Assembly: GCA_951406725.2 (NCBI GenBank)
Contig: OX597828.1
Location: 15,748,001 to 15,812,000 of the forward strand
From: Octopus vulgaris
Taxonomy: Eukaryota
Direction of reading: 5' to 3'
DNA length: 64,000 nt
Shown piece by piece: positions 1-64,000 of the stretch (its first letter is position 1; every line of letters starts with the position of its first letter). Both the position numbers and the translations under genes were made by a program. Below the pieces are notes generated by a model. It was not told the origin of the DNA. It saw nothing but the letters and a program-made list of their open reading frames with translations, and did no database searches.

Positions 1-65
1 GTTTGTGTGTGTCTATGTGAGTACCTGTGTGTGTATGTTGCTGTATATGTTTGCTGTGTGCCTGT

Positions 66-115
<50 letters not shown>

Positions 116-136
116 TCCTATCCCATATATGTATAC

Positions 137-536
137 TCTCTTTTACTCTTTTACTTGTTTCAGTCATTTGACTGCAGCCATGCTTGAGCACCGCCTTTAG
201 TCGTGCAAATCGACCCCGGGACTTATTCTTTGTAAGCCCAGTACTTATTCTATCGGTCTCTTTTGCCGAACCGCTAAGTGACGGGGACGTAAACACACCA
301 GCATCGGTTGTCAAGCAATGCTAGGGGGACAAACACAGACACACAAACACATACATATATATACATATATACGACAGGCTTCTTTCAGATTCCATCTACC
401 AAATCCACTCACAAGGCATTGGTCGGCCCGGGACCATAGCAGAAGACACTTGCCCAAGATGCCACGCAGTGGGACTGAACCCGGAACCATGTGGTTGGTT
501 AGCTAGCTACTTACCACACAGCCACTCCTGCGCCTA
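137..536 (-). mobile_element. tRNA-derived SINE family A (CORE-like, internal microsatellite), near full-length copy
   Basis: The minus strand begins AGGAGTGGCTGTGTGGTAAG (A-box-like), then GGTTCAGTCCC (B-box-like) and a CORE-like TCTTGGGCAAGTG. It has an internal (TA)/(TG) tract and a ...GAAACAAGTAAAAGAGT tail. About 20 copies occur in the window. Boundaries are approximate. Confidence 0.85.
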
Positions 537-559
537 TGTGTAATTTGTATGTGTAATCA

Positions 560-775
560 TACTGATTTCAAAGTTTGGCACAACGCCAGCAATTTCGGAG
601 GCTGAGTAAGTCGATTACATCGACCCTAGTGTTCAACTGGTACTTATTTTTTCGACCGCCCCCCTCCTCCTCCACCAAAGAAATAAAAAGTGAAGTCGAT
701 CCCGACGGAATTTGAACTCAGAACTTGAAGAAATGCCGCTAGATGTGCTAACGGTTCTGCCAGCTCGCCGCCTTT
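560..775 (-). mobile_element. SINE family B (Meta-domain-like), diverged copy
   Basis: Reverse complement of GGCGAGCTGGCAGAA...GAGTTCAAATTCCG...GGTCGA...AAGTACCAGTTG, homologous to the full copy at 45152-45388. Confidence 0.7.
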
Positions 776-1370
776 GTATACGTTCGCATATTGGTACGTG
801 TAAGTTTAAATGTGTATGTGTGTGCATATATGTGTATGTATGTGCATTTGCGCGCGCGGTGCGTGTGTGGCACTATGTGTTCCCACCCCGCCGAAGTCCA
901 CTTGGCATTTCATCCTTTCGGGTTCAAGAAATGAAGTCTCAACATGCACTATTTCTGTGATTTTTACCTTCTCTATCGTAGAAATCTTTTGTGTTTAAAA
1001 CAAGACAATGGATTGCTCTACTACAACCAAAAATGGCTCTGACGAAAATAGCCTTTAATTTGAGTAAACTTATCAGTAGTGTACCTATAATGACTACTGG
1101 AAACATCTGTAAGCCAAATTTACTCCAATTAAGGAAAAATATTTAATGACCATTATTCATCCGTTGACTTAGATATCACTCTGTGTAAAAAACAGTTTGA
1201 CTGGGGCCCAATCACGGGGACCATAATCTAGGACCCTACCAGAAGAATACTCGGAGTTCTTCACTAATGAAGTATTTTGCCCGGATTGATAATCCCTCAC
1301 TATTAACTGTTTTATATATATACACATACATACATACATACATACATACATACATACATACATACATACA

Positions 1371-1401
<31 letters not shown>

Positions 1402-1575
1402 GTATGTATGTATGTATATGCGTATATGAGGTAGAGTTCTATCATAATAGTGCGGTAGCGTCAACAGCTTAATCTTTCGTAAATTGAAGTATCCATCCAA
1501 GGGGCGAACAAATTAGAGGTGTGATATAAATGTCCTTCACAAAACCACTTGGGTTGAGTATATTAAAGCTATGAG

Positions 1576-1629
<54 letters not shown>

Positions 1630-1767
1630 ACTCACACACGCATTCACACACACACACTATTTGACACATTTTTTTTTTGCTTTTTTAATCGGCCTTTAAC
1701 AAGGAATCCATCCGTGACCAATTCTATGTTTGTATTTTTTCCCTGTAAAATGTTCTGCCGACTACAA

Positions 1768-1824
<57 letters not shown>

Positions 1825-2309
1825 GCTCACACATATATATATATGCATATCTGCATAAATACGCGCGCGCGCCATATTTAAGTGGCAGACAAAATAACTT
1901 GTGGTATTTAGTCAGGGTCCTGGTTGTGATTTGAAATCCCGTCGAGGGCAACTTTGCCTTCCATTTCTCAGGGGCGGACGGACTCGATAAAACAAAAAAG
2001 TGAAGTACTGCCGTTGACTTTCCCGCAAATTTCATTTCTGTCTCTATACTAGAAGCAGTTATTTAAAATGTCTCACAAAATATCGTACGGTACATAGTTA
2101 TGGCTCTTTACATTATGAGTTCGAATCCTGCCAAAGACAATACGCAGAGACACGAAACTAGGAAATATGTTTTTTTCCCTTTTTTTAATGCTTTTTTTAA
2201 CTGTAGGTAAATGAATTGATTTTTGTGAGAGATTTGACTGCTATTTCTAGCATATTGAGTCACCACTTATTAGCGTTCTTTTCAGCCCGTTTATCTTAGT
2301 TTTATCTTT

Positions 2310-2650
2310 CATATCTTTTACTTGTTTCCCTCACTGAACTGTGGCCATGCTGGAGTACAGCCTTGAAGGGTTTTGTCGAACAAATCATCTCCGGTACGTA
2401 TTTTTAAGTTTGTTATTTTATTCTGTCGGTGTCTTGTACCTAACTGCTAAGTTATGTGGACATAAACACATCAACACCGGTTGTCACGTAGTGGTAGGTC
2501 ACACACACACACACACACACACTCACACATTACACAGTTTCCGTCAACCAAACTCACTGACAAGGCACAGGTTGGCGCGGGGCTATAGTAAAAGACACTA
2601 GCTGCCCCAAGGTGCCACGCAGTGGTGCTGAACCCGAAACCGCGCTCTTG
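2310..2650 (-). mobile_element. SINE family A copy
   Basis: Homologous to 137-536 (TTACTTGTTTC...GGCCATGCTGGAG...CCAAGGTGCCACGCAGTGG). Confidence 0.75.
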
Positions 2651-4134
2651 CAAGTGGTTTTATGGGAGACTTGGCTGCTCTTTCTGGAATATCGAACTAC
2701 CTCTAAGAAGCTTTCTTTTCGACAAATTTATTTATTAGTTATTGCTATTATAAAACCCCAGGTCATCTGTTTACGCAGACTTATGGTCAAAAGCGTTGAA
2801 ACCGTGACCGTTCCATCTATTATTCCGATCATGTAGTTCTTAAGACTATCACCACAAGCGTCCTTCCTTCCTCTCTTTTAATGACCGTAGGTTTTGGTTC
2901 GAAGCAGATTTCGCTGCTCTTTTTAGAGTATCTATTAGAGTCGTGTGCCGTTGAATAAATGACAAAGCCTTCTCATATTCATTCTCCTCTATGTTAAGCA
3001 GACCAGTTACCAAAGGAGCTTTCCAACCGTGACCATCCTATCTTAACTCCTATCTTTCTTCACGTATTATAAACCCCAGATCATTGAAGGTGACTGATTT
3101 CTTTTTTTTTAATGTTAGCAAGTGCTTTTGAGGGCGATTTAGCTACTTTGTAAATGTAAAATGTTGCTGGGCAGCCCCCGCCGGGTTAGCCCCCTGTGGT
3201 TAATCCTGATTAACTTAAGATCAAAAGCAATCCAGCTGTGACCATCCTGTTCCCCACCCCCAGTGTGCAAAAACCTCAGGATCACATTTATCAACACGTT
3301 CTTTTTCGAAGACGGTGGGGTGTAATTTAAAGAAAATTTGGTTGCTATTTCTAGTTGCTCAGTCACCCGACCACACAGTGTCTCTCTTACGTTGGCTTGC
3401 GCAATATGAAAAGTTATCGGTTCGTTAAAAACCTAAGCAGATGGCTGTCGTTTTTTCTCTTTATTTTCGCTCTTTTTAAATGATTAATCTTGATAAACCA
3501 GTGTTTTCTCTAATCTTTTTAAGAAATCGACACACTTTTATTTCACTATAAGTGAAACGACACACGGCATACTATAAATAGTATAACATTTATTTAAAGC
3601 GTTGAATAAAAACGAAACTTGGCTCGCTCGTGTCTATGTATATGAGAGAGAGAGTAGGGGGAGAAAGAGTAAGCATGCGCAGATCAAATTAGGTAATTAA
3701 GTTTAATTTTAATCTGTAAAAAAGTGTAAAAAAAGAAAAAAGAGAAATGAAATAGAGCAATATGAGATCGGAAAATATCGGGATACATCAGTAAATTTAG
3801 CGATATACTTGAAATGTCGAGACAGCGGTGTTGGAAAATACAGCGGCGAAATAAACAAGGGCAAATTTTTATTTTCATTTCGCCGACATCCTTTAAAACA
3901 AAACATTCAAACATCGTCTGACACAACAAATCCTTGGGTTATGGTACACCGAGCTTCTTATCAATTACACACCTTTGTATATTTGTCTCTTTATTTATTT
4001 ATGTGTACAAAGAGTGCAAAGTCAATTTCAATTCCCAATAGAAACAGCTTCACTTCATTAATCTGTTAATAACCATCGATAAAGGCTTTTTGGCCGTTTA
4101 ATCGTATTATTTGACTTCCTCTCTACACTGATAA

Positions 4135-4330
4135 CCTTTAGCACTCCGGGCAAAATACTTTGGTGGCAATTCGTCCGTCTTTACAATCTAAGTTCAAATT
4201 CCACCGAGGTCGACTCTATCTTTCATTCTTTCGGAGTCGATAAAATAAATATGAGTCGAGCATTGGGTTCGATGTAATCGACTTACTGCCTCCTTCGAAC
4301 TTGCCGGCCTTGTGCTTATAGTAGAAAATA
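4135..4330 (+). mobile_element. SINE family B copy
   Basis: GTTCAAATTCCACCGAGGTCGACT...TTTCGGAGTCGATAAAATAA...GATGTAATCGACTTA matches family B. Confidence 0.7.
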
Positions 4331-4617
4331 TTAATTGTGATACATTCACACTGTGGCATGGTTGGATATACCGAGACGGTTGACACTTTTCACTCGCAGT
4401 GTTTCCTTTACATATTGGCGATGCTGGTGGCGGAAACGTGTTATACGCAACGTCCTGGCGTCGTTAAACGTAAGCTTCGAGAAAGAAGCCTTTCTTTTAA
4501 CGGAATGTGGCTCACCGAACCCACAGACCCAGTTTTCGGTGGCGTGACGTTGCAAATGAATATAAAGCACTTGATTTCTAACAGAGGGTTTAAAGTCTGA
4601 TGTTTTCTCAAGAAGAA

Positions 4618-5040
4618 AGATCGGTTTGAACGGCAGTTTTTTAAAAATAATTTCCACGTAACTAAACACTTTTAAACTTCGTATACTGGTAGAATGTGTT
4701 TATAAAACATCTTTTTCTCTTGGCTTTATTGAGAAAATTCTATAGTTTGTAAGATATTTGTTGTTTTTTTTCTTCAATTTCTGCAATTTCAACCAATCAC
4801 TGACGTCTATTGGGGTGAAAACATTCTGTGCCGTATGAATATTTCCCTCGTTTAAGAAACAGATTGGGTTTATTTACATTTCGGAAGAAAAAGAGATGCC
4901 CTTCCCCCCACCCCTAACCCTAAATAACCCTAACCCTAAAACAGATTGAAATGCAATAGATCGATACTAGGGTCATAATTATGGGTGACAATTTCATATG
5001 ACACTGCTAGAAAAAACTGCCGTTCAAACCGAAAAGATCC
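4618..5040. mobile_element. MITE with ~29-bp TIRs and 8-bp TSD (Merlin-like), containing telomeric repeats
   Basis: Right TIR AAAAACTGCCGTTCAAACCGAAAAGATCC; the left TIR has a short deletion. Flanks are AAGAAGAA (4610-4617) and AAGAAGTA (5041-5048). Internal CCCTAA repeats at ~4911-4939. An inverted sister copy lies at 15512-15947. Confidence 0.8.
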
Positions 5041-5839
5041 AAGAAGTATTATAATTAATCATATTAATTCGAATACTAAGTGTTATTCATATTCCATATG
5101 AATAACACTTATTTTATTCCCACTCCTCCGGAACGATGACGGTAAAAGTAGAGACTTCAGAAGGGTTTCTTCCCAGAACTTAAAAGATAAACAAGTAAAT
5201 ATCATCGCTTTAGCGATTCCGTTATTCCACATATTACCGGATATCTACGAAAGAAATCGTTATGAATTTCAAGTCAGATATAAGATTAGATTCAGTAGCT
5301 AATATCACTCGATATCGATAACATATGCCAGTTATGTGCTGTGGATCAGTTCTGTTGAGCCCATCCTTCACTTTGAGTGTATCCTGTTTATATCAATGCT
5401 TCTTTACCTCTCTTTTTCTTCTATTCCTCCATTTACCAGTTTATTATCTCGATCCTTCCACCTGCGCATGACACGAAAAAATTATTTTTCTAATAATGTA
5501 TTGCATAGCATTATCAGCATTACATTTATTTAGTAACAGCGGCGTAGCCTGGGTTTTAGCTGCCCTGTATGGTTGTGAAAATGGCTGTCCCTCTTTCCTT
5601 AAACGTAGCGTTCCTCGAACTACAATAAGTACACGTACATAAAGAGGATGACGTGTGCAGTCTGCACACCGCAGCGATATCTGGACGATATTAGGTTTTA
5701 TGTACATATTTCTACGTGACTAATAATGAAACCTAAAGAAATATGCCTATTTCTGTGTTTTCTCGGATTGTTTTGGCTTCATTGATAATCCCACAAAGGT
5801 GGTTAGTTGGCACTATCGTTAATATGCAGGACAAAATTA

Positions 5840-6002
5840 TGTGGCCGTGTGGTAAGTAGCTTGCTTACGAACCATATGGTTCCGGGTTCAGTCCCACTGC
5901 GTGGTACCTTGGGCAAGTGTCTTCTACTATAGCCTCGGGCCGACCAAAGCCTTGTGAGTGGATTTGGTAGACGGAAACTGAAAGAAACCCGTCGTATATA
6001 TG

Positions 6003-6035
<33 letters not shown>

Positions 6036-6250
6036 ATATATTTGTGTGTCTGTGTTTGACCCCCAACATCGCTTGACAACCGATCCTGATGTGTTTACAT
6101 TCCCGTAATCTAGCGGTTCGGCAAAAGAGACCGATAGAATAAGTACTAGGTTTACAAAGAATAAGTCTTGGGGTCGATTTCTTCGACTAAAGGCGGTGCT
6201 CCTGCATGGCCACAGTCAAATTACTGAAACAAGTAAAAAGGTAAAAGAGT
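5840..6250 (+). mobile_element. SINE family A copy
   Basis: GTGGCCGTGTGGTAAGTAGCTTGC...GGTTCAGTCCCACTGCGTGG...GAAACAAGTAAAAAG. Confidence 0.85.
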
Positions 6251-6993
6251 AAAGGAGGTCTTGTACGTTTAGTAAAAAGGATTGGTTATTAGTCCCACAA
6301 AAATGGTGTGTTGGCAGAACCAGACAAAACGCTTAGCGGCATTTCTTCTGGAACTCAACATTCTGGTTTCGAATCCCATCGAAGTCAACTTTGTCATTCT
6401 TTTGAAATCGATGAAATAAAGTATCAGTGTAATCGATTCGCCCTACCTCCACAACTTCACTGGCCTTGTGCCAAAACCAACTATCACCAGTTTCTGGTTA
6501 AGACAAGGCTAGCAGTTTTGAGAGAGGGGCGTTAGTCGATAACACTAGCTGGAACTTTATTATATCGATCCCGAAAAAATGAAAGATAAAGATGTCTTCT
6601 GTGGGTTTTGAAGTCTGAATGTTTCGAGTGAACGGTGTCAGTAATGACACAAAATGAATAGTTTCTCCATTGGAACTCCCAAATTTTCCCCTTGGGATTC
6701 AAAAATTTCAGTCCCACAAATGGTGATTCATCTATGATAAGAATTGTGAATTAAGACCTAACGTTAGAAATCTATATTCGGTTTATCCGTGATTCTTTTT
6801 TTCAGTTTGTTCCGAACTAGGAAGATATCGCAATGAAGTAAAATTATTGATATACTCGCCATATTGACAAAAGAAAGGCGTCGAGGTAATCGATCGACTT
6901 ACTAGAAATAACAACCTAATCTCCCTTGAATCCTGTACTACCAATTTAATAAAAAAAAGTGGAAGGTCATATTAGATACTGTAGTTTCAGATA

Positions 6994-7082
<89 letters not shown>

Positions 7083-7579
7083 CCTCGCACTCTTTCCCTC
7101 CCTCTTCCTCTCTCACTTTCCACGTATGTGTGTATGTGTGTGTTTGGAAACAAAAATGGGGATGGTCACAGATGGAAAGTTTTGATTACATTTGTTCAGT
7201 CATGGCTTGCCTGAAGGTTAGACAACCAGCAGCTAACCAAATAATCCGCCATATTGGTTTGTTTTGATTAGATGTAAAGCCAGCTCTCGCGTGTAAATGT
7301 CGAAGTCGTCTGTACCTCTTTTATAGACCCCAGGAGGAATGAAATAAATGTTATTTCTGACTGGATGCGAACTAAAAACAAAGAAAGATGAAGTTAACCA
7401 TTAGATTCTGTTGTAATTTAGTCACCGTCTTTGATTATCTCTGTCTGATCGAGCAGACGTGATAATCTAAGGTAATACGTACGCTGACTACCAATTGAAT
7501 TTTTTTCATGCATAGTATATCTAGATTTACATTAGCCAGCGTATCGTTTTATTGGTAGTGGTATTATTTGAGTAAGATT

Positions 7580-7805
7580 TGAGGCAACGAACCTGACAGA
7601 ATCGTTAGAACGCCTTATAAAATGCTTAGAAATATTTTGTCCGTCTTTACGTTCTGAGTTCAAATTCCGCCGAGGTCGACTTTGCGTTTAATCCTTTCGA
7701 GGTCGATGAAATAAGTTCCATTTGAGGACTAAGGTCGATGAAATCGACTACCCCACTCCCTTCTCCCCGAAATTTCGGTCCTTGTGCCTATAAGTAGAAA
7801 GGATT
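7580..7805 (+). mobile_element. SINE family B copy
   Basis: CAGAATCGTTAG...TTCTGAGTTCAAATTCCGCCGAGGTCGACTTTGC...CCTTGTGCCTATA. Confidence 0.75.
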
Positions 7806-8261
7806 GTTTGAGTAAGGTTTGGCTGCTATTTCTTGCAAATTAACGATTACGTAGAATCTTCCACCTATTTGGCTTTACTAGATTCTTACACAAACACTAA
7901 GTCAATTTTCAATTTTTGTTGAGTGAAAGAGCTAAACGAGATACATATGTTTCCAGGCTATTAACGGTATTTATATTAACCATTCTAGACACGAGAAATT
8001 AAAAGAAAAAGAAGAAAAAAACCCAACAAAAAACAAAAACAAAATGACATTATAGGATTTGAATATAACAGGACGCAAACTACACCGACAATCCTGTCAT
8101 ATTTTATAAAATTTATGTTTATTCTAAATTTGTTTCACAGGATACACATCGCACATCAATTTACTCTATGAAAATATCGCTACAGTATTACATATTCTGC
8201 TAACCCATTCTGCCTATGTATTGCGTATACCGTTGACGTATTATGATCAACTATTCCCTAA

Positions 8262-8333
<72 letters not shown>

Positions 8334-8412
8334 GTTTTTTTTCCATCTCTTCTTCCCAAAATGAAAAGCTCTACTTTGTATTTTGTCCCTTCTGTGTTCA
8401 GCACGGCGTGGC

Positions 8413-8506
<94 letters not shown>

Positions 8507-8651
8507 GCTTGTCTGTCTGTCTGTTTGTGTGTGTGTGTGTCTGTTTGTCTGTATGTATGTATGTACAGTCAGTATATAACTTTCAAACTATTCTTATAGT
8601 GATAATATATATTTGTCAATATATATTATCACTATAAGAATAGTTTGAAAG

Positions 8652-8820
8652 TTACGTTCCGGGTTCAAATTCCGCCGAGGTCGACTTTGCCTTTCATCCT
8701 TTCGGGGTCGATAAATTAAGTACCAGTTACGCACTGTGGGTCGATGTAATCGACTTAATCCCTTTGTCTGCCCTTGTTTGTCCCCTCTGTGTTTAGCCCC
8801 TTGTGGGTAGTAAAGAAATA
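8652..8820 (+). mobile_element. 5'-truncated SINE family B copy with 21-bp TSD and inverted flank duplication
   Basis: TSD AATATATATTTGTCAATATAT at 8604-8624 and 8817-8837. A perfect 37-bp inverted repeat sits at 8577-8613 / 8618-8654. Confidence 0.8.
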
Positions 8821-8849
8821 TATATTTGTCAATATATTCTTATCAACGC

Positions 8850-9255
8850 AAGCACACGGTCTCAAGTTCAGTCCTACTGCACGGCATCTTGGGCAAGTGT
8901 TTTCTACTATAGCATCCGAATCGATTAATGCCTTGTGAGTGAATTTGGTAGACGGAAACTGTGTGGAAGCCCATCGTATACTTACATACTTACGCACACA
9001 CACACACACACACAGGCCCGCGTGTGTGTACGTGTGTATTTTTGTTTCTCCACCCACACACCACTTGACAACCGGTGTTGGTTTGTTTACATCCCCGTAA
9101 CTTACCGGTTCAGCGGAAGGAAACGATAGAATAAGTACCGGACTCGGAAGAAATACTACCTGACCCGAGGTTGATTTGATTTACTAAATCCTTTTAAGGC
9201 GGTACCCCGGCATGGCCGCAGTCATCGCCGGAGCAAGTAAGAGAATAAAAGAATA
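8850..9255 (+). mobile_element. SINE family A copy
   Basis: GTTCAGTCCTACTG...CTTGGGCAAGTG...GGTAGACGGAAACTG...GCATGGCCGCAGTC. Confidence 0.75.
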
Positions 9256-9269
9256 AAGGAATAAAGGAA

Positions 9270-11410
9270 TTCCATTGACGTATTCTTTCGAACGATTATG
9301 ATAGTACAACGTATTCCAGCAACATATTTACCTGAAGTATTCCTATAATACACATACAAATATAATCAACATATGCTGCTTAAATAGTCTCAGAATATAC
9401 ATATTCCATAGAAGTATTTACATTAAGTATTCTAGTGAAATTTCTAAAACCTCGGAGAAAACGGCAGTTCATTGCAAATATAGATATTTTCTAAAATTTA
9501 TTATAATTGTGCGCTTTGTTTTCCTCGCATCTTAAATGATTAATGGTGGACGTCGTCCATCGAAATTCTAACAACACTACTGTAGAGTATACATTTTCCG
9601 GCAATATATTCTATTAAAGTATTCCATAATCCATCAATGTATTCATTGAAAAACAATCCCTGTGGAATAAACATGGAATTGTTATACTATACGTACTTTA
9701 TAAACGTATAAACATTTTCTATAAAAGTATATCATATAATATGCATGCTCCGTCGATGTTGTCTATGAAAGTATTCCAATAGTAATACATTTTTCGTCAT
9801 TGTATTTTTCGAAAGAAATTACTATAGTATAAACATTCTACCAAACGTTTCATTTTTGCAGTATTTCTATAGCATACAAATTTAATAAACGTATTCTATA
9901 AAAATATTCCTATAGCATACATATTCCGTCAACATATTCTAATCATTGTATTACTTTGGCATGCATAGTCTGTTAACAAATTCATATTCCATCATTCCAG
10001 ATTCTTTCGTAGTGTTTCTGTTTAGTACACGCATTCCGTTATCGTATGCCATCTTACAAAATAGCAATATTGTATTATGTTGAAATATAATATACAAAAT
10101 AATATATTATAATACTTTACAATATAATACAGTTATAATATATCGTATTATTTTAAAGAAAGAACTTTTACATATTGAGAAATGTATTACACAACTATTT
10201 GTACATATTTTGTCAACATGTTCATTAAATTATTCTATCAAACTATTTATTCCTAGAGAATACGTATTCCGCAATATGAGAGAGCCATTACGTGATCGTA
10301 CGACCAGTTAAAAATAGCAACCAAATCTTCTGGAAATTATAAGCCTATCATCATAGAGAAGGACATGTTGGTTAATGTGGTCCTTTGGGTTCTCTTACAC
10401 ATGACGGGGAAAAAAAAGAAAAGAAAAAAAATGGAATGAATTGCTATGATTGGAATAGTTTTGGCCATAGGTCAGTTGGATAAAAGCTGACGTACGGTTG
10501 AATAACACAAGCAACCCTATGAACATATTCTTGTATCATATATACTTCGTCAACGTGTTTTAAAACACGATTCTATCATTCTAGAATTATAGGATTCTAA
10601 CATAGTATTTTATATATATTCCGCTAGTGTCTCCTTTTAGAGTATTGCTACTTTATACAGGTTCCGTCAACGTATTCTGTTTAAAGTATTTCTGATTTTC
10701 ACATATTTCGTCTGTGCAATCTTTTACTGTATTCTTAGTTTACACATATTCCGACATTGTATTCTGTTTAAGTGTTTTCTTAACACGAATTTTATCAACG
10801 CGAATTTTATCAACGTATTCAAATAAGGTATTGTCTGCGGAATACATATTCTGACCCCGTATTCTATTAATGTATTCCAATAGTATATATATTCCACCAA
10901 CGTAGTCTACAAAAGCAGTCCTTGTATACACATATTCCGTCAACGTATTCTTTTATTGTGTTTCTATACTGTATTGCATTGTATTCCGTATATATCAATG
11001 TTCTGTTGTTCTCCTATATTCTATCAACACATTCTTTTAAAGTGTTTCTATAATATATATACATATATATGTAATATGTATGTATATATGTGTGCTCGTA
11101 TTCCTACAGCATACATATTCTATTAACGTATAATTCTAATGAATTTTTATAATATACATACTTTATAAACGCGTTCTGGAAAAGTATTCCAATGTTCTAT
11201 CTATGTGTTCTGTTAAAGTATTCCTATACATGTCGACGTAGTCTAAATATTTCTATATATTCACAACGCATTCTTTTAAAACAATTCTATAGTATTCACA
11301 TAATCTTTTAGCGTATTCTGCTAAAATATTCTTACGATATACATACATACATACATACATATTCTAAACGTATTCTGTGTGGGTGTATTTTCCACGTATT
11401 AATACATAGT
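9270..11410. repeat. Degenerate ~43-bp minisatellite array
   Basis: Recurrent unit ~AACGTATTCTATTAAAGTATTCCTATAGCATACATATTCCGTC, with AAC anchors at 9844, 9888 and 9931. A dispersed repeat interrupts it at ~10280-10515. Confidence 0.65.
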
Positions 11411-11431
11411 ATTTGTCCGAGTTTTATCTTA

Positions 11432-11540
<109 letters not shown>

Positions 11541-11690
11541 CGTGTGTGCGTGCGTGTGCATATATGTATATATTATTATCAAGGAAGTGGATAATAAAGA
11601 AATAGTTGTCCATTTCGGGATATTTTATATACCTTACTTATTGTGAATATTTTCCAGTAACTAAGCAGTAAGGTATGTCAAACTTCATAA

Positions 11691-11734
<44 letters not shown>

Positions 11735-11735
<1 letters not shown>

Positions 11736-12156
11736 TTTTTATTCTTTTACTTGTTTCAGTCATTTGACTGCAGCTATGCTGGAGCACCACCTTTAAGTCG
11801 AGCAAATCGACCCCAAGACTTATTCTTTGTAAGCCTAGTACTTATTCTATCGGACTCTTTTTGCCGAACCCCTAAGTTACGGGAACGTAAGCACACCAGC
11901 ATCGGATGTCAAGCGATGTTGGGGGGGGGGGGACAAACACAGACACACAAATACGCACACACATACACACATATATATATGTATATACATATATACGATG
12001 GGCTTCTTTCAGTTTCCGTCTACCAAATCCACTTACAAGGCAGTGGTCGGCCCGAGGCTATAGTAGAAGACACTTGCCCAACGTGTCACGCAGTGAGACT
12101 GAACCCGCAACCATGTCGTTAGTAAGCAAGCTACTTACCAGACAGTCATTCCTGCA

Positions 12157-12158
<2 letters not shown>
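11735..12158 (-). mobile_element. SINE family A copy
   Basis: Homologous to 137-536 over its full length; embedded in (TA)n. Confidence 0.85.
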
Positions 12159-12194
<36 letters not shown>

Positions 12195-12266
12195 TCAAAT
12201 TTTGACACAGGGCCAGTAAAGACAGAACGTAAAGACAGACAAAATGCTGCTAAGCATTATATATAA

Positions 12267-12611
<345 letters not shown>

Positions 12612-13378
12612 GTTTGTATGTATGTATATGTACACGTACAAAATTGCAAACATATGTATACAAACACATGTATAGTGTATATAGCCCTCCCCACATATAC
12701 TCGTTATATATGATTTATACTATATATGTATATATGGGAAGTCGACTCGAGTCCGAGTGAAACTATTTTTCTAAGAATCAAAACTCCAAGAAGTTCCTGC
12801 ACACGAGTTTGTTAAGTTTTGAGTAAAGTATTGCACAACACCGAACGCAGTTTCCATGGCACGACAGAAGTTGACAGGTAAAAAAATCAGCTGCTTTTCA
12901 GGTGATTTATCCGACTTTACCTTGTCTAAGAAGGAAGTGCTAACGAGAGAGAAGTAGCGGTCCTTCATTCTCTTTTGTCAATATACTAAATTAGTTCATA
13001 GCTGGGAGGATCCTGACAGGTGTTACTATTCTGGGTCAGAGTAGACATGGGAACAAATAGTGACTAAGAGTTGATTCCACGCTCCTCAAAATCCACGCGA
13101 CTCCCGAATCAAAGCTCTAACTACCAAATGCATTTTGAAGTCTTACCCAGGACACACACAAACACACATACATGTATATATTCCATCCTACTATATAGGC
13201 CTGAAATTCTAGGGGAAGGGCGCTAATCGATTACATCAGCTCCAGTAGTTGACTGGTATGTCATCCTTAAGGGATAGAAGACATAGTTGGCCTGGGCGGA
13301 ATTTGAACTAAGAATGTGAAGGGGGCCGGAAAACCACTAAGCATTTTGCTTGACGTGTTAACGGTTCAGCCAGCTCGC

Positions 13379-13418
<40 letters not shown>

Positions 13419-13442
13419 TACATACATACGTATTTATATGCA

Positions 13443-13525
<83 letters not shown>

Positions 13526-14232
13526 GTATGTATGTGTGTATTCTGTGTGTGTATGTGTGTGTGTGTGTGTGTGTGTTTGTGCGTATATTGTATGACATCA
13601 GTCGATAAATGTTGGCTATGTATCTCTACATGAAAAATACCTCTCGGGGGCGTATGGTTGGGTCAAGATTTTACTTTATATAATTTTATTTATCTTCATT
13701 AAAGGCACGTGGTGGATTTATGGGCAAAATGTTATGATCGTGGGTGGGGGGTTCGATCTCCGGACCGAGCAGTAGATGTATTTTATTTTTATTTTTTATT
13801 TATTTTTTTATTTTAGCAAAAAAACACTTCATTTTACGTCGTCCCTGTCCGCTTTGCTATTAATGACTTTCAACAATAGCTAGGGAGTTTATCCTGTGGC
13901 AGATGTCCCCCTTCAAAAGGGAGTGTTGTACTCGCAACCAGTTATGCGTTATGGGAAATGGGTTAAGCTTTGGCTTTATGGGGCCTAATTTTCATGGCAG
14001 ACCTGAGTCTATGCGAGTCATTTTTTCCTTATGAAAAGGCAGTGAGGGCAACATGCAGCACGACTTATTGGAACTAATTAAGCTCGCAGGTGAAATCTCG
14101 ATGTACAGAGTCGGTCCAAATATCGCAAAACGATTTTAACAAGCTACCAACACACACATAATATATATGTATGCATACATGTATATTTATGTAAGTATAA
14201 ATACATATTTATGTCTATATATATATATATAT

Positions 14233-14635
14233 ACTCTTACTCTTTTACTTGTTTCAGTCATTTGACTGCGGCCATGCTGGAGCACCGCCTTTAATCGAGC
14301 AAATCGACCCCGGAACTTATTTTTTTGTAAGTCCGGTACTTATTCTATCGGTCTCTTTTGCCGAACCGCTAAGTAACGGGGAGATAAACACACCAGCATC
14401 GGTTGTCAAGCAATGCTAGGGGGACAAACACAGGCACACAAACATATACACACACACTTATATATATACATATATACGACAGGCTTCTTTCAGTTTCCGT
14501 CTACCAAATCCACACACAAGGCATTGGTCGGCCCGGGGCTATAGCAGAAGACACTTGCCCAAGATGCCACGCAGTGGGACTGAACCTGGAACCATGTGGT
14601 TGGTTAGCAAGCTACTTACCACACAGCCATTCCCT
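14233..14635 (-). mobile_element. SINE family A copy flanked by ~68-bp direct repeats
   Basis: TATGTATGCATACATGTATATTTATGTAAGTATAAATACATATTTATGTCTATATA... occurs at ~14164-14232 and again at ~14639-14707. Confidence 0.85.
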
Positions 14636-14714
14636 AGCTATATGTATGCATACATGTATATTTATGTAAGTATAAATACATATTTATGTCTATATATATA
14701 TATATATCACCTTA

Positions 14715-14781
<67 letters not shown>

Positions 14782-14814
14782 CCGTATTAATTTATAATTA
14801 TATATATATAAAAC

Positions 14815-15485
14815 CCTTGCTACTATAGGTACAAGGCTCGAAGTTTTGGGATCGGGCTAGTTACATCGATCCCAGTACGTAGCTTGTACTTATTTCATGG
14901 ACTACAAAAATATGGAAGACAAAGTCGATCCCTGAGGAATTTGAACTGGCGGACGAAATACTGCTAAGCATTTTGTCCGGCGTGTTCACGATTCTTCCAG
15001 TTACCCGCCTTGTTTAATAATGGTTTTAAATTTTGCCACAGAAACAGCAGTTTATTTATTATTTTTATTTTTTTCCTGCCTTAGTGGAAGGGAAAGTCAA
15101 TTATATCGAACCCAGTACTTGCCTGATACTTATATTGTCGACCCCGAAAGGATGAAAGACTAAGCGAACCTTAAACTTCGGCGGAATTTGAACTCAGAAC
15201 ATAAAGACGAACGAAATACCGCTAAGCATTTTACACACCGTATTAACGATTCTACCAGCTCGCTACTTTATTTAATAATCCTTTCTACTAAAGGCACAAG
15301 GCTTGAAATTTGAGGAATAGTCAAATTACATCGACCCCAGTGCTCAACTGGGACTTATTTTATAAACTCCGAGAGGATGTAAGGTAAAGTCGACCCCAGC
15401 GAAATTTGAACTCAGAACATGAAAACGGACGAAATGCCCCTAAGCATTTCACCCGGCGTGCTAACGCTTCAGCCAGCTCGCCGCT
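14815..15485 (-). mobile_element. Three tandem diverged SINE family B copies
   Basis: The motif GAATTTGAACT(CAGAAC)...GACGAAAT...CTAAGCATTT...CCAG(C/T)T recurs at ~14940, ~15185 and ~15405. Confidence 0.7.
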
Positions 15486-15511
15486 TTACTTTCATTAATG
15501 ACAATAATAAT

Positions 15512-15947
15512 GGATCTTTTCGGTTTGACAGGCAGTTTTTTCTAGCGGTGTCATATGAAATTGTCACCCATAATTATGACCCTAGTATCGATCTATTGCA
15601 TTTCAATCTGTTTTAGGGTTAGGGTTAGGGCTAGGGTTGGAGTTTGAGGTGGGGGGAAGGGTATCTTTTTTTCTTCACAAATGTAAATAAACCCAATCTG
15701 TTTCTTAAACGAGGGACATATTCATACGGCACAGAATGTTCTTTACCTCATTAGACGTCAGTGATTGGTTGAAATAGCAGAAATTGAAGAAAAAAAAACA
15801 ACAAATATCTTACAAACTATAGAATTTTCTCAATAAAGCCAAGAGAAAAAGATGTTTTATAAACACATTCTACCAGTATACGAAGTTTAAAATTGTTTAG
15901 TTACCTAGAAATTATGTTAAAAACTGCCGTTCAAACCGAAAAGATCC
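15512..15947. mobile_element. MITE (Merlin-like), intact copy with TTAGGG repeats
   Basis: TIRs GGATCTTTTCGGTTTGA.. / ..TCAAACCGAAAAGATCC. Perfect 8-bp TSD ATAATAAT (15504-15511, 15948-15955). Internal TTAGGGTTAGGGTTAGGGCTAGGG at ~15613-15637. Confidence 0.85.
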
Positions 15948-16695
15948 ATAATAATGATTATAAAATATTTAATTCACTCTCAGAATTATTTTTGAGATCT
16001 TTATTCTATGTGACCAGACATAGCTTCTTTTGAATTTGTCGCTGCCTGGGATAACGATAATTATATAAATATTATAGACGGGTTTATACATATTGACAGT
16101 TTGGTTACTTGGTTATAACGCTTGCTTTCCAACTGAATGGTTTCCGGTTCAGTCCCATTGCGCAGCGGTGCCTTTGGTAAGTGCTTTCTACTACTGCCCT
16201 AGACCGACAAATACCTTGTAAGTGGATTCGGTAGACGGAAACTGTATGGAAACCTGTCACATGTTTGTGTGTTTGTTTCCTTACTTCTTGATAACTGGCA
16301 TTTGGTTGTTTACGTCTCCATAACTAAGCCGTTCAGCCAAAGGGACCGATAGAATAAGTACCCGTCTGAAAAGAATAAATACTTCAGTCGTTTTACTCGA
16401 TTTAAACTCTTCAAGGATCCAGGGAGGCCGCAGTACAATGATTGAACAAGTGTAACATGCATGCGCACCTTAGATATGTCGGCAGGTGCACTATAGCCGA
16501 ATGCTAAGAAATCCACTTCGCGACCACCAGAGATCCTGGTTTCGATCTCATTTCACGACATCTTGCTTGGGTACATGTCATTTTCTATATCCTGTTGTTA
16601 GTGAAATCGGGAAAACGGGAGCTTACACATTGATTCACGTGCGGCTTATTGAGTTTATTGAACAGTGGATTAGAAATCTTAGAACGACGGAGATC

Positions 16696-16768
<73 letters not shown>

Positions 16769-16807
16769 GTATATATTTATACAGACATATATTTATATCT
16801 GTATCTA

Positions 16808-16910
<103 letters not shown>

Positions 16911-16956
16911 GTATATATGTATATTTTATGCATAATAAACAGACGAAGGACGAATA

Positions 16957-16999
<43 letters not shown>

Positions 17000-17037
17000 A
17001 CATGTATTACACAGACACACACACGCACACACACACA

Positions 17038-17090
<53 letters not shown>

Positions 17091-17216
17091 CATTGGTATA
17101 TTGGTGGTAATCTACTTTCCGAATCTCTCCAGATGACAGTTACAATAGAAAATTATAAATCAGTATATATTATCACAGGTAATCTTAGTTACAAAGAAAC
17201 ACTATTTTTCGCTTAA

Positions 17217-17425
17217 CCCGCTGGCATTTGAATCAGCCATGTCAGATCCAAATATTCTAACTGCTCTATGTTGAAACCGAGTAGATCTAGCCTGTCGCAC
17301 CTACCCGACAATGTCATTCTAAAAATAACCACGTCATCGAAAACTACAACACAATGCAGTATTAATTGAAAACAATGTCAATAGATAAGCATTACATTTG
17401 ACAGGGTAATTTAAATGCTAGGGGG
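17217..17425. mobile_element. piggyBac-like MITE
   Basis: TTAA|CCCG...GGGG|TTAA ends; an inverted homologue lies at 56356-56539. Confidence 0.65.
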
Positions 17426-17882
17426 TTAAGTACCCTGTGGATTGAAAGAAGGCACAATTTCCAAATTCATTTATACAAGCCGTTTGTCATACGGGATATA
17501 GGGATTTAGATATGTGTAAATATTGTACACGGTTAGGAAGAGGGCACTCATTTGTTCTCCTTAATACACGTACTTACAGAATTGAAGATTGTTATCGTCG
17601 ATATAAAAGCTGAAGAGGGTTTTTCGAAGAATATCGTGCATGTTTTTTTTCTGCTATCAATTTCTCAAAAAAGAAAGAACAAAAGTGTACATGCTCCTAC
17701 ACAAACCTACATCACTATAATAAAATCACCAGAATGAATAAAGGGTTCAGTGCAGTTCCCTTATGATTAACAGGCGAACGGTTGGGCCAGGCATACCAAA
17801 AGTGCTCGATAGATAAAGGTAGAGTTTGTATAGCTTTATCAATCGTGTGAATAATCGGAAGCGTGATACGCAAAGTAACGAT

Positions 17883-17972
17883 TTCTTCTTCTTCTTCTTC
17901 TTCTTCTTCTTCTTCTTCTTCTTCTTCTTCTTCTTCTTCTTCTTCTTCTTCTTCTTCTTCTTCTTCTTCTTC
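17883..17972. repeat. (TTC)n trinucleotide microsatellite, ~30 units
   Basis: Seen directly in the sequence. Confidence 0.95.
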
Positions 17973-18038
17973 ACATGTGTATGTGCATCTGTCTGTCTGT
18001 CTGCCTCTCTCTCTCTCTGTCTCTCTCTCTGTCTCTCC

Positions 18039-18070
<32 letters not shown>

Positions 18071-18559
18071 ATCTATCTATCTATCTATCTGTCTATCTAT
18101 CTACACACACGTGTATTTATATATATATATATATACACACATATGCATATACAAATACACACACACACATATAATGTATGTGTATATAAGCACACACACA
18201 AATATTACTTACCTTATCTGGCGGTGTAGAGGTTGCTATTTTTTCTTTAAAAAGTTTTGAAAATCTAGTGTTTTTTTTTTTCATGAAGAACATTTGAATC
18301 TTAGATGAGGAATACCTCTCTACGAAACTTACCATACTATTAAATAAATAAATAAATAAAAAAAGTGAATAAAACGAACAATCCCTACGAAAGTATGCAG
18401 GCAGGATTTAGGTGTTTCTAACCTACTTAAGAAGCAACTTGAGAAAGTGTTGTCAGCCGAGTGTTCTATTCTTCCTTGTTCAAAAGTTTTTCACGTCAAA
18501 TTTTGGGTGCATATTGGAGAGTCCTCAATACCAGGCTGTACGGTGTGCATGCGCGTGTG

Positions 18560-18612
<53 letters not shown>

Positions 18613-18729
18613 ATATATATAAGGCGTCGAAATAGGGATAACTAATGAAAGATGAGAGTGTCTATGTACGTTTTGTGTGTTTTCCTGTTTTCTGTACGTT
18701 CCTTTATCGCCTTCCTGCGCCACATTCTA

Positions 18730-18765
<36 letters not shown>

Positions 18766-18927
18766 TTATATTAAGGGCATACAATGCCTCACGCTACGAG
18801 GGACTCTTAAAGTCAAAACTACCATAATACCAAAACTTTCTCCTTGTTGTTACCTCACACGTCTTCGTTTTTTGTTTTCTGTGAATTTGAACTATATATA
18901 TATATATATGTGTGTGTGTGTTTGTGT

Positions 18928-19018
<91 letters not shown>

Positions 19019-19024
19019 CAGACG

Positions 19025-19212
19025 CAGGCGTGACTGTGTGGTAAGACGCTTGCTTCCCAACTACGTGGTTCTAGGTTCAGTTCCACTTCATGGCACCTTG
19101 GGCAAGTGTCTTCCACTATAGCCTAACCCCAGGCCGACCAAAGCCTTGTGAATGCATTTGGTAGACGGAAACTGAAGGAAGTCAGTTGTATATATATATA
19201 TATGTATATGCA

Positions 19213-19299
<87 letters not shown>

Positions 19300-19317
19300 T
19301 GTATGTATGTATGTATG

Positions 19318-19352
<35 letters not shown>

Positions 19353-19545
19353 ATGTCATTGTCTGTGTTTTTCCCACCACCGTCGCTTGACAACCGATGC
19401 TGGTGTGTTTGTGTCCCCGTAACTTAGCGGTTCGACAATAGAGACCGATAGAATAAGTACCAAGCTTACAAAAAATAAGTCGTAGAGTCGATTTGTTCAA
19501 CTAAAGGCGGTGATCCAGCATGGCTGCAGTCAAATAACTGAAAAG
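19025..19545 (+). mobile_element. SINE family A copy with expanded internal microsatellite
   Basis: Head GCAGGCGTGACTGTGTGGTAAG, internal (TA)/(ATGT) tract, and 3' part ...GCATGGCTGCAGTCAAATAACTGAAA. Confidence 0.85.
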
Positions 19546-19554
19546 CGACTCTAC

Positions 19555-19649
<95 letters not shown>

Positions 19650-20129
19650 TGTATGTATGTGTGTGTGTGTATACATAAGTATATATGCATAAATTATATT
19701 TCATATGAGAAATCCCGACCAATTTATCGTAGTAACCCAAAATAAAAAAGAAATTATACCATATCTGGCGAATTGTTTTCTCGGCAACATAGTCTCTACT
19801 GCGAAGAACTGAGAGTGGAAACGTCTGGCCATGTTGTATGGAAACGGTGAACTGACTATTACATACAAGTCAGGCACACTCGCAGACACTCAAAGACATA
19901 TAATGTATATCATATATATATTACATAAATATATGCGACTGTATATAGACACAGATAGATGCACATACAAGCATATGATATATAATATATATATATGTAT
20001 ATATATACATATATATATCATATATTTTATATATATGTGAACCAAATATATATCTATATATCCATCTTGCTTTCTCTGCATCGTGTCCTTATATATATAT
20101 ATAAACTTAGATAAGCTTAGGCATGTTTC

Positions 20130-20380
20130 GATCAAAGATTGGTCCGGGACATGTCTAAGTTAATAGTACCACCTGATAGGATTATCTAAATCCTTTTTAA
20201 GTCAGGTTTTGTGGTATCATGGTCCATTCAGGTAGTGAGTTCTTGTTGAGTGAGTTGTATTCAGGGGATAGGTGGCTTATCTGGGGTTCCTTGAAGAAAT
20301 TTGTCCAGACTCCGTTTAAAGGTGATGGGATCCTTTTCCTCTTTGATCAGTTTTGGGATAATGTTAAATAGGACAGGATC
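20130..20380 (-). mobile_element. CR1-type LINE 3' fragment (ORF2 C-terminus + 3'UTR)
   Basis: The minus strand translates to PVLFNIIPKLIKEEKDPITFKRSLDKFLQGTPDKPP, the LFNxLP...FKxxLDxxL..PD pattern of CR1/L2-group ORF2 ends. Its 3'UTR is homologous to ~21470-21520. Confidence 0.75.
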
Positions 20381-20455
20381 TGTTGATACATACACACATA
20401 CACATATATACATATATTTGTATATACATGTTATGCATATATATGTATGTTATGT

Positions 20456-20499
<44 letters not shown>

Positions 20500-20705
20500 G
20501 GAGTATTCGCGTTGCAAGCACAGACCTGCCGAGGGTCGATGGAATAAAACAACAGTTAAGTACTGAGGTAATATAACTGTTGTACCTAAATTAGAAAATA
20601 TAATTATATTAGGCATAATTACGTACTTAAAAATATTTTTAAAATAGTATATATATGATATGATATGATATGAGATATATATATATATATGTATATATCT
20701 ATATC

Positions 20706-20737
<32 letters not shown>

Positions 20738-20775
20738 TGTATGTATATATATATGTATGTATGTATGCATGTATG

Positions 20776-20823
<48 letters not shown>

Positions 20824-20974
20824 GTGTATGCATATATGTCGTGTATAAATCTATATATTTATCTACATACATGCATATTATGTCAAAAAATCTATCTATC
20901 TATATACATATTATGTGTGATAACTGTCATTTATATTTTATACATATATATATGAATAGATAGATATAAAATTT

Positions 20975-21525
20975 TAAAAATATTTTGTTTTGCCCACTGT
21001 GGTCCCCCACCCCATTCGAAACCACTCATTATGAAAGTAGAAACACTCCAAAGGTCCATAACAAGAAAGATAGACGGCGTGAGAGGCATTCATTATTGGG
21101 GTTGACTTAAAAAGACTCAATCTCTACTCTCCGCAACGCCGCCGGGAGCGCTACATCATTTGTGTGATGTGGGAAATATTCCATCAATGTTGCACAAATG
21201 ATGTTGGCATCAATTTTAAAATCCATCCAAGTCTTGGCCCCCGCGTTATCCGACCGCTACAAAAATCGAACTCGGTACACATAGCGACGTCACAATTACT
21301 TTACCTCAACTGGTCCAGACACGGATCCCATAAAATTCAAATGTTCACTGGACAAATTTCTTCAAATAATCTCGGACTTACCTCCTACACCCATATATAT
21401 ATCCAACAATAATGACTCTTTGTTAGAGTGGGCTATGGTGCCCCATATATGACTAAAAGACTTCACCAAGTGGTGCTATTAAGTCAGACACGACCCGAGC
21501 CTATACTGGTCGAAACCTATCAAAA
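20975..21525 (+). mobile_element. CR1-type LINE 3' fragment, degenerate ORF2
   Basis: With stops and frameshifts it reads CPLWSP...VETLQRSITRKIDGVRGIHYWG*LKRLNLYSPQRRRERYII...DPIKFKCSLDKFLQIISD. This is the classic CR1 ORF2 C-terminal signature. Confidence 0.85.
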
Positions 21526-21561
21526 TTTATATATACGTATTTATGTATGTATGAAAGTGTG

Positions 21562-21593
<32 letters not shown>

Positions 21594-21722
21594 ACGGGAA
21601 GCTTTATGAAAATAGACAAAAGACGAAGGCAGGTTTACGGAAATAAACAAAAGACGAAGGCAGGTGGAATACAAACAAACAAGTGTATTAGTATGGCGCT
21701 CAGGAAATATAAATAAAACAAG

Positions 21723-21760
21723 TCTTTAACGTTTCGAGCCTACGCTCTTCAACAGAAAGA
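21723..21760 (-). ncRNA. Minimal type I hammerhead ribozyme-like fold (Penelope-like element fragment)
   Basis: Minus strand: UCUUU CUGUUGA A GAGC guag GCUC GAAA CG UU AAAGA. Stem I is 5 bp, stem II 4 bp, stem III a palindromic ACGU; A6U core variant. Confidence 0.6.
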
Positions 21761-22368
21761 TACACAGAGAAAAAACACAGAAAGAAGCAGAGAAAAAAAA
21801 TATGCGTGCAGGGATTATGTATATATAATCAAAATATGAAAGCAAAGAAAGAATTTAGCACATCTTCAATCACCAGTGACAATTGTTTCTCTAACACTGT
21901 GTTTTTAAGGCCATTGAACGCAAGAACTTAATGTGAAAAGTTTCGTAATATTTGCGGTTTTAAACACTAGAATTCCACTTCCTTCGGGTTGCATCTTCCC
22001 TTGACCATAGATTGGTTTTTTTTTACTGATGTGACACCTGGATCTTCTATACCTGAGGGATTTCGAGCTTTCTTAAGGCTACAATTAAAGAATTGTAGAT
22101 ATCCTGAAGCCCGAGTTGATGGCTATTTTGGAAATATCCTGTCTTTCTACCCATTCCAAGACCATTTTGATATATAATGCACACACGGAACTTGCGTGAT
22201 AGGCCTCATACATAAAGTTCTAATCAAGTTTTATGACGAAGACCACGGTACCCATTGTAAATCTATCTATTTCTCTGTAACTTAACCGTGGTATTGACAC
22301 GTGCAGATATGTAGCTATAGTTGCATCTAAAAACACAAGTGAAACAAAATGTACACACTTGAATAGCA

Positions 22369-22413
<45 letters not shown>

Positions 22414-22510
22414 ATCCAAACAAGAAAACAAAAAAACACAACAACGCGAGGACGTGGAACAAATATAGTATTATTGGACGCTCAGGAAAGAAGGGAAGGG
22501 AAGAAGGAGG

Positions 22511-22545
22511 GTTTAACGTTTCGAGCGGAGCTCTTCGTCGGAAAC
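22511..22545 (-). ncRNA. Minimal type I hammerhead ribozyme-like fold
   Basis: Minus strand: GUUU CCGACGA A GAGC ucc GCUC GAAA CG UU AAAC. U4C core variant with an extra A after A9. Confidence 0.65.
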
Positions 22546-22615
22546 ATAGGAGAAGGAAAGATCCAGAGAAGGGAAAACAGAGGGAAAAAAATCGCCAACG
22601 GTACACACGAGGTCA

Positions 22616-23033
22616 TCCAGAAATCTTTCGTCACACATCTGTGACCTCTTCATCAACACTTTCCGTCTTCGTCTGTGCTATTGTTCTGCTTATTCCACAC
22701 ACACATGTATGTATGTGTATAAAATTTACCTATATATCTATCACTCTTTCTAACTATTTATATATATATATATATATATAACAGAGTTATTGAGATTATC
22801 AATCCGGGCAAAATGCTCCATAAGCTCTCTGTTAGTACACCAGTCAAACAATATTGTTGAAATTAGTATTCTTGCGGGAGGGTCCGAGGTTATAGTTCAT
22901 TACCCTTCTGTATTGTAAATATAATCTGTTCCAGTTATACAGGTTTTTTAATCAGAGTGATATACAAGACATGGCATAAATAATAGTCATTCCATATCTG
23001 TCTTTATTGTAATAAATTTGACTATTTATGCAT

Positions 23034-23085
<52 letters not shown>

Positions 23086-23400
23086 GATTTTGTGTTGCAA
23101 GATTCCTGATGTGAAGTCGTGTGTTGAAACAGGTATTGTTGTATTTTGGGATGGTAATTTTCTTTTTTCTTTTTTTTTTACCAAATATTCGTTCTTCATT
23201 CGTTTATTACTGTTCTTATTCTAACTCACGTCCGCTGTCCAGAAATCTTTCGTCACACATCTGTGACCTCTTCATCAACACTTTCCGTCTTCGTGTGTGC
23301 TATTGTTCTGCTTATTCAACACACACACACACACACATGTATGTATGTGTATAAAATTTACCTATATATTTATCACTCTTTCTAACTATTTATATATATT
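22616..23400. repeat. ~165-bp direct repeat pair (pseudo-LTR-like), ~22616-22780 and ~23238-23400
   Basis: Near-identical TCCAGAAATCTTTCGTCACACATCTGTGACCTCTTCATCAAC...CTCTTTCTAACTATTTATATA blocks, each ending in (TA)n. Confidence 0.85.
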
Positions 23401-23786
23401 TATGTATATAAGGCAATTGTGCATTTCAGGTATTTTGAGTCGGTTTACCCTCAGATGATTACGCTGACATTTTCTTTATATACTGACATTCAATGTCCAT
23501 TCACTCTGTTTATTTCTTTTACGTAGACATTGGTCATAGCACTATTAATTGCCTATTCGTTGTTGAGCACTCGGACTGAATATATAACTCGATGACATTA
23601 AGTCGGGCGTATACCTTGTGAGGTTTATTAAGTCTTATTATATCACACATGCGCGCACTCACTCTTACACGCATACACATATATACACGCACACACACTA
23701 TCATATATGGTCATATGTTTATATACACACATACACAGGTTTTTGAAAATATCAATATCAGTATATATATATATACATATATATAT

Positions 23787-23847
<61 letters not shown>

Positions 23848-23947
23848 CATACATAATACATACATACATACATACATATATATATATATAGTCATAACTG
23901 GTGTTTTATAAATGGTTGTGTACAAATAGTGTTATATTTTTCTATAA

Positions 23948-24010
<63 letters not shown>

Positions 24011-24012
24011 AT

Positions 24013-24352
24013 ACTCTTTTACTTGTTTCAATCATTTGACTGTGGCCATGCTGGAGCACCACCTTTTAGTCGAGCAAATCGACTCCAGGACTTATTCTTT
24101 GTAAGCCTAGTACTTTTCCTATCGGTCTCTTTTGCCGAACCGCTAATGTTACGGGGACGTAAACTCACCAGCATCGGTTGTCAAGCGATGTTGGGGGACA
24201 AACACAGATGCACTAACATATACACACACATACATATACATATATATATATATACATATATACGACGGGCTTCTTTCAGTTTCCGTCTACCAAATCACTC
24301 ACAAGGCTTTGGTCGGCCCGAGGCTATAGTAGAAGACACTTGCCCAAGGTGC
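24013..24352 (-). mobile_element. SINE family A copy, 5'-truncated
   Basis: Homologous to 137-536, ending at ...ACTTGCCCAAGGTGC. Confidence 0.85.
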
Positions 24353-24395
<43 letters not shown>

Positions 24396-24464
24396 TTACA
24401 CACATGCACATACTTATATATCTCTCACCCTTTCCATCTTATCTTTCGCTGTTTGTGTTCGTGT

Positions 24465-24501
<37 letters not shown>

Positions 24502-24817
24502 CGTGTATGCGTGTAATGTGCGCTTTTTTTTTCTTATTGTACTTAAAACCTAAGTGCTCAATACAAACTTATAGCCAGCGTTGAGTATAGTGTTTCTATG
24601 ATAGTGCTAACTTGTTATTTCACAGCCAGACTTAAAACTTTCATACGAGCAGCCTTGGATGACCGACTGCGCGCGCGCAAACACACACACACACGCACAA
24701 AGTTACGCATACACGTACACACACGCGGGTGCGCGCGCGCACACTCACACACACACACACAGTTGTATGGACGTGAGTTGAATGAATATGCCTATAGCAT
24801 GTAAATATATTTATATG

Positions 24818-24861
<44 letters not shown>

Positions 24862-25639
24862 TGTAAAGCATTTATAGCATGCTTGTTAATGTGTGTGTAT
24901 GTGTGTGTGTGTTCTCGCTCTTTTTTACCCTTTCTTTCTTTCTCTTTTTCTCTCTCTCTCTCTCTTTCTCTCTGTATGCCTCTGTGAGCGTGCGTGTGCG
25001 TGACTACGTATGCATGCATAGAGAACAACGTAATGTAGTCGGCAGATATGCAGATACATACATACATACATACATACATACATTATATATATATATATAT
25101 TTATATATATGTATATGTATATATATATAGGGACAAATTGCGGAACAGTTGATAGATAGAGAAATAGCGTGAGAGAAAGAAAAAGAGAGAAAAATCAGTA
25201 GATGAATAGAGAGAAAAACGCAGACCATGAAAATATTATTATTACATATGTGATACCGATAAAGACATTTATATTCGTAGGCGAGTTGTTGAAGAATATA
25301 ATAGAGTGGTTGCCTAGCTACAAATAGATGATGTACGTTTGCACTGTAAAGTTAAATGTACCATAATTGTTATTTTCTCTTGTAATAGTGAAAATTTTCA
25401 CACGCGCCTGCGCCCGTCTCTGGGTATTTTGAAATATCCGTAATATTTTCAGTGGAAACTACGAGATCGTTTGAAGTAGATTTTCATTGAAATAAATTCG
25501 ACATTATATGGTAATATATAGAGGGGAAAAAAAAGAGAAATTAAGAAATTATTTGTTAATTAGTTAGTTTTCTCATGTAGAAATGTTAATGATAATTATC
25601 TCTGAATATTTTTTTGCACTAACTAGCTAGTCTCAAAAT

Positions 25640-25740
<101 letters not shown>

Positions 25741-27704
25741 AGACACGTGTGTGTATATGTGTATGGATGTATATATGTATATATATAAGCAAATATAAGA
25801 AATATATATGTATATATATAAATGTACGCATGTATGTGTGTGTGTGTGTGTTAAAGAGGCAAATTGGTTTGTAGAAATGTTCGTGGTGATCTTTGCTGAA
25901 TGTTATTAGCAGTGTTCAATAAAGTGAAATAGGATCGATCCTATATTGAAACCGGGTTGCGTTCACTACTCTTAACTACAGTCAGAATTCATCACACCCA
26001 ATATAATAAAACGATATTTCTCCATCGGTAGTTTATTGAAATGAAGCAATATTTTTCTTGTTTTAATCGACCAAAATATTCTATTAATTCTTCTCACGCA
26101 TCGAGTGTTGTTTAGTTGAAGTTTCAATGTCATTGAAATTATTTCTATTCCAACGAAAATGTACATATGTAATTTTATTCACTAAATGCGCAGCTGTTTT
26201 CGATACATAGATCATTTAACAGATATTTATTTATGTAAATTGATGATTATTGAAAAGAAAGAAGAAAAAAAAACTGTCGGAAAATTACATTTAAACGTAT
26301 CAATTTACAAATGCAGTGTTCAGTCCGAGGTCATTTTAAGAACTATATTTATTTATCTCTAAAGTTATTTAATTTTGGACATGAAATAATCTGGTTTAGT
26401 TTTGATAATGTTAACTATTTCGGTTGAAAAGCGTTACACGATTCAGTAGCAAAATGATAATTTCAATGAATACTAAATAATGAACTTTGTCTTGTAGCCT
26501 CTATTGTATTAACTAGTATTTTCTTGTCTTTTTTTTAAACACAACCTTACATACATATACACATACCTTCACTTCTTTCCAGTAAAAAGTATGTTATGCG
26601 TAAAATGAATCGATTGTTAATGATAACATTTAAATAAAAAGCTAAAAGTAACAGAAAAGTGAAGCAAGTTAAATTTTGTTTTCATTATATTAATTCCACC
26701 CAGGAGCGACTATTTAAACAAACTTTTAAAATATTTAAATGAGTACAAACAGTTTAAATTCTTTTTTTCTTACTGTTCAATGGGCTCATCATCCACTAAG
26801 CTTATTTTATTATGCAGTATGGAGTTGTTTAACGATTTTGTTTCGAATTCGCTTCGCTGTTGCAGGGAAAATTACTCAAAGGACTGACAATTCTAGTTTA
26901 TTTGTCGTTTGGATTACATCGTTAAGGTGAATATTTTCACGAGAACCATTAACAACACGAGCAAAAATAACAACTATTGCAGAAAAAAAACAAAAAAACT
27001 CATTCTGAATGTAGACTCGAAGGAAGAAAAATAGCGCTGCTGATATTAAGATAATTAAAAGATTCTCCATATTTCTATAAAAGCGAATTTTCCCATCGGA
27101 AAATATTCGTATATCAATTTTTAATTGAATCGGTCTTAGTTTAACCATTCTAATTTTATATTTGTTTCAATTACCGACTCGTTAATCTGTGCATCAGACT
27201 TTATCATTAACCATCTATGCTTCTTTGAAATAATAAAGCTAAGCTAAAGATAATTTACAAACCCATTTATTAAGATCACTTTGAATATTATCATTATTAT
27301 ATTATTATCATCATCATCATTATTATTATATCGCAATAATAAATAAGCCAGGCCCTCCTTTTAGCTAATTGATCGTCTTCCTTCTCTAACTTCATACATC
27401 TCCCTACCACGAAAACTCATAATTCTATCACCCAATCAACGCACAACTACATCGCCGATATTACATTACCGTGCCATTGGTCTTCCATAGTTACGATATA
27501 AGAGAGGAGGAGGACGAGGGGGGAACACAAAAAAAAAAGAAAAATATTTTTGCTTTTTCTCTCTCCTTCTTCATCCACCCATCTACTTACACTCTTACTC
27601 TTTCTTTATCTCTCCTTCTCCCTCTCTCTTCTTCGCCTTTAGTCTTTCCCTCCACTCGCGCTCTCTTGCTCACTCCCTCTGTTTTCTTCGTCAGGTTCGG
27701 GTTT

Positions 27705-27736
27705 TGCGCATGCGTATTCAGTCCGTTGCCATTTTG
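27705..27736 (+). promoter_or_regulatory. Core promoter candidate: NRF1 site + Initiator + YY1 site
   Basis: TGCGCATGCGTA (27705-27716, 11/12 match to the NRF1 palindrome), TCAGT Inr (27718-27722) and GCCATTTTG (27728-27736, YY1 reverse). It follows a pyrimidine-rich tract in a SINE-poor, CpG-retaining region. Confidence 0.65.
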
Positions 27737-27758
27737 TTCAGTATTGCTTCTCATTCAG

Positions 27759-27808
27759 ATGGAGTTGAGTTTCTCCGTTCAACGATGGACGACGGAAAAA
27801 ACTGTCAG
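27759..27808 (+). CDS. Candidate first exon coding part (MELSFSVQRWTTEKTV, phase 2) of an unidentified gene; may instead be 5'UTR
   Basis: ATG at 27759 and donor CAG|GTAGCA at 27809. The phase-2 end joins in frame with the open frame of exon 42910-42984. Confidence 0.4.
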
Positions 27809-29170
27809 GTAGCACATTTTTCTTTTATTTCAAATCGTACCTCTTCGATTCCAAATCACACAAAAGCATTTTCCCACCCTCCATCTAACACATATACACG
27901 CACACAAATACATCATATAGTTCCTACCAAACTTCTAGTTAATGAAAAGTACATATATACACACACACACTTATGTGTATATGTATTATATATACATATA
28001 TGCATGTGTATAATCCTGTGTGTGTATATTATATCAGTGTGTATTTGGAAAATAGCGGTCAAGATTACTTATAATACTTCCTCCCCCTCTTCTCTTCTTT
28101 TTTTCTCCTCCCCCTTTGTTTATCTTCATTTCTCTCTTTTTCTTTTCTTCAAATTCATCCTTTTCCTTCTGTCTCTCTCTCTTTCTTTTCTCTTTTCACT
28201 TCACCCTGCAGCCGCACCACATACACATACACATAATTATACAGTTGAGCTTTAATGTCTTTTTCCGTTGCTTTACTTTTGTTTATTACATATGTGTGTC
28301 TGCGTGTATATATATATATATATACGCGCACACACGCATATCTAATTAAACGTACGTATTATATATGTGTATGTGTGTGTATATATATGTGTGTATGTGT
28401 GAGTATATATATAACATGTATATGTGTGTATATATATATATATATTTATAATATGTATGTGTGTATATATATATAATATGTATATGTGTATATATATATG
28501 TATATGTGGGTATATGTGTATATGTATATGTGGGTATATGTGTATATGTATATGTGGGTATATATATATATTTATAATATGTATGTGTATATATATATAT
28601 ATAATATGTATGTGTATATATATATATATAATATGTATGTGTGTATATATATATATATAATATGTATGTGTGTATATATATATTTATAATATGTGTGTAT
28701 ATATATATTTATAATATGTGTGTATATATATATATATAATATGTATATATATATAATGTAATAGTAAAGCAATGGAAAAGAAACCGTCGGTTGCTGTTAT
28801 CATTTAAATTAATTTTAAATTATAAATTTGCTAGAATTATTACGAACAGTAATTTTATAAAAATTATTTTAAAATTATATTTTTGTTGTTTTTTTTTTTT
28901 AATATTTTCTTTTTAATAGAATATTTTAAGATGAAAGATCTAATACGAAAAAAAAAATCTATTAACTTTTTAAGTGTTGATAATAATAACTTCATTTGCC
29001 GAGATCGTGTCTTATTTATTATACGCAACCAGCTGTATATAACCGCATTCATCAACACTCACACACGCATGTGCCTATCTATGTATTATATTCGCCTCTC
29101 TCACTCTCTCTCTACACACGCGCGCGTATACACATTAAAGTGTGTGTTAGTGAATGAATTAACGTGCGTG

Positions 29171-29203
<33 letters not shown>

Positions 29204-29753
29204 TGGTTCGGTTTTTCTATCGAATTATTTTCATTTTCTGTATCCGATTCATTGATTTTACTTCTAAACGATTTTTTTTTCCACCACTTTTTCTCTCATT
29301 CTCTTCCTCTTACACCACAACACTTCATATTAATCTATCACCAGTGATTAAACAATATTCAGAAAAATATAAAACCCACATTTTTTTATGTAAAAAAAAT
29401 AATGATAAATAAATAAAAAGGAATTTTTAAAAAATATATTTTATCAGTGATATTATTTAATTGCATAATTTTTTTTATTTTTCCGAAGAAAAATCAGCAA
29501 CTGCGAGTCTGTCACCAGAGTTTTTCTTTTCATCTTCTTCTTACGCTTGTTTCGAAGTTGGCGTCATGTTCTTGTCTCTTTCTAGATTCTCAGCAAATTA
29601 CGCAAGAAGCAAAACATGGCAGAATTCTTGCAAGATCCATTTGGATAGTTCCCCATAGAATTTGCATTGAAATTGTTGGCAGTAATCATTCATTTCTGTC
29701 TTTGTTTTCTGCAACTGAGGAGAATCGGGAAAAGTTTATACGATTCGGCCAGG

Positions 29754-29764
29754 CAAAATGGCGG
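29754..29764 (+). promoter_or_regulatory. Consensus YY1 site, possible alternative promoter
   Basis: CAAAATGGCGG in a CpG-retaining unique region. Confidence 0.4.
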
Positions 29765-29899
29765 TTCTTAGAAATATAATAATAATAATAATAATTATTA
29801 TTATTATTAAGGAAGGGCTCTCCCCCGCTCATTGCAATCTGGTTTCATATTTATGATTTAAATAATATTTTACCAGTTTTCTCTCTTTTTATATCTTAG

Positions 29900-29908
29900 A
29901 GGTGAGAG
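29900..29908 (+). other. Candidate 9-nt microexon (AGGTGAGAG)
   Basis: Acceptor TTTTCTCTCTTTTTATATCTTAG| and consensus donor GAG|GTAAGT; the length preserves frame. Confidence 0.45.
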
Positions 29909-30272
29909 GTAAGTTACGTTGATCTGCGTAAGAAAATAAACACCGTCAAACAAAACTAGATTAAGGAACGTAAATAATATGTTAATTTCAATTTATCCGT
30001 TAGTGATTTCGAAAGAAAGAGGTTTAAAATACAAAGAAAAGATAAAAGGTTTTTTCTTTTTTTAAACATTTAAAAAAAAAAATATATTATTTACAAGAAA
30101 TCTGTACATTTAGGTTACTTGTCCTTTGAAGTACATTCAGTCGCTGCTTGTGCGTTGCCATAGTTGTTTGTCAATTAAGAAGTAGTTTAATTAATTACTT
30201 AAGAGAAACCGTTTTCTTTTCCCTCCTTCGTTCCTCTTTCATGCTTTTTTTTTTTTTCTTATTTACCACTAG

Positions 30273-30299
30273 TTGGTCAGTTGCGCTTGTTTGTTGTTG
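30273..30299 (+). other. Candidate 27-nt microexon, or 3' end of an alternative first exon
   Basis: A long T tract followed by ATTTACCACTAG| acceptor and TTG|GTAAGT donor. It preserves frame and reads (S)WSVALVCC(C) in the phase-2 frame. Confidence 0.4.
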
Positions 30300-30757
30300 G
30301 TAAGTGTTGTTGTTTAGTATTAGCGTAGAGTTTACTGAGGAAAAATCTTAGTCACCTCTGCATTTCTCTCTCTCTCTCTCTTTCTCCCCCCGTAATCACT
30401 GCATCGAAAATGTATTGGATTCTACTTTTGTATCGATTTAAAACAGCAGTATCTGTCTAGTCCCATAAATATTGATATATTTCGGTATTTCTAATCTAAT
30501 CATCACGATGACCTTACGCTAGTATTGACATCTATCTATCTATATATCTATCCATCCATCTATCTATCTATCCACCTATCTATCATGCTTATTGTTTCCC
30601 TCATCTGATGCCTCCGTGGCAAATAAATAAGTATTATTATTATTATTCTGCATCTTATTTATATTTTGTGTACGGTTATTGATTTTTGTTATTCTGGAAG
30701 CTGAGACATTTTAATGCACTTTTGGTTGCTACATTTTCTTTTTTCATGTACTAATCG

Positions 30758-30804
<47 letters not shown>

Positions 30805-33292
30805 GGTGAGAATTTTTTAGTGTAGTGGAAGGGTAAAGATAGAGTATGCTGGAATTAGATGAGAAAAGAAAGAAATAAAATAGATTCTGCTTAGATGAAA
30901 TTCTGTGGAAGGAACCCGAAATCGCGTGTGGCTGTGTCTAAACTACGATGACGACAATATCAGAACTGCTAACACCGATCTTATGTGGGTGTGTGGAAAG
31001 GAAACAGACGTTTTAATATTTTGGTAAGGTGCGTAATAAGTGGAGAAATTGCTAGGCTGCTTGCTAATAAAAATGCTAGAATTATCGGATAAAGCAGCAG
31101 AAGTGTGAGATCGAAGGTTTATAGTTTGATCATTCCGCGTAAATCATTTATATTTACACCTCCTTTAGTCCTTTTGTAATGTCAATATTTACGTCTTTCG
31201 TTCGGTGAATGTTTCCCAGTAAAATTATAATATCGAGAAATTGTTCCGTTTTTTTGTTTGTTGGTTTTTATACTTTGTTGTGCTTTTATTTTCATTCATT
31301 ATTTAAAATCTGTTAATTGTTTATTTCCGTTCTTTTTCTTCTTCTTCTTCTCTCCCTCCCTATCTGCTGCTTCTTGGCATTCGTTACCATGACGCAGTCA
31401 ATATTTTTTGACAACTTTTCCAATACTGTTATTTATGATAATTGATATGTTTATTTGTCGGAAAAAAATCCAATCTATTCCTATGTGAAATATATAAACA
31501 TCTACTGCAATACATCCACGCAAGTGATAAAGCTGTCGATGTAAAAAGAGTAATCAAAGTTGTGAAGATGCCATGGAGGATAAACTGATAACATAACATT
31601 ATTCATTTTGAAACCAAAAATTATATTTAAATAAATTTTTTGAATGACATATCTTTTTGAATAAGTTTCTAAGCAAGTTCAGTGAATTTTTTTCTTCAGT
31701 CGATCTCACGTTGCCAGATATTTGCGAACAATTCACCAACTCAGTATTGCTGAAGATAAATAGGGCGAGAGAGTGTGTTTACTGTGTGATTATTTTTAGT
31801 GAGACGACAGTAAATTAGTTTTCATTGAAAAAAAATTTTTTTTTTTCTTTCATTCAGTGACGAAATTTTATTTGGTTTCGTATTTAGTAGGTTGGAGATG
31901 GAGAACGAATACCTAGATTATTTTTTTTTAGCAATTTTAATTTTTGATTTTTTTTTAACGAAATCGTTAACGAGGAAAGAAAAGAAAAAGACAAATTAGT
32001 ATTAGTTTATCTAAATTTTAACCGTTTCTCATGATAGTTGAGTTTTACCAAACCCGGTAAATATCGATACACGCTCGACTTGTTAGGCCTCAAATCGCAG
32101 CCTTATGTCTTAGAAGACTGGAAAGTCATTGGACAATATAACCCTAGAAATATTGTTTTGAAGCAGAAACACAGGATGGTCACGGCTGGAGTGCTATGTA
32201 TCAGAGTACTTCCTGAATAGAGCTATCGACTACTTCGGCTCACATTTTAAACGATGTTCTAATGAAATGCTAAATTCGTATTTCGATCTATAAACAGTCT
32301 GTCAATGTGACAGAAATGCATAAACTTCGGTTTATCTGCTATAATTATTTACTGAAAACTTTCTCTCCGGCATGGTGACGCATCATTTGTGATCGTTTGC
32401 TATTGAATGAGTTGTAACCTTCGGAATCTTTACTACGATATTCAGTATTCAGCGAGACGGTTGTATTATTTTAATCAATCAATATCGATTGATTAAATCC
32501 TATACGATTTTTTTAAAATGACTTTTATGCTTGCATAAGTTTCTGGCTATCTCCAGCCAATTTTTTTTTTCAACAAGTCGATTTTTGTTGTTTAACCTCT
32601 CGGCAAAGCAGGACTTACCTGGGGTTTAAACAACAGCAATACTTGCTTCAACTGTTCTTTGCAAATGATATTTGCTATTTTGTTGAATCTTCCAACTCCT
32701 GTCAGATATTTAATATCGATTCGGATAAAGAATCAAGAATAAAGTCTTATTATATGAAGGTTGTATAGCCCCAGCTGATCCCCTATTTAGTAGATCTTTG
32801 ATCAAATGTACTCTGGCTTTGATCATCTCTCCTTTTCTTTATTCTCCTGGTACTGCATGTTAGGAATACTTTATCGAATATTTTTCTATTTACAAAATGC
32901 TAGAGTAAAATCTGAGGACGATTTCGCTGCTATTTCTAGCAGATCGAGCGACAGCATAGAAGTTTCCTTCTTTGAGTAAATGTATGTAGGTGAAAAGAAC
33001 AGCGAGCTGAGGTGTTAGAGAGGAGGTGATCTTGCTGATTGAATGCGAACGGTTAATGATTCATATCCTGTAACTAGTGAGACACTTAATTCCTGGAAAA
33101 GACTTTTCAGTTCAGCCAGTTGTGTGTGGCATAGAACACAACACACGTTTCATTGCTCGAAGCACCTTGTGAGTGACGAGTGCTCAAATGAACTAATTAA
33201 CACGATTCCTTCTTGCCGTGCAAAACGTACTGCCATTTAGTTGTCCTCTTGTTTGAAGGATTCTTTAATGGAAAAGAAAAAAAAAAAAAAAG

Positions 33293-33570
33293 CAGGAGTG
33301 GCTGTGTGGTAAGTAGCTTGCTAACCAGCCACATGGTTCCGGGTTCAGTCCCACTGCGTGGCATCTTGGGCAAGTGTCTTCTGCTATAGCCCCGGGCCGA
33401 CCAATGCCTTGTGAGTGGATTTGGTAGACGGAAACTGAAAGAAGCCTGTCGTATATATATGTGTGTGTGTTTGTGTGTCTGTGTTTGTCCCCCTAGCATT
33501 GCTTGACAACCGATGCTGGTGTGTTTACGTCCCCGTCACTTACCGGTTCAGCAAAAGAGACTGATAGAAC
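33293..33570 (+). mobile_element. SINE family A copy (young, 3'-truncated)
   Basis: Near-identical to the reverse complement of 137-536. Confidence 0.9.
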
Positions 33571-33814
33571 TGTTTAAAAAAAATAATTGCTAACATCCTC
33601 AAATGTCTCGAAAATTTTACAAGGACTAATGCTTACTTCTGGTTTTATGTTGCCAAGCAGATGAGTTTGTAACTTTCCTTGTAGATCTGATAAGAAGTGA
33701 GTTATGTAGTGTTATTTAGTATCTATCCCTGTACAGTGGGTTTCAACTTCAGTATTTCATTAATTTAGTTAAATAGTTTTTATATGTAACCGGTTATACC
33801 TTCTTTCTTTTATA

Positions 33815-34605
33815 TGTTTGTCTTTGGACTTTGGTCATGCTGGGGCACTTAATTAGAGTTTAACCTAATGAATCAGTCCCAATACTTATTTTAAAGTTTG
33901 GTACTTATTTCATCGGTCCCTTTAGCTGAATTGCTGAGTTGTGGGGATGTAAACAAACCAGCACCAGTTGTCAATTGGTAATAGGGGCTAGACGCACATA
34001 CAAAACGTAGAAAAATGGATGTTGAATGATGATGGTGATATACATACATGACAGACTTCCACATAGTTTCAATTTACTGAATTCACTTGCAAAGCATTGA
34101 GGGGCACAAAGCCAAACAATATCTTGTGAAGACACTTGTCCTAGGTGCCACACAGTGGGACTGAACCAGGAACCACGTGCTTGCAAAGCAAGCTTCTTAA
34201 CCACAGCCATGCTTAACACAAAGGTGTGGCTGTGTGGTAAGAATCTTGCTTCCCAACCACATGGTTCTTGGTTCAGTCCCACTGTGTGGCACCTTGGACA
34301 AGTGTCTTTTATGGCCTCAGGCTGACCAAAGACTTGTGAGTGGATTTAGTTGGCAGAAACTGAAAGAAGCGCATTGTATATATGATGTGTGTGTGTGTGT
34401 GTGTGTTTCCACCACTACTGCTTGACAACTAGTTTTGGTGTGTTTACATACTTGTAACTTAGCAGTTTGACAAAAGAGACTGACAGAATTAGTACTAAGC
34501 TTTAAAAAAATACCTACTGGGACCAATTTGTTCTACTTAAAATTCTTCAAGGTGATGCTCGAGTATTGCTGCAGTCTAATGACTGAAACAAGTAAAAGAT
34601 AAAAA
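33815..34605. mobile_element. Head-to-head inverted pair of family A SINEs (- 33815-34212, + 34222-34605)
   Basis: ...CTTAACCACAGCCATGCTT aacaca AAGGTGTGGCTGTGTGGTAAG...; both copies are CpG-decayed. Confidence 0.75.
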
Positions 34606-35364
34606 ATAAATCCTTTAGAAGAATAATGCCTGAATTATTTCAGTTCAATATTTCTTTGACTGTTTACCTCATTCTCATTTCTTGCCGATGCTGTTGTATT
34701 ATTTTCACTTGTAACTGAATGCAATTGAAGATGACATTGGAAATTCCCCCAAAACTCAACAACACATTTTCATGCCTTTTAGGAATGAATACATTCTCCC
34801 ATAATGGTCCTTTTGATATTACCTCACTTATGGTTGTCTCTAGTTTTCATCCTGTTTTAAATTCTACATATTTAACCTTGTTATATTTTCATAAGGATCC
34901 TTTTGTATTCCAAAGGACCTGGTTAATTATGCAAAACTTCAACTTTTTCTAAATTCTTATTTCTAAAATTAATTGAAACAGTATATGACTTTGTGACTAA
35001 GTTTGCTTCCCAACCATGGGGTCTTGGGTTCACCCCACTGTATGGAGCCTTGGGCATATTTCTTCTATATAGTTCTGATTGCTCAAAGGTTTGTGAGTGG
35101 GTTTGGTAAAAAAGAACTGAATGAAGCCCATTTTGTATGTGTGTGTGTGTGTGTGTATGATAGAAGGAGAAAAAACACAAAGATGAGGTTAAAAAAAAAA
35201 CCCCAAACAAACAGGGTGTATAAAGGATGATGTTAAAGTAAATTATAAGAAGTGTTTAATGTTTTGGGTATATGCTCTTTTATGGAAAGGAAAGATGAAG
35301 AGAAACAAAAAATAGAAAAGAGGTCTTTGAATTAGATGGTGAAAATGTGTGTGTGTGCAATGGC

Positions 35365-35675
35365 ATGAGAGTAATGTTAGATGACTGATCAAGAAGAAAT
35401 ATGGATCTAAATCTTCTATATACAAGGTAAACAGCAGTGCTAATGTGGATGCAATGTTCATCAATTTCAGAATATAGTAGCAATTACTTTACTCAAATTA
35501 TCAAAGAGAATTGGAAATGTTACTTCCTCTGACATTCTGTTTCAATGCTTTTATGGCTGACTAAATTATGGATGAACATGAAGGAGAGTTCATGCAGGAA
35601 TTGATAAATATTTGTTGTAGGTTCTTTGAGTTTTCACATGTTTACTTTGAGAGTTGCATACAAATCTGGATGAAT
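35365..35675. repeat. Old dispersed repeat, homologous to ~54898-55197
   Basis: Shared blocks GTTAGATGAC, AGAAGAAATAT, ATATACAAGGTAAA, TGCAATGTTCA, AATTATGGATGA and TTGAGTTTTCAC.TGTTTACTT, in the same order and spacing. Confidence 0.75.
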
Positions 35676-35724
35676 TTTTAATATACCTGTTGATTAGAGC
35701 TGGTCAAGCTATATAGCCATCACC

Positions 35725-35765
<41 letters not shown>

Positions 35766-38284
35766 ATATCCATTATCCCATCCCAGTTCAATCTGGTTGA
35801 GTCAACCTTTGGCTTGAAAGCAGCTGATCAAACATATAGGAACGGTCTGACTGAGGAATAATAACAGCTTCTGATATATAAAGATAACCAATGTGTTGGT
35901 TTTGGTTGAATTTTTAAATATCTGATCACCCTTTTCTAGCATGGCTGGTTTGTCTTTGTTTTAAATATGTTAAATTTTTCAAATGAAATTGAGAGCCATG
36001 TCTGTATATAATGTTCCTTTCTTGGCTGTATGTATTGGCTGGTCCGAGGATTTTTTTGTGTGGCTACTCATTGTAGCACATGTGTTTCTAAATGACCTGT
36101 TAGAAATAGCAGTCAAACATTCCTCCTGTCACACCTTACTGTTTTAAAAGAGGACATACTGGATAACACCATATGATCGCCTTGGACACCTTTGATTATA
36201 TAGTTCCATTTGGTAAGGGCTGAACTTGGATAAACACCTTGAGTCTGTGAGATTCAAGTGTCAGAAAGAAAGAAAAGAAAAACAGTAGAAAACTTCTTAG
36301 AAATACGTATTTATTGCTTCCTTTTCTAAATATTTTTAACCACAATATTTGTGTGTAATGTAGCTTAAATGACATTTTCCATGAAATCTGCAACTTGTCA
36401 AAGTTATACGTAATTTTTAAAAATTCATCTTTTTCTTTTCTTTCATTATGTAAAACTATAAAGTGAATTATATATATGTACTGTATTTTAATGTTTATAA
36501 GGAACCCCCTAATTCTTTGGGCTAAAAATTTTGAAAAAAAAACAGGTTTTGTAAGGGATTATAATTCTATCCATGAATAAGAAACTCCCATATTTTTTTT
36601 ACCTAATTTTTGGCAAAAAAGGGTTCCTTATACACGTTAAAATATGGTATATTATAGTGTTAAGTTCTTCATATATTGCATTTGTAAAGATTCAGTTTTC
36701 TTCTTAGTGTTATTTTAAAGATATATCGGTTTGAATTAGATCAGATGGTGATGTTGGTAAGGATAATAGGAGAACCAAACTATCCATGATCGTTAGTCTA
36801 ACAAAATATATTTTGTTTTGCCTATGGCTCTTTGGGAACTAGAAAATAATATTTAGGGAAGCTGATTTATAACCTATGACTGGAAAATAAAAATGAGAAT
36901 TTTAGGCACAGATATGGCTGTGTTGTGCAGAGTTTGATTCTCAATCACAAGGTTCCAGAATCAGTCCTACTGCATGGCTGACCAGAACCTTGTTAGTGGA
37001 TTTGGTAGATAGGAATTGAAAAAAAGCTCTTCCCATGCAGGCATGGGTTGGACAGTTTGACTGAAAACTGGTAAGTTGGGGTGGGGGACTGCATTAAGTT
37101 CTGATCTGATTTGGCAAGGTTTCTACAGCTGGATGCCATTCCTAATGCCTACCACTCAGGTGGCACATAAATATATGTATATGTGTGTTTGTGTCTGAAT
37201 TTGTTCCCCACCATCACTTGACAACTGGTATTGTTGTGTTTACATCCCTCATAACTTAGTAGTTCAGCAAAGAGACTGATAGAATAATTACCAGGCTTTT
37301 AAATAAGTATGAAAGTTAATTCACTCACCTGAAGTTTGTAAAGGTGATGCCCCAGCATGGCCACAGTCCAGTGACAGAAACATATTAAGATTTATATATA
37401 TGTACACACATAATCACGTACATACACAACAACACATCCACACATGCGTAATCATACAAGACACACACACATGCTCATATAAAACATACATATAATAGAT
37501 ATACATACAAGAATTCATATAGCTGACCATGATAGAAATTCTACTGGAAGCAATTTTATCTACATCTCTTTTTCATGTTGGTGAAAGAAATACTTTGAAT
37601 CAGCAATGCTTCTTTCTTTTCATACTAAAAAAAGACAAATAAAACACCAAAAAATCTTTGTTTAAAGAAAGAAATCATTATTTTCCTGAATAACCACTTC
37701 TGTCAGAATTGCTTTCATGAAAATTGACCTTCAGGTTTCTTGTCTTCAGCATGCATGAGATATTGCTTCAATTTTCTCTTCCTTAAATATTTTCCTTGTA
37801 TTATGGAAGTGTTTTTTATGGAGCTAATAAAAACAGTTCTTGTTACGATGCAAACCTCATGTCTCGCTTTAGTGTTTGCTCAACTCTGTCCGTTTTCATT
37901 GAGAAATATTTCTACTCATCCCTTTGTCATTCTCACCATCACATATTGTAAATGTGTGTATGTATGTATGTGAGTCTCTATCTTGCTAGAAACAACAGTA
38001 ATCTCCTTCACATCACTAATCAATATCTTACAAAGAAGAAGAAATTTTTAAATGGCCACTTTCATAATGTAGTCTAGGATGGTGTGTTTGATGAGAGCTG
38101 ATTGAGTGTTAGACAAAAATAACAAATATTCTTGTGCTTATTATAAATTGGTACTAAGCATATAAATGCTTTATTTACTTTGCTTCCTATCTTCATTAAG
38201 GAATTATCAAATGATGGAAACAATGTTTAAAGATTTGGCATCAGATTTTGGTTAGTAACGTTTTTTTTTCCTGAATATTTTTTT

Positions 38285-38443
38285 TCTTTTTCTTTTACTT
38301 GTTTCAGTCATTTGACTGCGGCCATGCTGGAGCACCGCCTTTAGTCGAGCAAATCGACCCCGGGACTTATTCTTTGTGAGCCCAGTACTTATTCTATCGG
38401 TCTCTTGTTGCTGAACCGCTAAGTGACGGGGACGTAAACACAT

Positions 38444-38492
<49 letters not shown>

Positions 38493-38657
38493 TATATACG
38501 ACAGGCTTCTTTCAGTTTCCGTCTACCAAATCCACTCACAAGGCTTTGGTCGGCCTGAGGCTATAGTAGAAGACACTTGCTCAAGATGCTACACAGTGGG
38601 ACTGAACCCGGAACCATGTGCTTGGTTAGCAAGCTACTTACCACTCAGCCACTCCTG
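38285..38657 (-). mobile_element. SINE family A copy (relatively young)
   Basis: High similarity to 137-536, with most CpGs retained. Confidence 0.9.
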
Positions 38658-38911
38658 TAAATATACAGGAAAAAATAAAAAATTATAAAATGTATTAAGT
38701 TTGTGCAGAAGCTTCTCAGCAGTAATTCATCAAGTTGAATTGAGTGACCACATCTCTGAGCAAGCTCCTTAGATACCTTGAACAATGCCATGCATTATAA
38801 AAAGGGTAAAGACCCACTTCGAATGATCATGGGTTGCACTTAAAAAGTTCTCCTGAGGCACAAGCCTGGGCAAGATTGTTTATGGAAGACTAGCAGTCAC
38901 CCATGCATACC

Positions 38912-39908
38912 AGCCTCCCCTCTTCACACCACCAGTGTTATCTAAGGGGAAGGCAAAGACCGATACAGCTTCATACCAGTGCTGTTGCAACTCATTTCTA
39001 CAGCTAAGTGAACTGGAGCAACGTGAAATAAAGTGTCTTGCTCAAGAACATAATACACAGCCAAGTCAAGGAATTGAACTCACTACCTCATGATTGTGAG
39101 CCCGACACTCTAACCACTGAGCCATGCACCTTCATGCATTATATGAATGATATAAAAAAAATAATTGACAGGAATTCCTTACATGAAGCTAAACAGCAAT
39201 GGATTCTACAAACTATTTTATCAATTTTCTCTACCCATGCCAGCTTGGAAAATAGGCATTAAATGATCATGATTCACACACACACACGTGTGTGCAAATT
39301 TGACTGTGTGGTTAAGGAGTTTACTTTCCAATGACCTGATTTGGGGTTCAGTCCCACTACATGACACCTAGGACAAGTTTCTTCTCTATAACACTAGGCT
39401 GACCAAAGCCTTGTGAGTGGATTTGGTTGATGGAAACTGAAACAGGTTTGTGTGCATGTGTGTGCACATGCACACAAACACACATGCATATATAGTTCAA
39501 ATTTACAGAAAGCAAAAGATGAAGACAAGTGAAAGAAAAACAAGCAGGAGTATTATTTCAACACTCAAGAAGAATGGAAAAGTCATCGACATTTTGAGCC
39601 TATGCTCTTTGACAGAAAGAACTGAGAGAGAGAAAAATGTGTTGGGATTAACGGTTCAACATGATGAAATATATACATATTTTTGTAATCTCTTTGTCTT
39701 GACAATACAGGTCATTCGTAAATGAGTGTCACTGTTGTACAAACTGTGTCATTCGTTTCCAATATTCTGTGTAAACTTGTCTGGCCATGGGAAAATATTA
39801 CTTGACTTGGGAACAGGTGAGAGTTGGGATAGGAAGGGAATCCAACTGTAGAAAATCTGTCCCAATAAACTCTGTCTAACCCATATATCAGAGGGCATGA
39901 AAATGATG

Positions 39909-39943
<35 letters not shown>

Positions 39944-41121
39944 TAGAGAAAAACCACTATTATGTAATTCAAACACTGATAGACATAGACCATATCATAT
40001 AGAAAAAATAAAATATATTATAAAACATCTAGATATATGTTTTATATATGTTATCTAGGTAAATGTTTTATCATATATTTTATTTTTTCTATATGATATG
40101 GTTTATGTCTATCATTGTTTGAATTACATAATAGCCTCCCTCTTCACACCACCAGTGTTATCTAAGGGGAAGGCAAAGACCGATACAGCTTCATACCAGT
40201 GCTGTTGCAACTCATTTCTACAGCTAAGTGAACTGGAGCAACGTGAAATAAAGTGTCTTGCTCAAGAACATAATACACAGCCAAGTCAAGGAATTGAACT
40301 CACTACCTCATGATTGTGAGCCCGACACTCTAACCACTGAGCCATGCACCTTCATGCATTATATGAATGATATAAAAAAAAAATAATTGACAGGAATTCC
40401 TTACATGAAGCTAAACAGCAATGGATTCTACAAACTATTTTATCAATTTTCTCTACCCATGCCAGCTTGGAAAATAGGCATTAAATGATCATGATTTCAC
40501 ACACACACGTGTGTGCAAATTTGACTGTGTGGTTAAGGAGTTTACTTTCCAATGACCTGATTTGGGGTTCAGTCCCACTACATGACACCTAGGACAAGTT
40601 TCTTCTCTATAACACTAGGCTGACCAAAGCCTTGTGAGTGGATTTGGTTGATGGAAACTGAAACAGGTTTGTGTGCATGTGTGTGCACACAAACACACAT
40701 GCATATATAGTTCAAATTTACAGAAAGCAAAAGATGAAGACAAGTGAAAGAAAAACAAGCAGGAGTATTATTTCAACACTCAAGAAGAATGGAAAAGTCA
40801 TCGACATTTTGAGCCTATGCTCTTTGACAGAAAGAACTGAGAGAGAAAAATGTGTTAGGATTAACGGTTCAACATGATGAAATATATACATATTTTTGTA
40901 ATCTCTTTGTCTTGACAATACAGGTCATTCGTAAATGAGTGTCACTGTTGTACAAACTGTGTCATTCGTTTCCAATATTCTGTGTAAACTTGTCTGGCCA
41001 TGGGAAAATATTACTTGACTTGGGAACAGGTGAGAGTTGGGATAGGAAGGGAATCCAACTGTAGAAAATCTGTCCCAATAAACTCTGTCTAACCCATATA
41101 TCAGAGGGCATGAAAATGATG

Positions 41122-41156
<35 letters not shown>

Positions 41157-41347
41157 TAGAGAAAAACCACTATTATGTAATTCAAACACTGATAGACATA
41201 GACCATATCATATAGAAAAAATAAAATATATTATAAAACATCTAGATATATGTTTTATATATGTTATCTAGGTAAATGTTTTATCATATATTTTATTTTT
41301 TCTATATGATATGGTTTATGTCTATCATTGTTTGAATTACATAATAG
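38912..41347. repeat. Tandem duplication of a ~1.22-kb unit (~38912-40132 / ~40133-41347)
   Basis: Near-identical blocks from AGCCTCCC TCTTCACACCACCAG to GAATTACATAATAG. Duplicated ORFs at 39749-39976 and 40962-41189 have identical translations. Confidence 0.95.
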
Positions 41348-41364
41348 TGGTTTTTCTCAAATTT
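41153..41364. repeat. Fold-back inverted repeat, ~89-bp arms
   Basis: AAATTAGAGAAAAACCACTATTATGTAATTCAAACA... pairs with ...TGTTTGAATTACATAATAGTGGTTTTTCTCAAATTT. A truncated twin lies at 39940-40134. Confidence 0.85.
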
Positions 41365-41427
41365 ATATATACTAAATTGAATTTTTCCTGTAAATTTGGA
41401 GTTATGCTCCCTAATATTATTATCATA

Positions 41428-41513
<86 letters not shown>

Positions 41514-41516
<3 letters not shown>

Positions 41517-41686
41517 CAAAAGAAGAATACAGTGTACGTTCAAACACAAAAGAGATACCCGAAGAATAGTATATCTGACTCGCTAGAAAGAGCAGTTAAA
41601 ACTCCAAGCTCTTTCTAGCGAGTCAGATATCCTATTCTTCGGGTATCTCTTTTGTGTTTGAACGTACACTGTATTCTTCTTTGAAT
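41514..41686. repeat. Near-perfect hairpin, ~80-bp arms, 14-nt loop
   Basis: 41514-41593 versus 41608-41686, with one mismatch and one 1-nt indel. Confidence 0.95.
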
Positions 41687-42213
41687 AATATATAGTCTAT
41701 TGACTAATTTTTTCTTTCTCGCTAGATCACTGGTAGCAAAGAATTTTTCTATGAATATTCTTGCTACCCTAAGATTTTAATTAATGATAAAATGTTTTTA
41801 TATAAATATATATATATATATTTATATATATATACGCACACAATCATACATGGGCTAGGTTGCTATTTAGTTAGCTTATTTAGGAGTTATAGGTTTACTT
41901 GCTGAATTTATTTACCGATACTGTTTTTTGTACATTGAGTATATGTGTTACTTTGTTGTGGTTTAATTAATAATGTTAGTGTTTAATCCTTAGATTGAAT
42001 GAATGTGGTGATATCTATGGTATATTTGTTCTAATACAAAACTTATTTTAGTGCTGTTGACACCACTGGATTGAATGGTACTGCCCAGGTGTCGAAACCA
42101 TAGCGATATCCATGGGGCAGCTGATGAAGGAGGTATGTTGGATTGTTGGTATGGCTGTTAGTGTATGTGCAGAATAGTTTTATATCACATCTATTTGATA
42201 TATATATATATAT

Positions 42214-42421
42214 AATATGAAATAGTGTACATTTAAGCACAAGAGAAAACTACCCTTTAACAGGTAATTTTTACACGCTAGAGCATAGACTCCAAATGTC
42301 AATGACTTTTCCATTCTTCTTGAGTGTTGAAATAATACTCCTGGCTGCTTCTTCTAGCATGTAAAAATTGCCTGTTAAAGGGTAGCTTTTTCTTGTGTTT
42401 AAATGTACACTATTTTATATT
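42214..42421. repeat. Inverted repeat (~69-bp arms) enclosing a decayed Penelope-like/hammerhead fragment
   Basis: AATAGTGTACATTTAA...CTACCCTTTAACAGG.AATTTTTACA.GCTAG versus its reverse complement at 42353-42421. The loop matches the reverse complement of 39545-39607. Confidence 0.8.
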
Positions 42422-42630
42422 AAAAATATATTGTCTGTTGACTATTTATACATGCTAGGCCGCTGGTGGTGATATTTCCAAAGAATATTCGCTACCCTAT
42501 ATATGTATATATATATATATCTATCTATCTATCTATCTATCTATATATATATATATATATACACCGGAGTAAACACATAAATGTGAAACAAGGTGCAAAA
42601 AAAGAGTACTCAAATATCAGGGGTAGAGTA

Positions 42631-42796
42631 ATATGCTTTATTTAAAAGTAGCAGAAATTCAACAAAACCTGTTACTCGGAGTTTCACGTTCCCATTCGTC
42701 GGACAGTTTTGTTAACAAAACTGTCCGACGAATGGGAACGTGAAACTCCGAGTAACAGGTTTTGCTGAATTTCTGCTGCTTTTAAATAAAGTATAT
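42631..42796. repeat. Loopless palindrome, 83-bp arms, centred on GTT|AAC (42713/42714)
   Basis: Arm-to-arm comparison shows 3 mismatches. Confidence 0.95.
42717..42763 (+). ncRNA. Type I hammerhead ribozyme-like fold (mirror copy on - strand at 42664-42710)
   Basis: AAAA CUGU CCGACGA AUG ggaa CGU GAAA CUC c GAG UA ACAG g UUUU. Stem I CUGU/ACAG, stem II AUG/CGU, stem III ACUC/GAGU, GUA triplet at 42752-42754; U4C variant. Confidence 0.7.
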
Positions 42797-42909
42797 GTAT
42801 ATATATATGGTCTAGAGTAATTGTATGTAATTTTTGTTGAATATTTGAGTCTTTTCTGTTTCCTCTTCACTAAAACAAACCTGTTTGGTAATTTTATCTC
42901 CTTTTATAG

Positions 42910-42984
42910 TGTGACAAACTCACTGAAGATGAATCTAAATAGACTACTTGGAGACTCAGTAATAGAAAACACAAGAAAATATAG
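42910..42984 (+). CDS. 75-nt exon of an unidentified gene; open frame VTNSLKMNLNRLLGDSVIENTRKY, ATG at 42929
   Basis: Acceptor ATTTTATCTCCTTTTATAG| and donor TAG|GTAAGC; symmetric phase 2-2; the ATG has A at -3. No protein family recognised. Confidence 0.6.
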
Positions 42985-44399
42985 GTAAGCTTGCTTTTAT
43001 TTTTATTCTACACATTTGCACTGTTGAGAAAACTTTATAGCCTTAGCTCCAGTAAATCTAAGGTCTGATCTAGTGAATCTATTGTCAAAATTCATTTTGC
43101 CCATGACTATTGCATTGTTTTTAACCAATGTGTCCCTTTACTTTTGAGGTGGTAATGCGTGATTTAAAGGGTATTTCTAGTAAGTTGGTTTACCAAATAG
43201 TCCCACAGGTAATTCCATTTCATTGTGTAGGACATTGTGATACAAATTTACAATTTATAATATGAACTGAGAGAGTCTTTACTTCATAGATCACTCTGTT
43301 AGAAATAACAGCTTAATCTCTCTGAAATCACATTTCTATTTTTTTTTTTTTATGAGGAGAAACTATTAGATAATGTAGTTCTGCATACTTTCTTTAGAAG
43401 GCTGATTTATCAGCAAGAAATCGATGGAATAAGTACCAGACTTAAACAAAAGCACTGGAATTGATTCATTCCACTAAAATTCTTCAAGGCGGTGCCCCAG
43501 CATGGCCACAGTATAATGACAGAAGCAATTAAAAGATAGATTAGATTTGATGTTGGGGTGGGTAAACACCAACAGTATAACATTTAATATGTAGAATTTT
43601 TCATTGAATACCTTTTAATGATTTTGGCCTTTTTTCCCTCAAGGTTTACACTTCATATTGTAATCTTTTATCTCACTTGTTCCATATTTTGGTAAATGTT
43701 TAAGGAAATTCCATCATTGTTTTCATTGTTCCACCAGCTTTTCTATACTTGCATGGGTTGGCCTGGGCTTTTTGAGGCAGTGTTTCATAGCCAGAGACAC
43801 TTTCCGTGATGCTAATCCTTTCAGTTACCTCTTACAGGTATATGGTGTACCTATTATAAAAGCTAATATACTCATGGCATCTGAGATGCAGTGTCTTGAT
43901 ATATTTTCTATTCAGTGTACTTGCTGGATTGGCCTGCTTGAGTGTATGCTTGGCTTTTTTGGGTAACAGATTCAATTTATGATCAAAGGGTCGTGGGTTC
44001 AATTCTGCTGTGCAGCACTGTAGACAAGGGTCTTTTATATCTTGGCAGCAACCCTTACTGCACAGGAACTGAGTATATTTGGTTCCATGCATGTGCACTT
44101 GAGACGCAGGGACCAAGTTAACTTGTTTTTGATTGTGGGGTACTTTCCAGAAGTTTCTGCATTTCATATGATGGCCAATAGAAAAGGATTTTGAGAACTG
44201 ATTTGCATGCGATTAGTGTGTTACATCTCCAGCAAAAGTTTAATGAGCACTGTGAAGGTTAAACAGAGTGTACTCCTTTCTGTGTACTCGGAGGGTGGGG
44301 GTCTCTAGACTGAGAACACCAAGATGGTCTTTCTTCCTCCACCAATCTTGTAGAGGCACTGCAAAACTGTTCAAAGATGTCCTTTTTTTGACTAAATAT

Positions 44400-44972
44400 A
44401 GGTGTGGCTGTATAGTAAGAAGTTTGTTTCACAGCACATGGTTCTGTGTTCAGTTCCACTTTGTGGCACCTTGGGCAGATGTCTGCTATAGCCTCAGGCT
44501 GACTAAAGCCTAATGAGTGGATTAGGTTGACTGAAACTGAAAGAAGCTATCATAATATATATATATATATTGTGTGTTTTTGTGTCTGTGTTTGCCTCCA
44601 CACCACTGATTGACAACTGATGTTGGTGTGTTTACATCCCAGCAGCTTGACAGTTCAGCAAAAGAGACCATTAACCGTTTCATTACCAACCCGGCTGAAG
44701 CCGGCTCTGGCTCTGAGTGCAAATGTCTTGTTTTCATAAGTTTTGAATTAAAAAACCCTCATCTAACTTTAGTCACAATTTACGTTCCTAACACTAACTG
44801 AATGATAGCTAAGTTATTTTACTAAATTCTTTGTTATATTTAAAGTAATTGAAAGAAACACAGAGCATCTCAAAAGGGTTAAAATAAGTATTGGGGTTGA
44901 ACTGTTTGATTAGAATTCTTCAATGCAGTGCCCCAGCATGGCCACAGTTTATGGTTGAAACAAGTAAAAGAT
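44400..44972 (+). mobile_element. SINE family A interrupted by a piggyBac-like MITE (44675-44878)
   Basis: TTAA|CCGTTTCATTACC...AAAGGG|TTAA lies inside the SINE 3' half; the MITE is homologous to 49350-49569. Confidence 0.8.
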
Positions 44973-45151
44973 ACTTATAAGAACTACTCTTAATAGGTAT
45001 TCTATGGAATGATTTTGGTTAATGAATTGTCATCACTCTCATAGCATTGCTTGCATGGGTTAGATGGATTTCATGGAGGCAGATTTTCTATATCCAGATA
45101 CCATTCTTGTTGTCAACTCTTACCTGTTTTCAAGCAATATATTTTCCCCAT

Positions 45152-45388
45152 AAGGGCAGCGAGCTGGCAGAATCGTTAGCATACCGGGCGAAATGCTTGG
45201 CACTATATCATCTGCCGTTATGTTCTGAGTTAATCTTCTGCCGAGTTCAACTTTGCCTTTCATCCTTTCGGTGGGGTCGATTAAATAAGTACCAGTTATG
45301 CACTGGGGTCGATGTAATCGACTTAATCCCTTTGTCTGTCCTTGTTTGTTCCCTCTATGTTTAGCCCCTTGTGGGCACTAAAGAAATA
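45152..45388 (+). mobile_element. Full-length SINE family B (Meta-domain-like) with ~15-bp TSD
   Basis: TSD AATATATTT(T)CCCCAT at 45136-45151 and 45389-45403. The central GCCTTTCATCCTTTCGG..GGTCGATTAAATAAGTACCAG resembles the Meta SINE domain as I recall it. Confidence 0.8.
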
Positions 45389-46381
45389 AATATATTTCCC
45401 CATGGCTCGACACGTTTCTGCAAGCTGTTGGTAATAAATAGTATTACACGTCCAGATAAGGACACACATACACACACACACAAGCAAGCAAGCATATGAG
45501 AGTGTTTCAGTTTTCGTTTACTGAATTCAGTCACAAGTCTTTGGTCAGCCAATGACTACAGTAGAAAATACTTGCCCAGAGTGCCACACGATGGGACTGA
45601 ACCTGAAACCATGTGGTTGGGAAGTACACACAGAGGAGACTGCATTAGTACAGGTATCATCACCATCATCATCCAGTGTTTTAAATCTGAGTTTTGTCCC
45701 TGTTTACGGAGGTGGCCAGATCTACCTCAATGCCATAGCAACTGAGGAAGGCAGGTGCAGCCCACCCCAACCTTTGGGCTGGCTGGTGCCCATTCTCCTT
45801 TGCTTTCATGAGGCTTTTTTGGAGCTGGATTTTCTACAGGGAGCATGCCCTTGCTTACTCCCAACCTCAGTTTTTGGACATGAGTGGTCTCAAGACCAAG
45901 GCCTCTACCACGATTTTTAAGAAATGTGGTGGAAAACTAGCTCAGGAAGGCAGGGACGCTACTCCCTGAGACCCCTTTCGGAGCCCCCTACCTAATGTAT
46001 GATGTACAGTAATCCTATGCCATATCGTGGTTCATTATTTAAGCCTACGTTGATTCCTCTGGTGTTTTGCATTTATGATAAAATGTACAAATTATAAAAA
46101 TAATAAAAAATAAATACAGTACTGTTTCTACTTCATGGATTTTCACCTATCGCGGGGGGTTTTGGAATGTAATGCCTGAGATAGTCGAGGGATTACTGTA
46201 TATGGAAAATGATAGGTAAAGAAGTGCTAAGCTGTCCAGGTGGGAAGAACATAGCGAAGAATAAAGTAGACATGAGAAATGGTAATAGATGATGTTAAAG
46301 TACCGAACCTCACAAAGGGATTGGCAAGGGATTGTGATAAATGAAGTGCTATGCTGGAGAAGACATTCCTAATTCCATGCA

Positions 46382-46797
46382 ATCATCATCATCGTTTAGC
46401 GTCCGTTTTCCATGCTAGCATGGGTTGGACGGTTCTACTGGGGTCTGTGAAGCCAGAAGGCTTCATCAGGCCCAGTCAAATCTGGCAGTGTTTCTATGGC
46501 TGGATGCCCTTCCTAATGCCAACCACTCCGTGAGTGTAGTGGGTGTTTTTTACGTGCCACCCGCACAAGTGCCAGACAGAGCTGGCAAACGGCCACGAAC
46601 GGATGGTGCTTTTTATGTGCCACCGGCACGGGGGCCAGGCGAGGCTGGCAACGGACACGAACGGATGGTGCTTTTTACGTGCCACCGGCACGAGGCCAGT
46701 CGGGGCGGCGCTGGCAACGGTCGCGAAACGGAAGGTTCTCTTACATGCCACCGGCACTGGTAACACATCTGCAATTTCCATTGATCGATTTCGATTG
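46382..46797 (-). mobile_element. Retroposon family C ((GAT)n tail, internal GTGCCACCGGCAC repeats)
   Basis: Reverse complement of GTTGGCATTAGGAAGGGCATCCAGC...CAACCCATGCTAGCATGGAAAACGGACG...GATGATGAT. Four internal ~55-65-bp repeats at 46545-46760. Confidence 0.75.
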
Positions 46798-47061
46798 TGG
46801 GGAAAATGGATTTAAAAAATGCTGATGGTTTCAACCATGTTTCTTAATGTACATAAGGAACTTTTGTTACTTACAGTGTTGCTGTTTTTTGTTCCACTCC
46901 TTATTTAGTCATGTGACTACACTGTGGGGTTAAGAACCCTGCTTTACTAGCATGTGGTTTTAAGTTCAATCCCATTGCACAGTGCTTTGGGCAAGTGTCT
47001 TCTACTATAACTTGGGGCCTTGTGAGTGAATTTGATAGATGGAGCGTATGTGGAAGCCTGT

Positions 47062-47420
<359 letters not shown>

Positions 47421-47425
47421 TATGT

Positions 47426-47760
47426 CAACATCAAAATATAAATCAAATAGAAATTGTAGTTAAGATGCCCATGCCGGTGAAACGTAAAAAGCACCGTCCG
47501 AACGTGGCAGATACCAGCGCCGCCTGACTGGCACCATCTGATCATGGCTGTTTGCCAGCCAGCTCTGGCCCCTGTGCGGTGGCACGTAAAAAACACCCAC
47601 TACACTCACAGAGTAGTTGGCATTAGGAAAGGCATCCAGCTGTAGAAACACTGCTAAATCAGACCAGAGCCTGGTGCAGCCTCTATGGCTTACCAGACCC
47701 CAGTCAAACCATCCAACCCATGCTAGCATGGAAAATGGACGTTAAATGATGATGATGATG
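47426..47760 (+). mobile_element. Retroposon family C copy
   Basis: Inverted homologue of 46382-46797. Further copies at 53353-53585 and 60374-60577. Confidence 0.75.
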
Positions 47761-48819
47761 TGTGTGTGTCTTTGAGTTTATCTCTCCTCCACTGCTTAAC
47801 AACTGATGCTGGTTTGTTTATGTCCCTATAACTTCGTGATTTGGCGAAAAAGACCAACAGAATAAGCATCTGGCTTACAAAAAATAAGTACCTGGGGTCA
47901 ATTTGTTTGACTAAACCTTTTGAGGTAGTGCCCCAGCATCTTTATGTTCATTTTTCACTTTATATGTTATTATTCAGCCCTGGTCATCCCTGGTCCAGCA
48001 GACCTGTTATCCCAAACATTCCAACCATGCCTATCCCACCCCATCATATTTTCAGATAGTGCTACTTTAGCACATATATTTTTTCTCTATCACTTTTTTT
48101 CCCTCTGTATTGTCAGTAGGGTGTGATTTGAAGGTCATTTGGTTGCTATTTCTAATAGTCCAGTTTGACCACCTTGTTGGCTTGTCTTTTATATTATAAG
48201 AATTTGATCTAGTCTATTTCCATACCAAACTCTCTCTCTCTCTCTCAAACTGTACTTATGTGGCATGTGATATTTTTTTTATCTGAGATAACTGTTGGAA
48301 GTGAACCAACTAACATTCTGCTGGCTATTGTACTTAGCAAAGATACATACTGTTATAGTAATATATATTGATATTTAGAATTAATAGGTGTCAAGGTCTT
48401 TTGTTGTGCATTTTCATCCTAGTCGTAGTGTCAATGACCAGGTTTGTAAATCTACCTATTTATATTGTTACAAAAAAATAGGTGAGTATGCTATGATATC
48501 TGCTGGTTAGGAATAACAGGGAAAGGAGACAGGTTCAGTTTTCTACTATAGCCTCGGGCCGACCAAAGCCTTGTGAGTGAATTTGGTAGACGGAAACTGA
48601 AAGAAGCCCATCATATACACACACACGTGTCTCTGCTTGTTCCCCACCACCACTTGACAACTGGTGTTGGTGTGTTTGTTTTATTTGCAGTTTGGCAAAA
48701 GAGACCAATAGAATAAGTACCAGGTTTGAGAAAATAAGTCCTAGGGTCGATTTGTTCAATTAAAATCCTTGAAGGCGGTGCCCTGGCATGGTTGCATTCA
48801 AATGACTGAAACAATGTAT

Positions 48820-48853
<34 letters not shown>

Positions 48854-49349
48854 TTCAGTGAAGGCACATGGCTTAGTGGTTAGGGTGTTGCACTTAAGAT
48901 TGCTAGATCGTTGGTTCGATTTCCATACTGGATGTTGCGTTGTGTTCTTGAGCAAAGCACTTCATTTCACGTTGCTCTGTGATCATTTCAACATCTGACA
49001 TGTGGCACCCAGTTGCTCTTGAGCTGCTTAATACCTTGTGGGTAGGAAACTGGTTGTGCATGCATTTTGCATGGGTCTAAAAACTGGTGTTGTTTACTTT
49101 GTGTCCATTTATTTCTTGTAAATTAGTGTTTTTAACAAATTAATTGATAAAGGAAGAAGCAGACTGAAATATATACGAGGCTTGAGTTTGTCAACTGAGC
49201 CCTTGAAAACAGTGCCCCAGTATGGTGGCAGTCAAATGACTGAACCCAGTAAAAAAGGATATTGGTTCTAGTAAGTTTTGTCTGGGAAAATTTAGGCATG
49301 TGAAGTATGTCTTTTATTCAGTAGTTATTTATAATTAATTACACTTTAA

Positions 49350-49569
49350 CCCTTTCGTTACCAACCCGTCTGAAACCGGCTCTGGCTCTGAGTACTAATG
49401 TCTTGTTTTCATATGTTTTGAATTAAAATCTTCCACCAAATCTTAGTCACAATTTATGTTCCTAACACTAGCTGAATGATAACCAAGTTATTTTACTAAA
49501 TTCTTTGTTATATTTTAAGTATTTGAAAGAAATACAGAGCATCTCAAAATAAATACAGTAACTAAAGGG
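49350..49569. mobile_element. piggyBac-like MITE
   Basis: TTAA TSD on both sides; TIRs CCCTTTCGTTAC / GTAACTAAAGGG (11/12). Confidence 0.85.
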
Positions 49570-49589
49570 TTAAGTACTAAAAGGGTAAA

Positions 49590-49915
49590 GCACATGGTTC
49601 AGTGGTTAGAGCATAGGGCTCACAATCACAAGGTAGTGAGTTCGATTCCTGGACCGGGCTGTGTGATGTGTTCTTGAGCAAGACACTTTATTTCAGGTTG
49701 CTCCAGTTCACTCAGCTGTAGAAATGAGTTGCGATGTCACTGGTACCAAGCCTTTGCCTCTCCCTTGGATAACATCGATGACATGGAGAGTGGAGGCTGG
49801 TATGCATGGGTGACTGCTTGTCTTCCATAAACAACCATGCCCGGACTTTCCCTTAGAAGAGAACTTTCTAGGTGCAATCCCATGGCCATTCAGACTGAAG
49901 GTGGTCTTTACCCTT
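49590..49915 (+). mobile_element. tRNA-derived CORE-type SINE family E
   Basis: A-box TGGTTCAGTGG, B-box AGTTCGATTCC, CORE-like TGTGTTCTTGAGCAAGACACTT and CACTCAGCTGTAGAAATGAG. Homologues at ~38800-39130 (-), 40133-40350 (-) and 48862-49010 (+). Confidence 0.8.
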
Positions 49916-51145
49916 TTAAGTACTGTTTTGTTTACTAGGATTGCCTTTTTTGAAATATAAGCACAAATATCATCATTTATCATTCACTTTTCCATGCTTA
50001 CATGGGTCAATATGGAAATTTGCTTGGGCAGATTTTCTATGCCTGGATGCCCTTCCTCTTGCCAGTTTTCAACTGTTTCCAAGCAAGGTGATATTGCCCC
50101 ATGATCGGGCACATTTTTCATAGAAGACTGGAAATGATCAACTTGCTTGTATGTATAAATATATTAGAATGATGCATGTGGGTGAGTTTTGAGTGTGTCT
50201 ATGGCCTGCAAAGTTCTTCAAATCTTGTTTTGTTGTTCCTGTTACTGCAGAAATCATGAACAGCTACCACTGCATGTTTTCACTGTTAGTCTCTCTTCTA
50301 TCTCTTCTTTCCCCACTCCCTCCTCTCTCCTTGGAGCAGTACACACACACACATGTATAATTTACTCTTTATTTAATTCTCTCTTTTTGTAAACATGTAG
50401 CTACACATAGTTTCTCTTTCTCTCTACCCAAAAAGACACTCTGGTCACGTCTGTATACTTGAAAGTTACATTGGTTAATGATCTCGTAGAGTAGTGGAAA
50501 TGCTAGAGAGCTTAACTAATTGTCATATATATCACCCCCTCATAGTTATCATCTCAAACTCTGCTTGGCCTGATTTATATCTCCCATTCAATCCTGCGCC
50601 CAATAACTCTTATTGTCAAGTTTACTAGAGCTGATTTAATTTACTGTCTCTTCTTGCAAAATTGGTTATGTGGTTTGTCAAAGATAATGATTTTATTTTT
50701 TTTTATCAAATTATATACCATGAATTCTATTTATCAAATTTATGTCATATTGTTTTTAAATCCTATGGTTTCATTTTTTTTCTTTTTATGAATTTCTGAA
50801 AGAGCTCTGTGTGGTTGCTTGAACTGCTTGAAATAACAGCCAAATTTTCTGTGTATTATATTTTCCTGTCTTTGAACAAGAGATGAACGTATTGGTTAAT
50901 CTGTATCTGTGAGGTACTGAAATGTTCCTGGCTTTAAGTGTATCATGAAATACTTGGCTGGAGGCCCAACCCTCTGAGTTCTTTTACAAGAGTTTAGAAA
51001 ACTAAAGAACTGCTGCAATAAGCTTGTGTATCTGAGAGGAGAATATGTTGAATAAGATCATAATTAACTGACTGTCCTGTATTTTCTTTTACCCAAAGCC
51101 AGGAACTTTTCAGCATCCCCTCATATACATATATATATATATGTG

Positions 51146-51445
51146 GAGATGCAATGGCCCAGTGGTTAGGGCAGCGGACTTGCGGTTGTAGGATCGCGGT
51201 TTTGATTCCGAGACTGGGCGTTGTGAGTGTTTATTGAGCGAAAACACCTCTAAAGCTCCCCAAGGCTCTGGCAGGGGGTGGTGGCGATGCCTGCTGTACT
51301 CTTTCGCCACAACTTTCTCTCACTCTTTCTTCTGTTGGCCTGCTCACTTAACCAGCGGGGTGATGTCACTTGAAATTTAAAACAATGCGCTTCGCATTGT
51401 GACCAGCGATGTGTAGCAACATCTGATAGCCTGGTCGGTCATGGT
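51146..51445 (+). mobile_element. tRNA-derived SINE (distinct family)
   Basis: A-box TGGCCCAGTGG and B-box GGTTTTGATTCC, then GTGTTTATTGAGCGAAAACAC; flanked by (TA)n. Confidence 0.7.
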
Positions 51446-51518
51446 GATATATATAGTCTCCATGATAAAGCGTTAGCTACTGCACACATTTTTTTCTCCC
51501 CTAGCTTTTTCTGTGTCC

Positions 51519-51554
51519 CTTTCTGTAGAAGAGCGTAGGCTCGAAACGTAAAAG
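51519..51554 (+). ncRNA. Minimal type I hammerhead ribozyme-like fold
   Basis: CUUU CUGUAGA A GAGC guag GCUC GAAA CG UA AAAG, with a GUA triplet. Same family as 21723-21760. Confidence 0.6.
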
Positions 51555-51638
51555 ACTTTTTCTATTCCTGAGCATTATACTAAAACATCTGTTTGTTTTC
51601 TACACCATCTGTCTTTTGTTTTTTTTCGTAAACTCTCC

Positions 51639-51677
<39 letters not shown>

Positions 51678-52943
51678 ACAATTTATAAACAAACTGAAGG
51701 GTATTGAGTTTGATTAACATAGCTGCCTGTTGGCAATTTTTTCCTGTCTTATGAGGGTAAATACCCAGTTTCTCTGCAGTTTTTCACAGCAATACTGCAT
51801 TCCAAATGTTTTCTCTTGTAGTATATGTAAACATACATACACTATTTGGTGCAGGGCAAATAAAATGGGATGGTCACAGCTAGAATGCCTTTGATCTTAA
51901 GTTTGATTGATCAGAGCCAATCTGGGGGTATAAACCTGGTGTTTTAATATATGAGCTTATGATATGCGTCAGTGCTCAGGAGCACGGCAACTCATCAGAA
52001 AAAGTTAAAAGAAGGTACAATGAGCAAACATACATTAAGTAAAGAAAGACAGCAATGGAAGTTAGCAGTATACACACAAGACCCAGAATATAGGGCCAAA
52101 ATAAAGCAAAGTGAACATCAAAAGAGAGTAATATTGGTGAATTTCAGGAAGTATGGAACTTTTGAAGGATGCAGTTTTGTGATAGTCCAGAAAGCACATA
52201 AGTTTGTTTATTCCATGCTTTGACAATTCTGAGCATGAAGCATATATTTCCATTTTATTCTGGGGGAAAAAAAAAGAGCAAAAAACTTTTACATTTGGTG
52301 ACAGAAAGGTCCTCCAGCGATAGAAAATTTGCTTCAACAAATTTCATGTGACCCTTGCAAGCATGAAAAATGGACTTTAAATGATGATAATGATGTCAGC
52401 TTTGAAAATGATGATGATGATGTTAGCATTGAAAACTTTTCATTAACTTAAAAGCTAATAGTTCCTCTATACCATCATTAATTTGTTTCCATTTTTTAAG
52501 GCAGAATCTGTAGAATGGAACTCATTGCTGTGACTATCCTGCTTCACCTCACCTCTATAGCACAAAGTTTTGAGGAACTTGAATGAATATTACTTTCAAA
52601 GTACTATTTGGCCTACGTACATATTTGTGTTTGCATTAATTTTGGGGTTATTTTAACTCTTACCATATTTCTACTGAAATACATTTGTTTCTTTTTTGAA
52701 AATAATGAAGGATTAACTTTATTAAATTTGCATTTAGAACATAACTTGAAATTTTGCTGGAAAGTTTTAATTTAGCTTCTTGTAATACAGGGAGTTGGTA
52801 TCGGAACCAGAGGTGACCTCATGTGTGTAGGTATCAAAAAAGTTAAAGGAATTTTTAGGAGTAACAGAACATGGAACTTGAATTTTCATTACTAAAAGTG
52901 GTGTCAATAATTATGTTCATATCGAGTCACAAGATTAAAACCT

Positions 52944-53090
52944 TCCTCCAAGACACCTGAAGAAGGCTGGAGGGTATATCAGCCGAAATGTTGTGTTAAC
53001 AACAAGGAAGATGAGGACAAATATCCGTCGAATGTAAATAATGTGAATCATGTAAATAATGTACCTAATTCATCATCTCTTAAATAGAGA
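52944..53090 (+). mobile_element. 147-bp retroposed insertion carrying a hammerhead fold, 15-bp TSD
   Basis: Perfect TSD ACAAGATTAAAACCT at 52929-52943 and 53091-53105. Confidence 0.85.
52952..52997 (+). ncRNA. Type I hammerhead ribozyme-like fold
   Basis: GACAC CUGAAGA A GGCUGG agggUAUA UCAGCC GAAA UG UU GUGUU. Stem I is 5 bp, stem II 6 bp, with a canonical CUGANGA. GAAAUGU is probably a CpG-decayed GAAACGU. Confidence 0.7.
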
Positions 53091-53582
53091 ACAAGATTAA
53101 AACCTGTTCATAACTATTATTAACAAGGTGGGTAAGGGACTGTTTTGAGGGGAACATGTATCTTCTTTCTGTTAGATAGCTTAACGGGTGTGACTAGGTT
53201 CCATTTCTGTAAACTGAAACATAATTTATTATAGTCAAGTCCCATATTACAGAATATCACTCACTACTCCTTGAGATATTGATTGCATTTTTGCATCTGT
53301 AAGCCTTGCTCACATGAACAAAATGCAGGACATATAATATATATATATATATCCGTGCTGGTGGCATGTAAAAAGCACCATCTGATCGTGGCCGTTGCCA
53401 GCCTCGTGTGGCACGTAAAAAGCACCCACTACACTCATGGAGTGGTTGGCGTTAGGAAGGACATCCAGCTGTAGAAACATTGCCAGATCAGACTGGGCCT
53501 GGTGCAGCCTTCTGGCTTCCCAGACCCCAGTTGATCTGTCCAACCCATGCTAGCATGGAAAGCGGACGTTAAACAATGATGA

Positions 53583-53618
<36 letters not shown>

Positions 53619-54104
53619 GTGCAATATGGTCTCATTGTTAAAAATTTCATTTTGCAATCATGAGGTCCTGAGAGTGCTCACCCTGCGTGGCATTTTCTAT
53701 GGTCTTGGGTTGGCCTATACTTTGTAAGTGAGATTGGGTTGAATGAAACTGTTGAAGTCTGTTGAGGTATATTGTCTTGCTAACTCATAAGTCTAGTCAT
53801 GTTACACTGTCATACAGATTCTACCTGAGATTTATATCAAGGTTACATGAGCATGGTAGTCTAGTTGATTGAACTATAGAAACACATGGGCAGAAATTTT
53901 GAGAGTGAGAGAGAGAGATGTCGTTGTTACTCTCCACTAACTTACACAAAATGTCTAAGCAATCACTGTATCTGCCTGCTTGAATTATTTCTTACATATG
54001 AGGTTAGGACCTAGATAATATCATCTACTAATTTGCTAAGTTGACTGGGACCTGGCCTTGAATAATAGACCTGTGTTGTAAAAGCATTCTTAATAATTAA
54101 TAAT

Positions 54105-54240
54105 AGGCATAGGCATGACTTTGTGGTTCAGTCCCATTGTGTGGGACCTTGGGGAAGAGCCTTTTGTAGCCTCAGGCCAATCAAAGCCTTGCAAGTGGAT
54201 TTAGTAGACAGAAACTGAAAGAAGTCTATTGTATATATAA

Positions 54241-54291
<51 letters not shown>

Positions 54292-54301
54292 AATGTGTAT
54301 G

Positions 54302-54363
<62 letters not shown>

Positions 54364-54590
54364 ATATGCATGTGTGTGTTTGTGTTTGTCCCCCACCACT
54401 GCTTGACAACTGTTGTTTGGTGTGTTTACAACCCCCGTAACTTAGCTTTTCAGTTAAAAAGATTGATAGAATAAGTGTCAAGTTTTAACAGCTAAAAAGT
54501 GCTGGGGTCAATTCACTTGACAAAAAGTTCTTCAAAAGGCTGTGCCCCAGCATGGCCACAGTCTGATGATCGAAACAAGTAAAAAAAATA
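54105..54590 (+). mobile_element. SINE family A copy, CpG-decayed
   Basis: GGTTCAGTCCCATTGTGTGG...GTAGACAGAAACTGAAAGAAG...CCCCAGCATGGCCACAGTC. Confidence 0.75.
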
Positions 54591-56355
54591 TAAAAGAATA
54601 TATTTGTAATTTGTAAAGTAAGATATATTTGTGTGTTATGAGGAAAAATTGTGATTTGCGGGGCCGTCTTAGCACCTTTATAAGCTCCAGGCTAATCAAT
54701 GCACTGGCCCCTATAGTGTTTATTTATTGATGGCAAGCTACAGCAGTCATTGGTCAGAATTAGGCTTCTGGGTGTCTAGTGTCTCCGTCTCTTAAGACCA
54801 CTGATGTTTTGGACCTAGTGCTTTGAATTTGGAAGGTAAGGTGTTGATTAGTGATGGTCAAGTTGTCTAGCCATCATCAGCTTGAATCAATCTATGGCGT
54901 GAATGTCATGTTAGATGACAGAGTGAGAAGAAATATAGATTTAATTCCTCCATATACAAGGTAAAGAGTATCGCTAATGGGGACTGCAATGTTCAATAAT
55001 ACAATATAGTGGAAACCACTTTACTGAAATCATCAAAGTGAATTGAAAATATTACTTACCTGACGTTTTGTTTTTATGCTTTTATAAGCTAACAGAATTA
55101 TGGATGAGCAAACATGCAAGAATTGATGAATATTTGTATTGGGTGTTTTGAGTTTTCACGTGTTTACTTGAAGAATTGCATGTAAAATCTAGATGTTATT
55201 GTTGTTGCTCCTCTATTTGCTTTATGAAAGCGAACCCATGAGCAAAGGTTTTTCTATTAGTGACCATCCCTTCTCTTTTCCTGACAGTTTATCTAGGGTT
55301 ACATTATTTAATCTGTCTTTTTTTTTTTAAGATGATAAGGTGTGACAGGAGAGAGATATAACTGTTATTTCTAGCATATGAAGTGACTGCATAGATATTC
55401 CCTCATTGGTTCAGCTATCTCAAGCTGCAGTGTACTGACTAGTTCACATCGTAGATTCATATCATTGTATTTACATTTTAAGAACTAACCAGATTTTTGA
55501 GATGAGATGATGAGGCCCTATGTGATACTATTGTTGAACCTGCAAGAAATAGCAGTCAAATCTTCTTAAAAATCAAACCTCAATGTTTTAAATAAGGAAA
55601 GGATACATTGGATAATGAAGGCTCACATAACCCTGTAAAAGGCAGGGTGGTCACTGTTAGATTTTCCATCACCATAAGCCTGCTTAATCTGAGTTTATTT
55701 CAAAAAGTTAAAATATATAAACTGCAACATTACTTTACTTCACATCCTGTTGGCGTATTTGCTGACTAATATCTAAAAGGAAGGTGAATAGAAGAAATAT
55801 TTAACCCTTCTGATATCAACCTGAGACCATCTTTAATTGTACATCCTGCTTTGAAGTGAACCAAATTAAAAACTTTCTTTGAAATTTCATGTTAATTTAT
55901 GTTTCAAACAACAGCTAAATAATGATTGTTATTTTAAATAAATTCTTTAATATTTTTGAAGCAAATTGGGGGGAAAAAAAAAAAAAGGGCCATGTATTTC
56001 AACAGAAATATGGTAATGAGAGGGTGTGTGTGTGTGTATAGATTTTTGAAATAAAAGTCCAAATGTGATTTCTTTATTACATAAATTTAAATATTTATTT
56101 AAATTTTGTTGTTTAGATCCAAATCATCTTTGACTCATCAGATTTATAATGAAAGGTATTCCAATTGCGACTATCCTTCCTTTGGGCATTGCATGTCTAA
56201 TATTTTATTATCCAATATCCCCAGTTTCGAGGTGGTAGTAATTTAGAGAGAACCTTAGCTGTTGTTTCTAGGAGATTGAGTGCCCCTATAGAGACTGCTG
56301 GTATTGGCTTTAAGTTTTGTTTTGTTTTTCTCTGCAAGTGTCCTTGTTTGCTTAA

Positions 56356-56539
56356 CCCTTTAGTGTTCAGATTATTCACATTGATTTGAATTAATCATGC
56401 ATTATCCCATATCTTCAAGATCTTGATGGGGTAATTACTTAATGTAGAATAACATTGTAGGGTAGGTGTGAGAGCCTGGATCTGGTCAGTTTGAACATAA
56501 AACAGATTAAATATTTTGGCCGGTTTAAATACTAAAGGG
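56356..56539. mobile_element. piggyBac-like MITE
   Basis: TTAA|CCCTTTAGT...ACTAAAGGG|TTAA. Confidence 0.8.
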
Positions 56540-56771
56540 TTAATCATAAATGAGTTACGATCAAAGGTATTCCAGCCATGACCATCTCATCTATTTGTAT
56601 ATTTTTTGTTTATTGCTGAAGGACAGTAGCGATGTGATTATTTTAAAAATGAATAAATGTAGTATTTCAACAAATATGGTAACAAAAGTGTTAAAGGTGA
56701 AAACCATATTGCTCACTCTGATATATTGGTCATATAAGGCGTATGCCTCGTATAATAAATATTTCATAACA

Positions 56772-57151
56772 CTAGCAGTATCGCCCGGCGTTGCTCGGGT
56801 TTGTTTCGACCCTTTAGAATTGGAATTTTTGAAAAGTAAAAATTTTGCATTGTGTAGCTTCTTATTCTCTTTAAGTGAACATCTTTCTGGTTGAAATGCA
56901 CCGAAAAATGGTGACACAGCAGTCAAAGAATCGTAAAAAAATAGCGATTTTCATAGAAAAGAAGCACCTTTTTGATGTAAATAATCTTTGGTGTTAACAT
57001 GGTCCGATTTGAATTTTTTCTTCTACAGAAGGGAAGAGCAAGCCTTCTTCTATCATACTCTCAATTTTGGTCAACTTGTACCACAGGGTCTCAGAGGAGA
57101 TAGTGTTAGTTGAAGGCTATCAAACGTGCCATACACAGACAACTTCAGCTT

Positions 57152-57189
<38 letters not shown>
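56772..57189 (-). mobile_element. Non-autonomous Helitron
   Basis: The minus strand starts A|TC(TC)nTATATA...AAGCTGAAGTTGTC and ends with a GC-rich hairpin CCCGAGCAACGCCGGG followed by CTAG|T. It is inserted in an AT dinucleotide with no TSD. Confidence 0.8.
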
Positions 57190-58367
57190 TCAGGAGTGGG
57201 GTGAGGGTGGGGGGGCATAAATTTGAAAGAAAATGCTCAAATTTAGTTGACTGCTATTTGATTTCAGGTTATGATATTAGTCAGGAAATTATTTTCTATT
57301 ACTGTTATATTGTTTTTATTAACTATTCTAAGGTGGGGGCATTCTTTATAATCTTCACTGACCATTTCAGATTAGATCAGTGGGTCACAGTATGGTCCAG
57401 GTGAACCACTAGTATTCCATACAAAATTTTTGCTGGTCCATTTCAAGTTTAAGAAGAAACAAGCTGCTAATTTTTTTTACATGAGACAATCTAATCTAAA
57501 CTATAAATCATTTAAAAGTTAATTTACATGTATAATTATATAATGCATGAGTGTTTTCTCCATTTAAAATATCCATGTTCTGTGTTGTTGTGTAATGTAG
57601 TTAAAATAATTGAATGTGCAGAACAGCATGACTCAGGGTTTTGGGATAGACTGCAAAACTTTACTGATGTCACATGATAATGATATTTATATTTTAATTA
57701 AATGATAAATGATGAAGGGCTTTTTCTCACTCTATTTCAGTTTTGTATTATCTGCTAATTATATAATTAATATGCTTGGCTTTTAATTTATCTTGAAATT
57801 TTTGTTATTTTAAAAAATGCTCCACCACACACATATATGTTAACTAAATTAATCCCCTAAATCAAATTTAAATATTTTGTTCATTTTATCAGTTTTTAAA
57901 CACTTACAAGAAAAGAAATATGTTAAAAATATTTGGAAAAGACAATTATGAGTTTGAAGTTTTTGCTAACCTCCCACTATATTAATTAGCGTAGGTTGAA
58001 AAGTACAGTGAACAAGTAAGAGCTTAATAAGTATTATAGTGTATTATGAGTATTTCTAAAACTTTGTTGAAGATTTATGAATGAAACTGTCTTCTATTAA
58101 AATGCTATATTTTAACATCAATATCACTGTTGTTAAACTTTAAAGGATATTTGGTTGGAGGGAGGGGAGGGTGTTAGTATTTTGGTTTTCTTCTCAAAAA
58201 AGGGGAAATGATGTCGAGAAACTGACAACAACAATCGTTTGTATGATCATCTTCAAGTTTGGTAACTTCAGTAGTATCAGACAGCAACACCAAAACTGTG
58301 TGCCTGAATCCTGCCTACGAGAAAACCTTTGTGATTGTTTGCTTGGCTTACTAAAAATAGCTGGCAT

Positions 58368-58421
<54 letters not shown>

Positions 58422-59372
58422 TATAAAAATTGGGTAATGTGGTTCTTGATACATATGGAAAAAAAATAAGGTGAGTTAGTCATGGCTGGAAGTCTCTTGA
58501 TTATTAGTATGTTTGATTAGGGCTGAACCTCCAGCTAAACAACAACAACAGCTGCTGCTGCTTCTACTGTTACTACAACTACTGTACCTGAAGTACACTG
58601 AAGCGTTGAACAAGCCTTGATTGATAGTCTTTTTATAGCAAGCATTGTAGTGTCACCAAAGACTGGGTGTTTGGAATTGCTTCTGCTGCATTCTTAGCAA
58701 TACCATATTCTAATTTCCCATTACAGTCTTTGCAGGCCTTCTTCTTCGTTGCATATATGTTACAAGATTAAAAACAGTTTCTTTCCTCGGTTTCATTCGT
58801 TCTTTCTCTCTTCCGTCTTTCTAATGAAAACTTTACACGTGAGATATTTCAGCTATCTCAGCAGTTAGTCATCATAATATAATCACTAACATACTTCAAA
58901 CATCGAGGAATATGTTGAAGTTAATTTAGAAAAAAAAAAAAAAAAAAATTCTTCTATAATTTTATCTTCATTATCATTTTACTGTAATGATATTAAGGGT
59001 GGGGGTAGTATTTGAAGTGTGTATGTGTGTGTGTGTGTGTATCTTTATCCTCATAGTACTGTAGGAAGGTAATAAATATATAATCAATTTCTAATGTTTG
59101 AAGAAATGGATAAATTAGATTATTTTTTTTTCAATTTATTTTTCTTTTTATAAATTAAGCTTTTTTTTTTTCTTAATGAGGTTGTGATGAACTTTAAAAA
59201 AACATAGGCTTGTCTGTGTGATTAAGATGACTAATTTGGGAAACTGTCTTCTCTTTGAGCCTCTGGCCAATCAAAGTCTTGTGAATGAATTTGGTAGATG
59301 AAAACTGAAAGAATCCTGTTGTGTGTGTGTGTATAAAGTATGTATAAATGCTAATGTGTGTGTGTGTGTATG

Positions 59373-59404
<32 letters not shown>

Positions 59405-59406
<2 letters not shown>

Positions 59407-59780
59407 TGCATGTGTTATGTGACTAGTAAAAAGCTTGCTTCTCAACCACATGGTTCTAGGTTCAGTTCCATTGCATGGCACTTTGGGCAAATGTCTTCTA
59501 GAGCCCTAGGCCAACCAAAGCCTTGTGAATTTGGTAGATGAAAGCTGAAGGAAGCCTGTTTGTGTGTGTGTGTCGTGTTTGTCCCCCCATTACCTCTTGA
59601 CAATCAGTGTTGGTGTGTTTATGTCCCCATAACTTAGCAGTTCGGCAAAAGTGATTGATAAAATAAGTTCTAAGCTTTATAAAAAAATGTACTGGGGTCA
59701 ATTCAATTGACCAAAAATTCTTTTAGTTGGTGCCCCAGCATGGCCACAGTCTAATAACTGAAACAAGAAGATAAAAGATA
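59405..59780 (+). mobile_element. SINE family A copy
   Basis: AGCTTGCTTCTCAACCACATGGTTCTAGGTTCAGTTCC...GAAACAAGAAGATAAAAG. Confidence 0.75.
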
Positions 59781-60461
59781 TATAGAGTAGTTGTATATTG
59801 TCAACTTAATGTGACAGTCCCATGAAGGGAATCACACCACTGCTATTTAGCCCTAGGAAGCATCAACGCTTCCTGTCAGCCGTGACACATTTCCTGTGTC
59901 CTTATGTTTACAAGGGGGATTTGTTTACTATCTTCTGTGAAAACATGTCCATTGAAATGTTTGTTTGGAAGGAGTAAGAGAAATATTACCTTGCACGGAA
60001 ACAGATGAAGACTAGTGACAAGAAGAACATCTGTTTCACTGAATTTCTTTTTCATCCCCTGGAGTGTGGAAAAGCGGATGTCAAAGCAATGATGATGATC
60101 AAACCATTCCAGTATGTCTCTGTTGCTTATGTGTGTCTGTGAGGGCACTCCTAGGCATGTGGTCCACCACTCCATATAAATCAACTACCTTCACCTGCTT
60201 TCCGGTTATAAGAATATTATGTTAGCTGAGAACTTTAAAAAAAAAAAAATCAGGGAACTTTTACGTAGTTGCCCAATGTGCTTAAAACAACAACCATTTT
60301 CTCTATCAAACCAAACTGTCTTAAAAAAGAAAGTAGGCACATTGGATAAGACAGGGTGGTTAATTGGAATATGCCAGCCTCTTCCGGCCCCTGTGCCGGT
60401 GGCACATAAAAAATACCCACTACACTCACGGAGTGGTTGGCGTTAGGAAGGGCATCCAGCT

Positions 60462-60883
60462 GTAGAAACACTGCCAGAACAGACTGGAGCCTGGTGCAGC
60501 CTCCTGGCTTCCTAGACCCTGGTCGAACCGTCCAACCCATGCTAGCATGGAAAACGGACGTTAAACGGTGATGATGATATTTGCTCAATGTAGGTACACC
60601 TGCGTCTAAATGCTGTAGCAGTCACCACCATGCTTAGACTCTAAGCTGGAGATCGTTGAATTAAGCTGAAGTAGAAACACTGCCAGAACAGAATGGAGCC
60701 TGGTGCAGCCTCCTGGCTTCCTAGACCCTGGTCGAACCGTCCAACCCATGCTAGCATGGAAAACGGACGTTAAACGATGATGATGACATTTGCTCAATGT
60801 AGGTACACCTGCGTCTAAATGCTGTAGCAGTCACCACCATGCTTAGACTCTAAGCTGGAGATCGTTGAATTAAGCTGAAGTAG
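60462..60883. repeat. 209-bp tandem duplication with GTAG microhomology
   Basis: GTAG at 60462, 60671 and 60880 delimits two near-identical units. Confidence 0.95.
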
Positions 60884-61304
60884 TTATATATTTCAGCCTA
60901 GTATTTTTATTGTAGAAGTGAACTGGTTGTGTGGCTATGATTATCCACACAACTGGTTTACCAACTCATAGATTGTGGGTTCATATGAGACATAAAGGAT
61001 AGTATTTTGTCTTGGGTAAAGAAACTGTAAATATAACACAATCTTTACAATACAACCCAGTGCCTTTGTTAGTCCATTACTTTCACCATTCAATAACTAA
61101 TAACATGCTGAAAATATCACACTTCATTAGTCTCTATTAGAAATTTATGACCATTATTAATTTTCCTGACATTAACTGTTAATTGGTATAGACATCATTG
61201 CTTGTGTGTGTGTATATATATATATATATCATTAATATTAGGAGAATGTAAATGGCCAGAAATGTAATTAAGTAAATATAAATTGTTTTGATAAATATCT
61301 ATTG

Positions 61305-61364
<60 letters not shown>

Positions 61365-61454
61365 GTGTGTGTGTGTATATATATATGGTAACAAATCAAC
61401 ACACAAGAAAAAGCACTCAATACGAGTAGTGGAGTATAATTAATTTAATTGTTG

Positions 61455-61560
61455 AAGCCATTAGTCTTGAGTGATCACATACACTTCATCAAAAGTATTG
61501 TTCTGCTATGGCTGCTGTTTGATGAAGTGAATATATTCAGAAAATCAAGAGTAATGGCTT
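61455..61560. repeat. Decayed palindrome containing a degenerate hammerhead fold (61514-61558, +)
   Basis: AAGCCATTAGTCTTGA...CACTTCATCAAA versus TTTGATGAAGTG...TCAAGAGTAATGGCTT. The fold reads GCUGU UUGAUGA AG UGAAU au AUUCA GAAA aucaaga GUA AUGGC. Confidence 0.55.
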
Positions 61561-62612
61561 ATGACTTAAGCCAACAAGAAATACAAATACCTACATGTGT
61601 GTGTGTGAAATATATATATATAATGTACAAAAAATCTTTGCAAAAATAAATGCAATTTTTATATAAATTTTTGAAATCTAGACATTTTTACTGTGAACAT
61701 AGACATATATGACAGTACACACACACACACAATCAATCAATCAATCATCATCATTGTTTTAAGTCCAATTTTTCTTGCTATCATGGATTGAATGGGTTGT
61801 GTCAGCATAGCATCTCACGACTTGTTGGTGTGTGTGTGTGTGCATGCATGTGCATATATGTAGTAGATATATGAATTGCATTTAAAGTTTTAAAAAATTC
61901 ATATAAGCACTCTAAACAGCATTAGATTAACATAACAATGAATATATAACATATCTACAAACGTATACTAACACCTGCTGTAAGATTTTGTCATTTAAAA
62001 CGACTTCTCTTTAGAGACTCTGACTTTGTGAGACAAAATCTTCCAGATAGTGCTGTTCTAATTTAGGTGTTCATTACCAATGATATATGCATCGTTATTT
62101 CAAAAAAATTAGTTGATATAAAGTAATGATCTCCACCTCTTTTACACTACTTAATTACTTAATATGATTGCTTTGAGTTATGTGGCATAACTAATTAAAC
62201 TCTTCTGAGACTGCCCCTAGCAGTATGTTACAATCTTCCTGTTTTAAATTGCTTTAAATAAAAAAAAAACTTCCATCAAAACGTTAATTTATGCTCCAAA
62301 CACTTAGCAGGTTTACTTAAATTCTTTTACTCCAGTTATTTTCTTCATTAAGTTCGAAATTAATTTAAACCAAGCAGTGTATTTTAACAGAAATAGAGAA
62401 ATAAAAGGATTAAAAATTTAATTTTCCAGTTTATAAGCATGCTAACATTATAAAATGACTGTTAAAACTGTGATAACTTCGTTTAACCGTTTAGTAATTA
62501 AACTAGTCAAATCTGGCCTCTTGAACATGCTTGACAATGTCATTCAAAGTATAAACAATTGGATTATCGAAATCTCAAAGCTATGAGACAAAGCATAATA
62601 AATTCAGAACTA

Positions 62613-62955
62613 TTCTTTTATTTGTTTCAGTCATGCTGAAGCATCAATTTGAAGGGTTTTAGTTGAACAAATCGACCCCAGCACTTATTTTTTTTTAAAG
62701 CTTAGTACTTATTCTATCTGTCACTTTTGCCGAACTGCTAAGTTATGGGGGCGTAAACACACCAACACTGGTTGTCAAGCGGTGATGAGGGAACAGACAC
62801 ACACTAGCTATACATATATACATACATACATAGATAATATAAAACAGGCTTCTTTCAGTTTCCATCTACTAAATCTATTCGCAAGGCTTTGGTTGGCCTA
62901 TAGTAGAAGACACTTGCCCAAAGTTCCACACAGTGGGACTGAACCCGGAACCATG
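62613..62955 (-). mobile_element. SINE family A nested in a piggyBac-like MITE (~62485-63000)
   Basis: The flanks resemble the 17217-17425 MITE (...ACAATGTCATTC...ATCGAAA / AATAAGCATTA..TTTGA.AG.GTAAT.T.AATGCTAG). Confidence 0.65.
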
Positions 62956-63169
62956 TGAATAAATAAGCATTAGCTTTGATAGAGTAATCTGAATGCTAGA
63001 AGATTAAGGGGTGTTGCTTTTGTTGACATGAATAGGCTGAGATGAGGAAGTATTTGATTAACAACTCAAAAATTGGTAGCTCATATCTATCTACTCCAGT
63101 TATTCTGTTGTGTTTCATGACAAGAGATTTAAATTCTTTGTAGCTATAGTGTTGCAGTGGTAGGACTTC

Positions 63170-63690
63170 TACACGGTCACTTGACCAGTTGGAAATAACA
63201 GCCAAATTCTCTCACATTCTATAAAGACAACATGGTCATGACAAAGACACTTTTGAGCATAGTTCTGCTCAGTTAGGGCTTACTTGGGATTGAACAACTT
63301 AGTTGTTGCCATTGTAGGTGTTTGGTTGATCTGCTTGAAATGGCAGCCAGGTATCAATCAGATCGCATTCTGTGGTCTTAAAAATGAAGGCATTTTCATG
63401 ACAAGAATACCGTTGATAATTAGTTTTGGTCAGTGAGTGCTAACCTGGGGCTAAACAGCAGCTTAACTGTAGGTAATGGGGAGATAGGTGGTGTTTGATT
63501 TTCTGTTGGTTGACCTGCTGGAAATAGCAGCTAAATTTTCCTTCAGTCACACTGTACAATCAGCAAAATTGAACACACTGGACAATGTATTCTTGGATAT
63601 ACAAAATGATGGGATGGTCACTGTTAAAATATCTTTAAGCCCTTGGTCAACTTGATCATAGTTGGTCAGGGGCTAAAAAAATAACAATAA
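63170..63690 (+). repeat. Tandem cluster of an abundant dispersed repeat (family D: GAAATAGCAGCCAAAT...GGATGGTCAC...GGGGCTAAACAAC)
   Basis: Three copies here. Many others occur across the window, e.g. ~3120-3370, 10290-10515, 47970-48180 and 58330-58550. Confidence 0.6.
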
Positions 63691-64000
63691 CTATATTTGA
63701 TGGCATGTAAGCCTTTTTTTCTCCCCACCAAAAATGTCTAAAACAAAATTACCCTGAGTCCTTAATGTGAAGTTGGGCTTCTCATGAAGCTAATTTGATC
63801 CCTGATGCTCTTTTACTTGAAAATCTGCTGCTGAAATTGGGGTGCAGCTAATCAGCCTGTGTATCTTTTATGCCATCACATATGGTAGTTGTAAGAAATA
63901 GATGCCAAACATCTGAGAAAGTCACCAGCTGTTGTAGAAGATTGTCCAATCCCTGGAAAGATGTCGCATTTGACTAATGTTAGGAAACCCAACAGCTTTG

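Follow-up and report, generated by a model that had tools for sequence, protein, structure and literature searches.

A probable head-to-head Penelope-like insertion with two hammerhead motifs in the first intron of Octopus vulgaris SFMBT

The inverted arms and their host intron

The window, by which we mean the whole 64,000-nt stretch of Octopus vulgaris DNA that was analysed, contains two inverted arms at 42631-42713 and 42714-42796, each 83 nt long, that match at 80 of 83 positions (three mismatches) and are separated by a spacer of 0 nt. An earlier note on this DNA had described a loopless palindrome with 83-bp arms; the arms were confirmed, but the insert is larger than claimed and spans 42562-42791. 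Comparison with other copies of the family extends the left arm out to ~42562 and ends the element sequence in the right arm at 42791, the remainder being (TA)n target. The lack of a loop reflects a self-complementary 4-nt TTAA at 42712-42715, which both arms have in common; when a natural copy (locus L021) was aligned to the window by BLAST, the pieces covered 42712-42808 and 42715-42631. The note had also placed a GUA-triplet hammerhead motif on both strands, and a relaxed pattern of our own, run over both strands of the 64-kb window, returned two matches, which are these two motifs. The features of the region are as follows.

27777-27808, + strand: 3' end of SFMBT exon 1, with donor CAG/GTAGCA at 27808 (contig loose ends map to 27777-27806)
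42498-42561, no strand: left-flank target, (TA)n/(TATC)n
42562-42713, - strand: long arm, 152 nt, probably a 5'-truncated pLTR end of a Penelope-like element (PLE) with hammerhead motif and tail (compared with family long arms)
42562-42635, - strand: tail of the long arm, ~70 nt (compared with family long arms)
42663-42711, - strand: second hammerhead motif, antisense in the host pre-mRNA (C3 at 42702, N17 at 42673)
42712-42715, no strand: TTAA, self-complementary micro-overlap at the head-to-head junction
42714-42791, + strand: short arm, 78 nt, the same pLTR end without the tail, with 3' end ...AAATAAAG and then (TA)n
42716-42764, + strand: sense hammerhead motif, minimal type I (C3 at 42725, N17 of the GUA at 42754; predicted cut after 42754)
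42792-42808, no strand: right-flank target, (TA)n
42870-42874, + strand: CTAAA, a predicted branch-point-like site ~80 nt downstream of the insert
42910-42984, + strand: SFMBT exon 2, 75 nt, 5' UTR (contigs of runs X1 and X3)

Contigs of two RNA-like runs, X1 and X3, match 42908-42984 without mismatch, and the segment 42910-42984 is thus an exon, as had been proposed. The X1 contig spans this stretch and has a loose end on either side of it, and in the 4061-nt X3 contig the stretch occupies positions 49-125; both runs were taken as RNA by guess, and the spliced joints back their RNA nature. With exons placed from the loose ends of the contigs, intron 1 of SFMBT corresponds to 27809-42909 (~15 kb), the gene lies on the + strand and the insert lies within this intron. 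The acceptor AG is read at 42908-42909, in agreement with the ~155 nt that had been given as its distance from the predicted sense cut site. Exon 3 begins behind an acceptor 38 kb downstream, at position 7276 of the fetched segment L050, with the main ATG at L050:7380; its open reading frame matches SFMBT1 of Octopus sinensis (P0121) at 100% identity across 98% of the query and has the same Met start. A coding role for 42910-42984 was ruled out, as the annotated protein starts in exon 3. The 5' UTR (27785-27808, 42910-42984 and L050:7276-7385) contains three upstream open reading frames (uORFs) of 18, 19 and 35 codons, the stop of the third overlapping the main ATG, and exon 2 carries or completes two of them. 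These contigs show the exon joints, not the presence of the insert, so they do not prove the insert harmless.

Two further family copies lie in the same gene. One, in a later intron (L051:3354-3467), is an unpaired sense copy with a canonical core and a broken stem II, its N17 at 3394 falling 317 nt before an exon at 3711; the other, in intron 2 (L050:2638-2820), is an inverted pair cut off inside the motif, with the core absent. Intron 1 also contains a ~1.2-kb tandem duplication (38906-40134 and 40127-41347, 98.7% identity) with an AT-rich hairpin repeat in each unit, which may be either a recent duplication or an assembly artefact. Other hairpin repeats with arms of 71-106 nt occur in this intron at 41146-41371, 41519-41682, 42204-42431 and 34129-34308; most adjoin (TA)n, and the relaxed scan found no hammerhead in these four.

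The parent element and its copies

The repeat at locus L021 is 97% identical to that in the window and reads upstream into the C-terminus of an endonuclease. A search with L021 gave 12,529 candidates, of which 150 were scored, and five full-length loci (L043-L047) were fetched. They contain ORFs of 727-735 aa with the motifs DIIDFYPS, YRDD and VVY..YTG (reverse transcriptase, RT, plus C-terminal GIY-YIG). YRDD, the VVY..YTG nuclease motif, DKT, CxxC and CxH are present in all five ORFs, RWK in four, an intact CxCX5C in two and DKG in none. The ORF itself had no hits in Pfam or PDB, so that its identity rests on these motifs and on its homologues, 915 sequences that are nearly all unnamed, one of which (43% identical) carries PF01541. 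The pLTR repeat is found on both sides of the ORF in L043-L046 at 85-90% identity and was matched only on the 3' side in L047; full-length L046 has an inverted upstream copy in addition. The long arm in the window is ~90% identical to other family long arms and to the region upstream of the ORF in L043-L047.

Two subfamilies were distinguished, one with CTGATGA, a GCAA loop and a CAG loop, seen in full-length elements, and one with CCGACGA, a GGAA loop and a CCG loop, seen in short copies. The window copy belongs to the latter, which L021 and L048 connect to the 3' end of the ORF; the full-length elements form a sister subfamily ~90% identical in the pLTR with a canonical CUGAUGA core, and among the fetched loci the window's own subfamily was not represented by any intact ORF. 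On sequence grounds we class the family as an endonuclease-bearing (EN+) PLE. Its motifs and its preference for (TA)n targets, rather than a tree, point to the Hydra clade, for which RWK, DKT, CxCX5C, CxxC and CxH are given as diagnostic (PMC8557442, section 11). As that article describes it, the clade resembles the octopus family in its C-terminal GIY-YIG ORF with these motifs, of which the CxCX5C linker is intact in two of the five octopus ORFs, in a hammerhead within the pLTR and in its (TA)n target. A member from Octopus bimaculoides, Hydra-1_Obim, is already in print (PMC8557442, File S1); its description gives 2507 bp and "no pLTR", whereas the full-length units found here are ~3.4 kb with clear pLTRs. 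The tail of ~70 nt also differs from the 30-40 bp given for PLEs, as does the U4C core of the window's subfamily.

A DNA search of the Octopus vulgaris genome (2.8 Gb) returned 1373 candidates, 40 of them scored, and 60 matches. A 34-nt hammerhead core pattern has 483 exact matches genome-wide (control, 0), with nine head-to-head pairs and a single close same-strand pair among the first 100 listed. From these core matches 30 loci were fetched and four dropped as second members of a locus, leaving 26. Eight of the 26 have an inverted partner that holds a whole hammerhead, 11 have a partial inverted partner and seven lack an upstream partner, although one of these seven (L067) has a tail-to-tail copy downstream. 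The double hammerhead is thus a common form of the family. The inverted arrangement at 19 of 26 loci, together with the ORF motifs of the full-length relatives, bears out the suggestion of the earlier note that the palindrome is a PLE insertion with inverted pLTRs. We also considered a non-LTR retrozyme; this requires tandem head-to-tail units, and the copy in the window is head-to-head.

The 3' ends of the copies fall into two classes ~70 nt apart, followed in most copies by (TA)n; 31 of 52 BLAST pieces terminate at the short end and 19 at the long one, the other two stopping elsewhere. For the 5' ends, 30 arms from 27 loci (L089-L118) were picked on the 3' segment alone, a 34-mer of which has 690 exact matches in the genome; five of these loci were also in the earlier sample. 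Numbered from the right arm's first base, 15 of the 5' ends are scattered over +6 to +43, 14 fall within -8 to +4 and one is at -10. All but one of the arms extend 5' of the cut site, and the template RNAs of these 29 were therefore uncut there; the remaining arm ends near the site, at +41. Hammerhead cleavage was rejected as the source of the 5' ends, since only this one of 30 lies within +40 to +44. Copying rarely proceeds beyond about -6, with longer copies present among the core-selected loci. The boundary may represent the 5' end of the RNA or a stop of the reverse transcriptase at stem I, and its position at the base of stem I centres the palindrome on the 5' base of the hammerhead, so that both arms hold whole motifs. 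At the same boundary the sister subfamily reads TTCTAG/CAAAAAC, which resembles a splice acceptor; an intron ending at helix I, reported from Drosophila Penelope, may be compared.

The palindrome contains eight CpG dinucleotides (observed/expected 1.43, against 0.43 and 0.11 in the two flanks and 0.67 in the 64-kb window), which had been taken as a sign of recent insertion. In support of this, the right arm differs from the majority of the family columns at only 2 of 79 positions and the left arm at 5 of 152 (one in an end column), compared with a median of 4.4% outside the selected core for 46 other arms, and five of six and four of five family CpGs are retained. Three of the five hammerhead CpG columns, however, are a trait of the subfamily (CTGATGA and CAGAG stand at these places in the sister subfamily), so the retained CpGs reflect age only in part. 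The insertion nevertheless appears fairly young on these comparisons, and the window copy has no sign of special conservation. The DNA-type runs X19 and X20 contain the family, and the unique flank of the window was not covered in them at 88% likeness.

Predicted fold and origin of the inverted pair

The motif has the three-stem topology of a hammerhead. Stem I consists of 4+5 bp with a bulged G, stem II of A-U, U.G and G-C closed by a GGAA loop, and stem III of 3 bp with a CCG loop inside the near-palindromic ACUCCGAGU. The core reads CCGACGA (U4C) and so differs from CUGAnGA, there is no G10.1-C11.1 pair, and an Rfam scan gave no match at the gathering score. The computed hammerhead fold (-3.5 kcal/mol) is not the minimum-energy fold of the lone arm, pair probabilities for stems II and III are 0.01-0.04 and the lone arm is no more stable than shuffled sequences (z 0.43), although the evidence from all of these values is weak since the folding programs disregard tertiary contacts. 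The proposed sequestration of the sense motif in double-stranded RNA by the left arm agrees with prediction: the arm-arm duplex is computed at -134.9 kcal/mol, against -18.0 kcal/mol for the left-arm fold plus the hammerhead.

The motif is predicted likely to be too weak to cut even outside the hairpin. For a minimal PLE hammerhead, published monomer cleavage is nil and dimer cleavage little (PMC4209133), and a head-to-head pair places one sense motif on each strand, so that a dimer cannot form in cis. Some monomer activity is possible, given the 3 bp of stem III and the published behaviour of U4C, for which activity in vitro is considerably lower yet can suffice for viroid infectivity in vivo (PMC3088659). 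Through its near-palindromic stem III the motif could also base-pair in trans with transcripts from elsewhere in the family. The U4C form has nonetheless been amplified to hundreds of copies.

We consider it likely, with good though not complete confidence, that a PLE bearing Hydra-clade motifs left a short, 5'-truncated, head-to-head insertion within a (TA)n tract of SFMBT intron 1, and that its hammerhead is inert baggage. Reverse transcription would begin at two internal sites separated by ~70 nt and close to the 5' end of the RNA, which would account for one short arm and one long arm with a tail; it would copy uncleaved RNA back to the boundary near the stem I base, after which the two cDNAs would join head-to-head at the self-complementary TTAA. 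With that boundary just upstream of the hammerhead, both the doubling of the motif and the antisense-first order follow from the geometry. We infer on this basis that the insert, probably a passenger and not a switch for the gene, is uncleaved and without effect on SFMBT.

Several parts of this arrangement are already in print, namely the inverted pLTR, the tail and dual hammerheads on opposite strands, and palindromic junctions were earlier ascribed to the PLE mechanism (PMC3846280). Pairs of minimal hammerheads on opposite strands, ~100-700 bp apart, were noted in 2014. As described in PMC4209133 and PMC6765202, the minimal hammerheads of metazoan PLEs are, like the present motif, dispersed and of type I with a short palindromic helix III that suits dimers. 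The octopus motif differs from them in lacking G10.1-C11.1 (A-U here, A.A in the sister subfamily), in a stem II of just 3 bp, in U4C, in a stem III of 3 bp as opposed to the typical 1-2 bp, and in arms that abut without a spacer. The Poseidon element PAc of Anolis (PMC11167929) is alike in its two 3' ends set apart by the tail, its AT-rich targets and its uncleaved RNA template; its reverse transcription starts inside the ORF, whereas both ends here (+78 and ~+149) precede the first ATG (+215). The Anolis hammerhead is reported to cleave only in the presence of protein and to be dispensable for insertion (PMC11167929).

Other readings of the palindrome

Two readings that allow the hairpin some consequence survive better than the rest, and to each we give little weight. 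In the first, the motif is active to some degree and unpaired sense copies are purged from introns by selection more often than palindromic ones are, the hairpin thereby aiding tolerance of the insert while not acting as a switch. The duplex would indeed silence any activity, and both other family copies in the gene are defective, the sole unpaired sense copy found in SFMBT having a broken stem II and the second copy having no core. Against such selection, 18 of the 26 core-bearing loci, counted irrespective of genic context, are without a full upstream antisense hammerhead, the templates were uncut and the published monomer activity is nil (PMC4209133). Vertebrate retrozymes have been described as excluded from introns, a statement that concerns tandem units, unlike the head-to-head form (bioRxiv 10.64898/2026.07.22.740005).

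The second of these readings, which we hold to be equally improbable, is that the double-stranded RNA itself acts, either recruiting ADAR or Dicer or shifting the inclusion of exon 2 and hence of the uORFs in the SFMBT 5' UTR. The stem is near-perfect at ~80 bp and ends ~80 nt before the branch-like site, two of the uORFs depend on exon 2, and cephalopod intronic repeats are edited (PMC9068888). The stem closes on itself, however, upstream of both the branch-like site and the acceptor, several other hairpin repeats of similar length lie in intron 1, and exon 2 is present in both RNA-like runs.

Considerably less probable, to the point of being a very slim chance, is the regulated switch that the earlier note had proposed, in which the antisense arm locks an active ribozyme until ADAR or a helicase frees it to cut intron 1 and so tune SFMBT. 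The sense motif does lie upstream of a confirmed exon, the duplex is predicted, cephalopods edit repeats widely, introns included (PMC9068888), and intronic ribozymes such as that of CPEB3 can influence the host mRNA (PMC10919898). The explanation offered for tolerance of a sense ribozyme in an intron, a built-in off switch, is nevertheless not supported. The same geometry at 8 of 26 loci marks it as a family-wide by-product, predictions give the lone motif no stable hammerhead fold, copying went beyond the cut site in 29 of 30 arms, and the published monomer is inactive (PMC4209133). In any head-to-head pair the antisense arm comes first, whichever strand is read. Naiads, in which canonical hammerheads are absent, have inverted ends as well, and the window copy is young and without sign of special conservation. 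Vertebrate intronic ribozymes (the HDV-like ribozyme of CPEB3 and amniote intronic hammerheads) are likewise sense motifs within introns upstream of exons; they are described as conserved, and that of CPEB3 as measurably active, whereas the octopus motif is a young and weak copy among hundreds. The literature within our coverage, which leaves out most subscription journals, yielded no antisense-locked PLE hammerhead serving as a host switch.

Release by A-to-I editing, the other part of that proposal, fared no better in simulation (60 draws each), where each chosen A was made unpairable, the harshest model. With 50% of all A unpairable the mean fold was still -54.7 kcal/mol and the weakest -31.0, compared with -18.0 for the open state; only one of 60 draws left the five A of the sense core all intact. 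The duplex was lost only at 100% unpairable A, when the core was gone. The core adenosines are thus lost well before the duplex opens in this model; editing of the hairpin is plausible, it would likely destroy the core, and a switch is unlikely on these predictions. A>G rows at 42612, 42694 and 42714 were examined as signs of editing and rejected, as they occur also in DNA-type runs and reflect differences between copies; contigs over the insert derive from many family copies.

We assign a similarly small probability to a conditional ribozyme that is opened or refolded by a helicase or a PLE protein, such that PLE activity or editing gates SFMBT and dozens of loci genome-wide behave alike. The least probable reading, practically negligible, is a fold-back chimera of the assembly: perfectly abutting inverted arms are a recognised artefact of this kind, but here the arms differ at three positions and in length, end at two family-specific sites and have junctions that are not alike between loci.

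A head-to-head PLE insertion without regulatory function therefore remains our preferred reading, and as the evidence stands the insert is an ordinary transposon remnant. Were the switch reading to hold, the palindrome would be a naturally occurring ribozyme locked by its antisense arm and in control of a host gene, the Polycomb-group SFMBT. The wider interest lies in a large young family whose copies record two fixed 3' ends, a sharp boundary at stem I and the copying of RNA whose ribozyme was uncut. This record lends genomic backing, in a different clade, to the internal-initiation model demonstrated in vitro with a single Poseidon element, and supports the view that PLE hammerheads are unnecessary for insertion. 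One arrangement of a different kind was also seen, a tandem pair of same-strand core matches 142 nt apart (G000:C3:37396710 and 37396852) that would be able to form a dimer hammerhead.
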